A stretch of DNA of 64,000 nucleotides from Blepharisma stoltei ATCC 30299 (lineage: Eukaryota; Protista; Ciliophora). The translations under genes were made by a program, and so were the position numbers. This document shows positions 1 through 64,000 of the stretch, piece by piece. Position 1 is the first letter of the stretch, and the number at the start of each line of letters is the position of its first letter. The stretch lies in assembly GCA_965603825.1 (NCBI GenBank), contig CBFDEM010000040.1:558001-622000 (forward strand), written 5' to 3'. Below the pieces are notes generated by a model, which was given only the letters and a program-made list of their open reading frames with translations, did not search any database and had not been told where the DNA came from.

Positions 1-2
1 AC

Positions 3-638
3 TCACAAGTATCAAATAAGTTAAATCCCCCTCCTCCTCCACCTCCACCTCCCCTTCCAAATAAATCAAATCCGCCACCACCGGCTCCATCTAATTCTAA
101 TAAATCAAATCCCCCACCTCCTCCTTCTCATAAATCAAATCCTCCACCTCCGCCACCACCACCACCACCACTACCTAATAAATCAAATCCCCCGCCACCT
201 CCTCCACTTCCCAACAAATCCAGTCCTCCCCCGCCTCCACCTCTTCCAAATAAATCAAATCCTCCACCACCTCCGCCCCTGCCCCCGCTCCCCAGCAAGT
301 CAAATCCTCCAAAAGTCACATTATCCTCTATAAATCTCAAAAAGCCCTCAACAGAGCCCGAAAAATCTCCCCTCGCACGAGCTTTAGATTCCTTCCCAGA
401 CAAAGAAAAGCCTCCAGCCCCCAAAGGTGACGATTTTCTATCTGAACTAAAGAATCGTCTTCAAAACAGATCAAATGTCCCTGTAATCCAATCTCCACAG
501 GAGAAGTTAAAAGAAGAAATGAGTAAACGCTTCAATGAAATCCACAACAAAACTATAAAAGGTGTAGGAATTTTGAGCCAAGCCAAAGCTAATCCATATG
601 GTGACGTGGAAAGTAGCAGTGATTCATTTTCAGATTAA
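3..638 (+). CDS. 3' end of a proline-rich protein with a WH2-like/acidic tail (possible actin regulator); 5' part lies outside the window
   Basis: Open frame from position 3 to TAA 636-638: repeated NKSNPPPPP units, then DDFLSELKNRL and an acidic end (DVESSSDSFSD). The listed 128..424 minus-strand ORF is its antisense shadow. Confidence 0.65.
   Translation, partial: SQVSNKLNPPPPPPPPPLPNKSNPPPPAPSNSNKSNPPPPPSHKSNPPPPPPPPPPLPNKSNPPPPPPLPNKSSPPPPPPLPNKSNPPPPPPLPPLPSKSNPPKVTLSSINLKKPSTEPEKSPLARALDSFPDKEKPPAPKGDDFLSELKNRLQNRSNVPVIQSPQEKLKEEMSKRFNEIHNKTIKGVGILSQAKANPYGDVESSSDSFSD
15..312 (+). repeat. Coding tandem repeat AAT AAA TCA AAT (CCN)n = NKSN + poly-Pro, about 8 units
   Basis: The aataaatcaaatcc motif recurs, each time followed by a CCN run. 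Confidence 0.85.
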
Positions 639-771
639 TATATAAATGCTAATTATATTCTAATGCACGAAATTCACATGGATATCAAATTTTAACACAT
701 GGAGACTAATCTCTTCAATCAAAATGAGATTTACACACATTTTAAATATGCAAGGCAGTATATTATTTAGG

Positions 772-1389
772 TTAAGCTTCAATCACAATTCTTGCACAGC
801 AAACCAGATAAAAAATGCCAGCTGCAAATTTGAAATATTTTTCTGAAATACGTTTGCCAATAATTCGACCTAAAAATACAGCCATTACTCCGAGCGAAGC
901 AAATGCTAAAATAGCTCCAACTGCTACAAGTAAAGGATTTGAAACAGCAGACAATACCATAATCGTAGTATTTGATTTGTCTCCCCATTCTGCAAGAAAT
1001 ACCATAATTGCAGTTTTAGAAAAGGTTTTAAACCACGTTGGCTCTACGATTTTGATTTCGTCGTCTTCATTTATTTCTTCATTAGCTTTGACAAGAGACT
1101 CATAAAAACACATCAATGCTTGAATAAAAAAACTGAGCGCAGAAAAAACAGCAATGTAAAAAGGATCAATCAAAAGGATTAAGGCTGCACCTAAAAATGC
1201 AGCACTTAATGCAATAAATGACATGGTAAGTAAATTGCCTAAAAATATTGCTGATCTTGAATAAGAGAATGCGAGAATTGTGATGATAAAAAATGTACGG
1301 TCGCCGATTTCTGCAATAAAGATTGCCATTGAGGCATTTAAAATTGTCTCGTATTGAAAATCGATGCCTACCAGGCAGGTGTTTTGCAT
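772..1389 (-). CDS. GDT1: GDT1/TMEM165 (UPF0016) family Ca2+/Mn2+:H+ antiporter
   Basis: Two E-x-G-D-[KR]-[ST] motifs (AEIGDRT, AEWGDKS) in a multi-TM protein; first ATG at 1389. Confidence 0.88.
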   Translation of the reverse strand: MQNTCLVGIDFQYETILNASMAIFIAEIGDRTFFIITILAFSYSRSAIFLGNLLTMSFIALSAAFLGAALILLIDPFYIAVFSALSFFIQALMCFYESLVKANEEINEDDEIKIVEPTWFKTFSKTAIMVFLAEWGDKSNTTIMVLSAVSNPLLVAVGAILAFASLGVMAVFLGRIIGKRISEKYFKFAAGIFYLVCCARIVIEA

Positions 1390-1873
1390 TTTATTTATAA
1401 GTTCTCCAGAAAAATGATAAAAAATTCGTGTATTCGAAACAGCGACTAAGTATCGTTGCAAATGCTATTTTCTTTCGCAGGCTTAATCAGGGATGCTATT
1501 TTATAAAGACAAAAGATTTGCCTGGAGAACTAATTAAATCCTTTTGTTCAAATTTTTTTATATTTTAATCATGTGTCCCAGGAATTGAAAAATTTAAAAA
1601 AAGGTAAAAATATCAAAATTCAGAGTTCAGAGTTCAGTGTCTTTCTTTTATTTAGTTCCTAGACAAACATGCTTATGTAATAGCCTCAAAAAGAAGCAAG
1701 TAAATGCTAACTTATAAATATAGGGCAGATAAAGAACTCAGAAATGTAATAAAGAAGAGTTTATAAGAGCAGTATTTATCATTTTTTAATTATTAGACAA
1801 TAATTACTATATATTCATATATAATTTTAATAAATATTAGTCACAAAACTTACCCCTTATTTATTAGCGATTC

Positions 1874-3136
1874 TTAATAATCAGTTTGGCCTAAATATGA
1901 AATTGATTTGGGCAGTATTTGAATCTGAATAGTGGGTGAGTGGTACATCTCTCCATCTACATTGAACACTTGGGTATGCTTTGGCTCCAACATCACTTGC
2001 TTCGTTTTTACATATCTGACATTTTCAGAGTCCAGATGAGACCCAAAATTCATCGTTTTCTGGAAAACTCTCAACAGTTCCCACTTGCCTCCACATCTTA
2101 CCATAAGCAAATCTAGCATTCCATCATTAATTCTTGCTTTTGGTGTCATAATCTCATTATTTGCTGTATTCAAAATCCTGTGATTCCCAATTACAACATA
2201 AGTAAAATCGTCATCATGTGTAATAAGATCGCCAGATTTTGATTCATAATGAAGTATTGACGAATAAACTTTCCAAGACTGCCAAACTCTTTTAATCCCA
2301 GCGGCCGTGTATCTAAAAGTCCCAAGAAACCTATAATGTTGGGCTTCTTCACACAAATCGCTAACTATGCCCCAGGCAACCGCAGTTGTTGCTAGCACAC
2401 AGTTGCTTTCTATCATAACCTTAATAATGTCTCCTTTAAATGTCCTTCTTTTAATTATATTAGCGATTCCTTGAGTAGCCGTTTTGCTGCCAATTTCAAT
2501 CGATAAAGCATTTCTAGTGCCAGTTGGGAGCATCCCGAAGCTAATAGAGTCCATGACACCTTCATGGTATTTATTCAGCGCAGTGATCAAGAGGTGCATG
2601 GTCCCATCCCCTCCCATACACACGATGTCTGTATATTGTTTGACATCTTGAGACTTAACCCAGTCTTCAATAAAATTAGGATAAGCAGTCTCGAACATAG
2701 TGTAATTGACTCCTGAGTAGTTTAGAGCTGGCTGAAATTCATTTCTGAACACTGATCGGCTTGACTTTGTCCCACTGATGGGATTCAGAATTATGGCAAT
2801 GTGCCTATTTTCTTGATGGGTGTTTGAGTAAGTGCGGATCTGCTCAGTCCAATTTTTAGCTGAATCTGCTGTAGAAAGCCAGAAATGGTAGATTTTAAAC
2901 CTTCTTGATACACTTTTATAGATCATGATTGAAGTTGAAGTGGGGTCATTCGGCGAAAGCTTTGCTCCGATTATTTTTGCAGCCTCGTAAACATGGCATT
3001 TCGATGTGTTTTTCCATGAAATGGCAAACTTCGTCAATTTGAGATCGGTATTTATATTGTGCTGGTGGTCAGTCCAAACTTCTTCTTGAAAAATCTGGTT
3101 TTCGTCTGCCTGGGATTCAATAGAAGTCCTTTCCAT
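1874..3136 (-). CDS. Sphingosine/ceramide kinase-like (DAGK catalytic domain), copy 1
   Basis: NPISG, GGDGT, PTGTRNAL, NDGMLD and NVDGE motifs; PH-like N-terminus. Confidence 0.9.
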   Translation of the reverse strand: MERTSIESQADENQIFQEEVWTDHQHNINTDLKLTKFAISWKNTSKCHVYEAAKIIGAKLSPNDPTSTSIMIYKSVSRRFKIYHFWLSTADSAKNWTEQIRTYSNTHQENRHIAIILNPISGTKSSRSVFRNEFQPALNYSGVNYTMFETAYPNFIEDWVKSQDVKQYTDIVCMGGDGTMHLLITALNKYHEGVMDSISFGMLPTGTRNALSIEIGSKTATQGIANIIKRRTFKGDIIKVMIESNCVLATTAVAWGIVSDLCEEAQHYRFLGTFRYTAAGIKRVWQSWKVYSSILHYESKSGDLITHDDDFTYVVIGNHRILNTANNEIMTPKARINDGMLDLLMVRCGGKWELLRVFQKTMNFGSHLDSENVRYVKTKQVMLEPKHTQVFNVDGEMYHSPTIQIQILPKSISYLGQTDY

Positions 3137-3407
3137 AATTTAATTCTTATATGGCCAAAATTTTTACTACAAACATGAGTTGGGTCTTTTTATGAATAAT
3201 TAAATAGTGACCTGAGCGTTCAGATTAAAAAGAATTTTGATGTCGTCATTTTTTGTAAGTTTTTTTATCTAACATTCTCCAGTAACTAAAATGATTTTTA
3301 TTAACATATAAAAGTAACTATTATTATATAAACAGTATGCATACTCTAAGTTCGCTATTATTTATTAATTTGAATTTCTAATAAAAGCAAATTATTGAGA
3401 ACATTAG

Positions 3408-4676
3408 TTATTTAGCTTGCTCAGTCTGTCCTAAGTAGGTTATCATCTGAGGCATTACCTGGATTTGGATGCTTGATCCATAATAAATTTCACCATCTAC
3501 GTTATATACAATCGGGCTTTTTGGCTCAATAGACACAAGTCTTGTCTTCACAGAAGTAATATTGCCAAGCTCCACATGCGAGCCCGATTTCATAGCCTTT
3601 TTGAACATTTTCACAGTTTTCCACTTATTCCCATAACTCATCATCTGCAAATCCAGCATGCCATTATTAATCCTAGCATTTGGAGTTAGGATTTCATTAT
3701 TAGAAATATTTTGCACCCTATGATTCCCAACCATCACATAGGTAAAATCTGAATTAATATCGAGTACTTCTCCTGAGTCAGCTTCATAAGATACCATAGC
3801 ACTGTATTTTTTTCATTTTTGTACAAATTTCTTTAAACCTACCGCAGTATAACGAAAAGCGCCTAAAAATCTATAATGCTGTGCTTCTTCACTGATATCG
3901 CTGACAATACCCCAGGAAACAGCTGTTGTTGCAAAGGAGAGCTCTGACTCAATTCTCACCTTCATCAGGTCAGCTTTAAATGTTTTTCCTTTGATGATAT
4001 TCATAATACCTTCTATTGATTTTTTGGATCCCACTTCAATGGCTAATGCATTTCGTGACCCAGTCGGCAAAATACCGAAATTGATGGACTCAAAGGCGTC
4101 CTTTTGGTGCTTGATTATCGCAGTGATCAATAAGTGCATGGTCCCATCGCCGCCCATACAAACAATATCAGTGAATTGTTTGACCTCTCTGCTTTTGACC
4201 CAATTTTCGATGAAATTTGACCCAGTAGTTTCATAGAGAGAATAATTGATGCCAGAGTAGCTTAAAGCTGGCTGGAACTTTGTCCGCCACACTTTCCAAG
4301 CAGATTTGTTCCCACTAATCGGATTTAAGATCACAGCGATGTTTCGATTTTCTTGGGGTCCTTTGGAATAAGATTTGATGAGCTCAAACCAAGTGTGAGC
4401 AAGCTCAATGGTCAGAAACCAAAAATAGAAGATTTTAAACCTTCTATTTGACTCCTTATAGACTTGGATAGATATAGATGTAGGATCTGTCATGGATGGT
4501 TTGGCACCTGTTACGTTGGAAATGTTGAAAGCAACCCCTTTCTTTAAGTTTTCCCATGAGATGGTGCTTTTGGTCAGGGTTATTGAGGTCGCATGATGCC
4601 TTTGGTTGTCTGTTCATGCGTCAACTTGGAGCTTTGGGACGTCTGTGCTTTGGTAAGGAAGGACTTTATTGGACAT
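3408..4676 (-). CDS. Sphingosine/ceramide kinase-like, copy 2 (422 aa, two TGA=Trp)
   Basis: ATG 4676. TGA at 4614-4616 and 3813-3815 align with Trp in the paralog (VWTD vs A*TD; QSWK vs QK*K) and join the two listed ORFs. Confidence 0.88.
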
Positions 4677-4835
4677 TTTTGTAATATTGAAAAATAAGCT
4701 GCACAATTTATTTTGAAATTGATAGTAGTTATCTAATATATCCTGATGAAATTAAAACAGTAGAGCTTTAAGGCATTATTTTTATGATTAATGACTTAAT
4801 AAAAGATGAATATAATAGAAATAAATATTTATTTG

Positions 4836-6740
4836 TTACAGTAAAGATGTATTTAATCTGATTTTTGATTTTATTTCAAGCTTACGAGCTATCTTTTGTT
4901 TCTCTGCACTATTTGTTTCTTTTGCTTGGGGGTCTGATCCCTTGCTACTTGGAACAGAAACCCTTGGGAGTTGAATCTGCACTCCATCTGGAAAAAGGCT
5001 AAGCCAGTTTTCATCTAATTTTATTTGGCCTGTGCCTATTTGAGAGAATTTCTTTCTTTGATAGCATCTACTTTTGGCTGATAGACTAGGAGATGCACTC
5101 TGTACCCTAGTCGCGCTTTTAGGTGACGCACTTTGTACTCTTGCTGATGACGGCTTTAAAGTTTCTGAAATCAACTGAGCAGCTTCTTTAATAGGGCTAT
5201 TTTCCTGCGAAGTCATTGAAGAATAAGTTCTTTGAAAGTCCATGCTACTGGCAACATAACTTCTATTTATCTCTTGCCGTCTCCCTATTTCCTGCTGCCT
5301 ATTAATTTCCACTGAAAGTATATGATTTTGCCTCTCCTGATTTGAGATCAAGTCAATAAGTGGGCCTTTAATCTCGTCAAGTTCTTCGTTAAATTTATTT
5401 ATTTTTTCTTCTAAACTATCTTCAAAGCTTTTTACTGATTCTAAAGATCTATTGACTTCTACTTTAGTTGTATTATTATCGATTCTTAAGTCATGCATGC
5501 ATTTAACAATTTCATTGATTTTTTCTCTATGAAGAGCTTTCACTTGATTTAAATCATCTACAATTTTTTCTATTCAAGTTTCAATGGTATAAAGTCTGTT
5601 GTTTTTAGCTTCAAGGTCGACCTTTACCTGATTATATAATTCTTTTGAATTTGAGCTGATCATTTCTATGTCTTTATCGTATTGAATTGCTGTAGGGCTA
5701 TTTATAGCTTTTATCACGTTTTTTTCAATCAATTCTGATTTGGCTTGAATTTCGAGCTGCTTGTCGATTAGTTTTGTCATCAGTGAGTCGGCATCTTTTA
5801 TGGTAGTTTCATAATTGGTTGATTTTTTGAGAATTTCGTCAATTTTGAATTTATTTATTTCAAGTTCTCTTTGAATTATTCCAAATTTTTTACCAATTTG
5901 CTGCACAAGTCCGCCATTTAGTCTTTTATCTGAAGATCGGGATCTTTGTCCGGAATATCTTGGAGAAAGACCTTCTCCTAGCATTGCTTTAGAGACATCA
6001 GGGGAATTTCTGCTTAATCCAAAAGGCATTTGATGAGTTTCATTAGTGCTCATTTCATATCCAATCGATGCTGAATGCTCACTTAAAATTGCTTTTTCTA
6101 AATTCCCAAGCATTATTTCCAAATCCTCCTGGCTATCATAGCTTTCATCAAGCATTTCTTCATCTCCCATCTGACTTTGGACTTGAATTTCCAATAGCCT
6201 AATCCTTTCATTTAATTTATCGATTTCTTCAAGTGGGATATTTGTATTTCCTTGTTGATTATTTTGATTTTCAATTCGGCTGAAGTTCATTTTGACTTTT
6301 GTTTTCAAGGCTTCGAAGTCTGAGTATATGTGCTTTTCAAGAATATTTTTGATGACTTCAAATTTCTTTGATAATGCATTATAATCAACATAATTCACTT
6401 TTTGCTTGAATAAGGCTTCAGAATCTGATATGCTAAGTTTTTCATTAAGGGTGCTAAAAAATTTCAAAGAAAATTCATCAAATTTAGACTTGATTATTTG
6501 ATCAATTTTCAGCATAAGATCATCATACTTTGCATTGAAAAAGTTCGTGCTAATAAATCTTTGCATTTGATTTTTAATCTCATGCAAGGTCAAATCATGA
6601 AGATTCATGGTGTTTTCAAGGAAACTGATTTTTTCAAACGATTGCTTTGCAAGCTCTATTTCTCTCAGGGCATCAGCAAGTGATACATTGCTTTTTTTAA
6701 TACTTGATAATTGGTTTGCAATTTCTTCTGAAGAATTCAT
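4836..6740 (-). CDS. Coiled-coil protein of unknown function (634 aa)
   Basis: ORFs 5574..6740 and 4836..5543 are in frame and joined by one TGA (5574-5576); heptad-rich; stop TAA. Confidence 0.75.
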
Positions 6741-6830
6741 TTATTTAATTCAGTTAAATTAATATGAAGTTGAGTAAAAGATTTTGTTAAAAATGTTAAT
6801 TTTAAATTGCAGGCTAATTTTAAAGGAAAA

Positions 6831-7709
6831 TTAGTTTAAGTCATTCAATTTAGATCGATGACTATTTTGCTGTGTATCTGTTCTTATCATCGAGTCTCCA
6901 ATAAGCAGGCAATAGATATTGAGACACATTGAAAATATTCCGCAAAGGGAAATGAAAATCCGACTCATATAGCTTGCTCCTGGCAAATTCAATGCTTTTG
7001 TCAGCATTAAATATCTTAAAAAGCTTACAAAAACACTCAGTAAACTCAGTCGATATTCTTTCTTCGCCATCAATAATCCTTCAATGATGCCAACGAATAT
7101 TCCTCCATTCTTTACGACTCCATCTGAGTTTTCTTTTAAGATATTTTGAGAAGATATGATCTTTTTTCGTGCTTTAAAAGCGGTCATCACGCAGATGGTT
7201 GATTGTAAAATGCATTTAGCCAGACAAGCCATATCCTTGGTTTGTCGCCATTGCAATGTTGCTTTTGTGACGTATTTGTTTATAATGCCAATATCCGAGC
7301 ATCACACTAAATTATCTAGCAAATAAAATATTGTACTGGAAAAGTGGTTTAGAATTCGAACTATTTTAAAGAAATCAAATTTGCCACTGGACTGTCAAAC
7401 TTTCTCGATACTATTGATTTCGTCAACAAACATTAAAACCCTCATTAGCTTTCTTCCATTTCTCATTGATTTTTCGATTTCTATAGCATTTCGAACATGA
7501 GTAGGGATATCTGGTTTCCCTGCGTGCTCTAAGTACTCTTTCATAGTGAGTTTAAAGAGTTCAGATGAATATTGAATTAAGGCAAGCAATTTCTCTTTGC
7601 CCCTTGTAGTTCTCATTACATGACTAATGGAACTAGATGTGAGTGAAACCAAAACTTTAGCTGGAGAAACAGCGTTATTCAATAATTTAAGCGAATTTGT
7701 TTGCCTCAT
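6831..7709 (-). CDS. PEX11: Peroxisomal biogenesis factor 11 family (292 aa)
   Basis: TTRGKEKLLALIQY, SMRNGRKLMR and YLLDNLV(TGA=W) motifs; TGA at 7395-7397 and 7302-7304. Confidence 0.82.
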
Positions 7710-8423
7710 GTTATTGATATTTTAATTTTATTATATGGAGTAAAAATTGCTGTTAAATTAGAAATCATCACTTAAAATGGGGAGAGAAATTTCTATTTTA
7801 TCAATATAAGGATACAGAATAAAGAATTTAAATTAAATCGTTGAGAAGCTAGGGATTTCAATTTAGGTCAAAGTAGAAATATAAGTCTATGATTTTTTGT
7901 TGAATTTATTTTTAAGCTGAAAAAATCTAAGAAAGTTTATTTAAAAATGATAGAAAAATCAAGGTAAAACACGGAATATCTTTAGGTCTAATGTCAGGAT
8001 TTAAAAATAATAATTTTTTAAAGCATTCTGTTCTTTTCTTATTTTCTCTAGCCATAATTTAGTAATAAAAACCTCTATTAGACTGCTTATTATATAAATT
8101 ATTATAATTAAAAAATTTAAATTATAATTTATAAATTTTAATTTAGTCAATAGAAAATATTTGGCAATTTTTAATAGTGTTTTGATTTTTTAGGTTTTTG
8201 TGTGGAAAAGTATCAAGCCTGACAAAAAAATAGAAGATCATACCTCAGTATATCATTATTCAATTAGCTATCTTATGGTTAGAATTAAAAAAAATTAAAG
8301 GGATTAAATCAAAAATAATAATAAATAATAATTCCATAAAAACATTACTAGTATATTATGCAAATTTTTTAACATGGTAAAATTAATTAGTTTGATCTTG
8401 AAGTAAATTATTTTTCTCATATA

Positions 8424-10157
8424 ATGGAAACTATAGAAGATTGAAAACTCAAATACGAAGCCATGGAATCTAAATATTCAGAGCTTCTACGCCAATATCA
8501 AGAATTAAAATCTGTATGTGAGGCTGCTCTTGCTGATAAAGAGCACGATCGCCAGCAAATCGATAGACTTATTGAAGAAAATGAGGATTTAAGAAACCAG
8601 CTAAGCCCACCTCCTTCTGCAATCAATATTCATATCAGTGATTTTGCCAAAACCATTTTTTCAAGGATGCCAGCGATGCTTAACACAATATCATTATTTG
8701 CCCATAAGAATCAAAATTTTGAAACCGATGTCGAAGTCCGAACCTCAGTGCATAAGATGTCTGGCAAGCCTCCTCAAGCCAATCCTGACCAAGGTGTTGC
8801 ATTTCAATGTGTTGACCCTGGAATCTATGAAGCTTTTTTCGTTGTTGGAGTATCCAAGTCAAGCCTAGGATCTCTAAACCAGTCTAACCCAAAAATATTA
8901 TTTGAGTATCCTGAAGAAGGCAACTCAATCTCCATATCAGCAAAACGAGTTATACCTGAATTTTGCTTCCCTTCCCCAATAGAAATAAAAGAGCTTTCAA
9001 ATCGATGCTCATCATCAGAAATGAACGAAATTCTATATGGCCCAATGCCGCACCGATCCAAGTGGACATATATTTTTACCCTTAGATCAGATGAATGTTT
9101 AGATGAAACAAATAGGCTCACAATTCCTAACAATACAAGAGAAGAACTTTATGTTTTAGTTGAAAGAGTCAACGAACTAGTTTCGAGTGCAGATGACTCT
9201 ACTCTGTGGGTAGTCCCTAAATGCTATTGCATTGCTAGCTATATTCCTATTTTTGAGCTTCATTATGAAATAATTTCGAATTTGCAAATTTTGAAGAGAC
9301 TGCAAAGGATGGAACAGTTTAGTCTGAATGGAGAATTTTCTCCAATTGAGGATGTGATAGAAGATCAGATTAATCTGCTATCTGCTTATCAAGAGTGCGA
9401 TTCGATATGACCTGAAATGACAATTGAGATTCCAATAGAAAAATTAGCCCCAGTTCAATATACAGTGCCTGAAGATATGAGCCTTCTGGATATTACGTGG
9501 CTTTGTATTCCTCTTTTTCACACTTTTACGTTGAATGAATTATTATGAATCATTTTTGCACTAAGCCAAGAAAAATCAATTGTATTTGTGTCTAAAAACT
9601 TAGGTCTTTTAACCTCTTGCGTGCTAGGATGCTTAACGTTATTGAGACCATTTAAATGGCCTAATATAACAGTTCCCATTATTCCTGAATCTTTAAATGA
9701 GCTATTGGATGCACCTGTCCCAATTCTTGCAGGACTTCCTGAACTTCCATCAGAAAGAAGAATGAAAACTGCAAATGTCGTTTGGATTATGATTGATAAT
9801 GACGACAACAGTCAGAAAATTCAACAGCTTAAAAAAGTGGATGGAGTATTTGAGCCTCAATTTACAGAACTTCGAACTTTATTAGCTGAGCCTTACAGCC
9901 AATTCCAGTCGAAGCAATCTTTATTTAAACCAACTCCCCAAGAAAGAACTGCGGCCACACAAGTTTTCCAAATTTTTAGCACATTTTGAAATAAAATTAT
10001 TTTAGGATATTCTGAAGGTTATTCGAACAAAGAATGAAAACGAATTTTAGGAAACAAATGCTCAACAAGTGATATTAAATACGTTGAGTCACTTACAAAG
10101 ACACTAATGTTCATGAATAGTTCTCAAGTGAATAATATTGAAGATAACATTGATTAA
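8424..10157 (+). CDS. DENN-domain Rab GEF (577 aa)
   Basis: ATG 8424 to TAA 10155-10157, continuous with TGA=Trp. Motifs YEAFFVVG, IPEFCFP, EKSIVFVS, PFKWPNITVPIIP, LLDAPVPILAG. Confidence 0.88.
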
Positions 10158-10222
10158 TATTGGTTATATAATTTATTTGTACATTCTGGATAATGTCTTC
10201 AAAAATGTTTCAATCTGCGTCC

Positions 10223-11128
10223 TTAATTTTTAAGAATTTTATAAAACTCCTCAAATGTAACGTATTCTTTTCTTTTTCCAGATAAAATCTTTGCTTTTTC
10301 CAGTGTCCATGCCACAAGCCGAGATTGCTCAGATGCCTTTTTCTTTTTTTTCAAAGCCATGCTCATTACTGTTTGCAGCTGAGCTCTTCCCAATTCTCCT
10401 TCATGGTAAATTTCTACCATTTTGAAGAAAACTAATTAGAAATTACAGAGCAGTTTTTGCATTGTCATATTCTTTTTAAAATCACTGCCTGGTTCCTTAT
10501 AGAAAAAAGAAGACTTATCGAAGACTGTCTGCTGAATAGCTTCAAGAGATTGGACAAAACTTTTTAAATCCACCCATTCTTTGCCTTTGAGTGGGGCCAA
10601 TAAAATATTTAATAGGTTGTGAGTGGTAATAAAACAGTCTAAAAAGTGCTGAATTATGTTTGATATATGCACTTCAGGGTTGTTTTTATAAATTCTTGAC
10701 CCATGGTTGGGCTTGTGTGTGAAATAGAGATGCAAGAAATTCTGCCGGATTATTTCATATTCTTCATTTGTATCTAAGTAGAAAATACAAGTTTTATTCC
10801 GACCTAGCCATTGCTCTTCAATAGAAGTGAAACTTCTAATTGAAGTAAGCCCTGATGAGTGTGTAGCTGTTGAAGGCTCCATAATAAAAGATTCAGCGTC
10901 CTCTCTTTCTGCAAGAATTGAAGCAGAGGAAGGAGAAAATTGGACGTAATCGTTAGTTTTAGTGTCGTGAAAAATATTTAAGCTTAGCTGGAACGCTTTT
11001 CTCCTTGGTGGGCATTTGTGTTTGAAATTTGCATATCTGTGTACTAATTTTGATAGAAAAAATACTTTTAATTCTGTGTCTCTATTATCTTCTATCATCA
11101 TATTAAATTGTTCCCTTTCCTGATCCAT
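10223..11128 (-). CDS. Hypothetical protein, one 15-nt intron (10432-10446)
   Basis: Removing GTAATTTCTAATTAG joins the two listed ORFs in frame (KLL-FFFKMVE). Confidence 0.65.
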
Positions 11129-11656
11129 AATTGTCACTATTGGAGACCAAATTAAATTTTATTTGACTAAATATAAGATTTAAATTTTCTCAATATATTT
11201 TTATTTTCAGTTTATTTTATATAAGGATTTTATTGCTCATCACATAATTAGCTTATTTTCTATTTGATTCTAAAATTGGCTTTTTATATTAAATTTTCTC
11301 AATGTAATTTTACTTTCAGTGCTGTAGGGTTATAAATCAACTAATTATCATAAATTAAAGAGCCAACCTAATAATTCTTCACATTCAAACATTATTTTTA
11401 ATTAATCTTGAGTCAAGCTTGGATTTAGTAAAATCGCTTTTTTGTCATTCCATATCGAAAACTTAAGGTGCTTGCACTCTGACACCATTAATAAGCCAGA
11501 ATTGCTTTATAAAATTCACCAAAATTTGCAACTTTAAACATTTTCTAAAAATTCTGCCACATTGCTCAAAAATCCAAGTTTTCTTCATAATATCACCCTG
11601 AAGCTCAGCCTTGTTTACGATTATTCAGAAGCCATTTATAATTAGAGTGGCTGAAA

Positions 11657-12040
11657 ATGGAAGACACTGCATTTGAGAAAGGAAAAGGAAAGGGAGTTGA
11701 AAGCGAATCAAAGCCTCAAAAAATTAGATTCACCCTCACTTCCACAAAGCTACAAGTTTTGGAGAACAGTAACCAATAATTAGTGACATCCAAGCTCATC
11801 TCTTCTGCTAAGAAGGAAAACCTCAAGACCTACGGTCCAGTGAGACTTCCAACTAAGATCTTGCGCATAACAGTCAGAAAAAGTCCTTGCGGAAACGGAA
11901 CCTCAACATTTGATAGACTAGAAATGAGAATCCACAAACGAGTTGTCACCTTGATCTGCCCAACTGATTTCATCAAAAAAGTGACTGATTTTAATATCGA
12001 CCCTGGTGTGGAAGTAGAGCTTCATTTCACAGAGTTCTAA
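11657..12040 (+). CDS. RPS20: 40S ribosomal protein S20 (uS10), one 15-nt intron (11769-11783)
   Basis: ATG 11657; KIRFTLTS...LEN|MTSKL...GPVRLPTK...RKSPCGNG..TFDRLEMRIHKR. The intron GTAACCAATAATTAG contains an in-frame stop. Confidence 0.95.
11769..11783 (+). other. 15-nt spliceosomal intron GTAACCAATAATTAG (representative example)
   Basis: Its removal restores the continuous uS10 frame; A at position 10. Confidence 0.9.
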
Positions 12041-12076
12041 ATAATCCAACCTAGTTATCTAAAGATATAATTAAAT

Positions 12077-12328
12077 ATGGGAAAACGCAAAAGCTCTAGC
12101 AAAATCACTAAAGCCCCCAAACCCAAGTTGGACAGGATCTTTGACTGTCCATTCTGCAACCACAGTAAAACTGTAGAAGTGATGTTTCAAAAAACCCTCG
12201 GCAAAGCCAGCATAAGCTGCAGGGTCTGTGCAGCGACCTGGGATACCAAAGTGACTGCCCTCAGTGAAGCTATTGATGTGTACAGTGACTGGATTGACGA
12301 GTGTGCAAGGAGAAACCCTAAAGAATAA
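12077..12328 (+). CDS. ELF1: Transcription elongation factor 1 homolog (Elf1/ELOF1 zinc ribbon)
   Basis: MGKRKS..FDCPFCNH..CRVC..EAIDVYSDWIDEC. Confidence 0.95.
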   Translation: MGKRKSSSKITKAPKPKLDRIFDCPFCNHSKTVEVMFQKTLGKASISCRVCAATWDTKVTALSEAIDVYSDWIDECARRNPKE

Positions 12329-12349
12329 TTGGCAAATTTACATTAAAAT

Positions 12350-13699
12350 TTAAGCTTTAAGTACATTAAGGAACACACAAATACAAGTGATATCGTCAAT
12401 CACCTCTTCTTCTTTGCACCATCTGTTGTGAGCTTCTTTTGCCAAAGCTTTGCAAGCACCATCGGAGTCTTGAAGTCTCCAGTGCGGGACTACGATTTTT
12501 ACAATGTCTTCGTTGGGGATGAATTCAAAAATGCCGTCACTTCCTAAACAGATAAACTTATCTTCTGGGGTCATGTTAAATTCCAAGATTTCAGGGTCAC
12601 ATATAACTCCTACAGATGAGGCAACACCGTCACCAAGCGAACGAGACATTGCTAAGCCTGGCAGATCTTGGTGTTTAAGCCAAACTCTAGCAGGCCCAAG
12701 AGGGTTCCCATGTTCGTCTTGGTAAGATTCAATCCTGCCACCACAGTGTAAAATTCTAGCAGACTCGTCTTTTTCATCTGGCTTGTGATCCCGCGACAAA
12801 ACAATTGACATCCAATGTCTACCTGAAGCTGTCGTATTTGACGTATCATTGACTTGTCTAGCTATTAAAGCTCTCGAATCTCCTACATTTGCACAAAAAA
12901 GTGTTGTGCCTTTAATAAGGACCATTATCAGCGTCGTGCCACTGAAATTGATATCAATTTCCAGGTCTTGCAAATCCGAGTTGCATCTTAAAATGCTTGC
13001 TATTATTGCTTTTTTTGGAGACGTATACAGGTTTGGATCATTTGCCAGAAGCTCAGGCAGTCTCTTTTTCACAAACCCTGAAACCTCTCCACCATAAAAT
13101 CCATGCCCATCACAGACTCCAAATAAATGCATATCAGAGCGGTTTGCAAAATTCGTGAACTCAAAGTGGTTATCTTGGTTTGTTTTCCCTGGGTTTTCAG
13201 GGATATAGCCTTTATTTGTAGAGAATGAAACTTGTGAAATTAAAGGGATATTTGTATTGGTTTCAAGAGAAAATTTTCTTCGGTGGGTTTTTTCTGGCTC
13301 AAGCTTCCTTAGAGTGTTCAGACTTGAAGGCCTTTCTGCAAGTGAAGAGGTTCGGCTGTGCCGTGCAGATTTCGCCTTTTTTTTGTCGCTGCCTTTTGGG
13401 GTGGAAGTTTTCGGTGGATTGTGATTGTGAGTAAAATTGTCAGTTGCAGTTTTTGAAGGATTTTTTAAGAAATCGTCTTTTAAGAGCTGAGCGATTCGGT
13501 CTGTAATTGCGTCGAGTGATGAAGGAGCTGAGGAATGAGAGTATGAAGGTCTATGCCGAGGTCCGAGTGTATTTTTGTTGGAAGAACTGTAAGGATTTTT
13601 GGATGGGGTATTTTCTTTTTTTGATGAGCTTTGAATTCGTGATCCTGGGGTTATAGGTCTAGCATTTGATTTGCGAGGAATAAGATTCTTACTTGCCAT
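12350..13699 (-). CDS. PP2C-family Ser/Thr phosphatase with a disordered N-terminus
   Basis: NQD, GVCDGHG, ANVGDSR, SRDHKP, LAMSRSLGD, GSDGIFE and DDIT motifs. Confidence 0.93.
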   Translation of the reverse strand: MASKNLIPRKSNARPITPGSRIQSSSKKENTPSKNPYSSSNKNTLGPRHRPSYSHSSAPSSLDAITDRIAQLLKDDFLKNPSKTATDNFTHNHNPPKTSTPKGSDKKKAKSARHSRTSSLAERPSSLNTLRKLEPEKTHRRKFSLETNTNIPLISQVSFSTNKGYIPENPGKTNQDNHFEFTNFANRSDMHLFGVCDGHGFYGGEVSGFVKKRLPELLANDPNLYTSPKKAIIASILRCNSDLQDLEIDINFSGTTLIMVLIKGTTLFCANVGDSRALIARQVNDTSNTTASGRHWMSIVLSRDHKPDEKDESARILHCGGRIESYQDEHGNPLGPARVWLKHQDLPGLAMSRSLGDGVASSVGVICDPEILEFNMTPEDKFICLGSDGIFEFIPNEDIVKIVVPHWRLQDSDGACKALAKEAHNRWCKEEEVIDDITCICVFLNVLKA

Positions 13700-14071
13700 T
13701 ATAAGAAATAATTACTGTTAATAATTAAATCTGAATGGTTAAATCAGATTTGAATTTTTTTACCCATTTATGCCTAAAAGTCTTCACAAGATAGATCATC
13801 TCAGAATCTGCAAATTAAGGGTTTTTCTTTTTTTTTCGGCTTGAATGTCGGTATATTTGAATTTAAATATTCTAATTTAAATATAGCCTATATAAATTAA
13901 TCATTAAATAATACTCTGGACGCTGAGACGTTTAAAACTCCATTTTTAGCTTTGAAAGTCCCATAAAATCCAATCTCAATCTAAAAATAAGAAAAAATTG
14001 GCCAAGACCTAAAAGAATGCTTATTCATGCCATATTAATAAAAAATCTATGCAGACTCAAAAAGTTAATTT

Positions 14072-15547
14072 CTAACTATCCTCTTCTTCTTTAACATTGA
14101 TATTTGGCCTGAACACATTAAAAGAGTTCGCAGCAGTTGACAAGATCATCTGGTAATCAGGATGATACATCACTTCTTTGACATCTTCCTGTCCCTGATG
14201 AATAAACAATAATTGAGGAGGGTACCCAGGCTCAATTTCCCCTTCAGCTTCAACTGACAAGTCCCACACCGTAATTCTATCATCAGCTGAGGCTACTACA
14301 AGCTCACAACTATCCATCGGATTCCAGCATATTGACGTGATCGAATCAGAATGCCATTTAATTGATGCAGCCTGCTGCTGAGAAAACCTCAGATCCCACA
14401 CCTTAAAAGAGCAGTCATCTGAGCCTGATGCGATTTGGCTTGCTTCTTGAGTGTTCCAGGATATTACATTTACATCAGATTCATGTGCATTAGGCATTGT
14501 TATTTGTGCATCAGCTGTGGCTACCCTTGTGTCCCAAATTTTAATGGATTTATCACATGAGCAGCTTGCGAAGACTGTTTGCTCTGTAGGACTTCTTTGT
14601 ATATCCTCAACAGCATCTTTATGCCCATTGTATGTTTTGGAGTGGCTCCATTGTGATCCGTTGTACTCAAACATGTGTATTCCTTCACCACCTGCATATA
14701 ATGTTCCATTATATCCCCAACAAAGGCCATATCCTTCATTGTGGACGTTAAAGGTATTAACTACGACAGCTCGGGATTTTACAACCCCATTTGCAGACTC
14801 CAGCTTTTTTAAAGGTGAACTGAGGTCAAAAATATTGACAACTCCTTTTTCGCTCCATGTGGCCACTGCGTTAAAGTCTTGATTTGCTCTTATTCTGTTG
14901 ACGACTCCATGATGGGAAAATTCCACATAATCCATTTTTGCTTCGTCGCCTTCTTCAGCTTCTTCTTCAGAGCTGTCTTCTTCAGAGGCAGACTTATCGT
15001 CATACTGAGTTTTATAAAGCTCTGACCATTTCATGACGTAAACTTTGTTTTGGCCTTCAGGGGCTTGCGTCCCACTTACCAGATAAATTGTGTACGGAAA
15101 CCCAGTGCACATTTCTGGGCCTTTTATATTGTCTAATGACAGACAAGACCACTCCACTGAAGTTCGATAAAACAGCTCATAAGCTTCATTCTCGAAATCC
15201 AAAATTTCGCCTTGTTTAATTTGGCGTGGATCTCCGGTCCATATTTCTTTTTCCTCTTCTGGCTCAATTTTTTCCTCTTCCATCGCATTATAGCTAGGAT
15301 CATTGACAAGGCTAATTTCTCCATCTTTTGTCTCTTCCAGTCGTAAATTCTTGAAATCTTCCCATTCTTCAGCCTCGCCCACACTGCTGCCACTATGATA
15401 GACAGCTTCACTTTCGCTGTCATATTCATCCTCCCCGTGGTCTTCGTACTCTAATTCTCTGATATCTTCAGGCTCCTTCACGACATTGCTGTGTAGCTTT
15501 TTGTTAGGCTTTTCAGACTTTTTCTGAACTCTTGGCCTTTTTCTCAT
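14072..15547 (-). CDS. RRB1: WD40 ribosome assembly protein RRB1/GRWD1
   Basis: Acidic N-terminus, EWSCLSLD, YLVSGTQA, VNRIRA, WD repeats, PPQLLFIHQGQEDVKE. Confidence 0.9.
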   Translation of the reverse strand: MRKRPRVQKKSEKPNKKLHSNVVKEPEDIRELEYEDHGEDEYDSESEAVYHSGSSVGEAEEWEDFKNLRLEETKDGEISLVNDPSYNAMEEEKIEPEEEKEIWTGDPRQIKQGEILDFENEAYELFYRTSVEWSCLSLDNIKGPEMCTGFPYTIYLVSGTQAPEGQNKVYVMKWSELYKTQYDDKSASEEDSSEEEAEEGDEAKMDYVEFSHHGVVNRIRANQDFNAVATWSEKGVVNIFDLSSPLKKLESANGVVKSRAVVVNTFNVHNEGYGLCWGYNGTLYAGGEGIHMFEYNGSQWSHSKTYNGHKDAVEDIQRSPTEQTVFASCSCDKSIKIWDTRVATADAQITMPNAHESDVNVISWNTQEASQIASGSDDCSFKVWDLRFSQQQAASIKWHSDSITSICWNPMDSCELVVASADDRITVWDLSVEAEGEIEPGYPPQLLFIHQGQEDVKEVMYHPDYQMILSTAANSFNVFRPNINVKEEEDS

Positions 15548-15595
15548 TTTGTGTTATTAATTATGGGTCACAGATTAATTATGTATGCTAAAAGG

Positions 15596-16255
15596 TTAAA
15601 ATATATCTGCGTACTCGTCAAGTTTCTCGTCATATCCTTCTTCTTCATCACCGAAGAGATTCCCTTTTTTGTCGATTCCTTTAATTACAGGCTGCTTCTT
15701 TGTGGCTTTTTTCTTGGTTGGGCCTTTTTCTTGCTTCACTTTGTCAGCGTGAGCAATGTTGGTTTGAGACACAATTTCGCTTAATTGAGTGGAATCGAGC
15801 AGGGTGGACATATCTTTTAGTAATTCTTTAAAGAATATTGGGATTCTGTAGTGGGCATTGCCATGTGTTAGTTTTCGTGAAACTTCTCCTGCAAAGTCCA
15901 GGTAGTTTTGCTCACTGATCAGCTCTTCTACTTTGGTGACTTGGAAAAGCTCGTCAGTCAATTCGTGGTCTGCTTTTTCTTCTTTCTGCTTTTGGGCTCT
16001 TTTTTCGTCAAAATCTGGAGTTTTTCCTTGGGTTTCACGTTTTTTCTCCTGGTTCTTTTTTTCAAACTCTTCACCAATCTTCTTTTTGTTCTTCTTGACG
16101 GCTTTGGGGGCAGATTGCTCCTGAGCTGTAGGTGCTGGAGGTTCTGACACGACTGGAGCGGTAAACTCATCAGAAAACTTGTTTTGGGAATCTAAAATCT
16201 TCTGGATTTCGTCCTCATCCTTTTCTGCAAGCCCTTCCCAGTCTTCTTCAGACAT
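15596..16255 (-). CDS. EIF3J: Translation initiation factor eIF3 subunit J
   Basis: MSEEDWE start, EEKADHELTDELF, KEKGPTKKK and an acidic YADIF C-terminus. Confidence 0.7.
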   Translation of the reverse strand: MSEEDWEGLAEKDEDEIQKILDSQNKFSDEFTAPVVSEPPAPTAQEQSAPKAVKKNKKKIGEEFEKKNQEKKRETQGKTPDFDEKRAQKQKEEKADHELTDELFQVTKVEELISEQNYLDFAGEVSRKLTHGNAHYRIPIFFKELLKDMSTLLDSTQLSEIVSQTNIAHADKVKQEKGPTKKKATKKQPVIKGIDKKGNLFGDEEEGYDEKLDEYADIF

Positions 16256-16662
16256 TTTATATTGCAAAGTATTTTAAAAAGTTAAGAATCTTAGCTTATA
16301 ATTTAATTTGGAAAATAATGGATTTTTCTGAAGAGATAATATAATATAATAATTTTTATAGCAAAGCAAATCTATTAGAATTTATCCCTATCACCTATTT
16401 TAAATATTATTTCCTTTCCACACACGAAATCTCTATCATAAGTATATCTACATCTTAGATTTTAGTTAAACTCTTTGAATCCGAGAAGCTAATTTATATG
16501 CAAAATTCTATACCATTTGATTTACTAGTATTAGAATATCTTATAAGTCAATAAATCTTGCTTATAACAATGGCTGGTGAATTAATTTTCTCATAAGTCT
16601 GATAATTATTAAAATATGTTTCACAACACTTCCGTTATAATCCATAATTATAATACCGTAGC

Positions 16663-17145
16663 ATGAAGCTTAATCCTCTTTCTTGCCATAACAGAAAAGA
16701 GCACTCGAAGTCCTTTTTTGAATGCAAAATCATAGAGAAAAAATCAATGCTCATTAGCGAATCACACAGATTAATACATCAATCTAAAAAACTCAGGAAA
16801 ACGTCTTCAACAGAAAACAAGCCATACAGGCATTGGCAAAACTATGAGCCAACAATTACAAATAATTCTTTCAGTATGTGCAAGCTGAATAAAATTAAAT
16901 GAAGATCTCCTTTGTTAGAGAATCCAACAGTTCCAAAAACACCATCACTTCTGCCGGCAGCCAGAGATTTCAGAATGGCAGGAAACAGAGTAAAACCATT
17001 TGTATCTTCATATGCTGATTATGTCAAAAGAGAAATCGAAAAAGAAAAAATCCACCGAAAATACTTTAGATCATTGCTTTCTGCAATTAATAACAGAGAA
17101 TCTCAAACTGATGAGTACAAAGGAAGATTAACTCCCGTATTCTAA
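16663..17145 (+). CDS. Hypothetical basic protein (160 aa)
   Basis: Two listed ORFs in frame, joined by TGA 16900-16902; stop TAA. Confidence 0.55.
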
Positions 17146-17233
17146 CAAAGAATAATTAATCATGTTTTATTTTAAAATTATGCGAAATCTTTTTATTATA
17201 TTTTTAAAATAGGTTTAAGAGATTATTATTTAT

Positions 17234-18370
17234 TTAAGCAGAACAAGTTTTTAGCAATCCTACTGCACCTTGTATAGTAGTGATCACATATTCCATTTCT
17301 TGGCTTTTGAAATAGGGATGCAAGAAGTTTTCAGCAATTTTCATCATCGTTGGCAGATTGGGAGAGCTTGCTTTAGAAATAAGCAGCATTGATATCTCCA
17401 GAAACTTATCCGTTTCCAATAAAATATTTTTATCGGGGTTATGATTATCAATAGAGCTCTTAATGTTATTTGAGTATTGGCTTACTTTATCAAGTATATC
17501 TGTTAATGTCGTACTGTAAGATATATCGACTAAATTTTTAATTGCATCAAAATACCCTTCTCCATTATTAATTCTTAGTGATTCATCTAAGCTGAGTGAG
17601 TGCAAATCGCTCCCTTTCAGCCTTCGCAGATGTTCACTATACTCATCTTGGTCTGATTTCAAGGCCACAAAATATGTTTTAACTAAAAGTTCCAAAATTT
17701 CTCCAGACAGGACTGCATGAGTCGCAATTAGCTCTTGAGCTTCTGGTTTAATATGTTGGTCTAAGTTCAGATAAAACTTATTTAAAGAATCTGTAAGTAT
17801 TGATATAAAGCCTTTTATATAATTTGTCAAAAGTTCTGCATGATATGCAGAGTTTTGAATGACTTCTTCTTTTAGCTCAATCCTTGTCTTAGAAGGATGG
17901 TAATTTGTAAACTCCATTTTCAGCGCTGCCCCGAATCTCTGAATCAACTGATACAATGCATTACTTTTATCCTTTGCCAGCTGATCATAAACTAAAGTCA
18001 TATAAGGATCATTTTCAAGCAAAATTGTAAAAGTCCTGCATTGCCCTATATAATTTCTCAATTGCGTTCTCGTAATTTGCTTCTTTGGCTTAGGCTGTGT
18101 GCTCCTCATATAAAATAGCCAAGCCAGCGCTATTTTACTCCTGACATCCTGGTGGGCATTCCAAGTGTTCACAAACCTCGTCAATTCTTCTGTCCAAATA
18201 TATTTATTATATTTTGCTAGCCTGTCACGGACATAAGGAATCCACTCACAAGACATCTCAGAAAAGCCTTCAATTTTTGAAAAGAACTCCATTTGCTTCT
18301 GCTTTTTTGTTTGAAAAAGAAGATCTATGTCAGAGTAACTGCACGGGATCTTTGACTGCTTCTTGCCCAT
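17234..18370 (-). CDS. VPS9-domain-like protein with a putative N-myristoylation site
   Basis: MGKKQSK start. The C-terminal pattern DAIKNL..LETDKFLEISMLLISKA.PNL..EMEYVITTIQGAV resembles VPS9 helices. Confidence 0.6.
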   Translation of the reverse strand: MGKKQSKIPCSYSDIDLLFQTKKQKQMEFFSKIEGFSEMSCEWIPYVRDRLAKYNKYIWTEELTRFVNTWNAHQDVRSKIALAWLFYMRSTQPKPKKQITRTQLRNYIGQCRTFTILLENDPYMTLVYDQLAKDKSNALYQLIQRFGAALKMEFTNYHPSKTRIELKEEVIQNSAYHAELLTNYIKGFISILTDSLNKFYLNLDQHIKPEAQELIATHAVLSGEILELLVKTYFVALKSDQDEYSEHLRRLKGSDLHSLSLDESLRINNGEGYFDAIKNLVDISYSTTLTDILDKVSQYSNNIKSSIDNHNPDKNILLETDKFLEISMLLISKASSPNLPTMMKIAENFLHPYFKSQEMEYVITTIQGAVGLLKTCSA

Positions 18371-18406
18371 TATAATTATTTTTCAACTTTTATTTGGAAA
18401 GGTTTA

Positions 18407-18889
18407 TTAGCTTATTAAGGTTCCATAAGACACTTCTATAGGATCTCTGATCGGAATCATTGAAATCCAGTCTTCAGCGTTAACAGGAATAAGCCCCATA
18501 ATAGAAAATTTGTAAATCCCTGCAAGCATTGTGATCATGTTTAAAGTCAGATATTTGAGCTTTGGGAAGAATAGAGAGACTCCTTCTTCTTCGTATGGGG
18601 CAAAGGCTTCTTTGAAGGAGAAAAGGGTTTTTATTGGAGTGAACATAGCCATGCAGGTGATAATGATTGGGATGATGTTGAGAGCTGACCCACTCATGTA
18701 AAGCATTAAAAATGTGGAAAACATCCCCATAAAAGGCTTGTTCGCCATTTCTGCAGCTTTTTGTTGTTTTAAGGCTTTGATGTCTTTTTGCCTTCTTCTT
18801 GATGAGTCGTCAGCTTCGTGAATCTGTGTTCTATATCCATATGGCTCTGCTATTTGTTCTTTTGATCGATCAAGATTGAGCTGCCACAT
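18407..18889 (-). CDS. EMC4: ER membrane protein complex subunit 4
   Basis: PYGY, FLMLYMSGSALNIIPI and GIYKFSIMGLIP...DW motifs. Confidence 0.9.
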   Translation of the reverse strand: MWQLNLDRSKEQIAEPYGYRTQIHEADDSSRRRQKDIKALKQQKAAEMANKPFMGMFSTFLMLYMSGSALNIIPIIITCMAMFTPIKTLFSFKEAFAPYEEEGVSLFFPKLKYLTLNMITMLAGIYKFSIMGLIPVNAEDWISMIPIRDPIEVSYGTLIS

Positions 18890-18947
18890 TTTAATAAAAT
18901 ATAAAATATAGCTTGGTTTATTTTCAAAATATTTAATTAATTAAGCA

Positions 18948-20717
18948 CTAAAGTCTGAATTTTCTTGAGAGATTGAGCAAAGCTAAAAATGCGAGAAAAT
19001 TAATCGCGACTACAAGGCATGCGAGAATTACTATGTTGATTCCCAGTGAAATTATTATTGAAAAATAGTCGATTGGATCACATAATACAGCCTGGCCGCA
19101 TTTGGCTTGATCTCAGGTGTTAAATTCATTTTCAAGAGCTGCACTCCATGAGTATTTGAACATCGACATGTACTCCAGCCATATCAAGTAAACTGGAATA
19201 TTATCATAATTAATAAAAAAACCTGCAAAAAGCAGCTGAATAATCATTAAAAATGGAGCTGCGGCAGAGGCTGCCTGCAAATCAGGTATTGAAATAACTA
19301 AAAATGTCCCCCATCCTCTTGCACATAATTCGACTAAAATCACAATTCCAACGAATATAAAAATTTGTTCCGGATTAGCTAAGCTTAAACCAACTCCTAA
19401 ATAAATACAAAAAATGACTATAACTCTGATCGTTAAATCAAATGGTGCTTCAAAAAATAATTTACTAAAAAAATACGAAACTGGCTTATATGTTTTGCTT
19501 GCTTGCTCTCTGATAAACATAGCTTTTTCGTCAGCATATGCTCCTGAAGCATTTACAGCCATAAATGACAAAAACACTAAAATAAAAAAAATGACGCCAG
19601 CTCGATTCATAACTGAGGTTGCATTAGTTCCACTGCAAATATCAAAAAAGGCCATCAAAGTTAAAAGAATAAAAACAGTATTTCCAATGATCTTAAACAG
19701 TAAAATCATCCTATTCCTGACAAAATTCTTTATAATTCTCTGTCCAAGCATTCAGAGCTCTTCTCAAACTGTTGACTCTTTGGCTTTAAAAATGTGGGAA
19801 ATTTCTTTTTCTTCAAGCTCTGTGACCTCAGAATTAAAACTTTTCCTGAAAGCTTCCATCCTTTCGTTAAAAGTGTCATCTATTGGACTTAAAAGGGCAA
19901 GAAGATGCTCTGCAGGATTGCTGAACTTCGGACAAGGATAGCCTAAATTATTGAAATGAAGAATTGCTTGTTGAGCATCTCCATGAAAAGCTGTATTTCC
20001 ACCTCCTAAGAGCAGCACATTTTCAAAATTAGCATATATAAAAGAATTCGGCTGATGGATTGTACATATTACAGTAATCCCAGTTTTTGATAAATTTCTC
20101 ATGTTTTTCACAAGGTTTTCAGAGTTATAAGAATCAAGGCCAGTGGTTGGCTCATCTAAAAATAAAATAGCTGGGTCAATCAGCATTTCTATTCCTATTG
20201 ACACCCTTTTTTTCTCACCACCAGAAATGCCTTTTTTTAGAACCCCTCCAACCCTGCTGTGTTTACAATTGTGTAACTCAAGACTATTAATCACTTTATC
20301 AACTTTTTCTTTCCAAGTCTCTTTAGGGAGCCGTAGTTTTGCAGTGAACGTGAGGACTTCTTCTACAGTCATTGTTTCCATAATTACGTCGTCTTGCATT
20401 ACATAGCCTGCAATCGAATTAAAATCTATATCACTACGAGAATGACCGTTAATATAGACTTCGCCACTGACTTTTAAGCCTTTTAAGTAGTAAATTCTAT
20501 TTGCTAAAAAATTCAGTAGTGTTGTTTTTCCACTTCCCGATGGGCCAAGGATTGCGGTAAATGTGCCGGCAGAAATAATGCCATTTGCGTTTCTGATAAT
20601 GGTTTTATCATCGATTGGGAGTCCGCTCATCTTCCTTTTCTTCTTTTCTGTCTTCGTTAGAGGTCCTTTGACCTCAAAATTTTTTCATGCGATTTCCACA
20701 CCTGTATGATTTGACAT
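18948..20717 (-). CDS. ABCG (White-type) half transporter (589 aa)
   Basis: ATG 20717 to TAG 18948 with TGA=Trp. GPSGSGKTT, ISGGEKKR, LDEPTTGLD and TIHQP motifs, then an ABC2 membrane domain. Confidence 0.92.
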
Positions 20718-21075
20718 TTTTATACCAATAATTCTCCGAAAAAGGTGCTCAGAATAATAGTCAATATTTTATTTCTAATGAGATAGTTTAAATGTCAACC
20801 ATTAAGTCTACTTGATTTATTTGTTAAATTCTAAGAGTTTATCTTATTCGTGAGATAATCTTGGATCATTGTTCACGGGTTAATTATCTCTAAAAGATTT
20901 GATTAGAAATTTGAGGAACAGTTGAACTGCGATTTAAGATAATGATAAAAGTAATATATGTGAAATTCTAAATTAGAGGATTTTAAATCGTTTACCCTTT
21001 ATAGCATTTTACACCAATTCTAAAATTGTAATATAACTTATCATATTAATTTCGTTTAAATTCTTATTTAAGGGC

Positions 21076-21442
21076 TTATTTCTTAGCTTTCCTTATAGAA
21101 TTTTCAGCATTTTGTGCTGCTCCAATGCATGTACCACTAGTGACATAATTCACTAACTTGCTAGTTGTTCTTCCACTTGCTTGAGTGTGAACTTCACCGA
21201 CACTAATTTTGCCTTGGACAGGAATTTGGTGATCAACACGCCAATTTTTCGACATGTTCTTAGCGTCAGTCACTACTACACCTGAGGAGGGACCCGAATG
21301 GATGAGGTAGCTATTACCTCTATCAGTTGTAACCTTAACTCCATGATGGCCAACAGGTGGCACTTCTCACTGTTTCGCCTCTATAACCCGAATTTGAGCT
21401 ATTCTTTGGCTTTGAAAACAAATTTGATAACGCACCAAGCAT
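21076..21442 (-). pseudogene. Small frameshifted gene (HHGVKVTT...YLIH...HMS-like...SGTC family)
   Basis: The ATG 21442 frame (MLGALSNLF...YRGETVRS) is out of frame with the PPVGHHG... ORF (367 nt in total), and no canonical 16-nt GTA..AG intron repairs it. Confidence 0.5.
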
Positions 21443-21849
21443 TTATTATATAAATGTAACCCTATTTGAATTATAGAATCATACCAGCTTTAATATTTAT
21501 GCAAAATATGGCGTTTCCTCAGAATTAATTTGCTTTTTTTGCTTTGCTAATCTTAATCCTAGATATATTTTTTTAGTATTGATAAAATTGACCTAAATTT
21601 TATTTTAAACTTTGTCTTCAATTACTATTTATAGCTAGTCACTAAATTTTTTTAAATTGATTCTAATTATTAAGCATTAGATGTAATTCGTTGCACTAGT
21701 ATAATAACATTGTTTAAGTATTAAAAAATTGAAATTCTGACTAAAATAATTTTGAGTTATATCACTATGTTGCTTTGGAGGAAATTAATGCATTTTCCTT
21801 GAAAAAATTATTAGCTATTACTTTAATTATGTGTCTAGTTTATCCACTT

Positions 21850-22060
21850 TTAAGATTTCCTTGCAGTTGATCTAAGAGCCCTACTGGTTTGTGCTTTATT
21901 AACTTCCTCTTTATTTTGTTTTTTAGGCTGAGTTTTTTTATTTTCTTCTTTGCTATTTGGTTTTTTTCTTGAGTTATTGTTTTTGATATCATTTTGCTTT
22001 GTTTTCCCATTTGTTTGTATTTTTTTAGGTGAAATTTTCTCTTCTATCTCTTCTTCTTCC

Positions 22061-22095
<35 letters not shown>

Positions 22096-22512
22096 CTCTT
22101 CTTCTTCTTCTTCATTTTCTTCTTCATCTTCATAAAATTTATCTCTTGTTATTTCCCATTGCTCCTCTTCACTTGTATCTAGCTCTATCTGGCTTTTTTG
22201 AGCAGGCGTCAATTCAACTTCATCATTCTGCTCAAAATATCCTAGAATTGACACTTCCCCATTCCCTTCCAATGAAAACACAGTCTCATTTTCTCCCCCA
22301 AAATATAAATCAACCGTAAAGTTCTCCACTCTTCTTTTTTCCAAACTTGCTAAAGGATGCTTTTCTTTATTGATTTCCACATAAACAATATTTAATCCAT
22401 CAGGACCATTTGGATGCAAAGCTAAATGAGAAAGATGAAAAAGCTCCCCATTTCTCCTATGCTCTGTAAGGCTGCAGTTTTTGTCTTGTTTAACAGAAGC
22501 TGCACAAAACAT
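21850..22512 (-). CDS. Nucleoplasmin-like (NPL) domain acidic histone chaperone (HD2/FKBP-NPL type)
   Basis: LFHLSHLAL..HPLASL..VDLYF..FSLEGNGEVSILGYF, then a poly-Glu tract and a basic tail. Confidence 0.8.
22050..22131 (-). repeat. GAA/GAG trinucleotide run encoding poly-Glu
   Basis: (tct/tcc)n on the + strand. Confidence 0.9.
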
Positions 22513-22534
22513 TTATTTTAACCATTAAGAAAAT

Positions 22535-23254
22535 ATGAATCGCAAAGATTGTTCGGGTGTTCGAAGACTTGAAGGCGAAGACTTAGACTATGGAGACCGT
22601 CTTTATAAACAAAGACTTCAGCAGAAAATCTGGCTTGAGCAACAAATGCAAGAAAAAGAAGCCCAGAAGAGGCTTAAGGACGAAGAAGAAAAAAGATGGG
22701 CTGAATATACAAGGCAGACAAACACCATGTGGAAACAAAATGAAGACGAGTACAGCGAAAGAAACAGAATTATGAACGACGCTGTCAGAGAAGCGAACTC
22801 GCAGCTGACAAGGGAAAAAATAGCTAGAGAAGCTCTAGAAAAAGAAGAAGAAAACCGCCAGGCTGAGCATCATATTCAAAATACGATTTATTCGAATTTC
22901 ATGACTGAAGACCCAACAACCACCCAAAGCATGCTGGCTGCTCATAGAGTCGTTCCTTATCATTATAAGGGCATGAATGAAGACCAGAGGAGACAGATCC
23001 TTGAGGAGCAAAAAAGGCAAGTCGAAGAAAAAGAACAAAGGAAAAAAGAAGAAAAAGAAAAAGAAAGAAGGGAAGCTAGAATGAGTGAAGCACAGAGGAG
23101 AGCACTGATTTTATATGAAAGAGAAATGAAAGAAAAACAGGAAAGAGTCAATAAGGAAACAAGTGACTATTTGAAAACCCAAATGATTGAGCATAAAGTG
23201 AAGTACGATGACCCTTATAATGTGAAAGGAGATGATTATCTTATTCCTTTATAA
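22535..23254 (+). CDS. RIB43A: RIB43A-like ciliary microtubule inner protein
   Basis: EGEDLDY.DR..QRLQQKIWLEQQ and FMTEDP..AHRVVPYHYKGM motifs in a coiled coil. Confidence 0.82.
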   Translation: MNRKDCSGVRRLEGEDLDYGDRLYKQRLQQKIWLEQQMQEKEAQKRLKDEEEKRWAEYTRQTNTMWKQNEDEYSERNRIMNDAVREANSQLTREKIAREALEKEEENRQAEHHIQNTIYSNFMTEDPTTTQSMLAAHRVVPYHYKGMNEDQRRQILEEQKRQVEEKEQRKKEEKEKERREARMSEAQRRALILYEREMKEKQERVNKETSDYLKTQMIEHKVKYDDPYNVKGDDYLIPL

Positions 23255-23292
23255 AAGTAACATTTATAAATCAAAGAGTTTTAATTAGAAAG

Positions 23293-23802
23293 TTAGTAAA
23301 TGGTTGCACGCATAATCTTTTTGGTATCGATACTTAGGCTATTTTTGGGGAAAAAAGACTCTTTGGAGGTTTTTGGCTTGGGCATACTAAGTCTTTTTGA
23401 CATTTCTCCTTGATAAGATGCTTCTTTATTTTTATTTCTCAGTCAGCTGTTTTGAGATTTAATAAAAATATTTTTTTGCTCATAATGAGTTTTTGGATAA
23501 TAAGACCTGAGAGAATTATAGAAGCTGTGCTTGAAATAGGAAGAAAACAACCCCCCGTGATTGCATCCAACGTATGTATCTCGTCCTGTCCCATCATGCC
23601 TATATTTAAAAGGTTTTGCATCTAGTCTAGGACTAGCAGGAGAAAATTCTCTTTTAACTGTCCTTTGCTCTTCATAAAGACGATTCGGGCTTCATCCTTT
23701 GAATACTCCACCATTGTTTGTTTGAATATATGAATCTCTTCCTCTTCCATCAGGTGAATAATGTGATGTTCGAAACGGCTGAGTTCGATAGAGTGTGCTC
23801 AT
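23293..23802 (-). CDS. 169-aa protein with two YxxDG[RT]GRD[ST]Y[IV]xxNxGG repeats (absent from the ORF track)
   Basis: Hand translation from ATG 23802 to TAA 23293 with two TGA=Trp: YSPDGRGRDSYIQTNNGG and YRHDGTGRDTYVGCNHGG. Confidence 0.8.
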
Positions 23803-24261
23803 TTTATTATTTGAATAAAAATCTATAATAAAATTCAATAATGAATTTTATGAGCATAATCTAAATGGATATGAGCTCAGTTAGAAACATAATAGAATTT
23901 AAATATCTTTGCGAATAAATAAAAAGCAGCTATTCTATGAACGAGCTAAATTCAAGAAGCTGTACTTTGAGCCTTTAAATGTTTATAAACCCAAGTGAAG
24001 AACTGATATGTTAGAATAAGTTATGATGATGCTGGAAAGAAGTGTCATGCTGCTTTAGGGCCAAACCCTTGCTTAAGAATCTCTTAGATCGTTGCAAATT
24101 ATTTATTATGAGCAGAAATCTATACGTAGCGACCTTAATCCTATAAATAATTAAATTTTACACTAATTTATCTATTAAGTTATGCTTCAAGACTTAATTT
24201 CGAAATTTAAATTTAAATTGTTGCCTTTAGTAATCAAAAAATTAAAAATAATAATCAAAAT

Positions 24262-27200
24262 ATGGAAAGTTTGGAAAAGCACCTTTATGATGTCTTTAAG
24301 AATTTTCAAGGCTATGAACGCTCAAGCTCTGCAGAATATTACCTATCTGCTTCTGGAATTGAAGGAGTGCTTACAACAATTTACCACGGCAGAATCCATA
24401 CAGTAGGAATAGATGCTCCTTTAAATTATTCTCCCGCCTCTTGCGATGAAATAAATGGTGTGTTAGCTTGTATAGCAAAATTCAAAGAAATTGTCAGGAT
24501 GGATTGTCAAGAACTAAAGAAGCCTGTTGTTTCTTTTTGGAAAATCAATATAAGTGGCAAAAATCCGTCTCAGAGAGTGCAACAAGCTCAAGAAAATTAT
24601 ATATGGCAATTAATGGTAATCTTTCCCAAAAACTATACAAATTTTGATGAAGAGCCTTTGTCTAATACCTCTGAGTTAGTTTACATGATTGATTCATCGG
24701 GTAATAATCATACTTTGCCAGGTTTGATGAAATTTTTGTTGAAAACACAAATTTCATATACAAGGTCTAATGGGATATCAAATACTTTTGGAGGAATATT
24801 CCCATCAGCTATAATATGCGATGCACTCAGCATTAAGCAGCACGAGAATCCCTCTCAAAGCTGACTATGGTTGATATTTAATACAGTAATGCTGATTTCA
24901 TCTAGAAATTGTAACTACTTAAATGAATTTTCAAATTTCGACGTATGCCGAACTAATAAAATATTAGCTATTTTCGAAGATTTAGGCATCAATTTCAGTA
25001 AGTGGGTAAAAATTGCTAATTTTTGAAGAACGTTTAGTTCAGAATGGTTAGAAATGATAGAAAAGGCAATTTTAACCGAGCTACGTGTAAAATTGTCATC
25101 ATGGTTAATTTTCGAAGATCAAGCAAATTTTTTAGCAAATAATTTGAACATAAACCAATTGTGTTTGCTAGTAGAGTACAAAGACAACAACAAAGAGGAT
25201 GATGCTCTCCAATTTATCTACTCATTAAGGAGAAGCCAAGAATTAGATTCTGATACCTTTAAAACTCCAAATTCCATAAGGATAAATCAAGATGAATCGC
25301 TTACAACGCCCCAGTCAGTAATTAAGGTAAAAACAAATTGTTCCTTCGAAACTTCAAGTGCAGATTTTATACATATAGTTAGAGGCGGAAATATCTTTAT
25401 TGACAAAACTATATTTATAAAGGCAATTTTAGAAAACTCTACCTATAAAATTGCTATTCTTAGGCCAAGAGGTTGGGGCAAATCAGTGAACATGAGCATG
25501 CTCCAAGCATTTCTAAATCCTCAGATAGGCGAGTCTGAAGAATTCTCAAACTTATACTTATTTACTGGCGAAAGAAATAACGCTAATTTGGATAACTTAG
25601 ACAATGAAAAGTGTAAAAACATTATGAAAATAGATGATGGAAAGTATAGAAATTTTGCAGGGACAATACCTACTATTTTATTTCGTTTTCCCGAAATTTT
25701 AACGTTAAACGCCGAAACTTCTGAAGAAATCAAGAATGAAATATCAAAAACATTACGAAAGCATATTTCTTCATATCGCCAATATTTAAAACCAAAAATA
25801 AGTCATTCTTCAATAAATAAAGATTTTAAGAAGCTAACACTTGAAGATTTGGACAAAATTATTGATCAGCAAAAAATAGATTTACCTAAGGAAATGAAGT
25901 TATTTAGACTATATCTATCAGATAGCTCAAAAATAGATATATATACAGCATTGAATGATCTTGTTACCATGCTGTATATGATTCATGGTAGACATGTTAT
26001 TTTTATTATAGATGACTACGATAGCATTTATAAGCAGGCAGCGGTAGATGCAAAGCATGAACAAGAAATAATATTGCTTTTAAGGCGAATGCTTTACCCA
26101 CTAGTTTATTCAGACGATGATTATATTAGGAAAATAATTGTAACTGGAGTTTATTATGATCTGCTACTTACTATATTTCCTGGTCAATTTTTTGCCCCTT
26201 TTACGGTTTTAAATGAGCTTTTCTCTGACTTTTTTGGCTTTACTGAATCCGAAGTTGATGAATTACTTGAACATCATTTGGTACAAGATTCGCACGCAAA
26301 TATAGTTGAGCAGAAAAAACTGATAAAGCAATGATATGATGGGTACAGGGTTGGGAGCCAAAAAATTTACAACCCCTTTTCAATAATGTGTTGCTTATGA
26401 AACGCTTCACTGCATAATGTAGCACCTCTCCAAACATATTGGCATAATGAAGAAGACGAAAAGATTTTCATTTCAGTATTCAATACTATTGAATCTCATA
26501 ACAAAATATTTGAAATAATGAAAGCTGGGTATCTTCGTTTAGATAGGCCAATATATCAGGACACAAGGATTAGAGATAATGTTTGTGTGCTATTTCTCTA
26601 TGCTGGATACTTGACACCCCATGAAAACAAGCCAAACAACTTAGTCTATGTAGTCCCTAATAAAGAAATAAAGAGATATTTTTATGAAAATTTGTTTACG
26701 GCATGAATCAATAAAGTGTCTAAAAATGATAATATTAATCATTTTGCATGGGTAAATAAATATATTGATTGTTTAGAGAACAAAGAACAGCTTCAAAATC
26801 TTATTCAAACTGATCTACTAGATAATATAAGCGACAATAGCAGTAAGAATGAGGCTTTTTTCCAAACTTATACAGGAGGAATAGCTCTTATAGCATTAGA
26901 GAAAGCACCGGCGCCTAAATATAAATTTCATGTAGAGAAAGCTAATCAATTCGGCAAAAAGACTGATGGAATTTTTATTCCAATTCCTGGAGAATCCTCT
27001 ACCATCATTATTCATGAACTTAAAAAATTAGAAGTTGCTCACAAAGATAAAGTTCAGGAAAGAGCTGATGATGCTCTTTGGCAGATCTACTCCAAGAAAT
27101 ATATGGATATTGCCTTAAGCTCGAAGGAGAGTCATTTTCGTAATGTAATTATTCGAGGCATTGTTTTTTACAGAAGCCCTTCTAAAGGAAATTGGGAAGT

Positions 27201-27501
27201 ATTTATCAAGGAGCATCAATTTAGCTATCATGATGCTGTAGAGGTAGACAAATACTTTAGAACAGCAGATGGAAAAATACTGCCTCAATATTCAGTATTG
27301 TGTAGAGATAATTGCAGGATATACTCCACAGAAATGGCAAGGGATAAGCTTGGTGGCAATGATATCGACGAATTAATCGAAAAAATTATTAGTAAAGACC
27401 CAAGTTTAGCTAATATAGATAAGACATATCAAGAAGAGACATTAAAAAGAAAAATTGACCCAGGAGCTGAAGGCATAAAAAAATTCAAAAAGGGAAAATA
27501 A
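24262..27501 (+). CDS. Bacterial-type AAA-ATPase-like + PD-(D/E)XK nuclease (DUF1703/PDDEXK_9-like) protein with an N-terminal extension, 1079 aa, intronless
   Basis: Four listed ORFs share one frame, joined by TGA at 24862, 25024, 26332, 26398 and 26704. Motifs FIDKT, RPRGWGKS, IIDDYD, FGFTESEV, (TGA)YDGY..YNPFSI, AGYLT, PNKEI, D..HELK and ALWQIYSKKY. Confidence 0.88.
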
Positions 27502-27841
27502 TGGTAATAATTTTAATTGATTTACACGGTCATAAAAATCTGAAAATTAGAATCTCATAGAGAAAAAATGGGACAGTTATTTGTTTTTTCTATTAATTAA
27601 AACATTTATTTCAGCTCCGAAATGTGAAATGGAGGATAGAAGTATTTAATGAAACTGCAAAAATAATAACTCAAAATATACCTTCAGAACAGGTATGGCT
27701 CAACCTGAAACTCCCTCTAAGCATAATATACGCCTTACTCTTGCAATTTATCTTTAGAATTGCATTTAAAGTAAATAAAAACTATTTCGGTAGCGAAAGT
27801 TAATACTTGTAACAAAAAATGAAAAAATTAAATTCAGTTAA

Positions 27842-28438
27842 ATGCAAGGATTGAATAATTCTAATTTTTATCCAGAATTAGACGATTGGAACAAGAAAGC
27901 CCATCGGCTTGTAGAAGATATTGAATGTACAATCAATGGGTTTTCAGATTTATTAAGCCAATCTTCAAGAAGAAACAAAGAGAATATTGTACCGAATTGT
28001 AAAAATCATCCAATCAAAGCATCCCATTCATTGAACGAGCAATCTTTATTAGAGCAATCTACAAAATCAGACCCATTCACGGTCAAGAGAATTATAAGAG
28101 CAGGAATTGCATACTTGAAAAATTCATCTCCAAGGCCTTTAACGGATTCCTCTGAATGCATTCTTTCTAATTCTTATATCTCAGAACCTTCTTTACCATT
28201 CAGCTTCCAGCCAATCAAAGTAACAGTTAGGCGGAAAAATACTGATTCTAAAGAAAGCAAAGGATTAAAAAAGAGATCTAAATCAGCAAAAAGATCTAAT
28301 ATTGAAAATAAAGATAAACCTTTGGGTTCTAAAAGGAAAGAAAATAAATCAAAAATGCCACAGAAGAGAGGAAGAAGTCTTGATAGCTCCAAGGCTTCAA
28401 TAAAGCCTTTAAGGAGTAAGAGTGCAAAGAGATCTTAA
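27842..28438 (+). CDS. Hypothetical Lys/Ser/Arg-rich protein
   Basis: 198-aa ATG-to-TAA ORF, repeated RSKSAKRS. Confidence 0.6.
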   Translation: MQGLNNSNFYPELDDWNKKAHRLVEDIECTINGFSDLLSQSSRRNKENIVPNCKNHPIKASHSLNEQSLLEQSTKSDPFTVKRIIRAGIAYLKNSSPRPLTDSSECILSNSYISEPSLPFSFQPIKVTVRRKNTDSKESKGLKKRSKSAKRSNIENKDKPLGSKRKENKSKMPQKRGRSLDSSKASIKPLRSKSAKRS

Positions 28439-28593
28439 GCTTAGATATATAATAATAAATTGTAAAATTAATTTGCTTCAATAAATTAATCAATAAAATA
28501 TAAAAATAAGAAATTTTGATTTGTTTTTTGACTCTGAATAATAATTTTTATAATATGTTTGTAGTTACACAATTACATCTTTTTTTATAATAA

Positions 28594-30672
28594 ATGAATC
28601 TAAACGAACTAGCTGTACCTAAAACTCCTTTTTCTACATATAGAAATAGCCGTTCTCCTTTTATGTCTAATCAAAGCCCAATTCCCAGCAACACCCTTGA
28701 AAAGCCTGCTCGATTAAGTCTTAATAAATCAGGATCTTTATCAAAGCTAGGAGGCAGCATAGTTTCAAGTCCAAGCCCTCGCCCTCGCCCTCAAGATTTA
28801 AACTCTGTAACTATGAGAAAACCAGCCCTCAGTACTTCTCAAAGTATTCAAAATCTTGATAACATCACCATTCTTGATACATTTCAAAGTAACCAGCTTC
28901 CTCCAATTCACGAATCTAATCTTTCAGGCCCAGCATTTAAAGGAGTTCCTACTCACCGAACAATTTTCCTTGACAAGCGTGCATCTCCATTACTAAATGT
29001 AGGCTATGGCGGTGTAGAAAAGCCTCATTTTGACTTAAATCCTTTATATACAAGTACTCATTACAGAGAACGCCAAGTAGCACCAATCGCGCCTCCTCGT
29101 GAAAAAATCAGAGCGATATTTGCCATTTACTATTTAGGAAGAGGCTTTAACGCAGTAACTAATACCTTTGGAAGGCCAAATGGTCTTGGGATCCTCTTAT
29201 CCCCTGACTTATGTTTGACTACTCATTCAGTTCTCCCTGATGAAGAATCTGCTAAAAATTCATATGCACAATTCAGAGATAGCGAAGTTTTTAAATTTGA
29301 CCCTCAAAGGTGTTTTGTGACATCGAGCAATCATGAGTTTACGCTGGTGGCATTCCAATCTCAATCTGGAAATGCTTTACAGTATTTTAAGCCAATTCAC
29401 ATTACAGAGCCATTGTCTCTTCATATTGAAGATGCAGTTGCTTTTTTCCCATATGATGCACATGCTGTAAAAAAAGTAGCAGCAATTGAAAAAAATTATT
29501 TTACTTTTACGTCAGGTAAAAAAGAAGATTTATTGCCGGGGACTGCAGTGTTTTCGTCCACGTGGGTATTCCAAGGGATGTATATAAGGTCAAGTTCTCA
29601 TATAAATGTGGCGAACCGAATGGAACATATTTTGGCTTATTTAGAATCAATATTATCTATATATCCAAATAGCTTATTAGAGCAGTTTTTACATCTAGAT
29701 CATATGGGATTTTTAGAGCAGTTTCATGATAGATATTTATATTATTTTGAATGGCATGGGAGAAATACATGAAGATATGATTTAGATTTAGGGGAATGGG
29801 CACATGTAACCCTCAGAGGTTTAGAAAATTTAGAAAATTCTGCTAAAAATTGGACTTATAATTGAAACTCAAGGCTTGTTTATCTTCCTGATATGTCAAT
29901 TCTAATAATTGGTGGCAAATCCAAGCAAACAGGCGCAGAAACTAATGAAGTTTGGCTATTTTCTCCTGCGAAATACAACACATTGAAGAAAATGACTTCT
30001 ATGATAACTGCAAGAGAAAGCTGTGCTTGTGTGTACATTGAGAACTATGTATATGTTTTTGGGGGAAAACCATATCTTCAAACTTGTGAAAGATTATCTC
30101 TTGCAAGCCAAAGATGGACTGAGATCACTCCTATGTATTATGCAAGATATGAGGCAACAGCTTGCCCAGCATTGGACTCTACACATATTTTTGTATTTGG
30201 AGGAGGACCTATGAATCCATCTGGAAATACAATTGAATCATACTCAATAAAACAAAATCAATGGCAATTACTTCCTGTAACTATGCCTAGACCTCTGGTA
30301 AAGCTTGCTGTTTTTCCCATTACGAATAGAAAAATCGCTATTTTGGGCGGCCATGGATCTCATTGAGTTTATTTAATGTATATTGAAGATTTATTAGATC
30401 AGCAAGGATATACGTATAAAATAGAAGACTGTATGAAACCTTTGGACGAAACATTGGAAACAGTATGGCCTGTAGCCTATTGTAGAAGAAACAATAAACT
30501 ATATATGCTAAATCTCAATCGAAGTGGATATACAGGGGTAACTCCTGGTGTCGTCGAATATCCTTTAGAATATTTCGACATGGGCCAAGCACTAGATCGT
30601 GATATGGATATCTTTTCTACTTCCAAGCCTGGAAGAGTGCAAACTCCTATATCTTTACAAAGATTAATGTAA
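28594..30672 (+). CDS. Trypsin-like (probably inactive) domain + Kelch-repeat protein (692 aa)
   Basis: Three ORFs joined by TGA=Trp. GILLSPDLCLTTHSVL trypsin-like strand; Kelch GG doublets (IIGG, VFGG, VFGGG, ILGG). Confidence 0.8.
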
Positions 30673-30715
30673 AATAAAATTGATATGAAATTTTTAATAA
30701 AAATATTGTAAAAAA

Positions 30716-32351
30716 ATGAGAAAGAAACAAGATCTATTAAATGCATGAGGAGAAGATTTTTGAAAAAGGCATTTTGGAGTGTTTAACTTTTTAAGATGAT
30801 GCTTTTTCAAAAGTATTGATATGCTTGATGATAAATTCAAAAATCCAGAATTAACTATGGTTCTAGCTGGGATATTTTTGCTTAATATAAATTTAAATGT
30901 CCTAGGAAGTGTTACCTTAGGAGAGATCTGCTATCAATATCAAGAAGTAATAAGAAATTCAGGAACTTGTAAGCCAATTACCAGCAGCATTAAATCTGAG
31001 GAATCCATTTTCAGTGTATGTGAACTGATTTTATATTTTGTTCTTTGTTGGGAATCTTAAATCTTCTCCGTTTATATTGACCCTGTGTTGTGCATTGTTT
31101 CATACATATGATACAATTATCAAATTAATTGATACATCTTTTTGCCCACCTCAATCAAATACGGGAAGATTTAATGGGCTTTTACTTTGAGCTGCCTATA
31201 GATCTTTTATGAACTGCTGAGCTTTAATATATTGGCTTGCAATTGTAATTTTGCCTAAAAGACTTAGCAAGAAATTTCAATTAAGTGAGCTACTTAGCAT
31301 AAATCATATATTGTGCAAAATTTTATTCTGAAATAAAGCGAAAAAGACAAAGGAAATTTTAACAACACCTTTCAAAATGCCATTCAGAATTAGAGCATCA
31401 GCTGTGTTCTCTGTTTTCGCAATATTGGTAGACATCTGCGTTGTAAAATATATGCAGTATATGTTACTTTCTTATTCAATTTATTATTTAACTGATGAAT
31501 TAAGATCATATAGAGATTATTTGAAGACTCAGCCAGGAAACGATATATTTATCATCCTGTATTTACAAGAAACACACATTGTTACTGTTTCAGAAGGAAT
31601 CAACTTACTTAGTATTGTAATAAGATGCTTAGAGCCAATTTTCCCATGCATTGCTATATCTCTTATTATCGGATCAATTGTCGCATTATATTCTATAGTC
31701 TTAATGCTTTTTAGATACAAACAATATATGCTCATAATTGTCAATGAGCCAGAAAACAGAGAGTTTTTAAAGCGAATTTGAAGATTCCCAAGTTATTTAG
31801 CTATATTTTTCCCATGTATCTAATATTTAGCTCAATTTGTAATGAATATTTCTTTTCTTCACATAACTTTTTCATTTGTATTATCTAGTTTCCTTTATGC
31901 ATTTACTATATTTTTTATGTTTACAGATGTTTTTGCATATATTATGAGCAAGCCTTTACAGTTTTGGCTGGTTTTAGCCATTTTATTTTGAGGGTAAACT
32001 TAACTCAGATTAATTTATTTTCCTCATCTTGTTGAAAAAGATAGGACAGTAAAGAATAAAATGTATTTTTGCTTATGGGATAGCTGATTTTTATTTGCTG
32101 GATATACGAGCTCAATTATTATTGGCATCTTCAGATATTTTTTCGGAGCAGGGATTGCTTTATTTCTAGGGTTTAGAGCTCACATTAGTAATATGGCACC
32201 TCCATTTGATAGATTGGATGCGCTTTATCGGAGTTTTTACGGATCTATTACTATGCATTGCATTATTCTAGGAATTATGCCAACAAAAGAGGAGTTACTA
32301 GAAATAGCAAATGCCACAAGAGACAAAGGTCCTGCTAAAATAATCCTTTAA
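30716..32351 (+). CDS. STRA6-like multi-pass membrane protein, array copy 1 (524 aa); introns 30947-30962, 31443-31457, 31816-31830, 31994-32008
   Basis: Continuous frame after splicing with TGA=Trp. Motifs FKMPFRIRAS, LEPIFPC..LMLFRYK and VKNKMYF..GIFRY..PFDRLDALYRSFYG. Confidence 0.8.
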
Positions 32352-32633
32352 TTGAATAAATTTTACTTTCTGTTTTATTTTGAAATTAATATTATTGTCT
32401 GGCTATTCTTAATAATTCAATCTAAAATAATTACCAGTACACTCATATTTTAAGTATTTATGGATAGTTAAGAAATCTAAGTAACTATTAAATTTAGAGG
32501 CTATCTGAAAGCACTGTTCGAGCTATCTATAATAACTTAGTGTATTAAAACTTTATCGTCACTATTGTAGAAGAAAGTCTAAAAATTTAGAAATCCAATA
32601 GTCTCAAATTCTTTATAAAAATATTGTAAAGAA

Positions 32634-34269
32634 ATGAGAAATAAGCAAGATCTATTAAATTCGTGAGGAAAAGATTTTTGAAAAAGGCATTTTGGAGTGT
32701 TTAACTTTTTAAGATGATGCTTTTTTAAAAGCATTGACATGATCGATGATAAGTTCAGAAACCCTGAATTAACTATGATCTTGGCTGGAATATTTTTGCA
32801 TAATATAAATTTAAATGCCCTAGGAAGTGTTACCTTAGGAGAGATCTGTTATCAATATCAAGAAGTAATAAGAAATTCAGGAACTTGCAAATCAATTGCC
32901 AGCAGCTTTAAGTTTAAGGAATCCGTTTTCAATGTATGTGAACTGATTTTATATTTTGTTCTTTGTTGGAAATCTTAAATCTTCACCGTTTGCTCTGACT
33001 GTGATATGTGCATTGTTTCATACATATGATACAATTATCAGATTAATTGATACATCTTTTTGCCCACCTCGATCTAATACGGGAAGATTTAATGGACTTT
33101 TTCTTTGAGCTGTTTATAGATCTTTTATGAACTGCTGAGCTTTAGTATATTGGCTTGCAATTATAATGCTGCCTAAAAGACTTAGCAAGAAATTTCAATT
33201 AAGTAAGCTGCTTCGCATAAATCATATTTTGTGCAAAATTCTATTTTGAAATAAAGCCAAAAAGACAAAGAAAATTTTAGCAACACCTTTCAAAATACCT
33301 TTCAGAATTAGAGCATCAGCTGTTTTCTCTGTTTTAGCAACATTAGTTGATATCTGCGTTGTAAAATATATGCAGCATATGCTATTTTCTTATTCAATTA
33401 TATATTTAACAGAAGAGTTAAGAAAACATAGAAATTACTTGAAGACACAGCCAGGAATCGACATATTTATCATGTTTTATTTACAAGAAACACACATTGT
33501 TACTGTTTCAGAGGGAATTGACTTACTTAGTATTGTAATAAGATGCTTAGAACCGATTTTCCCATGCATTGCTATTTCTCTTATTATCGCATCAATTGCT
33601 GCATTATATTCTATAGGCTTAATGCTTTTTAGATACAAACAATATATGCTCATAATTGTCAATGAGCCCGAAAACAGAGAGTTTTTAAAGCGAGTTTGAA
33701 GATTCCCAAGTTATTTAGCTATATTTTTCCCATGTATCTAATATTTAGCTCAATTTGTAATGAATACTGCTTTTCTTCACATAACGTTTTCCTTTGTATT
33801 ATCTAGTTTCCTTTATGCATTTACTATATTTTTTATGTTTACAGATGTTTTTGCATATATTATGAGCAAGCCTTTACAGTTTTGGCTGGTTTTAGCCATT
33901 TTATTTTGAGGGTAAACTTAACTCAGATTAATTTATTTTCCTCATCTTGTTGAAAATGATAGGACAGTAAAGAATAAAATGTATTTTTGCTTATGGGATA
34001 GCTGATTTTTATTTGCTGGATATACGAGCTCAATTATTATTGGCGTCTTCAGATATTTTTTCGGAGCAGGGATTGCTTTATTTCTAGGGTTTAGAGCTCA
34101 CATTAGTAATATGGCACCTCCATTTGATAGATTGGATGCGCTTTATCGGAGTTTTTACGGATCTATTACTATGCATTGCATTATTCTAGGAATTATGCCA
34201 ACAAAAGAGGAGTTACTAGAAATAGCAAATGCCACAAGAGACAAAGGTCCTGCTAAAATAATCCTTTAA
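32634..34269 (+). CDS. STRA6-like protein, copy 2 (524 aa); introns 32865-32880, 33361-33375, 33734-33748, 33912-33926
   Basis: Collinear with copy 1 at a fixed offset of 1918 nt; 3' half nearly identical. Confidence 0.8.
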
Positions 34270-34635
34270 TTGAATAAATTTTACTTTCTGTTGCGAAAAG
34301 AATATAAGTTTTGATTTTGAAATTGATTTTATTTTCTTGTATTCTTAAAATTAAATCTGTAATATAAACTGATATTTTAAGTAGTTTATGGATAGTCAAG
34401 AATCCGAAGTCAACTGTTAAATTTAGAGGCCATCTGGAAGCACTTTTTGTTCTGAATTGTTATCGTTTTTTTGCAGAGGAAAATTTAGGAATCCAATCGT
34501 CTTTAGGGCAAATTATCTCTCCAATACAATATAAATATATAGAACTATATTAAAAGATAGAAAAGCCATATACCTTTACAAATAAGTCAAAATATATTAA
34601 AATATGAAATTCTTAATAAAAAATATTGTAAAGAA

Positions 34636-36277
34636 ATGAGAAATAAGCAAGATCTATTAAATTCGTGAGGAGAAGATTTTTGAAAAAGGCATTTTGGAGT
34701 GTTTAACTTTTTAAGATGATGCTTTTTTAAAAGCATTGATATGCTCGATGATAAGTTCAGAAACCCTGAATTAACCATGATTTTGGCTGGGATATTTTTA
34801 ATTAATATAAATTTAAATGTCCTAGGGAGTGTTAGCCTAGGAGAGCTTTGCTATGAATATCAAGAAGTAATAAGAAAATCAGGAACTTGTAAGTCAAATG
34901 CCAGCAGCTTTAAGTTTGAGAAATCCATTTTCAATGTACGTCAACTGGTTTTATATTTTATACTTTGTTGGAAATCTCAAATCTTCACCGTTTGCGCTGA
35001 CTGTGATATGTGCATCAGCTCATGCATATGATACGATTATTAAACTAATTGATACATCGTTTTGCCCAACTCGTTCGACTGAGTCTGATAGATGATATTC
35101 TCAAATTTTTATCTGAGCTGTCTATAGATCTTTTATGAACTGCTGAGCTTTATTTTATTGGCTTGCTATTGTGATGTTGCCTAAAAGACTTAGCAAAAAA
35201 TTTCAATTAAGTGAACTGATTAATTTGAATAATTCTGCATGCAAAATTCTATTTTGTAAAAGAGCAAAAAAAACAAAGGAAATTTTGACGACTCCTTTCA
35301 AAATACCATTCAGAATTCGAGCATCAGCGTTTTTTTCAATTTTTGCAACAATTGTGGATGCTTGTGGTGTAATTTATATGCAGTATACCTTATTTTCTTA
35401 TTCAATAATTTACTTAACTGATGATTTAAGATCTTACAGGGATTACTTGACAACTCAGCCCGGAAATGACATATTCATCGCGCTATTTTTAAAAGAAACA
35501 CACATTGTTACAGTTTCAGAAGGAATCGATTTTCTCGGCCTTGTAATAAAATGCTTAGAGCCTATTTTTCCATGCATTGTTGTCTCTATTGCTATTGGAT
35601 CAATTTTGACACTGTATTCCATAGGCCTAATGCTTTTTAGATATAAGCAATATATGCTAATAATTGTTAATGAGCCAGAAAACAGAGATTTTTTGAAGCG
35701 AGTTTGACGATTTCCAAGTTATTTAGCTATATTTTTCCCTTGTAACCACTATATAGCTCAATTTGTAACGAACACGCTTTTTCTCCACATGACTTTTTCA
35801 ATCGTGCTATGTAGCTTCATTTATGCATTCACACTATTTTTTATGATTATTGACATTTCTTCATACTTTATGAATAAACCTTTGGAATTTTGACTAGCTC
35901 TAGTGTTTTTATTTTGAGGGTAACATTAATATAGGCTGCTTTATTTTCCCCATCTAGTTGAAAAGGACGGAACAGTGAAAAATAAAAAATATTTTTGTCT
36001 TTGGGATAGTTGATTTTTATTCGCTGGATTTACCAGTTCGGCTCTTATAGGTTTTTTTAGGTACTTTTTCGGGGCAGGGATTGCTTTATTTCTGGGTTTT
36101 AGGGCTCACATTAGTAATATGGCACCTCCATTTGATCGATTGGATGCACTTTATCGAAGTTTTTACGGATCGATTACCCTGTATTGCATAATTCTAGGAA
36201 TTATGCCAACAAATGATGAGTTATTAGAGATAGCAAATGCCGCAAGAGATAAAGGCCCAGCGAAAATAATTTTTTAA
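34636..36277 (+). CDS. STRA6-like protein, copy 3 (526 aa); introns 34867-34882, 35369-35383, 35742-35756, 35920-35934
   Basis: Same exon structure and motifs as copies 1 and 2. Confidence 0.8.
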
Positions 36278-36360
36278 TTATAGTAGCAAAATTTTATTTT
36301 AATAAATATCAAATTTTTTAATTAATATTCAATTAAATGGATTTGTAGTAAAATTAATAA

Positions 36361-37992
36361 ATGAACGTCGAGCCGTTAAATTCCTGAGGAGACTCATTCT
36401 GAAAGCGCCACTTGAAATATCTCTGATGATTAAAATATGTTGTATTCTATAGTTTGGATCTAATAGAAGACAAATTTAAAATCCCAGAATTATCAATTAT
36501 TTTAGGTGCAACTTACATATTGGAGGTCAATATCAAAATTTTAGGATTATATAGTTTTGGCGACTATTGCTATGATTTTAAAGATGTAGTAGCTATTTAG
36601 AGTATTGACAGCACTATTCCGACCAAGTTTAATGCAAATAGTTCTTTTTCTATATTTTCGCATGGGTTTTATTTTTTATTGTTTGCTGGTAATATTAAAT
36701 CTTGCCCAATGTCCTTATCTATTATTTGTGCGTTATATAATATGTATGATGCTTCAGTTAAAGTTATTGACGCATCATTTTGTGATTTTTCTGGAGTAGA
36801 TGAAGTTCACTTTATTTTTACAATTATTCCTGCTTATTCAAGAGCAGTTTTAAGTGTATGGTCAGCTTTTTTATGGTTCATTTTAATTTTTTTTCCGAAG
36901 CGCTATCATAAAAACGCTCAACTTTACGAAATTATTGGAATGATAGTAAAGTGGCTACTTCTAAAACTCTTATGATGCAAAAAGAGAAAGAAGACTAGGA
37001 AAATAATAGAAAAAAAGTTCAAATATCCTTTCAGAATGGTTATATCTTCTTGATTATCCTATGGTTTTGCATTCGCGACAGCTGTTGAAGTAATAATTAT
37101 ATAGTTTTTGATATTTTCCTATCAGCTTGTTTATTTAGTTGGCTGATTAAAATCTGATGAAAGTGGGTTTTATTTTCAAAAAAATGATTATACTTTAGTT
37201 GCTTATAGAAATAATAAATTGCAGAGCACATCTGACGATATTAGCAAAGAAGAAAAAGATAAGATAATTTTGTTCCTGGAATTCTTATACCCTTGTATCA
37301 TAATATCATTTAGTATTGGCCATTCTTTTGTTATTTACTCTATTTTACTAATGCTTTATAAATATAAGCGATTTATGCTAATCATAATTGAAAACAACGA
37401 TCGTGATTTTTTGAGGCAAATATGGAAGTTTTCAAGTCATTCAGCTATGTTTTTTATTCGTAATTATAAATCAGCTCAATTTGTTGTAAATACTTTATTT
37501 TTACAATTTTTCTACTCATTTTTTGTTTTTTTTATGCTCTTCTTAGCTTTGCTCTTTGTTATGTTTATTGATCTTAGAGGATATCTAGCCAGCCAATCTG
37601 TATGATTTTGGATTGGATTTACTCCATTAATTCTAGGGTAGATACTAAGTAGAATATTTTATTTTCCAAGATTAGTGGAAAAGAACAAAAAAGTCAAAAA
37701 TAAATTATATTTGAGCTTTTGAGATGGGTGAAATTTCTTTATAGGGTTTTTAGGGGCTTTTGTTAAAGGTTTAACTCGTTATATCTTAGGATCTTTATTT
37801 GCTTTTTTTATGGGATTCAAAGCTCATAGAAGCGTAATCCCGTATCCTTTTGATAGCTATGATGCACTATATGTCAGCTTTTACGGATGCATAGTGCTTC
37901 ATTGCACTTCGCTTGGAATTTTACCAAGCGAAGAAGAAATGTATGAAATTGATCAAATTCAAGATAATCCTAGGCCATTTTTCAATAGATAA
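36361..37992 (+). CDS. STRA6-like protein, copy 4 (523 aa); introns 36586-36600, 37090-37104, 37460-37474, 37638-37652
   Basis: MNVEPLNS(W)GDSF(W)KRH start. In-frame TAGs fall inside 15-nt introns at positions homologous to the other copies. Confidence 0.8.
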
Positions 37993-38249
37993 TGTATCTT
38001 AAATTAAAATCAAATCAAAATTATTAATAATTTAAAATTTTTCGATTAATTTATTTTAAAATATTAATGTTACGTCAAATTATTTAAATTTCTAATTTTG
38101 GTAGGAGTTAAAAGAAATAATAAATGTCAGATAAAAAATTTAGCTAAAATTATTTTATAATTATGCGAACAAAATATCATTATTTAATATTATCGAAATA
38201 TCTGTAAATTGGATTTGTACCTGCAAATAGGTTTATAGATTTTATAATA

Positions 38250-39884
38250 ATGGAAGTTCAACCATTAAACTCCTGAGGAGACTCGTTCTGGAAGCGCCAC
38301 TTGAAATGCCTCTGGTGATTAAAATATATTGTATTTTATAGTTTTGATCTTATAGAGGATAAGCTTAAAATTCCAGAATTGTCAATTATTTTAGGTGTAA
38401 CTTACATATTAGATGTCAATACCCAAATTTTAGGATTATACAGTTTTGGCGACTATTGTTATGGCTACAATGATGTAATTGCTATTTAGAATGTTGACAG
38501 TACCATTCCGGCACTTTTTAATGCAAACAGTTCCTTTTCAATATTTTCGCACTATTTTTATTTTTTACTATTTGTTGGAAATATTAAATCTTGCCCAACC
38601 TCATTGACTATAATTTGTGCATTATATAATATATATGATGCAGTAGTTAAAGTTATGGACGCATCATTTTGTCCTGTTTCTGCCCAAGATGGCGTCAATT
38701 ATATTTTTACAATTATTCCTGCCTATTCCAGAGCAGCTTTAAGTGTGTGGTCATCTTTTCTATGGCTTGTTTTGTTGATTTTTCCAAAACGCTATTATAA
38801 AATAACCCAGCTTTATGGAATTATTGGGAATATAGTAAAATGGTCACTTATAAAACTCTTATGATGCAAAAAGAGGAAAAAAACTAGGAAAATATTAGAA
38901 AAAAAGTTTAAATATCCGTTGAGAATGACTACAGCAGCGTGAATATCATATACTTTTGCCCTCGCAACGACTTTAGAAGTAATATCTACATAGGTTTTGA
39001 TATATAGCTATCAGTTGATTTATCTAATTGACTGGATGAAGTCTGATGACAGTGGTTTTTATTTTCAAAACACTGAGCGTACTATAATTGCCTTTGGAAA
39101 TCATAATTTGCTAAGCTCTTCTGACGATGACGATAGCAAAGATGCAAAAGATAAAATAATTTTGTTTCTGGAATTCTTATACCCTTCTATCGTCATAGCA
39201 TTTTTTATCGGCCATGCATTCGTTATTTACTCAATTTTATTAATGCTCTACAAATATAAGCGATTTATGATGATTATCATTGAAGACAATGATCGTGCAT
39301 TTTTAAGGCAGATATGAAAATTCTCGAGTCATTCAGCTATGTTTTTTATTCGTAATTGTAAATCAGCTCAATTTGTTGTAAATACTTTATTTTTGCAAGT
39401 TATCTACTCCTTTTTTGTATTTTTTATATTCTTCTTAATTGTACTTTTTGCTGTGCTTATTGATCTCAGAAGCTATCTTGCTAGCCAGTCTCCATGATTT
39501 TGGATTGGATTCATCCCATTGATATTAGGGTAATTACCAAACAGCATATTTTATTTCCCAAGATTAGTAGAAAAGAATAATAAAATCAAAAATAAGCTAT
39601 ATTTGAGCTTTTGGGATGGTTGAAATTTCTTTATAGGGTTTGTAGGGGCTTTTGTTAAAGGTCTTACTCGTTATATCTTAGGATCTCTTTTTGCATTTTT
39701 TGTTGGTTTCAAAGCTCATAGAAGTGTGATGCCATATCCTTTTGACAGCTATGATGCACTCTACAACAGCTTTTACGGTTGCATAGTTCTTCATTGTGTT
39801 TCTCTCGGAATTTTACCTAGCGAAGAAGAGCTTCATGGTATTGATGAAAGTCTAGATAGTTCTAGGCCATTTTTTAATAGATAA
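38250..39884 (+). CDS. STRA6-like protein, copy 5 (524 aa); introns 38475-38489, 38979-38993, 39352-39366, 39530-39544
   Basis: Sister of copy 4; TGG/TGA swaps between the two copies. Confidence 0.8.
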
Positions 39885-39996
39885 TACTTAAACTAAATCA
39901 TAAATTATTCTATTATTTAAAAGATTGATTTATTTTGTCTAAAAGAAATTAGCATTTATTATAAATTATTCTGGATTTATTGCTCGTGTTGAGAAA

Positions 39997-41647
39997 ATGG
40001 AAAATGTAAAACAAAGAGATTTGCTAAATTCCTGAGGAGAAGGATTTTGGAAGCGACATCTAAAAGCTTTTGCCTTTATTAGGCTGCTGATGTTTTATGT
40101 CCTTGATATGCTTGAGGACAAGTTCATAATTCCAGAGCTTTCCATGACTATTGGAGCGCTCTATATTTTAGATCTAAACACCAAAATTCTTGGCACTTAT
40201 GAGCTTCAAGCAATTTGCTATCATTTAAATGAAGTAATCACTATAAAGGATAAAAAGAAAAACATTCCTTGGGTTTTTAATGTTGACAGCTCATTCTCTA
40301 AATACTCTCATTGGTTTTATTTCTTTATATTTGTCGGCAATATTCGCTCATCTCCATATATAATATCCTTGCTTTGTGCATTATACAGCACTTATGACAC
40401 CATTCTTAAATTAATTGATGCATCACTCTGCCCTGCATATAGCCACGAAACTGCAGCTTGGATTACAAATATAATTGTAGGCTATATAAGGGCCATTTTA
40501 AGTATTTGGGCATTTTTCTTGTGAATTGCTGTTTTATTTTTCCCCAAGAAATACAGAAAATCAATACAAATTTACGAAATCTTCGGGAAAATCGCAAAGT
40601 TAATTTTATTGAAAGTCTTATGCTGTAAACGAAGGCAAAAAACCAAGGCAGTATTGAGAATTCCATTTACTTATCCATTTAGAATTATCATATCTGCTTG
40701 AATTTCATATGCATTTGCTTTTGCTGTCATGATATTGGTATATATTATTTAGTATTCGATTGCATTTTACTCATTTTATTATTTAGCTGACTCTTTAGCA
40801 TCTTACAAAGATTATTTAGAAACCCAGGATGGAGATTCGCCTTTCATTATATTTTACTTACAGAGCACTAGTGTGTTCACTGTAAGTGAAGGTATAGCTT
40901 TATTAACAAAAGCAATAACACTTGTGAGGTCTCTTTTTCCCTGTGCTCTTGCAGGAATAATTATTGGTCATTTATTTGTGATTTATTCGATTGGTGTGAT
41001 GCTCTACAGATATAAGCAATATATGCTGATAATCATACATGAAAGTGATAACCGAGAGCTTTTAAAGCGAATTTGACGATTTTCTAGTCACTTAGCAATT
41101 TTCTTTCCAGGTAAAAAGCTATATAGCGCAGTTTGTTATTAATTGTGTATTCCTTCAATTCACATTTTCGTTTTTGGTGTTTAGCATCCTCTTTGGGATT
41201 GCTCTTTACATAAACCTATCAGGCCCAGGCTCATACTTTGCTGGACGAACCATATGATTTTGGCTTAGCTTTTCGCCATTAATATTAGGGTAACTCCTAA
41301 ATAGGACTTTTTATTTCCCTAAGCTAGTTGAAAAAGACAGAAAAGTCAAAAATAAACTTTATTTTTGCTTTTGGGACGGATGATATTTTCTTATAGGCTT
41401 TATAGGCGCTTTTATCAAAGGCATAACAAGGTATATTTTAGGCACAAGTGTTGCTTTATTCTTTGGATTCAGAGCTCATGTAAGCATAATGCCTTCACCA
41501 TTTGATAGATTAGATTCTCTTTATAGGAGCTTTTATGGGTGCATGACACTGCATTGTATTTCTCTTGGAATCATGCTGACACAAAGGGAAATTGAAGAAA
41601 TGTCGATTATTCATAAAGACAAAGGTCCTCCAAAAGTTGTATTTTAA
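39997..41647 (+). CDS. STRA6-like protein, copy 6 (529 aa); introns 40234-40248, 40738-40752, 41111-41126 (16 nt), 41290-41304
   Basis: Same architecture; the frame closes only with the 16-nt intron 3. Confidence 0.8.
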
Positions 41648-41763
41648 TTGGCCGATAATAAACAAATATTGTTTAAGTCTATTATAAACAATTATTCAGA
41701 TTTACTGATTTTTATAAGAATTTTATATTAAAGTAATTTTTTCGAATTCAATAGTTAATTAGC

Positions 41764-44301
41764 TTAAGGGTTTTGAACGAAGCCATTTGCTGTTGAGAAA
41801 AGATTAATAGGGTTCTTTGAGTTCATCAGCATAAATCCTTTAAGTCCAAGTCCCTTAAGAAGCTTCGCTTGAAGTTCAGGCCCAGCTTTAGCCATCGCCA
41901 CAATAGTTTCCTTTCCAATTGCATCCACAATTTCTTGGAATTTCTGAGTTTCAATTGCTGCTAATTCTTTTGCCTTATTAATTTCCAATTCATCTAGCGC
42001 ATTTTGATGGGCGACATCAGCAGCTTGTTTTTCTTTCAGAAGTGACAGCTCAGTCTCATTTTCAATTTTCTTTGCTTCTTCAATCAAAGTTGTCATCTCC
42101 ACATTGCTTTCATTTTGGATTTTTCTTGCCTTGGCTTCTGCAAGTGCTTCACCAGTGGATTTCCCGATTAATTGGACTTCGCTGTTTTTCACCTTCAGCT
42201 CTATAAGTTTGGTTTGTTCCATTTCAGCTTCAATTTCGTCTTGAACCTTCTGAAGATCTAAGCGGCCTTTCGAGTGCTGCTCAGCCTTGGCTGCTTCATG
42301 CTGAGCTCTTGCTTTGCTTGACTCAGTTGTAATTTCTATAGCTTGATTGACTGATTTCTTAAGACTTGCTTTAGTTTTATCATCAGTAGGTTCAACACTT
42401 TGAATATCGACATTGGTCACGACCAAATTATTTGCTGAAAATCTTATTTCAGATTTGACAGCGTCTCCTTTTCTTCCAAAAACGCTAGATTTGATAATAT
42501 CAGCTGATCTTTGATGAAAATCTTCAAAAGTATAAGAAGAAACTGCCCCTCTGACTCTGCTAGCAATTGTTTTGCAAGCGTCACCTACAAAGTCGCGGAC
42601 CATGAAAATCTTATTGCATTCTTCTGCGTTGTTTTTATCGACGTCGAAAAACCAGTTATAAGAAAGCGTCATAGCAAGACTGGCGTGATCGCTGGTTTCT
42701 ACGATGACAATGTCAGTCATAAAGTCAGGGCCAAGCATAAGTGCAATATTTTTAATAAGCCCTTCTTTCTTAGGAACTCCTCCTGACAGGTTTAGAACGG
42801 TAAACTGCTCGTCAGGCTGAAGCATAATTCTATCAGGCCCAAAAACGACTCTGCTTGTCTTTTTCTTGAAATCGTATACCTGCACAGCTGAATTACTTGG
42901 GACTCTAAATGCGACTACTCTGGTTTTATCTCTCTTATAAGGCTTTCCAGTCGACACGTAGACTTGCTTGTCTCCTTCTTTTTTCGCGATTTGGAAGGTT
43001 TCTCCTGTGATTTGTCTGGCAACTAGATCTTCGACTTCAGGTGAGAGCTCCATATCCCACAAGGCTTCATGCGGTTTAAGCATGTAGCTTTCTCCACTTA
43101 CTGCTTTGACTTCTCCAGTTCTGTTATCTCTGACATAAATACCTTCATTTTTGTCGAGGGGAATAGCTTTTCTTCTTTCTAGGACTTCTACTTCAATTGG
43201 AGGAATATAGTCTCTTGGGCCATAAATCATCCACCTTTCGCCTGCCAAATGGTCGTCGCCTTCTGAGTCTTTGAAGTTTTCTCTAGCTTTGAGAAGCAGA
43301 GCTTCGTCGTCTGCAAGGACGTAGACGTCTTGGATCCCTTTTTCTAAACTTTCAAAAGGCTTGAGGAAGAAGGTGCATTCTCCTTTTCTTAAAACTTTTT
43401 TACCGAACTGGTTTTTCCCGTTTTCGACAGGGTCGAGGATGTAACAGTATTGTCTGTTATTGAGGACAATAGAGTTGACGGTTCCTACAACGACTTCGTT
43501 GACGTCAGGGATGTGAGTGTCGGTTTCTTTTTGAGTCACCAACCATTCTTCTCCGGCCAATCTTTTGACTCCATACACATCAGTGAAGTTTCTTATAGCC
43601 CTTAGCTGAAGTCCTTTCTTTTCAGTCAATACAATTGCTTTGACTTCTTCAACGACGTCTTCATTGACACCTGGCAGATAATCTCCAGTTTCTCTGATAA
43701 GCCATTCTTCACCTGCTTCTCTGGTGTTCCCGTACTTATCAACTGTAGATCTTTTAGCTCTAATTTTGAGTGCTGCGTTTGGCTTGATAGTCAAAGACTT
43801 GACTTGCTCAACAATGTCACATTCAATCTTAGGAACATAGGTTCCAGGCCCATAATGAAGCCATTCATCACCTGCAGAACGTCTTTCTCCAGTGCTGTCG
43901 ATGAAATCTCTTGTAGCCCTTAATTTATAAGCGCAGTTTGGCTGAATTACAGGGATTTTTTGGATGTCTTGTTCTATTTCTTCCCATGGATAAAGTGGAA
44001 AAGGCTCAGGGTGGGTTTCTGATGTGCGGACTTCACGGTCTCCATGCTTAACTCTTGCCATTCCATTGTCGTCAAAAGAAACTCTTCTATGCTCGTCCTT
44101 GATAACTGGGTTTCTGATTATACAGTAGTTTCTGGGAGGAATTTGGATCATTTTCATAATCTTTCCACCAAGGCCAATTCGTTCGTGATCTTTCAAGACG
44201 TAAGTGAGAGGACCTTCTGTTACTCTTGTAATGTTGGTATTACAGTCGAGGATGTGAACGTATTGGAACGGTGGGATTCTAATCAAGCTTTGCTCTTCCA
44301 T
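41764..44301 (-). CDS. MVP: Major vault protein
   Basis: IRIPPFQYVHILD start, vault repeats (AGEEWL), VVFGP, LGPDFMTD..ETSDHA, DFVGDACK shoulder domain, AGPELQAKLL..LGL cap helix. Confidence 0.97.
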   Translation of the reverse strand: MEEQSLIRIPPFQYVHILDCNTNITRVTEGPLTYVLKDHERIGLGGKIMKMIQIPPRNYCIIRNPVIKDEHRRVSFDDNGMARVKHGDREVRTSETHPEPFPLYPWEEIEQDIQKIPVIQPNCAYKLRATRDFIDSTGERRSAGDEWLHYGPGTYVPKIECDIVEQVKSLTIKPNAALKIRAKRSTVDKYGNTREAGEEWLIRETGDYLPGVNEDVVEEVKAIVLTEKKGLQLRAIRNFTDVYGVKRLAGEEWLVTQKETDTHIPDVNEVVVGTVNSIVLNNRQYCYILDPVENGKNQFGKKVLRKGECTFFLKPFESLEKGIQDVYVLADDEALLLKARENFKDSEGDDHLAGERWMIYGPRDYIPPIEVEVLERRKAIPLDKNEGIYVRDNRTGEVKAVSGESYMLKPHEALWDMELSPEVEDLVARQITGETFQIAKKEGDKQVYVSTGKPYKRDKTRVVAFRVPSNSAVQVYDFKKKTSRVVFGPDRIMLQPDEQFTVLNLSGGVPKKEGLIKNIALMLGPDFMTDIVIVETSDHASLAMTLSYNWFFDVDKNNAEECNKIFMVRDFVGDACKTIASRVRGAVSSYTFEDFHQRSADIIKSSVFGRKGDAVKSEIRFSANNLVVTNVDIQSVEPTDDKTKASLKKSVNQAIEITTESSKARAQHEAAKAEQHSKGRLDLQKVQDEIEAEMEQTKLIELKVKNSEVQLIGKSTGEALAEAKARKIQNESNVEMTTLIEEAKKIENETELSLLKEKQAADVAHQNALDELEINKAKELAAIETQKFQEIVDAIGKETIVAMAKAGPELQAKLLKGLGLKGFMLMNSKNPINLFSTANGFVQNP

Positions 44302-44671
44302 TAAATTTTATTGGACATTGATGGGATTCGATAGACTGTAATGGTGTAACTGCAGTATGCATTAGAAAATTTTAGATTTTATTAGACGGGATATTTCTTG
44401 GAATTTTTCAACCCCAAAGGGTTTTAGGTTAGGAATATTAAAGTATCAGAAAATACATACTTCTTGGTGTTTTAAAAAATTAGTGTTGAATATATTTAAT
44501 ATATGAGTTAAATAGTGCTCAATATTAAAATTAGCTGAATAAATATTTAATATTTAATAATTGGAATATTATTCTGCCTTTAGTTGAAAGAAATTCAATG
44601 CAAACTTTTATATATAATTTTTTATTCTATAAGGAATTAAATAACCATTAAGAAATTTATGCTTAAAAATT

Positions 44672-47600
44672 TTAGAACTGTTCTATTAGCCATGTCAGAA
44701 ACTGGTCATTATTTTCCCCTCCAAAAATTCCTGTGCTCGTATTTTGTTTCCACTCCTTCAAAATATAGCTTGCTTCTGACTTGATATCCGATATGGATCC
44801 CAGATCAGATTTAGAAATTAAGTAAAAAGCCATCTCAAACACCCCCTGGGCGATTTCACATAACTTTTGTGTATCAATTTGATATGTGTGGTTTAAAGAC
44901 CCATACAAAAGTGAATTCTCAGCACTTTGGTATTCCTCATTTGATATTTTTTCAAGATTTTTGTAATATTTTTGATCTTGGTTAAGTTTATTATAAATCA
45001 GCATGGAAAACTTGCCAACATCAAGCAGCAACAATGGATCTAAGAAAGGTGAAGACCTTGATATTTGAATAATCCCAATTAAAGAGGACATGATATTTGT
45101 AAGGCAACTTAACAAAACAGCCTCTACTCTATAAGCAAAAACAGAAGGCTGTATTTTTGTAGGCGCTTTTATTGCTTCTTCTCTATACCTATTCGGAAAG
45201 CCTTCTAAAATCGACCTTCTTGGGGTTTCCTGCATCCAAGCGTAATTTCTTTGTTTTCTTTCCTCAATGGTCTGATCAGGGACTGTTTTATTTGACATTT
45301 TGACTTCATGCTCAGAAACCGGTGGAAAAGTATGAGGAATATCTATACTTGTTGAATAAATTCTTAATGCCTGCTGAGCTATCAATATTACCCATGACTC
45401 AATCATTTCTTTATGGCTTGCTTTCCAGTATTTATAGTTATCAATAAACTTCTTTATAAGAGAAGTCATCAAATCAAGCTCTTCTAAATATCCTAACGAG
45501 AATTGTTTGTGGGCGACAATTTGTCTTCCATATTTTCCTTCAGTTGAAAGATTAAAACTTAAGATTTTTTGGAATCGATCAGAAAACCCTGATATGAAAT
45601 TATAAAGCTGAGACAGAAATGCAGGGTCATCAGAAAGAATATCGTGCATTTCATTTAGCAGCATCAGCACCCAGCACCATAAAATATGCTGAGGATCTCT
45701 AAACCTGTTTTGGTACTCTGTTTTTACTTTAAGCTGAGATGCTGATGCAAGATTGCTGAAAATCCTTTCAGATAAGAGGAAACGTGCGCCTTGGACTGTT
45801 CTAGCAAAAGCAAAAGAGAATTTAATGACTGATAAAAATTCTTGATCAGTGCATTTAGGTGAGCTTATTTTTTCTAGCATAATTCTGATACAAGGAAGGG
45901 ATTTGTAAATATTTATGACTTCTTGTGTTTGTAAGAAAAATAAGGACTCTTCAAAAATAGTTACAAGTAATGCGAAGAACTGAGAATCTGAGTTCAAAAA
46001 TCTTGCAAGTCTAGGGATTATTGCCAAAGTAAACTGTTCAGCTCTTGATTCTAGCCCTTCAGTTCTTGCTTTTATAAAATACCCAAACACAACGAGCACC
46101 AGGCTGAAAGCTCCAACACTCGGAACTTGCAATCTTTCAAAGTACTGGGCAAATTCTGTCATAATTTTGTTAGAAATGCGGTGAAACTCTTCTCGTGCAG
46201 TCACTTCATATTCCATTGCTTTTTGACTTGAAGTAGACGACTGTGAGTATTCTTGTCTAGACTGATAAATATGAATTGCCAAGTTAAACGCGTACATTAT
46301 GATTTCGTATTTTTCTTCAATGCATTTCAGGACAAATTCATTTCTTGAGTTCGCTTCTTTTGTGATTTCAGCCCACAATGGATCAGAAACTTTAGCCAAA
46401 ATCTCAAAAGCCCGTGTGTGGCTTTCTATTACAGATTTTGCTGGAGCAATTACTAGAGTTTTGTTTTCTAAAGAAATTGTTTGGTCTAATAGTGCTAAAG
46501 GTTTATTTGAATTTCCATAGCCTACTAGAAATGCAAAAAGCTGCTTAAATTTTATTAGTGCAGAAAATTGAGAATCTAATAGTGATTTTTCAGCGTTGAT
46601 TTTTCTCCCCACTTCTTCAATTTTTTGTATTAATTCATAGTTAACGCCTAGTGTCTTTAAAATTAATGAAAGCTTGTCTAGGTCAATATAATAGTGAATT
46701 TCTCCATATTGGTTTGGATTGCAGTCAAATAATCTCCAATAAGCCTTATTGTGCAGCTGCAAAATTGCATAATCAGTTATATTAGCTGAAATTCCTGAAT
46801 TCTGCAGCCATTCTTCTACTTCAAGCATTTTAGAAGAAGTTGATGGGTTTGCAATGCATTTAGATAATAGCCTTAATAAGTGGCCTAGGATTTCTTCTTT
46901 AAACATTTCTTTAATTGCATGCTCTTTATCAGCGCTGTTTTTATTTGAATTGTGCAGAAGAATCGACATGACTGATGAAAAACAGTGCAAGACCAGACAG
47001 CCTTCAAATTTCTGGGGATCTTTAATGTTTTGGAACACGTTGGTAATGGCATCAAAGCATATTGACAATAGCCCTTGTTCTTGGAATATAGAATTGTATA
47101 TGCCTGGGAAAAGAGAATGATTATTAATAATTTCTTCATAAAATGTAATGTAATGGAAAAGCAGCTCCATTGTGGTTTCATTCACATTTTCTCTAGAGAA
47201 TTCTGCAAATGAAACTAATACACTTCTTAGCTCAACTGAAATATCGTTTCTTGAACAAGCTGAAGTGACAAATGACTTTTGGAGAGGGAAACAAATAATT
47301 ATAAACTCAAGAAAAGCTTTCCCTGCTTGAGCTTTCTGACGATTTGATAAATCGCTGCTTTGGTCCATGCTAAAGCTGCTCCAAAAATATTTTATGAAAT
47401 CTGCCTTTATTTGTTGATAACTACCAGTCAAAAAGTGCTCTAAGGTTGGTTTTTGAGATAGCAAAGACCAATATATAACTACCTTGGAAAGAACACTCAA
47501 AGAAGGTACTGATAAAGGCTCTTCATCATCCAAGAAATTTCTGGAAAATTGAAAATTCACATAGCTCAACAAAGCAGTCACCAGTGGCAAAGTTTCTTCG

Positions 47601-50392
47601 TCCCCTAAATTTTGTGTTAAAAGGCTCCGGACATCTTTAATAGCTTGAACGTGATCTAAACTGTACTCTTTTCCAATTTTTTCAGAGTATAAAGCTAAGC
47701 TAGCAATTTCATCTAAAGTGTTTAGTGCTGAAAAAATCATGCTTTTAATGGCTCGTAGTTCTTCTGGGTCGTTGTTTTCTTTTTCTGACCGTATTCAATG
47801 CAGGTTTACAAAGTTCAGTTCATTTAGTTCTGACCGAATCATTATAACTTGCAGCGAGTTTGCTAGGAATTCGACTATATCGATTTTATTAAGCTGATTT
47901 GTGATCAAATCTAGATATTGTAGGTTCAAGCTCATAGCTACACCTTGTGGGAAAGAAAATTTATTGTATTTTTTAAACAAGACTGTCAAAAAGTCGAAAC
48001 CAAGCTTGGCTGCTCTCCATTTGTAAGAAATTGGCCAGTTCATGCATTCAGGGAGAACTTCACTGATCACAAATTTTAAGATTTCTCCAAGAAGCCCTGA
48101 GGAGTCGACTGGGAATTGGACTATAAAGCTGTTATCAGAAATAATATCAACACAAAGGTCTAGCAATGATATACTGGTCTCATAGTTTCCAGCTTCTCTT
48201 TCTGTCATCTGAAGCTTGTTAATATTCATAAATAGTGGGTGTGTATAAATATTGATCATTCCATACCTATCCTCTGAAATCTGTTTCAAAGCTAAAATCA
48301 TTGAGGAGTTTTCAGATTTTTGCCTTTCAAAATTAAGTTCTGCTTTTATTGCATCAATAATAAGTGACAAAGTCTCGAGTGGAGGCAGGGCTAGCTTGGC
48401 AAGCTCTATAAAAGTATCAAGCAGAAGTCTGCAGAGTTCGAGGTTAGGGGTTCCTTTTTGTTTATCGGTAACTTTTACGTCACTTGGGTTATTTGCAGGC
48501 TCTCTGAGGCCGAGTCTTTCGAGAATAGGGCCAATATTAGGTTGAAGGATAATTATGTGGCAAAGCAGGTTCATGTATTGGTTCAAGATATTTTCAGCGT
48601 TTGATACTTGGTTTCCATGCTTTAGGTTATTAAGCATGTCTTCCCAATACATAAATAAAACAGGCCACAGAGAATACCTAATTTCCCATCTTACAATGAC
48701 AGCATTAGAAGAGACTCTTTCAGCAGTGATATACCCTGTAGTTCCTTGTGGGATCTCTATTACTTGACTTTTCATGGAAACTGAAGCTACAACACGTCTT
48801 TCTCTTGGATCTGCTCCGCTGACATAAGCAATATTTTCTTCAAAGCTTGGATATGTAAAGGTTTCTAGATTGTCTAAATAATGCACAACTTCTTCAGCGT
48901 ATGAATTACTGCTATCCCCAACCAAAATGCTTACAAATTGTAAAAAGCCTTCAGGGTCATGGGGATACACTGCGCTTAAATCAGCAAGGATTGAGTAAAG
49001 TCCATTTTTATTAGGAAAATGTTCTCTCCAAAAATGGTTTAAAGCTTCATGGCATCCTTCTTTTTCTAAGCAAGCACATGTAACTTGGACTAATAGATCT
49101 TTACTTCTTTTTTCTGATAAGGCTTGCGATGCACTGATAGATGATACAAAATTTAGCATGATATATTTTAATGCACAAGAAAGCTCAGTCTGAGGTCCTG
49201 TGAAGGGAGATCTTTTTGTGATAACGTTAAGGAAATTCAATATATCAAATTTCATGATCAGCTCTGCAAGTGAATCTATGTCTAAAGCTGAGGTATTTAC
49301 GTATTGCTCTGGGAAAAGCCTCCCCCATGCAATCAAACACCATCATGCTAGCATAAACGGAGATATATGATCAGGTATGCGGTCTATCCGATCTGACAAT
49401 CCAATTAAGAAATCATGGATGCTTTTTAATTCAGCTTGATTTGCTAATAAATTAAAAGGATTTTTGTTAGGATTGAACTCAGGAATAGTCTGCTGCTCAG
49501 CAAAAATGTCTAATCTTATAGAAGAAAGCAAATGAAAAAGGCTCAGATCGCTGATCTGCTGTACAAACTCGTGATGCTTTGACCGATACTCCATAAGGTG
49601 GCTATCAGCTAGAATTGCTTTATAACTCCCTCTAAAATCCTGCTCCACATAAAGCTCAGCATACCCCAAAATCTGTGCAGCCGAGCAATGCGCAAAAGCA
49701 TAATTAATCGAAATCAAAAGCTCCAACAGTTCTTTTTCCTCATGCAAAATCTGCAAAAACCACTCTTCTCTCTCTAGTGGCGCATACACCTGGCTTGGGA
49801 TTTCTTTTTTGCATACCGCTTTATATTGATTTCATATCAAATCTTCCAATTTCTTCGTCATTTTAAGCTCAGATAAAAATTCAAGACAAACAGCTTGTCC
49901 TGGGTGTCCTTCAATTGTGGTATTCATAACAATCTGTGTCATTGTCCTGATAAGGTAAATTCTTTCTTTATAGTAAAGAGAAATGATCGGCCTGAACAAA
50001 TTCCCAAGCTCCTTTTGGACGAGTTCAGTTTCTTGAGACTTGACTCGCTCAAAAATTGAGTGATGGTTAATGAAAAATAATTCTGCTAATCGGAATGTCT
50101 GCTCCTGGTTTAAATTAAGCTTTAAGGAAAGCTGGTTTAAAAAGTTCTTCATTGTGGCGGAAAGAGGTTGTGTCCCAGCCCATTTAAGTTCGCTTTCTAG
50201 CTTTCGAGCTGATTGGTCATTAGGATAGCGGTAGAAATCAAGAAGATTTGTTAGTTTGCTTTTGATGACCTCATCATTTAGTGCTGAACGGATTTTGTGC
50301 TCGTCATGATGATACACGCCGCGACACACCAAATCATAAATTTCTTCATTATTGTCCCGGAATGCTGAGACAAACTCTAATGAGTCTGACAT
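44672..50392 (-). CDS. NUP188: Nucleoporin Nup188-like alpha-solenoid protein (1906 aa)
   Basis: Four ORFs in one frame joined by TGA at 49832, 49343 and 47795. LSLKLNLNQEQT, YYKERIYL and EWFLQILHEEKELLELL resemble the Nup188 N-terminus, and the size fits. Confidence 0.72.
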
Positions 50393-50514
50393 TTTTTATA
50401 GCGAACACATGAAAAATTTTGAATTCTATTTTACTGCCTATTTTTCATATTAGAAATGGGGTGTTTAAATATCTAAATTAAAAATTTCTTTATGGATCGT
50501 TATAATAATTTCAA

Positions 50515-51381
50515 ATGAACCAAGATTCAGACTTATCTTTACGAGTAAAGCGACCTAGACCTTCAAATGATTTCTATGAAAGCATGATGTGCCTTATCTG
50601 CTCTGATTTTTTTAAGCCTCCAATAGTCCAATGCAATAAAGGCCATAGCTACTGTCAGTCGTGTGTACAAAAAACAGGATCACTGTTAGAACAAAAGAAA
50701 TCATGCGCAGTCTGCAGATCGCCGATTTTATTAGAATTAAGAAATTATCAATTAGAGCAGCTCCTTGATAAATTCACAGTCCAATGCACTCACAGCTTAA
50801 AAGGCTGCAGCAAAGTTGTTACGTTATCACAAAGGCCGGAACACGAAAAAATGTGCGAGTTCAGGCCACAGATATCTTGCTATTATAAAGAATTCAAGAA
50901 TTGTCAGTGGAAAGGAGACTCGGGGGACTTGGCGGAACATTTGACTCAAGCTCATGATGTGCAAGAATTGGTGAGAGGAATGCTGTTTAGGTATCTATGG
51001 AACCCTCCGAATGAGCATATATGAAGATATAGATATAGAGTTTTAAAACAAGTGATAGGGGGCGATTCTGAGCCCTTTACATTTATTTTGGAGCATTATT
51101 ATTCTTCAGATGATAAGCTGTTATGCTTTTTGATAAGATCTCCAGATACAGATGTTAAGAAAAGATATAGGATATCGATCTTAAACCGCAATGATGAGGC
51201 CAATAAAATAGCTTTTGAAGGTGTAACTCTTAATTTTGAAGAATTCGGACATATAAAAGATTTCTCCAAAGGAGACTTGACAAAAATGCTGCTTGTTACT
51301 TATCAACAAATCATGAGTTTTTCTTTTGTTTGTGAAGAAGATCAGGCAGTATATTTTTCCATACAAATACAATTTTTCTAA
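50515..51381 (+). CDS. SINA/SIAH-type RING E3 ubiquitin ligase (288 aa)
   Basis: CLIC..PPIVQCNKGHSYCQSC..CAVCR..RNYQLE, SIAH zinc fingers; TGA at 51022-51024. Confidence 0.88.
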
Positions 51382-51654
51382 ACAAATTAATTTTTCTTCT
51401 GGGATTTTTTCATTAATTTTGGGTTAGTAAATATACGTAATAAATTCTTTTCAGATAAAGAAAATTGTGTATTTTTATAATTCTTAGGATTATTTTTTTC
51501 TTTTTAAAAATAAATACCTAAGGCATCAAAATAAAAAATAATAAATGATGCCTGTTACTTTCGATAACCAATAAGTGCACTGAATACTTAAGAAAATAAG
51601 CAAATAATGCCAATATTTATTTAAATTCTTTCAAAAACGTAATAAACAATCAGC

Positions 51655-54654
51655 ATGTCAAAAGATCTAACTCCTCAATTAATTGGTACATCTATCTTGC
51701 CCAAGCCTTCCCCCCGAACACCAACTTCTACTCGAAATACAAAATCAGCTGGACTTAACCATTCTACTTCTTCTTTTTCAAGAGTGATATCCCAAAGATC
51801 TAACTATCCCCCAGTCCGAACTGCCAATTCAACTCGGGGTCAAGTCCAATCTCTCTATTCTCCTCGCAATATGAGTTTTGGAACCACCACTTATGGTGCT
51901 GAGCTTGGGCTAATACGTCCAGGCTCCACATACAAGAAAACTACCGTTGATTACTTATTAATGCATCAGACTCTAAAGCCTGAGCGACTATCAGAAAACC
52001 AAACCCCATCTGTACAGTTTATGAAAACCTTTGACGAATGCAGAGATTTAAGCTCTGCCCAAGAAGCAAAAAGACAGAACCTAGAAGTACGAATTATATA
52101 GAAATTAGTTGACAAAAACTGAGAAATGAATTTATTCCAAAGCATTTCTAGTGCATTTCAGTCGTTTACACATGAAGTAATATCTAGTTAGACTCTACAT
52201 GCAGAGTATTTTGTAGGCGAAAGCAAAAAAGATGTGCTGAAAACCCTGCTTTATATTGAAAATCTATTTTTTAAATTGGGAGAACATATGTATAAACTTA
52301 TTGATGAGAAAAATACCAAAATAAAATCACTTGAAGCTATATGTGAGAAATTTGATGAAAATAACAAAATACTAGGACAAACGTCTTCAGAACTAAAAGA
52401 AATCAAAGGGAAAAATGACTCTATTGCCAAGAAAAACGCTGAAGAAGTAATATATTTTGAAATAAGGGAAAGAGCATGGAACAAAGAAAAAGCTCAGCTA
52501 GAAAATCGAATTGAGATGCTGGTAGAAAAGCTAGAAGGATATAAAGACGTTAAATCCAACGACGATATCAATTCTGAGCTGAGCAGACATGCGAATATTT
52601 TGGAAGAAAATATTGTTGAGTATAAAAAAAAGGTCGAATCTCTAAAAAATGTCATAAGTAAGCTTCAGCTTGAGCTTGGGCTTGCAAAAACAGAAATAAG
52701 TGAAAAAATGTCATTTTTTAATCAATTCAGCGAAATCAAGAGAGGGCTAGAAGATGTGATTGCAGAGCATAAAGAAAATGAAGCAGCTTTGGAAAGTAAA
52801 ATAGAATGGCTAAAAGAAAGTATTTATATGCAAAAGGAAGATCTAGAAGTTTATAAGAAATACAGGTATAAATACCAGCAACTCAAAATCACGCATCATA
52901 CTACAACCCAAAAATTGCATAATTTAGAAATGAACATAATGCTTGGGAATTTTCACAATGCTGGGCAGAACGGAGATACAATTATATCCTTAAAAGACCC
53001 GATATTTTCCCCTGTGAGAGAGCCAGTCACATTTGAAAGAGGCTATTTTCGAAGGACGACTAACAAAGAATTCAGCTCAGCCCCTGACGCTTCTTTACAA
53101 AGATCAGAGAGCATCATTCAAAAAGAGTCTTTAGCTAAACAAAAATTTAAACAAGAAGTTTCACTAGACGGTTTAATTGAGCTTGTAAAACACAATAGAC
53201 CTACCTATTCATCTCTAGTATCAATTCCTACAGGAAATACTGCGACCTTTTCTCCTCCTTTCGAAGACTGGCTTGAAATAACTATAAGAGGTATTTTTGA
53301 TTCAAAATATTATGAGCACTTAATGTGCTCAAAAGAAACTGGAAAAATCCCTTCAAGTTTTCCTGAATTTGTCTATGCGTGGCTTGGAGCATTCTATGTA
53401 GACGAAAGAACAAGGAACGTAAAAGAGCTTGAATGGCACAAAAAAGACCACGCAAATGAGTTCAGATTGAGCATTTTGCTAGGCTTGTGTGCGAGACCGA
53501 CTAATAAAATATGAGAAATATTCACTTTTAAAGAGTTTCTTTTAGAAGATATGGGTATTGACGAGCTTGCATTTTTCTTGCATTGCAGGTTTGCACTGTT
53601 TGGAGGCCCTCAACTTTGCCACTCAAGTGGGAGGTTTTCTAATTTCCATTACCTTGGGTTTGATAAGGTTTCTTCTGTGGTCGACATGCTCATGGCAAAT
53701 CTTCCTACAGCAAGCGTTACTGAGCTAAAAAACATTTTAAGGCAAAAATGCAGAGACCAAAATGGCGCTCTTACTATAGAAAGTTCTCTTGTGCTACGAG
53801 TTATGCTGGAATATTACCGAAATGAAAAATCCTTTAAAATTCGAGTCATAAATGATTTATTTGAACAAAACGCAAGAGAAAACGAGCAAGCGCAAATGAA
53901 CTTTGAAAACTTCAAATACCTTGTGAAAAACATTGATTTACAAATCCCTGAGTCAAGAATTGCTAAGCTCTTCAGAGACTCCTGGGCAATCGGAAATTCA
54001 AAAATAACTGCTGGATCATTTCTAGCAGCTGCAAATGAAAATGGGTTCTTTTTTCATCATTTAAGGCTAAAAGGAATCTACTCTAAGCCAGCAACAGATC
54101 AATATGGCATTATTGATCCAAACGCTGATGCTTTTTCGTCATTTTGGTATAAAATTGAGACATCGTGAAAATCAATGAATAAAGACATAGAAATGATAAA
54201 GGAAATTGTGGGTGAAATGGGAGTCCCAGATTTATCAGCAAATCTGTCTAAATTTGAAATGATACTCAATAGAAAAGGAACAATTTCAAAAGAAGATAAT
54301 GGGAACTGGCATATCGGGGATATTTTTAGGCATTATTGGTATATGGTTATCCAAATTCAGCTAGCACTAAGTGAATGCAATTATTTTAGCTTAAATCTAG
54401 GATCTGATAGAGAATCTAGAGAAAGAGAAATGATTGAAATAACTTTGGGATGCCAAACCTTTATTAAGAAAGTGTATGAAATGAATATAAAGAGAGTGTC
54501 AGCGAAGATCATGCTAAGAAAGGTGCAGAATAAATGGAAAAATATTAAAAGAGATAAGCAAAATCGATTGGTGAATAGAATATTCAAAGAAATTGGTAAA
54601 ATTCAGAAATCTGGAAAGACTTCTCTCGCAGGGTTGTTGGCTAAGCATAATTAA
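51655..54654 (+). CDS. Large coiled-coil protein with an EF-hand-like C-terminal region (989 aa); introns 52087-52101, 52177-52191
   Basis: Two 15-nt introns (GTACGAATTATATAG, GTAATATCTAGTTAG) plus TGA=Trp join four ORFs. Confidence 0.72.
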
Positions 54655-54758
54655 AGTAAAATATTTATTTTCGTGATCAAAATACGATTCTTTAATTTTA
54701 AATGCTAGAAAAATATATAAAACAGAGCATTTTAAAAGCATTTAAGATTGATAATTAT

Positions 54759-55274
54759 TTAATTATTTGTTTTAGCATCCATCGCAAATGGAAATTCGCA
54801 TACTCTAAGTCATTCATCTTCTTCAATTCCAAGTTTAATAAATTCAGTCAAAGAATCAAATTCTGAGCCTGATAAATTTACATAGCTTGATGCGATAGCA
54901 ATGCAGCAAAGTTTCATCAGAACTATAATTTCAAGTTTATGTGCTGCAAGAGCTAATTTAAGTAAATCTTCCTCTGATAAGCTTTTAAAAAATGCTCTAT
55001 CAAAATCCTTTAGTATAATTTCATCAAGGTTACGAGTTTTCAAAGGAAAGTCTATTTGCTCTGGAGAGATAAAATCGTGAAACTTGCAAAATTCAATTAT
55101 TTTGCTTAAGGTTGTGGTGTCAATTTCTAGATGTTCCAAAGAGATCTCATGCTCCAAGTTTGGCATTTGCTGAAGGACTTCGGAGTAGTTGAGAATTATG
55201 ATCGGGATTGTAAATAGGTCTCCATCCCAGCTTAAAATTTTGATATTTTCGAGATCTGAATGGTTTTCCATCAT
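54759..55274 (-). CDS. Divergent Skp1-like protein (171 aa)
   Basis: IKILSWDGDLF, TLSKIIEFCKFH, FDRAFF, LALAAHKLEI..LCC..IA; reads through TGA 54810 to TAA 54759. Confidence 0.82.
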
Positions 55275-55767
55275 TACTCTAAAAGTTTTTAAAATATTCT
55301 ATTTTAGATATGGAAAATACTTTTTCTATAGACCAAAGTCACAAAAAGTGAAATTATCCATAGTGAGCTATTTTGGGCTTCTTATCTATTAAAGATCTTT
55401 CTTGAAAGTATGTCTTTGGATTTCTTGAGTATGCAGCGATTTCCGGTATAATAATTATTTTCGAACAAATAGGACAGCTACAATAGTGCTTTCCATAAAA
55501 TATAAAATATTTGCTTCTCATAAAAATCTTAAATATAGTTTATCTAAAATTGAACCATATAAAGTGCGCAAAAATCTAAGAAATATTTATTTATTTAAAT
55601 GAAATGGCTAATTGCATCAAATTAGCAATCTTAATTTTTAATCAAAATTTGAGCTCGACACCAAATTCAGTCAAATCCAAAAACCTTTGTCTCTATTGTT
55701 TATATTTCATCTATTGGGGAACAAATTCCTGGTATGGGCACTATTTGTCTTTAAATATGAACGTTAA

Positions 55768-56328
55768 ATGTCTGAGCAGAGTCAAAAGATAAGTTATCCA
55801 AATGCAATCAAGAAAAGAGTAGACGGCGATTGAAACTGTCCCAACTGTTCCAATTTGAACTTTTCTTTCAGAAGTACCTGCAATAGATGTGGTTATACAG
55901 AAAAGCTAATGCCAACATTCAATGCTTTTCTCTACATGAGTGCTCCTTCTTTAGAAGAAACCTCAGCTATATCATGCGACGCTGAAAATCCTCCGCCAAG
56001 ACTAGATTTTTCTCAATTGCCTTCAATTTCTCCCTTTCTAAGAGAAAAGTGCCTACAAGCTAGAATTGAGATTAATCCTGTAACAAAGCGCTGCTTGAAA
56101 TTTGACAATGAAGTTGCAAAAGAAGACAAATCAAATGAAAACACTCCAAATCCCAAGCCAAAAACCAAAACAAAAGCGAAAAAGCACAAAAAATCTGGCT
56201 CGTTGACTGTTCATATTAAAAAGCCTGCTAGAGAAAAAGAGGGGGATTGAATTTGCCTTAAATGCAATAACTGGAATTTCGCGTTTCGCTCAGAATGCAA
56301 TATATGTAAAGAATCAAAAGAAAAGTAA
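55768..56328 (+). CDS. Protein with two RanBP2-type zinc fingers (186 aa)
   Basis: GD(TGA)NCPNCSNLNFSFRSTCNRC and GD(TGA)ICLKCNNWNFAFRSECNIC. Confidence 0.9.
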
Positions 56329-56457
56329 CTTGATCTATTTAACTTATTTAAAAATAACTGGAATTTGAATGAATTATTATGCTCTTATAATATAACTAAA
56401 TTTGTGAGTAAAAGATGTTTGTTTTCGTATTACAGAATTTTGCATCTTAGAATAATT

Positions 56458-56900
56458 ATGAAAGCATTATTTGGGCCATATCTTTTTGGCAAAGCAGGCT
56501 TGGTAGAATCCCACATCCTGGATCTTCAGCCACTTATTCTTTTGTATTTTTCGTCTAGCACTTGATTTCCTTGTAGAGAGTTCACTCCGAAACTCATAGA
56601 CTTTTACAATAAAGTAAATACACCAACAAAGCAAGCTGAAATAGTTCTTATTCCTTGAGATATGAATGAGACTGATTAGATTCATCTGAAAAAATGCCTT
56701 GGCTTACAGTTTCACATGGTGATCTTCCTCTCAAGCGGTTTTTGAGTGAAAAATATAAAATCCTAACAAGCCCTGCATTGGTGCTAATTGATAAAGATGG
56801 AAATGCATTGAATACAAATTGCAGATGAGAATTGGAGCAAAAGGGAGTTGAAGCCCTGAAAGGGTGGCTAGAGCTAGTGGCTAAAGCACAAACTAAATAA
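56458..56900 (+). pseudogene. Nucleoredoxin/tryparedoxin-like pseudogene
   Basis: Paralog of 57701..58147 but 4 nt shorter (frameshift and TAG near 56677). The active site WCPPC is changed to T(TGA)FPC. Confidence 0.8.
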
Positions 56901-57700
56901 GAGATTTCATTTATTTATTGCAGCATGAAAATGACACAAAATAAATTGTTGATTGTGATTTTTATATTTAATTGGTCAAGATGGAGGCTAATTATCGACG
57001 AGCAGCTTTTTAAAGAGTGCCAGATTTCCCTGCAATTTTTTTCATTGAGTAATGCGCGTCCATCAGGTCATCGGGTAGAACTCGCTTGCTAAGGATTTGA
57101 AACGTTATTATGTCAAAACTTAAATAGAGGTGGAAGCTGCTGGAGTCATTGTGTGGCCTCAAATTGAAGTTAGGAAGAGTTGTCCTAGACAAAAAGATTT
57201 TAAAGAACTCCATAATCTGTGACTGAAGGAGCATCAATGAAGCCAATACACCCATTCATGAGAAATCAGTAAGAGCCCTGCCAATTAAGAAATTAAGAAA
57301 AACTGGTCGTATGACTGATAGCAAGCTTTACTGAGGCAAGAGTATCTAGGGCTAAGACTTAGAGGAAATCACAATGCTGCTCTGTAACCAAACTAACTTA
57401 AATTTAGTTCTTAAATCCATTTAATATTGGATTTATTTAATATGTAGCTCATCTGCTTTTATTCTCATTTCTATAATCTATTGTTTCTCAATAAGCATTG
57501 CATTTTTATCCAGAAGTTTATTGCTCTTTCCATGCATTAAAATGCAATATTCTAAAACAAAAGAAAAGTATTTGATATATTTAGTTATTTAAAAAACTGT
57601 AATTTGAATAAACTATTAAACCCTGCTCATATAAATAAATCCGTGATTATATTCTTGCATTTACCATAACTTTATCAATTAACATCATCCTAACATAAAT

Positions 57701-58147
57701 ATGAAAGCATTGCTTGGGTCACATCTTTTAAGCAAAACAGGCTTGATCGGATCCCAGATTTTAGATTCTCAGCCACTTATTCTTTTGTATTTTTCTGCTA
57801 GCTGGTGTCCTCCTTGCAGACAATTTACCCCCACACTCATAGACTTTTACAATAAAGTGAATACACCAAAAAAGCAAGCAGAAGTAGTGCTTATTCCTGC
57901 AGACAGGACTGAAGAAGACTTTATAGATTACTATGAAAAAATGCCTTGGCTTTCAGTTCCATTCGCTAATGCTTCTGTTAAGCAGCTTTTGGGCGAAAAA
58001 TATAAAGTCCAAACGATACCTACATTGGTGCTCACTGATAAAGATGGGAATGCATTGAATACGAACTGCAGATGGGAAGTTGTACAAAAAGGAGTTGAAG
58101 CACTGAAAGGGTGGGAAGAGCTAGTCGCCAAAACAAAAACTAAATAG
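57701..58147 (+). CDS. Nucleoredoxin/tryparedoxin-like thioredoxin
   Basis: LYFSASWCPPCRQFTP, MPWLSVPF and IPTLV motifs. Confidence 0.93.
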   Translation: MKALLGSHLLSKTGLIGSQILDSQPLILLYFSASWCPPCRQFTPTLIDFYNKVNTPKKQAEVVLIPADRTEEDFIDYYEKMPWLSVPFANASVKQLLGEKYKVQTIPTLVLTDKDGNALNTNCRWEVVQKGVEALKGWEELVAKTKTK

Positions 58148-59022
58148 GAGAATTTAAATTAACTTAGCCAGAATTAAAGCGATATTGAAAAGGCTTTTTG
58201 CTGCTCTTTTGCTATTTCTCTCAAAATTTTAACTTAATTTGGAGCAAAAACTTACAGATGATGGATCAAAACATCAACAAAATGCACCTTTTATATTTCA
58301 TTTAAATAAATAAGTTCATTTAAAGTTTTTATTATGCAATTGCATTATCAGCATTTTTCTGAATTTTAAAAATTCGGCATTAAATGCCCTTTAAACTTTT
58401 TTGCTGAATTTTATTTGTTTCTTCCATCTCATCAGCCAATAATGCATCTAATGGAAGGTCTTTAGGGAGAATAGTATCTCTTTTATTGTCTCCTGACACT
58501 TTTATATGCTCCAAAAGAATAGATTTCTTATCTTTGGCTATACAAGCTACTCTTCTAAGATAATATCCATATGACACTAATCTCAACTATAGTAATTTGA
58601 AAAAGCACTCCATTTAAAATTTTAATAGTAAAAACTGCCCTCTAAGTTTCATTAAGAACGTCACAAGTTTAATCTTAATAAATTTAGTTTCTTTATATTA
58701 AGCCTAATATATCTCTCGAGCATCATGGGACTGCAAAATATCTTAAAGGATATAAAATAGTAAATTTAAAATAATTTAGCAACAAAATTCTGCTAGCTTT
58801 ATCAAAAGCACTTCTCGATTCCTCATTCACTAAACTTGTGCATTTTCTACAATATAAAGTCCTCACATAACATTTTGACTATTTTATTATACCGGCACGT
58901 TTCTGATGCTTATTATACCCTCAATAATATTATAATTAACACCCCCAAACAAAAAGACTAATTTTAATTCTAGTCGAAAAATATCTAGACAATTCTACAC
59001 AATAAATATAAATTCCTTTACT

Positions 59023-59358
59023 TTAAAACATTTGGCAAGAGCAGCACCATTTTCCATCACCATGAGATTCAGGCCTAGTAATAGAAGTTTTGATAATATG
59101 AACATGTATAGGTATAGGGACATTTGTATCAGGCAGTGAGTAGTCTCTTAGCTTCTGATCATCTTGCAGCTCTTTCCCCATGCAAAAAAATCGCAGACTG
59201 TCAACTTTTTCTCTAGAAATCTGATCCTGAGGCCAGCGCTTTGACAATAAATCTTGCTTAACACTTCTGATCTATTTATTTTTTACAGTCAGTTCGCCAG
59301 AGATCTCAGCTTCAAGTTTTTGTGAGGAATTTGGGAAGATAAAACAGACACTTGCCAT
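59023..59358 (-). CDS. Membrane-anchored ubiquitin-fold protein (MUB/UBL3-like); intron 59272-59286
   Basis: ATG 59358. After splicing: VKQDLLSKRWP..LRFFCMGKELQD; ends CCSCQMF (CaaX-type). Confidence 0.82.
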
Positions 59359-59402
59359 TTATGAAAGAAGTATGAAATTAGATTATAAATAGCTAGCATT
59401 TT

Positions 59403-60968
59403 TTAATTATCCCAACTGTCCCAGTTTCTATCAACTCCTTGTGGGTTCAAGCCTTGAGAGGGTGCTTCTTGGTATTTTTGAGGCTTTTGTACTGGTGGTT
59501 GGCTCCAGGAATCTTGTTGGCCACCCCATGGGTTTTGGGATTTTGACGGGTAATTTTGATATTCTTCAGAGGCATACGATTGAGTATAAGGACTAGCTCT
59601 TGCTTGGGCTTGTGGAGGATAACTTTCTTCATTTTGATATCGACTCGATGAATCTTGGTAGCCTCTAGATCCAGAATAAGGATCATCCCTTTTAAGTGGG
59701 TTATATGCAGGGTTACGAGGCTCAGTCTGAAACTGCGATCGTTGCTCATACCGTGGAATTTCTTTACGTTGCGGCTCTTGATATCCATACCCTTCTTCTC
59801 GATTGTAGCTTGTTTGACCCCTAGATCTATCAAAATTGCTTACAGGCTCACCAGATGGTTTTGAGCCATAAGGGTCTCTGTAACCAGAGGCTTCATTTTG
59901 ATAGTCTGCAGTATACTTGGGCTGATTATAAGTTGATGATGGTTCTCCCCATTGATTTTGGTTAGATTTTCTTGGGTTTGCATATTGATTAGTTTCAATA
60001 GGAGACGGTTGCCTATAATTATCTTTTGGAGGTTGGTAGTATTCTTGGCCTTGTCTTAAATTGTAACTGCTACCAGAACTAGGAACTTCGCCTATTCTTT
60101 CTCTTCTGATTTGGTTCGGATCTTCACGAATGTCAGTACTACTCTTAAAAGCCTGCACTTCTTCTTCTCTTCTATACGGATCAGGCTCCCTATAATTTGT
60201 CTCTTTATAATCACTATTTCCTTGTAGTCTTTTAGGGTCACTATAATTATCTCTATAAAGCTCTTCATCTCTCACTTGTCGAGGAGGCGGCAAAGTCCTG
60301 AAATCGCTTTCTTTTGGCTGGAAATCAACATCATCAGGATGTGAAGGAAATTCTTCCAATACATTGTAACCTCCTTTTGTCATTGGCTTAGTACTAGTCC
60401 TTGGCTCTTGATAAGTCCCTCTATCTTGATTTGGCAATCTTTGATCATAAGTATTGGTTTGCTGAGGATTGGGATAATACTTATCATCTTGATATCCAGA
60501 TGGGTTTTGTGGATCTGGATATATATGATCAGCATCTCTTATATTATGAGGAACATCAGAGTCAATAGGTCCTCTAGGCCTATCTAAAGGCCTAAGAACA
60601 GCTTGTAAAGCTACGCATCATAGGTTGTGCATGTTTACTGATTCTGAATACAGCACGTACATTCTCATTCTAGTTTCAACATTAAAGGCAAATTTTCATT
60701 CACAAATTTGAGTAACTCTGGGATTTGGCACAACTGATATTATATCAGAGATTGAGTGGCTGACTTCTGTCTTGGGAGAACCTTGCTTTCGCGAATAAGA
60801 AAACGTGCCTAAATTTAAATCTAAAACAAACCATCTCTTGGTGAATTTTGAAAAGATCCTGCCTTTTGCGTTCTGGCCTTTGAGTTTTTGCAAAAAGCTT
60901 TCTACTTTCCTCGGGCCCTACATTAAGTTTACTTTGTAATTAGGATCAATTTCCACTTTTGCCAGCAT
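59403..60968 (-). CDS. PH-domain protein with a long low-complexity tail (516 aa); intron 60918-60932
   Basis: FTKRWFVLD..FSY; the invariant PH-helix Trp is encoded by TGA (HNL*CVAL). Confidence 0.82.
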
Positions 60969-61057
60969 TTTTGTGAATTATTAATAATTTCATATAATTT
61001 CAGATAATTTAAAGAAAAATCAATTAATTTCTCTTTCGTTATTATAATAAAGAAGTT

Positions 61058-62584
61058 TTAAGTCTTAAAATTCCTAGCTTCTTCAAGTCTCTTTCTCTGT
61101 GAGCTTGATCCTGGCCGAACGACTCCAGATTTTGAGCTTGGTCTTTCTGTCTTCTTTTCTTCATTTGTGCTTTTCTTTGTTTCCTCAGTATTCTTCCTTT
61201 GATCTTTGATATACCGATGAGTAACATCTTTCCTCTCCAAGATTTTTTTAGAAATATCTAATTGCTGGTTGAACCATTTTTCTTCCTCTTTTTCCAACTG
61301 AGAATAAAAATCCCCTTCCTCATCTATTTCTTTGTTTTTTTGCTCCTCTTCAAGATTTGGTGCTTGATCTTCTTTAATTAAATGGAACTCATCATAAAAA
61401 GTTTTTTCAATTGAAAACTCAATATTTTTTAAAGTTGAAAGAACCTCTTTTCGTTTTTGAACCAAAATGTCATGAGCTTCTTCAACATCTCTTTTTATTC
61501 GATTTTCATCAAAAATTACCAAATTTTTGCTGATTGGCAAAGCTGAAGAAGGACGGGATGTGTATTGAAGCCTCTAAATTTTTCTTACTCATCTTTAAGT
61601 GTGTCCTTTATTTTCGCAAGTTCTTCTAAATAAGTTGGCCTCGCAATTTGTTTATCGTTCAATATAATTAGCTGAGGATAGTCTTCCATTATTATTTCTT
61701 CAAAGTTTTCTATTTCAGCACATGGGTTTCCTTGTAAATTCAGCTCTCTTAGTGTTGATAGTTGTCGTAAACATAATAATTCAACCCTGTCATATAAAGA
61801 GTTATTTGAAAGATCTAGGCTTGCCAATACAGGAAAAAGCTCATTAAGTTCCAATTTATTCCCTATCATAAAGATTTGATTTGTGCTTAAATAAAGCTCA
61901 TTTAGATTAGGTAGCATTGAAAAAGATTCTAATGTCTGAAATTCATTTTTATCTAAATTTAGGGTTTCAAGCTCTTTTAGATTTTCTAAAAAGCTTGCAT
62001 CATTAAGCTGGTTGCCTTTTAAGAATAAAATTTTTAGGGTTTGGCGAATATCTCGAGGGTTGATTTGTTCGATACTGTTGTTTTCTAGATAAAGCTCATC
62101 AATCTTATATAAAAATTACATCTGTTGCAGAAATGCCTTGGATTTGAGAAATCTGGTTCAAAGATAAGTTTACTAATTTAAGATTCCCTAAGGGTTGCAA
62201 AGGCTTCATTGAAGTTATTTTATTTCCTTCAGCCTTTAAAACTTGGAGATTCTAAATGCAATTTACCTTATATCCAGAAATTCACTCAAGGGTTTCTATT
62301 CGATTAAAGCTGATAACAAGCCTAACCAATGAAGGAATCACTAATCCATCCAAGCTTGAAATAAAATTGCAGGAAATATCAAGTTCTTTTAGATCTTTAA
62401 GCTTATCAAAAGTTCCTCTTGGAATAACTTCTATCAAATTGCTTGAAAAAACAATACTCTTCACCTTTGAAAATTGATTGAGAGGACAGAGACTGCGAAT
62501 ATTTGCTTTTATCATTTCGATCAGATAGATTTTGTCTGGCTTTTCTTGATTTTGCTGAATTATGAGGGCTGGAGTGAGTTCCAT
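61058..62584 (-). CDS. Leucine-rich-repeat protein (SDS22-like); introns 62252-62266, 62104-62119 (16 nt) and 61572/61574-61588
   Basis: LxxLxLxxNxI repeats and an LRR cap (LNLQGNPC). The last junction is irregular (see findings). Confidence 0.75.
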
Positions 62585-62648
62585 TATAAATAAATGAAAA
62601 ATGCGCTAAGAAGTAATGAATTATTTAATAGTAAAAGTGAAATTATAA

Positions 62649-64000
62649 TTATTCGAATAAATGAGGGTTATCAAGAGAGGTGTTAGCTTCAAAGCTGTGC
62701 TCTGTTTCAGTTTGAGGAACTATTCTTTTCATTGAAGATTTTTTAATATTTAGCAATTTTTCGATTTTTGGCCTCAAAATTGTGTATAAAGTTCTAAAGA
62801 AGATTATCAGACTTGCAATCAAATTAGATACCATAATGCTTCCTACCCAGAAATAGATTGATTGCTCAAGAGCAGTTTCCAAGCTGCTGCTTAAGTCAAA
62901 TACAAAAAATGTTATATGAATGCATACAACTAACACTCCAATTTCTGAATAAATATTTGAAACCATAAGCACTGGATCTTCATGTGGACGATAAACAGCC
63001 ACGTACAAAGCAAATAACGCTGATATAGCAATAAGTATTCCCCCTTGCAAGCCTGGAAAATCTCTCAGCAAGATTAAAGTTAAAACATAAATAATCCTCC
63101 TTCAAATAAATAATAAATAATATTGACTGCTCATATGGCATTTTTCGATATCAAACTCATAAAACAGCGAGTCCCATGTTTTGAGAAATGCTTTACTCCT
63201 ATGAATTATTTTCTTTCGGTTTTTAATCATAAACAATAATAAGGCAAATGGTGTCATCACAATAAGAGTCTAAATTTTAATTACCTCCAAAATTAAGCAT
63301 ATGATTACATTGAACATCAAGAATCCATTACCTGTGGCAAACTACATGAAAAATACATCTAAAAGCCCTATTAGGGCTGTTGCTCCTATCTCAATATAAT
63401 TTTGTAGCCAAAATCTGACAAACACCGAGTATTTATAATCTTTCAAAGCATCCGTAAATCTTCTTCCTATTCATCTTTGTGAGCATTTTGACAGAAACGC
63501 AACAAGAGGAAAACACAAAATAATAGCCAGGAATGTTTCTATTATATTTCCAGAGTTCAAAAGCAACAGATTAGTTTCATAGCCATAATTATAAGCCTCC
63601 TTATAAGGCTTTATTCCTTCACTTTGGTCAATAAAGTCTGCAAAAAAATTAGGGACTATATTATAATTGTTCAAGCTCTTTAAAAACGCGTATAATGCTG
63701 GAGTAATTGATATAGAAGATAAGGTTATAAAAGACAATATTTCAATGGTGTTCATCATAGTCCACAAAGATGAAGGATTCATTGATACAAATGATGAAAC
63801 CATAACGGCTGAAACTGCTACTTGAGAACTCGTTTTGGCTTGCTGAGATATAGATTCTATATAAGGAGAGGTATAGTCATATTTGTATAAATAGCCTACC
63901 AAGCCATGTGTTGTGAGGACAGCATCATTTATTGAGAAAATCCCAGAACTGTTAGTGAAGTTTAAATATATAGGTGTATTGGCTATAATACTAAAATCAA
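62649..64000 (-). CDS. 3' part of a ciliate multi-pass membrane protein (TRP-like/PKD-type C-terminal TM block); introns 63342-63356, 63270-63284
   Basis: SLWTMMNTIEIL, LLLNSG, VFVRFWLQNYIE, WDSLFYEF, YYLLFI(W)RRIIY and YRPH motifs; the gene runs off the window. Confidence 0.75.

Follow-up and report, generated by a model that had tools for sequence, protein, structure and literature searches.

How did an intronless gene with bacterial-type domains come to lie among ordinary ciliate genes in Blepharisma stoltei ATCC 30299, and is it still doing anything there? The gene was found in a window of 64,000 nucleotides (the whole stretch of DNA analysed, contig CBFDEM010000040.1, positions 558,001 to 622,000), and the original prediction, made from the letters alone, had seen in it a horizontally acquired, host-adapted nuclear NTP-dependent nuclease. 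The best overall explanation, which we hold with moderate confidence, is that it is an intact member of a heterotrich gene family of symbiont origin, whose history and role in genetic conflict would be those reconstructed below.

The gene and its reading frame

As predicted, the frame at 24262-27501 is open throughout its 1079 codons, has no intron and ends in a TAA stop at 27499. When TGA is read as Trp, its translation is identical to the public B. stoltei gene model P0257. All five in-frame TGA codons were located (24862, 25024, 26332, 26398 and 26704), and two of them fall on family-conserved Trp columns (residues 691 and 815). Position 691 does not vary in 36 aligned sequences, of which 24 are short proteins of bacterial type that lack the N-terminal domain.

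P0257 consists of three modules

The original prediction had described a two-domain architecture. We found three modules, the first of which, a CE-clan domain predicted to be catalytically dead and covering the first ~250 residues, had been overlooked. The features of the gene are as follows.

24262..27501, plus strand: whole gene, 1079 codons and TAA stop, no intron, product P0257 (ORF and public-model match)
24286..25014, plus strand: CE-clan (Ulp1-like) protease fold, predicted catalytically dead, residues 9-251 (AlphaFold model, Foldseek, VIA-align)
24601-24603, plus strand: His position, here I114 (catalytic columns, alignments A1/A2)
24691-24693, plus strand: catalytic Asp retained, D144 (catalytic columns, alignments A1/A2)
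24859-24861, plus strand: Cys position, here S200, followed by TGA-encoded W201 (catalytic columns, alignments A1/A2)
25027..25353, plus strand: helical linker, residues ~256-364, four predicted helices and then a disordered stretch (alignment and AlphaFold model)
25354..26331, plus strand: DUF1703-type P-loop ATPase (Pfam AAA-ATPase_like), residues ~365-690, with a ~75-residue insertion relative to the Pfam profile (Pfam and alignment)
25462..25485, plus strand: Walker A RPRGWGKS, residues 401-408 (sequence; consensus from PMC1913061)
25999..26022, plus strand: Walker B region FIIDDYDS, containing IIDDYD, residues 580-587 (sequence and alignment)
26332..26385, plus strand: WYDGY...YNPFSI block, sensor-2-like region of the family, residues 691-708 (alignment)
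26386..26811, plus strand: helical middle region between ATPase and nuclease, residues ~709-850 (AlphaFold model, VIA-align)
26812..27261, plus strand: PD-(D/E)XK nuclease domain, residues ~851-1000 (alignment A3, AlphaFold, Foldseek, VIA-align)
26851-26853, plus strand: nuclease motif I, E864 (alignment A3)
26965-26967, plus strand: nuclease motif II, D902 in KTDG (alignment A3)
27016-27024, plus strand: nuclease motif III, E919-L-K921 in IHELKK (alignment A3)
27082-27084, plus strand: nuclease motif IV, Q941 in ALWQIY (alignment A3)
27445..27498, plus strand: basic C-terminal tail with bipartite NLS pattern, residues 1062-1079 (pattern match)

The N-terminal domain gave an AlphaFold model with a pLDDT of 81 and a pTM of 0.81, and CE-clan proteases filled the top Foldseek matches to that model. 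Using VIA-align, all 50 of the 50 top rows were CE-clan proteins, headed by OtDUB (Z 12.6, 167 aligned residues, rmsd 3.4) and including SseL (11.5), RickCE (11.2), the CidB deubiquitinase (11.0) and Ulp1 (8.9). Residues 9-251 thus share their fold with the effector deubiquitinases OtDUB, RickCE, SseL and ChlaDUB and with Ulp1/SENP, over a range of Z from 12.6 to 8.7, and the bacterial effector-type proteases outscore eukaryotic Ulp1 as structural matches. Members of the ciliate and bacterial family with an intact active site also keep the order His...Asp...Gln...Cys of the clan, and the HW...D...DCGWW pattern is kept in the bacterial homologues and in some Stentor-like ones. In P0257, by contrast, Ile stands in place of the His and Ser in place of the Cys, leaving D144 as the one retained member of the His-Asp-Cys triad in the A1/A2 columns; judged on these residues, protease catalysis is predicted to be dead. 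Pfam Peptidase_C48 did not match P0257, a shape search of the ESM Atlas with the N-terminal model returned unrelated families at TM <=0.33, and a profile search of PDB sequences with alignments A2 and A3 yielded nothing significant, with CidB at E 0.03 as a lead.

The ATPase is clearly recognised by PF09820 (AAA-ATPase_like; 77-80 bits against a cut-off of 26.1), and the Walker A, Walker B and WYDGY/YNPFSI motifs quoted in the original prediction are all present, Walker A exactly at 25462-25485. The DUF1703 family, defined by Knizewski et al. 2007 from PF09820 and PF08011 together, has the consensus motifs RPRRxGKS for Walker A and DEYD for Walker B (PMC1913061). P0257 matches the former at R401, P402, R403 and G406-K407-S408, with the fourth-position Arg changed to Gly; in the latter the Asp is retained and Glu is changed to Asp, giving DDYD. 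Both departures are common to P0257 and its closest paralogues, and because of them ATP hydrolysis by P0257 may be weak. The Trp that opens the WYDGY block, W691, is TGA-encoded and invariant across the bacterial and ciliate members aligned. Further downstream, residues ~655-870 bear a weak likeness (VIA-align Z ~6) to the helical and winged-helix domains of the STAND proteins CED-4 and the resistosome; a repeat sensor domain as in STAND NTPases was not seen in P0257.

The nuclease core, described in the original prediction as intact-looking, held up well. E864, D902, E919/K921 and Q941 align with the bacterial PDDEXK_9 columns in A3, such that motifs I-IV are all kept, and the restriction-endonuclease-like fold is supported by structure matches: the AlphaFold model (pLDDT 85.5) retrieved CidB ND1-ND2, CinB, R.SwaI and EcoRV as top Foldseek matches, with VIA-align Z values of 11.0 for CidB (ND2), 10.5 for CinB and 7.6 for EcoRV. 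Of the two Pfam families named for a HMMER check, AAA-ATPase_like was confirmed and PDDEXK_9 was not. PF08011 reached 16.3 bits against a cut-off of 25.5 (E 0.0099) with the C-terminal piece and was not listed in the Pfam scan of whole P0257, so the nuclease assignment rests on the bacterial alignment (A3) and the fold. The nuclease is followed by a beta-hairpin/helix extension that is absent from typical short bacterial DUF1703 proteins, and then by the basic tail, in which residues 1062-1079 fit the bipartite NLS pattern as predicted. Most ciliate members of the family carry a basic tail.

P0257 belongs to a large and partly decayed family

The gene had been taken for a lone embedded acquisition, and counting its paralogues overturned that picture. 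PF09820 has ~30 matches in the B. stoltei genome, and our census found ~23 loci on 9 contigs, with 11 intact full-length ORFs and ~12 broken copies; divergence among the paralogues is deep (35-72% identity). Between P0257 and its closest paralogue, P0094, dN/dS is 0.53 at a dS of 0.29, which by a rough hand calculation is ~6 standard errors under 1. Per-domain values range from 0.39 to 0.82 and, again on a rough calculation, are well under 1 outside the linker. Constraint on the gene is loose at this dN/dS and roughly half of the copies are in decay, a pattern suggestive of expansion followed by decay, that is, of birth-and-death turnover.

It is unlikely that P0257 is itself an intact-looking but functionless copy drifting toward a pseudogene, or a non-catalytic scaffold. 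Such drift would fit the broken half of the family, the dN/dS of 0.53, the off-consensus Walker A and B motifs, the predicted loss of protease activity and the sub-threshold PDDEXK_9 match. Nevertheless, 1079 codons have stayed open despite the AT-rich DNA, dN/dS is, on the rough calculation, well under 1 in every domain but the linker, and P0257 retains all four nuclease motifs together with the Lys and Ser of the P-loop and the Asp of Walker B. For the P0257 gene alone the result is a modest one, namely one intact copy among ~11.

Homologues in other heterotrichs and in bacteria

Outside Blepharisma, three-module homologues were found on eukaryotic metagenomic contigs that use the standard code. 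On one of these contigs LMBR1 is 73% identical to that of Stentor coeruleus, 58-60% to that of Blepharisma and ~40% to that of Paramecium; the label Stentor-like is anchored taxonomically by this one contig. The name Stentor coeruleus was absent among the 30 representative matches looked up (90%-identity clusters). Some Stentor-like copies have lost the nuclease Asp, and protease catalysis has probably been lost in the Blepharisma lineage. As far as seen, the family is fast-evolving and, among eukaryotes, confined to heterotrich ciliates, and our literature search found no publication on it.

In bacteria, the same modules occur in four ORFs (1986-2904 aa) of 'Candidatus Cyrtobacter zanobii' Eae1, a member of the Midichloriaceae (Rickettsiales) living in symbiosis with the ciliate Euplotes. 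One ORF of 2000 aa (L069:9833-15835) is collinear with P0257 residues 10-1001 at 25% identity over ~1100 columns (E 4e-51), the likeness running from the CE domain and linker through the ATPase with its insertion, the middle region and the nuclease to the post-nuclease extension. This ORF is surrounded by genes for a TrwB/TraD coupling protein, a TrwC relaxase, a primase, a resolvase and transposases, and it sits on a conjugative element. Unlike P0257, the Cyrtobacter proteins keep the protease His, Asp, Gln and Cys, encode Trp by TGG only and lack the basic tail, in whose place the collinear homologue has 900 further residues; across the Cyrtobacter proteins these C-terminal extras amount to 900-1900 residues, with no Pfam match there.

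The CE domain on its own has relatives in Holosporaceae, Legionellales, a gammaproteobacterial MAG, Corallococcus and Cyrtobacter; the MAG copy is fused to ankyrin and LRR repeats, and one relative lies on a myxobacterial contig of 68% GC. The catalytic Cys motif is kept in all bacterial copies and lost in many ciliate ones. Relatives of the ATPase-nuclease core are far more numerous, with 2743 representatives at E<=0.001, and the bacterial ones number in the thousands. An NCBIfam scan gave nothing meaningful, an Atlas feature search returned generic DUF1703 clusters only, and PADLOC-DB 2.0 held no model that was matched by P0257, a paralogue, the Stentor-like homologues or the bacterial relatives.

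The statement that this core is typical of bacteria was borne out: it is of the DUF1703 type, which is mainly bacterial. P0257 and DUF1703 proteins share the order P-loop ATPase, helical region, PD-(D/E)XK nuclease, as well as an RPRxxGKS Walker A, a D(E/D)YD Walker B, a WYxGY...YNPWS block and nuclease motifs I-IV. They also share a tendency to multi-copy expansion in host-associated genomes, DUF1703 having reached 25 paralogues in the Cardinium symbiont cCpun (PMC6387759). In contrast to DUF1703 proteins, P0257 is about twice as long, adding the CE-clan domain, the linker, the ATPase insertion, the post-nuclease extension and the basic tail; its gene resides in a eukaryotic nucleus, and its PDDEXK_9 match lies under the Pfam cut-off.

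A second likeness is to CidB and CinB of Wolbachia, which were the best structural matches to the P0257 nuclease (CidB ND2 Z 11.0, CinB 10.5), while the CidB deubiquitinase domain was among the top matches to the N-terminal domain (Z 11.0). Here too a PD-(D/E)XK module is combined with a CE-clan module. The differences are nonetheless considerable, with P0257 having the reverse domain order, one nuclease domain rather than two, a DUF1703 ATPase in between, no CidA/CinA-like partner gene adjoining its own gene and sequence similarity that is non-significant (E 0.03). CidB has an active protease alongside nuclease-like domains that are inactive; P0257, to judge from its residues, would be the reverse.

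Origin of the family and direction of transfer

Trees were built in FastTree and IQ-TREE runs of 52 and 46 rows and are unrooted. The Blepharisma copies are monophyletic (support 100) and fall in a heterotrich clade of 18 rows (support 98), whose sister is a bacterial clade of 12 rows that includes Cyrtobacter (support 100). Together with the long-branch, eukaryote-context row P0232, both clades form a group of 31 rows (support 100) inside other DUF1703 proteins. An AU test on the core region rejected an exclusive clade of heterotrichs and Cyrtobacter, a group named after inspection of the tree (p 0.0001). In view of this rejection, the shared CE fusion may go back to the ancestor of a wider bacterial clade, some members of which then lost it, or it may have been put together anew by domain shuffling. 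The tree of the CE domain did not separate bacteria from ciliates.

Taken together, these data strongly indicate that the heterotrich clade is nested in the bacterial diversity of DUF1703 and that the whole three-module architecture is common to the heterotrich genes and the giant Cyrtobacter proteins. Since the same three-part layout is found on the Cyrtobacter conjugative element, bacterial symbionts of this type, long ago, are the most likely source of the family.

The opposite direction, in which intracellular bacteria, Cyrtobacter among them, took up a three-domain gene of heterotrich origin, appears improbable to us. Intracellular bacteria often acquire host-like genes, and the CE-domain tree mixes bacteria and ciliates. 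Because the trees are unrooted, the direction of transfer rests on nesting in bacterial diversity and on the mobile-element context, and both argue against capture from a ciliate: the ciliate clade is nested among bacterial members of the 2743 representative core relatives, and some members of the bacterial sister clade lack the CE domain and reside in integrase/resolvase islands. In addition, CE-domain relatives occur in several unrelated bacterial lineages, including the myxobacterial contig of 68% GC, and the Cys motif retained in every bacterial copy has disappeared from many ciliate ones.

Proposed history and role

Under a symbiont origin, the ancestor of Blepharisma and the Stentor-like heterotrichs would have gained a symbiont effector or toxin gene, which was presumably recoded to the host's UGA = Trp and acquired a nuclear-targeting tail. 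The family would then have multiplied by birth and death, with protease catalysis probably being lost in the Blepharisma lineage. The protein is predicted to enter a nucleus, where nucleotide binding at the ATPase could switch or oligomerise it and thereby license DNA cleavage by the nuclease. The protease domain, though dead, may bind or sense partners such as ubiquitin-like proteins. Such a family would plausibly act in genetic conflict, either defending the cell from foreign DNA or intracellular bacteria or playing a toxin-like selfish role.

The original prediction had also listed developmental DNA processing among the possible functions. A role in the programmed genome rearrangement that accompanies formation of a new macronucleus might be expected of a predicted nuclear nuclease in a DNA-eliminating organism, but we regard it as very improbable, given that a core developmental enzyme would seldom show lineage-specific birth-and-death expansion and that a published analysis assigns excision in B. 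stoltei to PiggyBac homologues (PMC9942806).

If the proposed origin is correct, this is one of the few known cases in which the nuclear genome of a protist has fixed and expanded an entire multi-domain, effector-type gene from an intracellular bacterium. A donor-type gene (on the Midichloriaceae conjugative element) and the recipient clades, Blepharisma and Stentor-like heterotrichs, are available for direct comparison, together with the changes that followed transfer, including UGA recoding, the basic tail, losses of the protease or of the nuclease Asp and birth-and-death turnover. The fate of symbiont toxins inside host genomes thereby becomes directly testable, and DUF1703, an uncharacterised family, gains a genetically tractable eukaryotic system.

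A more specific version of this history, which we put forward tentatively, is that a captured conjugative-element toxin gave rise to nuclear NLR-like, ATP-gated nucleases that target foreign DNA or intracellular bacteria, or that mediate mating or strain incompatibility, with the dead protease as sensor. On that reading the captured gene would be the module set of a cytoplasmic-incompatibility factor plus a switch ATPase, carried as cargo of a Rickettsiales-type endosymbiont.

Age of the acquisition and genomic setting

The proposal of horizontal transfer therefore survives as regards a bacterial, symbiont-type source, given the collinear Cyrtobacter homologue, whereas a recent or single event does not. 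A recent, single, Blepharisma-specific acquisition is highly improbable: the best matches outside Blepharisma are just 23-36% identical, as such an event would predict, but there are ~23 deeply diverged paralogous loci (35-72% identity), and Stentor-like homologues with the same three domains join the Blepharisma copies in one clade. Since they form this clade, the family has been inherited vertically within ciliates from before the split between Blepharisma and the Stentor-like lineage. A vertically inherited ciliate clade had been named in advance as the result that would count against transfer; its presence removes recent transfer and leaves ancient transfer standing, such that old horizontal transfer from a symbiont-type effector is supported.

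The position of the gene amid ordinary ciliate genes was likewise corroborated. The neighbouring genes are eukaryotic (ABCG-type transporter, nucleoplasmin-like, RIB43A, Kelch and VPS9), the nearest being RIB43A, a small unannotated ORF and the Kelch protein, and a scan of GC content over the gene revealed no shift relative to the flanks. The gene uses the host code, and its codon use and share of TGA match those of the host. As a discriminator of origin, codon usage failed, because an AT-rich Cyrtobacter gene has similar RSCU.

Finally, we can practically discount contamination or chimerism, in which a gene of a code-4 bacterium or symbiont was joined in during assembly: the domain types are bacterial and some bacteria also read TGA as Trp, but the gene is interior to an 841-kb contig, whose assembly is described as comprising 64 contigs complete from telomere to telomere, it is flanked by RIB43A, nucleoplasmin-like and Kelch genes with flat GC, TGA is a sense codon across the whole window, the paralogues are spread over 9 contigs, and the bacterial counterpart in Cyrtobacter encodes Trp exclusively by TGG.

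A host-encoded gene with sense TGA codons

The contig stretch analyzed here (G000:C40:558001-622000) belongs to an assembly of 41.46 Mb in 64 contigs, consistent with the published macronuclear genome of B. stoltei, which comprises 41 Mbp in 64 telomere-to-telomere contigs, reads UGA as tryptophan and has introns of 15 or 16 nt (PMC9942806). The gene has the following features.

24262-27501, + strand: open frame of 1079 codons with a TAA stop
24862, 25024, 26332, 26398 and 26704, + strand: the five in-frame TGA codons of frame 24262-27501
Residues 367-630: AAA-ATPase_like domain (PF09820), Pfam score 77-80 bits (cut-off 26.1)

Our first searches used the TGA-free pieces of the gene one by one. 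Using the closest paralog as query, we recovered P0257, the public gene model, which is letter-for-letter identical to the ORF translated with TGA as Trp. The public model is therefore an intronless 1079-aa protein with five TGA-encoded tryptophans, as the original prediction had described it. Its placement among ciliate genes also held, since it is flanked by genes of eukaryotic type (an ABCG-type transporter, a nucleoplasmin-like gene, the ciliary gene RIB43A, Kelch and VPS9) and GC content stays level through it. TGA is used as a sense codon throughout the window, making up 31% of Trp codons in the gene versus 19% in its neighbours, and encodes two family-conserved tryptophans in the gene; W691 of the WYDGY motif (a TGA codon) is invariant among 36 aligned ciliate and bacterial sequences. 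Together, the host-type flanks, the steady GC and the sense TGA codons at conserved tryptophans rule out contamination.

Domain architecture of P0257

The motifs listed in the original prediction were all located, with Walker A at exactly 25462-25485. In the ATPase, the P-loop Lys/Ser and the Walker B Asp are kept, but the fourth Walker A position is Gly where the family has Arg, and Walker B reads DDYD rather than the family's DEYD, suggesting that ATP hydrolysis by P0257 may be weak.

Because the nuclease profile PDDEXK_9 scored 16.3 bits, below the Pfam cut-off of 25.5, we tested this domain by alignment and fold. When the gene was aligned with 24 short bacterial-type DUF1703 proteins and 11 of ciliate type, E864, D902, E919-x-K921 and Q941 matched the four defining nuclease motifs of DUF1703 (PMC1913061). 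The AlphaFold model of residues 650-1079 (pLDDT 85.5, pTM 0.83) resembles PD-(D/E)XK folds, with CidB ND1-ND2, R.SwaI, CinB and EcoRV as best Foldseek matches and VIA-align Z scores of 11.0 for CidB (163 residues, rmsd 3.5), 10.5 for CinB and 7.6 for EcoRV. The nuclease core is intact-looking, as first proposed. The C-terminal 18 residues match the pattern of a bipartite NLS, also in line with that proposal, and basic tails recur among ciliate family members.

The description of a two-domain protein, however, had omitted the first 250 residues. In an AlphaFold model (pLDDT 81, pTM 0.81) these take up the fold of a CE-clan cysteine protease, and the model's top Foldseek matches are all CE-clan proteases. 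In VIA-align, OtDUB (Z 12.6), ASFV pS273R (11.6), SseL (11.5), RickCE (11.2) and the CidB DUB (11.0) all scored higher than yeast Ulp1 (8.9). In the family alignments, the CE motifs of intact-site members run HW...D...QQ...DCGWW. The gene has I114 at the His position and S200 at the Cys position, leaving D144 as the only one of the three residues kept. Loss of His and Cys is common to all Blepharisma paralogs examined, which indicates that the protease had lost catalysis before expansion of the family in the Blepharisma lineage.

Intact and broken copies in Blepharisma

PF09820 matched about 30 places in the B. stoltei genome, and the ATPase piece of the gene 34. For a census, we retrieved these family regions and predicted ORFs in them, reading TGA as Trp. 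The gene proved to be one of a family spread over 9 contigs, with 11 copies intact and full-length and ~12 further loci broken or fragmentary. In the Blepharisma copies examined, the protease is lost throughout and the nuclease kept. The intact copies are as follows.

C40, 24262-27501 of the window: the gene
C40, ~90 kb downstream: P0094
C32: P0258
C22: three copies
C58: two copies
C27, C54 and C62: one copy each

P0094 is 72% identical to P0257. Comparison of the two genes gave dS 0.29, dN 0.15 and dN/dS 0.53 (0.39-0.82 per domain), indicating purifying selection, but a loose one, consistent with birth-and-death evolution. In the C40 cluster at 656-677 kb, three of four copies are broken. This cluster (G000:C40:656000-677500, 38-55 kb past the window end) is a minus-strand tandem of four family copies plus one fragment, in which only P0094 (674143-677472) is intact and each of the remaining three is broken into 3-6 frames.

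Homologues in Stentor-like heterotrichs

A profile-free exhaustive database search yielded 2743 representatives (E<=0.001), of which just 8 reached E<=1e-30; these are Blepharisma paralogs, and the five looked up were all from B. stoltei. Below these come, among others, proteins of 900-1070 aa that share the complete architecture, encoded on eukaryotic contigs (GC 30-38%, standard code) that carry Pkinase, START, FYVE, LMBR1, BET, CBM_20, ALG11, PP2C, ParcG and cyclic-nucleotide-gated channel genes. The LMBR1 protein adjoining one homologue shares 73% identity with that of Stentor coeruleus, against 58-60% with Blepharisma and ~40% with Paramecium and Ichthyophthirius, which assigns at least one contig to a Stentor-like heterotrich.

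Among these metagenomic homologues, P0140 and P0100 retain an intact protease triad, and P0100 keeps the nuclease site too. The nuclease Asp is lost in P0111 (N), P0110 (Y) and P0140 (G), the last while keeping protease His/Asp/Cys, and P0106 is without the CE domain. The decay pattern varies from copy to copy (alignments A1-A3).

Bacterial counterparts and origin

When one genome per bacterial species was searched with the intact-site CE alignment, relatives emerged in Holosporaceae 'Namur', 'Candidatus Cyrtobacter zanobii' Eae1, Corallococcus praedator (68% GC) and two MAGs, one of Legionellales and one gammaproteobacterial; in the latter the domain is fused to ankyrin and LRR repeats. All of these relatives have the DCGWW Cys motif. 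Cyrtobacter belongs to the Midichloriaceae (Rickettsiales) and is a symbiont whose host is the ciliate Euplotes aediculatus. In its genome of 1.3 Mb, four ORFs of 1986-2904 aa bear the modules. One of 2000 aa (contig C167) is collinear with P0257 residues 10-1001 (25% identity, E 4e-51), and the alignment spans the linker, ATPase insertion and post-nuclease extension, which ordinary DUF1703 proteins lack. Its neighbours, a TrwB/TraD coupling protein, TrwC relaxase, primase, resolvase and two transposases, mark a conjugative element. Other bacterial relatives likewise have mobile or defence surroundings, lying beside Wadjet, in an integrase/phage island and in a resolvase/integrase island.

All four Cyrtobacter ORFs (L069:9833-15835, L070:2486-11200, L071:1583-8962, L072:960-6920) carry ATPase and nuclease modules; the CE domain is in-frame in two, and for a third a CE fragment lies upstream in an ORF of its own. 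A Toprim/DnaG-type primase gene adjoins at least two of the four, and the 900-1900 additional C-terminal residues have no Pfam match. The 'Namur' contigs L053 and L054 (4.0 and 2.8 kb, high coverage, 31% GC) each end in an ORF that is the best bacterial CE-domain match (E about 1e-61 to the family profile); since neighbouring ORFs have no Pfam match, these contigs could be bacterial or host-derived. We also noted P0148, an 814-aa DUF1703 protein labelled Sarracenia purpurea, whose source probably lives in the pitcher, and P0103, a 5114-aa protein from a 2.28-Mb contig with several DUF1703 stretches.

Unrooted trees were built on the ATPase-to-nuclease core (FastTree, 115 rows; IQ-TREE mixture model, 52 and 46 rows). 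Blepharisma was monophyletic (support 100) within a heterotrich clade of 18 rows (98), whose sister was a bacterial clade of 12 rows (100) including all four Cyrtobacter copies. With the long-branch row P0232, from a eukaryotic-context contig, these form a group of 31 rows (100) nested among the remaining bacterial DUF1703 proteins. An exclusive heterotrich-Cyrtobacter clade was rejected (AU test, p 0.0001) and the CE-domain tree did not resolve, so that the exact donor may belong to another lineage and the CE fusion may be older or younger than that bacterial clade. Bacterium-to-ciliate transfer is the simpler reading in view of this nesting, the wide distribution of both domains in bacteria and the mobile-element setting. 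Horizontal acquisition, as originally predicted, is thus supported by the nesting and the collinear Cyrtobacter homologue, but not as a recent event: its predating the split of Blepharisma and Stentor-like heterotrichs is supported by the family's distribution.

We propose that the transferred gene was a symbiont-type effector or toxin with three domains, and that host adaptation and copy turnover followed. From domain logic, motif conservation and family dynamics, we infer that P0257 may act as a nuclease in the nucleus, gated by the binding of nucleotide, in which the dead protease domain serves as a binding module, and that the family may work in genetic conflict. DUF1703, a family defined by computation in 2007 (PMC1913061), is still uncharacterised; our literature search found no paper on the ciliate family.

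Elsewhere in the window, C-rich tandem repeats of 30-36-nt period occupy 95-274, in an open frame at the window start, and GC skew in the first kilobase is -0.43. Finally, 30716-41647 holds similar ORFs arrayed in tandem, among them two of 290 codons each (30954-31823 and 32872-33741).

Follow-up and report, generated by a model that had tools for sequence, protein, structure and literature searches.

The window, a 64,000-nucleotide stretch of the Blepharisma stoltei ATCC 30299 genome (contig CBFDEM010000040.1, positions 558,001 to 622,000), contains an array of six collinear + strand genes coding for proteins of 523-529 aa. The limits of the array are exactly those given in the preliminary description, which had placed six intact genes of ~525 aa at 30716-41647. 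The gene models are as follows.

30716..32351, + strand: g1, 524 aa, 5 exons, 10 TGA codons read as Trp
30947-30962, 31443-31457, 31816-31830, 31994-32008, + strand: introns of g1
32634..34269, + strand: g2, 524 aa, identical to public protein P0001
32865-32880, 33361-33375, 33734-33748, 33912-33926, + strand: introns of g2
33376..33560, + strand: start of g2 exon 3, coding for the most variable loop, with homologous stretches in the other five genes
33927..34269, + strand: g2 exon 5, the best-conserved part
34636..36277, + strand: g3, 526 aa, identical to public protein P0019
34867-34882, 35369-35383, 35742-35756, 35920-35934, + strand: introns of g3
36361..37992, + strand: g4, 523 aa
36586-36600, 37090-37104, 37460-37474, 37638-37652, + strand: introns of g4
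38250..39884, + strand: g5, 524 aa in the present model; the public annotation P0002 begins at Met131
38475-38489, 38979-38993, 39352-39366, 39530-39544, + strand: introns of g5
39997..41647, + strand: g6, 529 aa, identical to public protein P0020
40234-40248, 40738-40752, 41111-41126, 41290-41304, + strand: introns of g6

Each gene reads as one open frame once TGA is translated as Trp and four GTA..AG introns of 15-16 nt, located at homologous positions in the paralogues, are taken out. Under translation table 11 the genes are visible merely as ORF fragments, and splicing and translating with TGA as Trp opened all six, bearing out the earlier suggestion that TGA-Trp and four shared micro-introns hide the full ORFs. 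The spliced frames contain 6-10 TGA codons each and neither TAA nor TAG; 9 alignment columns have TGA in some paralogues and TGG in others, and all six copies encode Trp in 8 of the columns that contain TGA. The published genome of B. stoltei, in 64 contigs, has UGA as a Trp codon and introns of 15/16 bp (PMC9942806). The g1 and g2 products are 91% identical, and the models of g2, g3 and g6 are identical to the public proteins in every letter. Database searches were run with exon pieces first and then with these three public sequences, and the joined spliced proteins were used for translation, alignment, dN/dS and the tree. Hydropathy and AlphaFold2 secondary structure both predict ~9 hydrophobic helices per protein, in line with the multi-pass topology proposed at the outset. 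The part encoded by g2 exon 5 carries the motifs V-K-N-K ... W-D ... G-F-R-A-H ... P-F-D-x-x-D-x-L-Y-x-S-F-Y-G; the proteins end ~39-40 aa past D-x-L-Y, not ~30 aa past D-x-x-Y as first estimated.

The family is small, comprising seven B. stoltei genes, two proteins from Stentor and a handful of sequences from environmental protists. Among 1.84 billion proteins, 18 sequence relatives were found, none of them annotated, and a profile derived from exon 5 recovered the entire family, whereas word-indexed homologue searches with a single protein or an alignment returned the array's own proteins only. Stentor coeruleus SteCoe_25016 and SteCoe_38291 and the environmental ORFs P0017/P0022, P0009 and P0014 are true sequence relatives, with 21-34% identity to g2 and the shared exon 5 motifs N-K/R-x-Y, W-D, G-F/Y-R and D-x-L-Y-x-S/T-F. 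They occur in single or few copies, some of the models are truncated, and none has a name or known function.

STRA6 is usually discussed as the vertebrate retinol-binding-protein receptor, and our full-text literature search found no paper joining STRA6 and ciliates. The whole-protein model was poor (pLDDT 63), particularly over residues 1-190, and the model of the C-terminal domain was better (pLDDT 79.6, pTM 0.67). With single-chain models, the comparison with zebrafish STRA6 proposed in the preliminary description returned 5SY1 as the unique top match for both models and both aligners. Foldseek matched the whole model to 5sy1_A with E 3.1e-4 and probability 1.00 (next, E 0.41), over a 555-column alignment that includes the N-terminal region (TM 0.28), and the domain model with E 1.2e-3 and probability 1.00 (next, 0.22). 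In a second look with the whole model, the geometric search VIA gave STRA6 a Z of 12.7 and the next hit 8.2; its exhaustive run of the domain model against 48,161 chains gave 5sy1_B at Z 14.3, the sole chain with Z >=8 (next, 8.0), a value to be read knowing that helix arrangement by itself can bring some all-helical models to Z ~14. The VIA alignment covers 284 of 338 residues (84% of the domain) and pairs model positions 8-314 with 5sy1_B 234-558. Superposition on 5SY1 gave low TM-scores (0.26-0.39) and high rmsd (8-13 A). As modelled, the C-terminal 340 residues contain five long hydrophobic helices together with juxtamembrane helices and take up a fold like that of the TM6-TM9/intramembrane-helix domain in zebrafish STRA6. 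For the N-terminal domain, VIA with the whole model found generic four-helix membrane bundles only (Z 7-8), and an Atlas search with residues 1-215 gave no usable match; searching the Atlas by shape with the whole-protein model, a poor one, yielded noise.

Sequence profiles and the protein language model bear on the same assignment. In the ESM-feature search with the g2 protein, 19 of 30 matches were PF14752 clusters (score 0.94, 217 of 256 features in common), where shuffled proteins reach >=0.9 in 4-10% of cases; the top clusters bear the name 'stimulated by retinoic acid gene 6 protein-like'. The Pfam RBP_receptor profile (PF14752, gathering score 25 bits) did not score any array protein: P0001, P0002, P0003, P0008, P0017 and ten TGA-free exon pieces had no match to it or to any other Pfam family at E <=10. 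Across the 18 family proteins the sole Pfam match, below threshold, was that of the environmental fragment P0014 to PF14752 (17.6 bits, E 0.0017, profile positions 457-526), which falls in the same region as g2 exon 5 and is collinear with the structural alignment. Neither phmmer nor profile searches with P0001, P0014 and the family alignments A3 and A4 matched any PDB sequence, the 5SY1 chain included, at E <=10, and a six-frame genome search with PF14752 was silent, as were its controls. Thus, the kinship to STRA6 put forward earlier stands on the fold, the ESM features and the weak P0014 match, and fails in Pfam and PDB sequence matches for the array proteins themselves, which supports remote homology rather than membership by profile.

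The same data could be read as a ciliate- or protist-specific membrane family of other ancestry, resembling STRA6 because long hydrophobic helices can pack in a limited number of ways. This reading, which we regard as rather unlikely, would accommodate the failure of the array proteins to match PF14752 or 5SY1 by sequence or by profile, TM-scores all <0.4, the high Z values and feature scores attainable by unrelated helical models and shuffled proteins, and the scarcity and anonymity of the relatives. It does not sit well with the convergence of four separate routes (ESM features, Foldseek 3Di, VIA and the P0014 Pfam match) on one family among thousands, with alignments that are collinear over most of the domain, or with the lead of 6 Z units that STRA6 holds over the next chain. 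We consider that the array is probably a lineage-specific tandem expansion in B. stoltei, within a STRA6/RBP-receptor superfamily branch that is small and confined to protists as far as found, and that its products would have a stripped-down STRA6-like action.

RNA-derived contigs were compared with 5,701 letters spanning g4-g6. One contig of 1612 nt, lying over 39983-41655, has all four g6 introns removed, and introns 3 and 4 of g5 (39352-39366 and 39530-39544) are removed as well, in each case matching the predicted 15/16 nt exactly; at least two genes of the array are thus transcribed and spliced. The predicted splicing did not hold throughout: g5 intron 1 (38475-38489) is retained in the sole contig spanning it, producing an in-frame stop. 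Intron 2 of g5 (38979-38993) is spanned by no RNA contig. Some copies might be decaying duplicates, leaving g6, perhaps with g5, as the functional one. The retained intron, the truncated public g5 model and the coverage of g4 by short contigs of small word depth alone speak for such decay, but expression cannot be ranked by contig depth, the frames of all six genes are intact and their introns conserved, and dN/dS on young pairs is low (0.23 for g1/g2, 0.15 for g1/g3 and 0.19 for g4/g5), which shows continuing purifying selection. We hold decay to be quite improbable; the array consists of six intact genes for multi-pass membrane proteins under purifying selection. Least probable is a chemoreceptor of the insect odorant/gustatory-receptor type or a ligand-gated 7TM ion channel forming a diversifying receptor repertoire, a reading encouraged by the automatic UniRef name 'Odorant receptor' on P0001, P0019 and P0020 and by tandem expansion and a hypervariable outer loop, both typical of such repertoires, and opposed by the lack of a Pfam 7tm_6 or related match at E <=10, the absence of any OR/Orco/GR chain from the best 50 of four structure searches and the prediction of ~9 hydrophobic helices, not seven. 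The STRA6 assignment would correct this label and the 'uncharacterized' labels on array proteins.

If the array proteins are members of the STRA6 superfamily, they lack much of what surrounds the vertebrate protein. The alignment to STRA6 stops at P0001 residue 500 of 524, opposite chain residue 558, and PF14752 positions 527-605 have no counterpart in the array proteins. Since the protein ends ~24 residues past the last aligned residue, there is no room for a long cytosolic tail that binds calmodulin, and the alignment ranges agree with the preliminary description that most of this tail seems to be missing. The six-frame, intron-blind scan of the 41.5-Mb genome found no lipocalin (PF00061, PF08212) at E <=0.01, with positive controls detected, a result that fits the uptake independent of RBP suggested before. 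Nor did the genome match RPE65-type carotenoid oxygenase, for which the positive controls worked; this weakens the retinoid option and makes retinoid the least likely of the ligands listed in the earlier account. The presence of distant STRA6 relatives where no carrier protein for the receptor was detected would imply that the fold predates its role in vertebrates and is more general than that role.

STRA6 forms dimers and has a lipophilic cleft that opens onto the bilayer. By analogy, the array proteins would act as a stripped-down STRA6, their lipophilic cleft facing the bilayer and letting a hydrophobic small molecule leave a donor outside and enter the membrane or the cell with no energy input. 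Such transport would do without the vertebrate additions of a calmodulin tail and a detectable lipocalin carrier; as guesses at the ligand we name a sterol, another lipid or a hypericin-like pigment. The most variable loop (approximately P0001 residues 246-297, alignment columns 255-300) is invariant at 0-2 of every 20 columns, compared with 9-10 for the C-terminal motifs, and sits between the helices aligned to STRA6 TM6 and TM7, presumably the place where STRA6 binds RBP. It splits the paralogues into three lineages (g1-g3, g4-g5 and g6), and this divergence suggests different ligands or partners for the copies. More speculatively, and with long odds against it, an ancestral carrier-independent STRA6 fold might survive here, the array in pigmented heterotrichs (Blepharisma, Stentor) forming a set of gates or sensors for hydrophobic compounds peculiar to these cells (hypericin-like blepharismin or stentorin, prey sterols, mating gamones) whose specificity is set by the TM6-TM7 loop. 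A true ciliate branch with neither calmodulin tail nor lipocalin would make the membrane core ancient, with a function that was carrier-independent, and would offer a simpler setting in which to study what the STRA6 core does; Stentor is amenable to RNAi.

Compared with STRA6, a receptor for the uptake of retinol (5SY1; PF14752; TCDB 2.A.90), the ciliate proteins have a membrane part of similar size, also with ~9 hydrophobic helices, and P0001 ~194-500 superposes collinearly on STRA6 234-558, that is, from TM6 to past TM9, at ~10-15% identity and under the Pfam cut-off. The N-terminal domain has no demonstrable likeness to that of STRA6, and the genes differ in standing as six tandem copies in a protist genome. 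STRA6 has C-terminal cytosolic calmodulin-binding helices, for which the ciliate proteins, judged by the alignment ranges, would have no room, and it has RBP4, an extracellular lipocalin, as retinol donor, whereas the B. stoltei genome is without a detectable lipocalin or carotenoid-cleavage enzyme. The top ESM-feature clusters for the g2 product carry the name of the STRA6-like type, to which RBPR2 of vertebrates belongs. RBPR2 still binds RBP4, and its soluble C-terminal domain is ~75 aa long (PMC11050646), compared with ~25-40 aa past the last helix motif in the ciliate proteins. In a survey of the amphioxus genome the STRA6L type alone was present, and the survey concluded that this type may predate RBP-based transport (PMC3184775).

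Under the bacterial code, 30716-41647 in this AT-rich window (~30% GC across the array) yields only ORF fragments, and reading TGA as Trp opens long stretches on the + strand. The B. stoltei genome comprises 64 telomere-to-telomere contigs, with UGA reassigned to Trp and introns mostly of 15 and 16 bp (PMC9942806); the assembly containing the window, which is 558001-622000 of contig C40, has 41.46 Mb in 64 contigs. A model search allowing GTA..AG introns of 15-17 nt returned one consistent model for each of the six genes, every one with five exons and four introns at homologous positions.

Genes of the array and its flanks
29893-30366, +, Kelch-repeat protein gene, directly upstream of the array
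30716-32351, +, g1, 524 aa
32634-34269, +, g2, 524 aa, model identical to public protein P0001
34636-36277, +, g3, 526 aa, model identical to public protein P0019
36361-37992, +, g4, 523 aa
38250-39884, +, g5, 524 aa, public protein P0002 begins at Met131 of this model
39997-41647, +, g6, 529 aa, model identical to public protein P0020
41764-44301, -, major vault protein gene, downstream of the array

The array genes are separated by spacers of 83-366 nt and carry 6-10 in-frame TGA codons each; in nine alignment columns, TGA in one copy stands opposite TGG in another. The preliminary description of six intact, collinear multi-transmembrane genes, hidden by TGA-Trp and four shared micro-introns, is thus borne out by unique models, three of which coincide with public proteins. 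The major vault protein gene is an 845-aa ORF without TGA in which the Vault repeats and the shoulder domain are recognised (E 1e-67), and its RNA-contig word depth of 300-600 lies far above that of the array. Neither the Kelch-repeat nor the vault neighbour offers a functional hint.

Sequence profiles did not identify the array proteins as STRA6-like. Neither the TGA-free exon pieces nor the full-length public proteins identical to the models matched any Pfam family, and among PDB sequences neither single-protein nor profile queries gave a match. An environmental fragment, P0014, was the sole exception: its exon-5-equivalent region aligned to positions 457-526 of 605 of the Pfam RBP_receptor family PF14752 at E 0.0017 and 17.6 bits, under the 25-bit membership cut-off. 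Language-model features did point to STRA6: the best clusters for P0001 were named 'stimulated by retinoic acid gene 6 protein-like' and were 98-100% PF14752 (score 0.94, 217/256 features in common); 19 of 30 matches fell in the STRA6-like set, and the ten best family-bearing matches were all concordant.

Predicted folds pointed the same way as these features. With an AlphaFold2 model of the whole protein built on ten aligned sequences (pLDDT 63, pTM 0.47), chain A of 5SY1 (5sy1_A), the structure of zebrafish STRA6 with calmodulin, was the sole Foldseek match at E <=0.001 (E 3.1e-4, probability 1.00; next E 0.41) and led VIA-align with Z 12.7 vs 8.2 for the next chain. A domain model of the C-terminal 338 residues of P0001, built from a 25-row alignment (pLDDT 79.6, pTM 0.67), again placed 5sy1_A alone on top in Foldseek (E 1.2e-3, probability 1.00; next 0.22), with a TM-score that is low, at 0.39, as are the TM-scores to STRA6 in general. 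When VIA was run exhaustively with this domain model against 48,161 representative chains, 5sy1_B was the sole chain at Z >=8 (Z 14.3, 284 residues aligned, rmsd 8.1; model 8-314 vs chain 234-558), followed by a BAR domain at 8.0, although all-helical models can reach comparable Z from arrangement alone. The structural ranges are collinear with the PF14752 match of P0014, and the conserved ciliate C-terminal motifs fall at TM9 and just beyond; the feature, structure and Pfam routes are partly interdependent. The proposed STRA6-family assignment is therefore supported as a remote relationship detected by structure, with 5SY1 on top in both Foldseek and VIA, but fails the Pfam threshold. We consider true homology to STRA6 likely, and a protist-only family merely resembling STRA6 rather unlikely.

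The family appears narrow. A profile of the g2 exon-5 piece retrieved 18 proteins among 1.84 billion representatives, namely the array proteins, one further B. stoltei paralogue (P0003, the seventh), two hypothetical proteins of Stentor coeruleus and unnamed environmental sequences. P0003 is unlinked (C53:331974-333593 (+), 529 aa, 39% identity to g2), its reading passing 11 TGA codons and three stops that lie in introns; an own-genome search with the family alignment found no members beyond these seven. The environmental relative P0022 (452 aa) is a single uninterrupted ORF at L011:8001-9359 on an activated-sludge metagenome contig, in a dense neighbourhood of eukaryotic genes (Enkurin, SHIPPO repeat, DENN, bZIP, Kelch), the first two of which we take to be ciliary Pfam families; its source is hence a protist with a compact genome.

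Within the array, identities range from 91% (g1/g2), 80% (g1/g3) and 79% (g4/g5) to 37% (g1/g4), with g6 at 45-49% to each other copy, and the maximum-likelihood tree groups (g1,g2,g3) and (g6,(g4,g5)). Invariant columns number 133 of 533; conservation is highest in the last exon and the helix near residues 320-380, and lowest in columns 141-160 and 255-300. The dN/dS ratios (Nei-Gojobori) of 0.23 (g1/g2), 0.15 (g1/g3) and 0.19 (g4/g5) indicate purifying selection and, together with the intact frames, make partial decay of some copies improbable.

Expression was followed over 36300-42000 (g4-g6), where four runs of one 2022 study contain about half of the sampled words; their contigs lack precisely the introns that the models predict and thus derive from spliced RNA. 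A single 1612-nt contig over 39983-41655 is 61 letters short in g6, the sum of its four introns. All four runs lack introns 2 and 4, and three lack intron 3. Intron 1 of g6 (40234-40248), ending in AAG rather than TAG, is removed in run X3, and run X1 has depth there without deletion; since retention would add five residues in frame, its splicing may be optional. In g5, one contig lacks introns 3 and 4 (none spans intron 2), and the sole contig spanning intron 1 (38475-38489), at 38255-38722, retains it, leaving an in-frame TAG, with which the public start at Met131 accords. This contig mismatches the window at 15 places and so may represent an allele of the second mating-type strain. The contigs on g4 are all short and of small word depth.

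An odorant-receptor-like channel, suggested by the UniRef name 'Odorant receptor' on P0001, P0019 and P0020, is highly improbable, as neither Pfam nor any fold search supports that label.

As STRA6 relatives, the array proteins would, by analogy, form a passive gate, its lipophilic cleft taking up a hydrophobic ligand that an outside donor delivers and handing it to the bilayer or an intracellular acceptor; STRA6-like handling of such a ligand is probably their function. The domain model can be read as TM6 and TM7 joined by an outer loop that carries a small hairpin, then a short cytosolic helix ahead of TM8 and a short re-entrant helix ahead of TM9, closing with an amphipathic helix at the C terminus; there are Lys/Arg-rich stretches at about residues 176-222 and 326-348 on the presumed cytosolic side; the N-terminal 215 residues had no match usable for domain assignment. 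Two departures from STRA6 anticipated by the preliminary description find support. The last aligned residue of the domain model, 314 (residue 500 of 524), lies opposite chain residue 558, past which the calmodulin-binding helices of 5SY1 lie in the cytosolic tail; the ciliate proteins are too short to accommodate such a tail. Independence from RBP agrees with the lack of Lipocalin or Lipocalin_2 matches in the genome; as RPE65 carotenoid-oxygenase likewise found none, with positive controls detected in each search, neither an RBP-type donor nor a retinoid supply is evident. The TM6-TM7 loop, the variable region among paralogues, appears to match the RBP-binding loop of STRA6 by position, which would fit a divergence of the copies in the ligand or partner that they bind.
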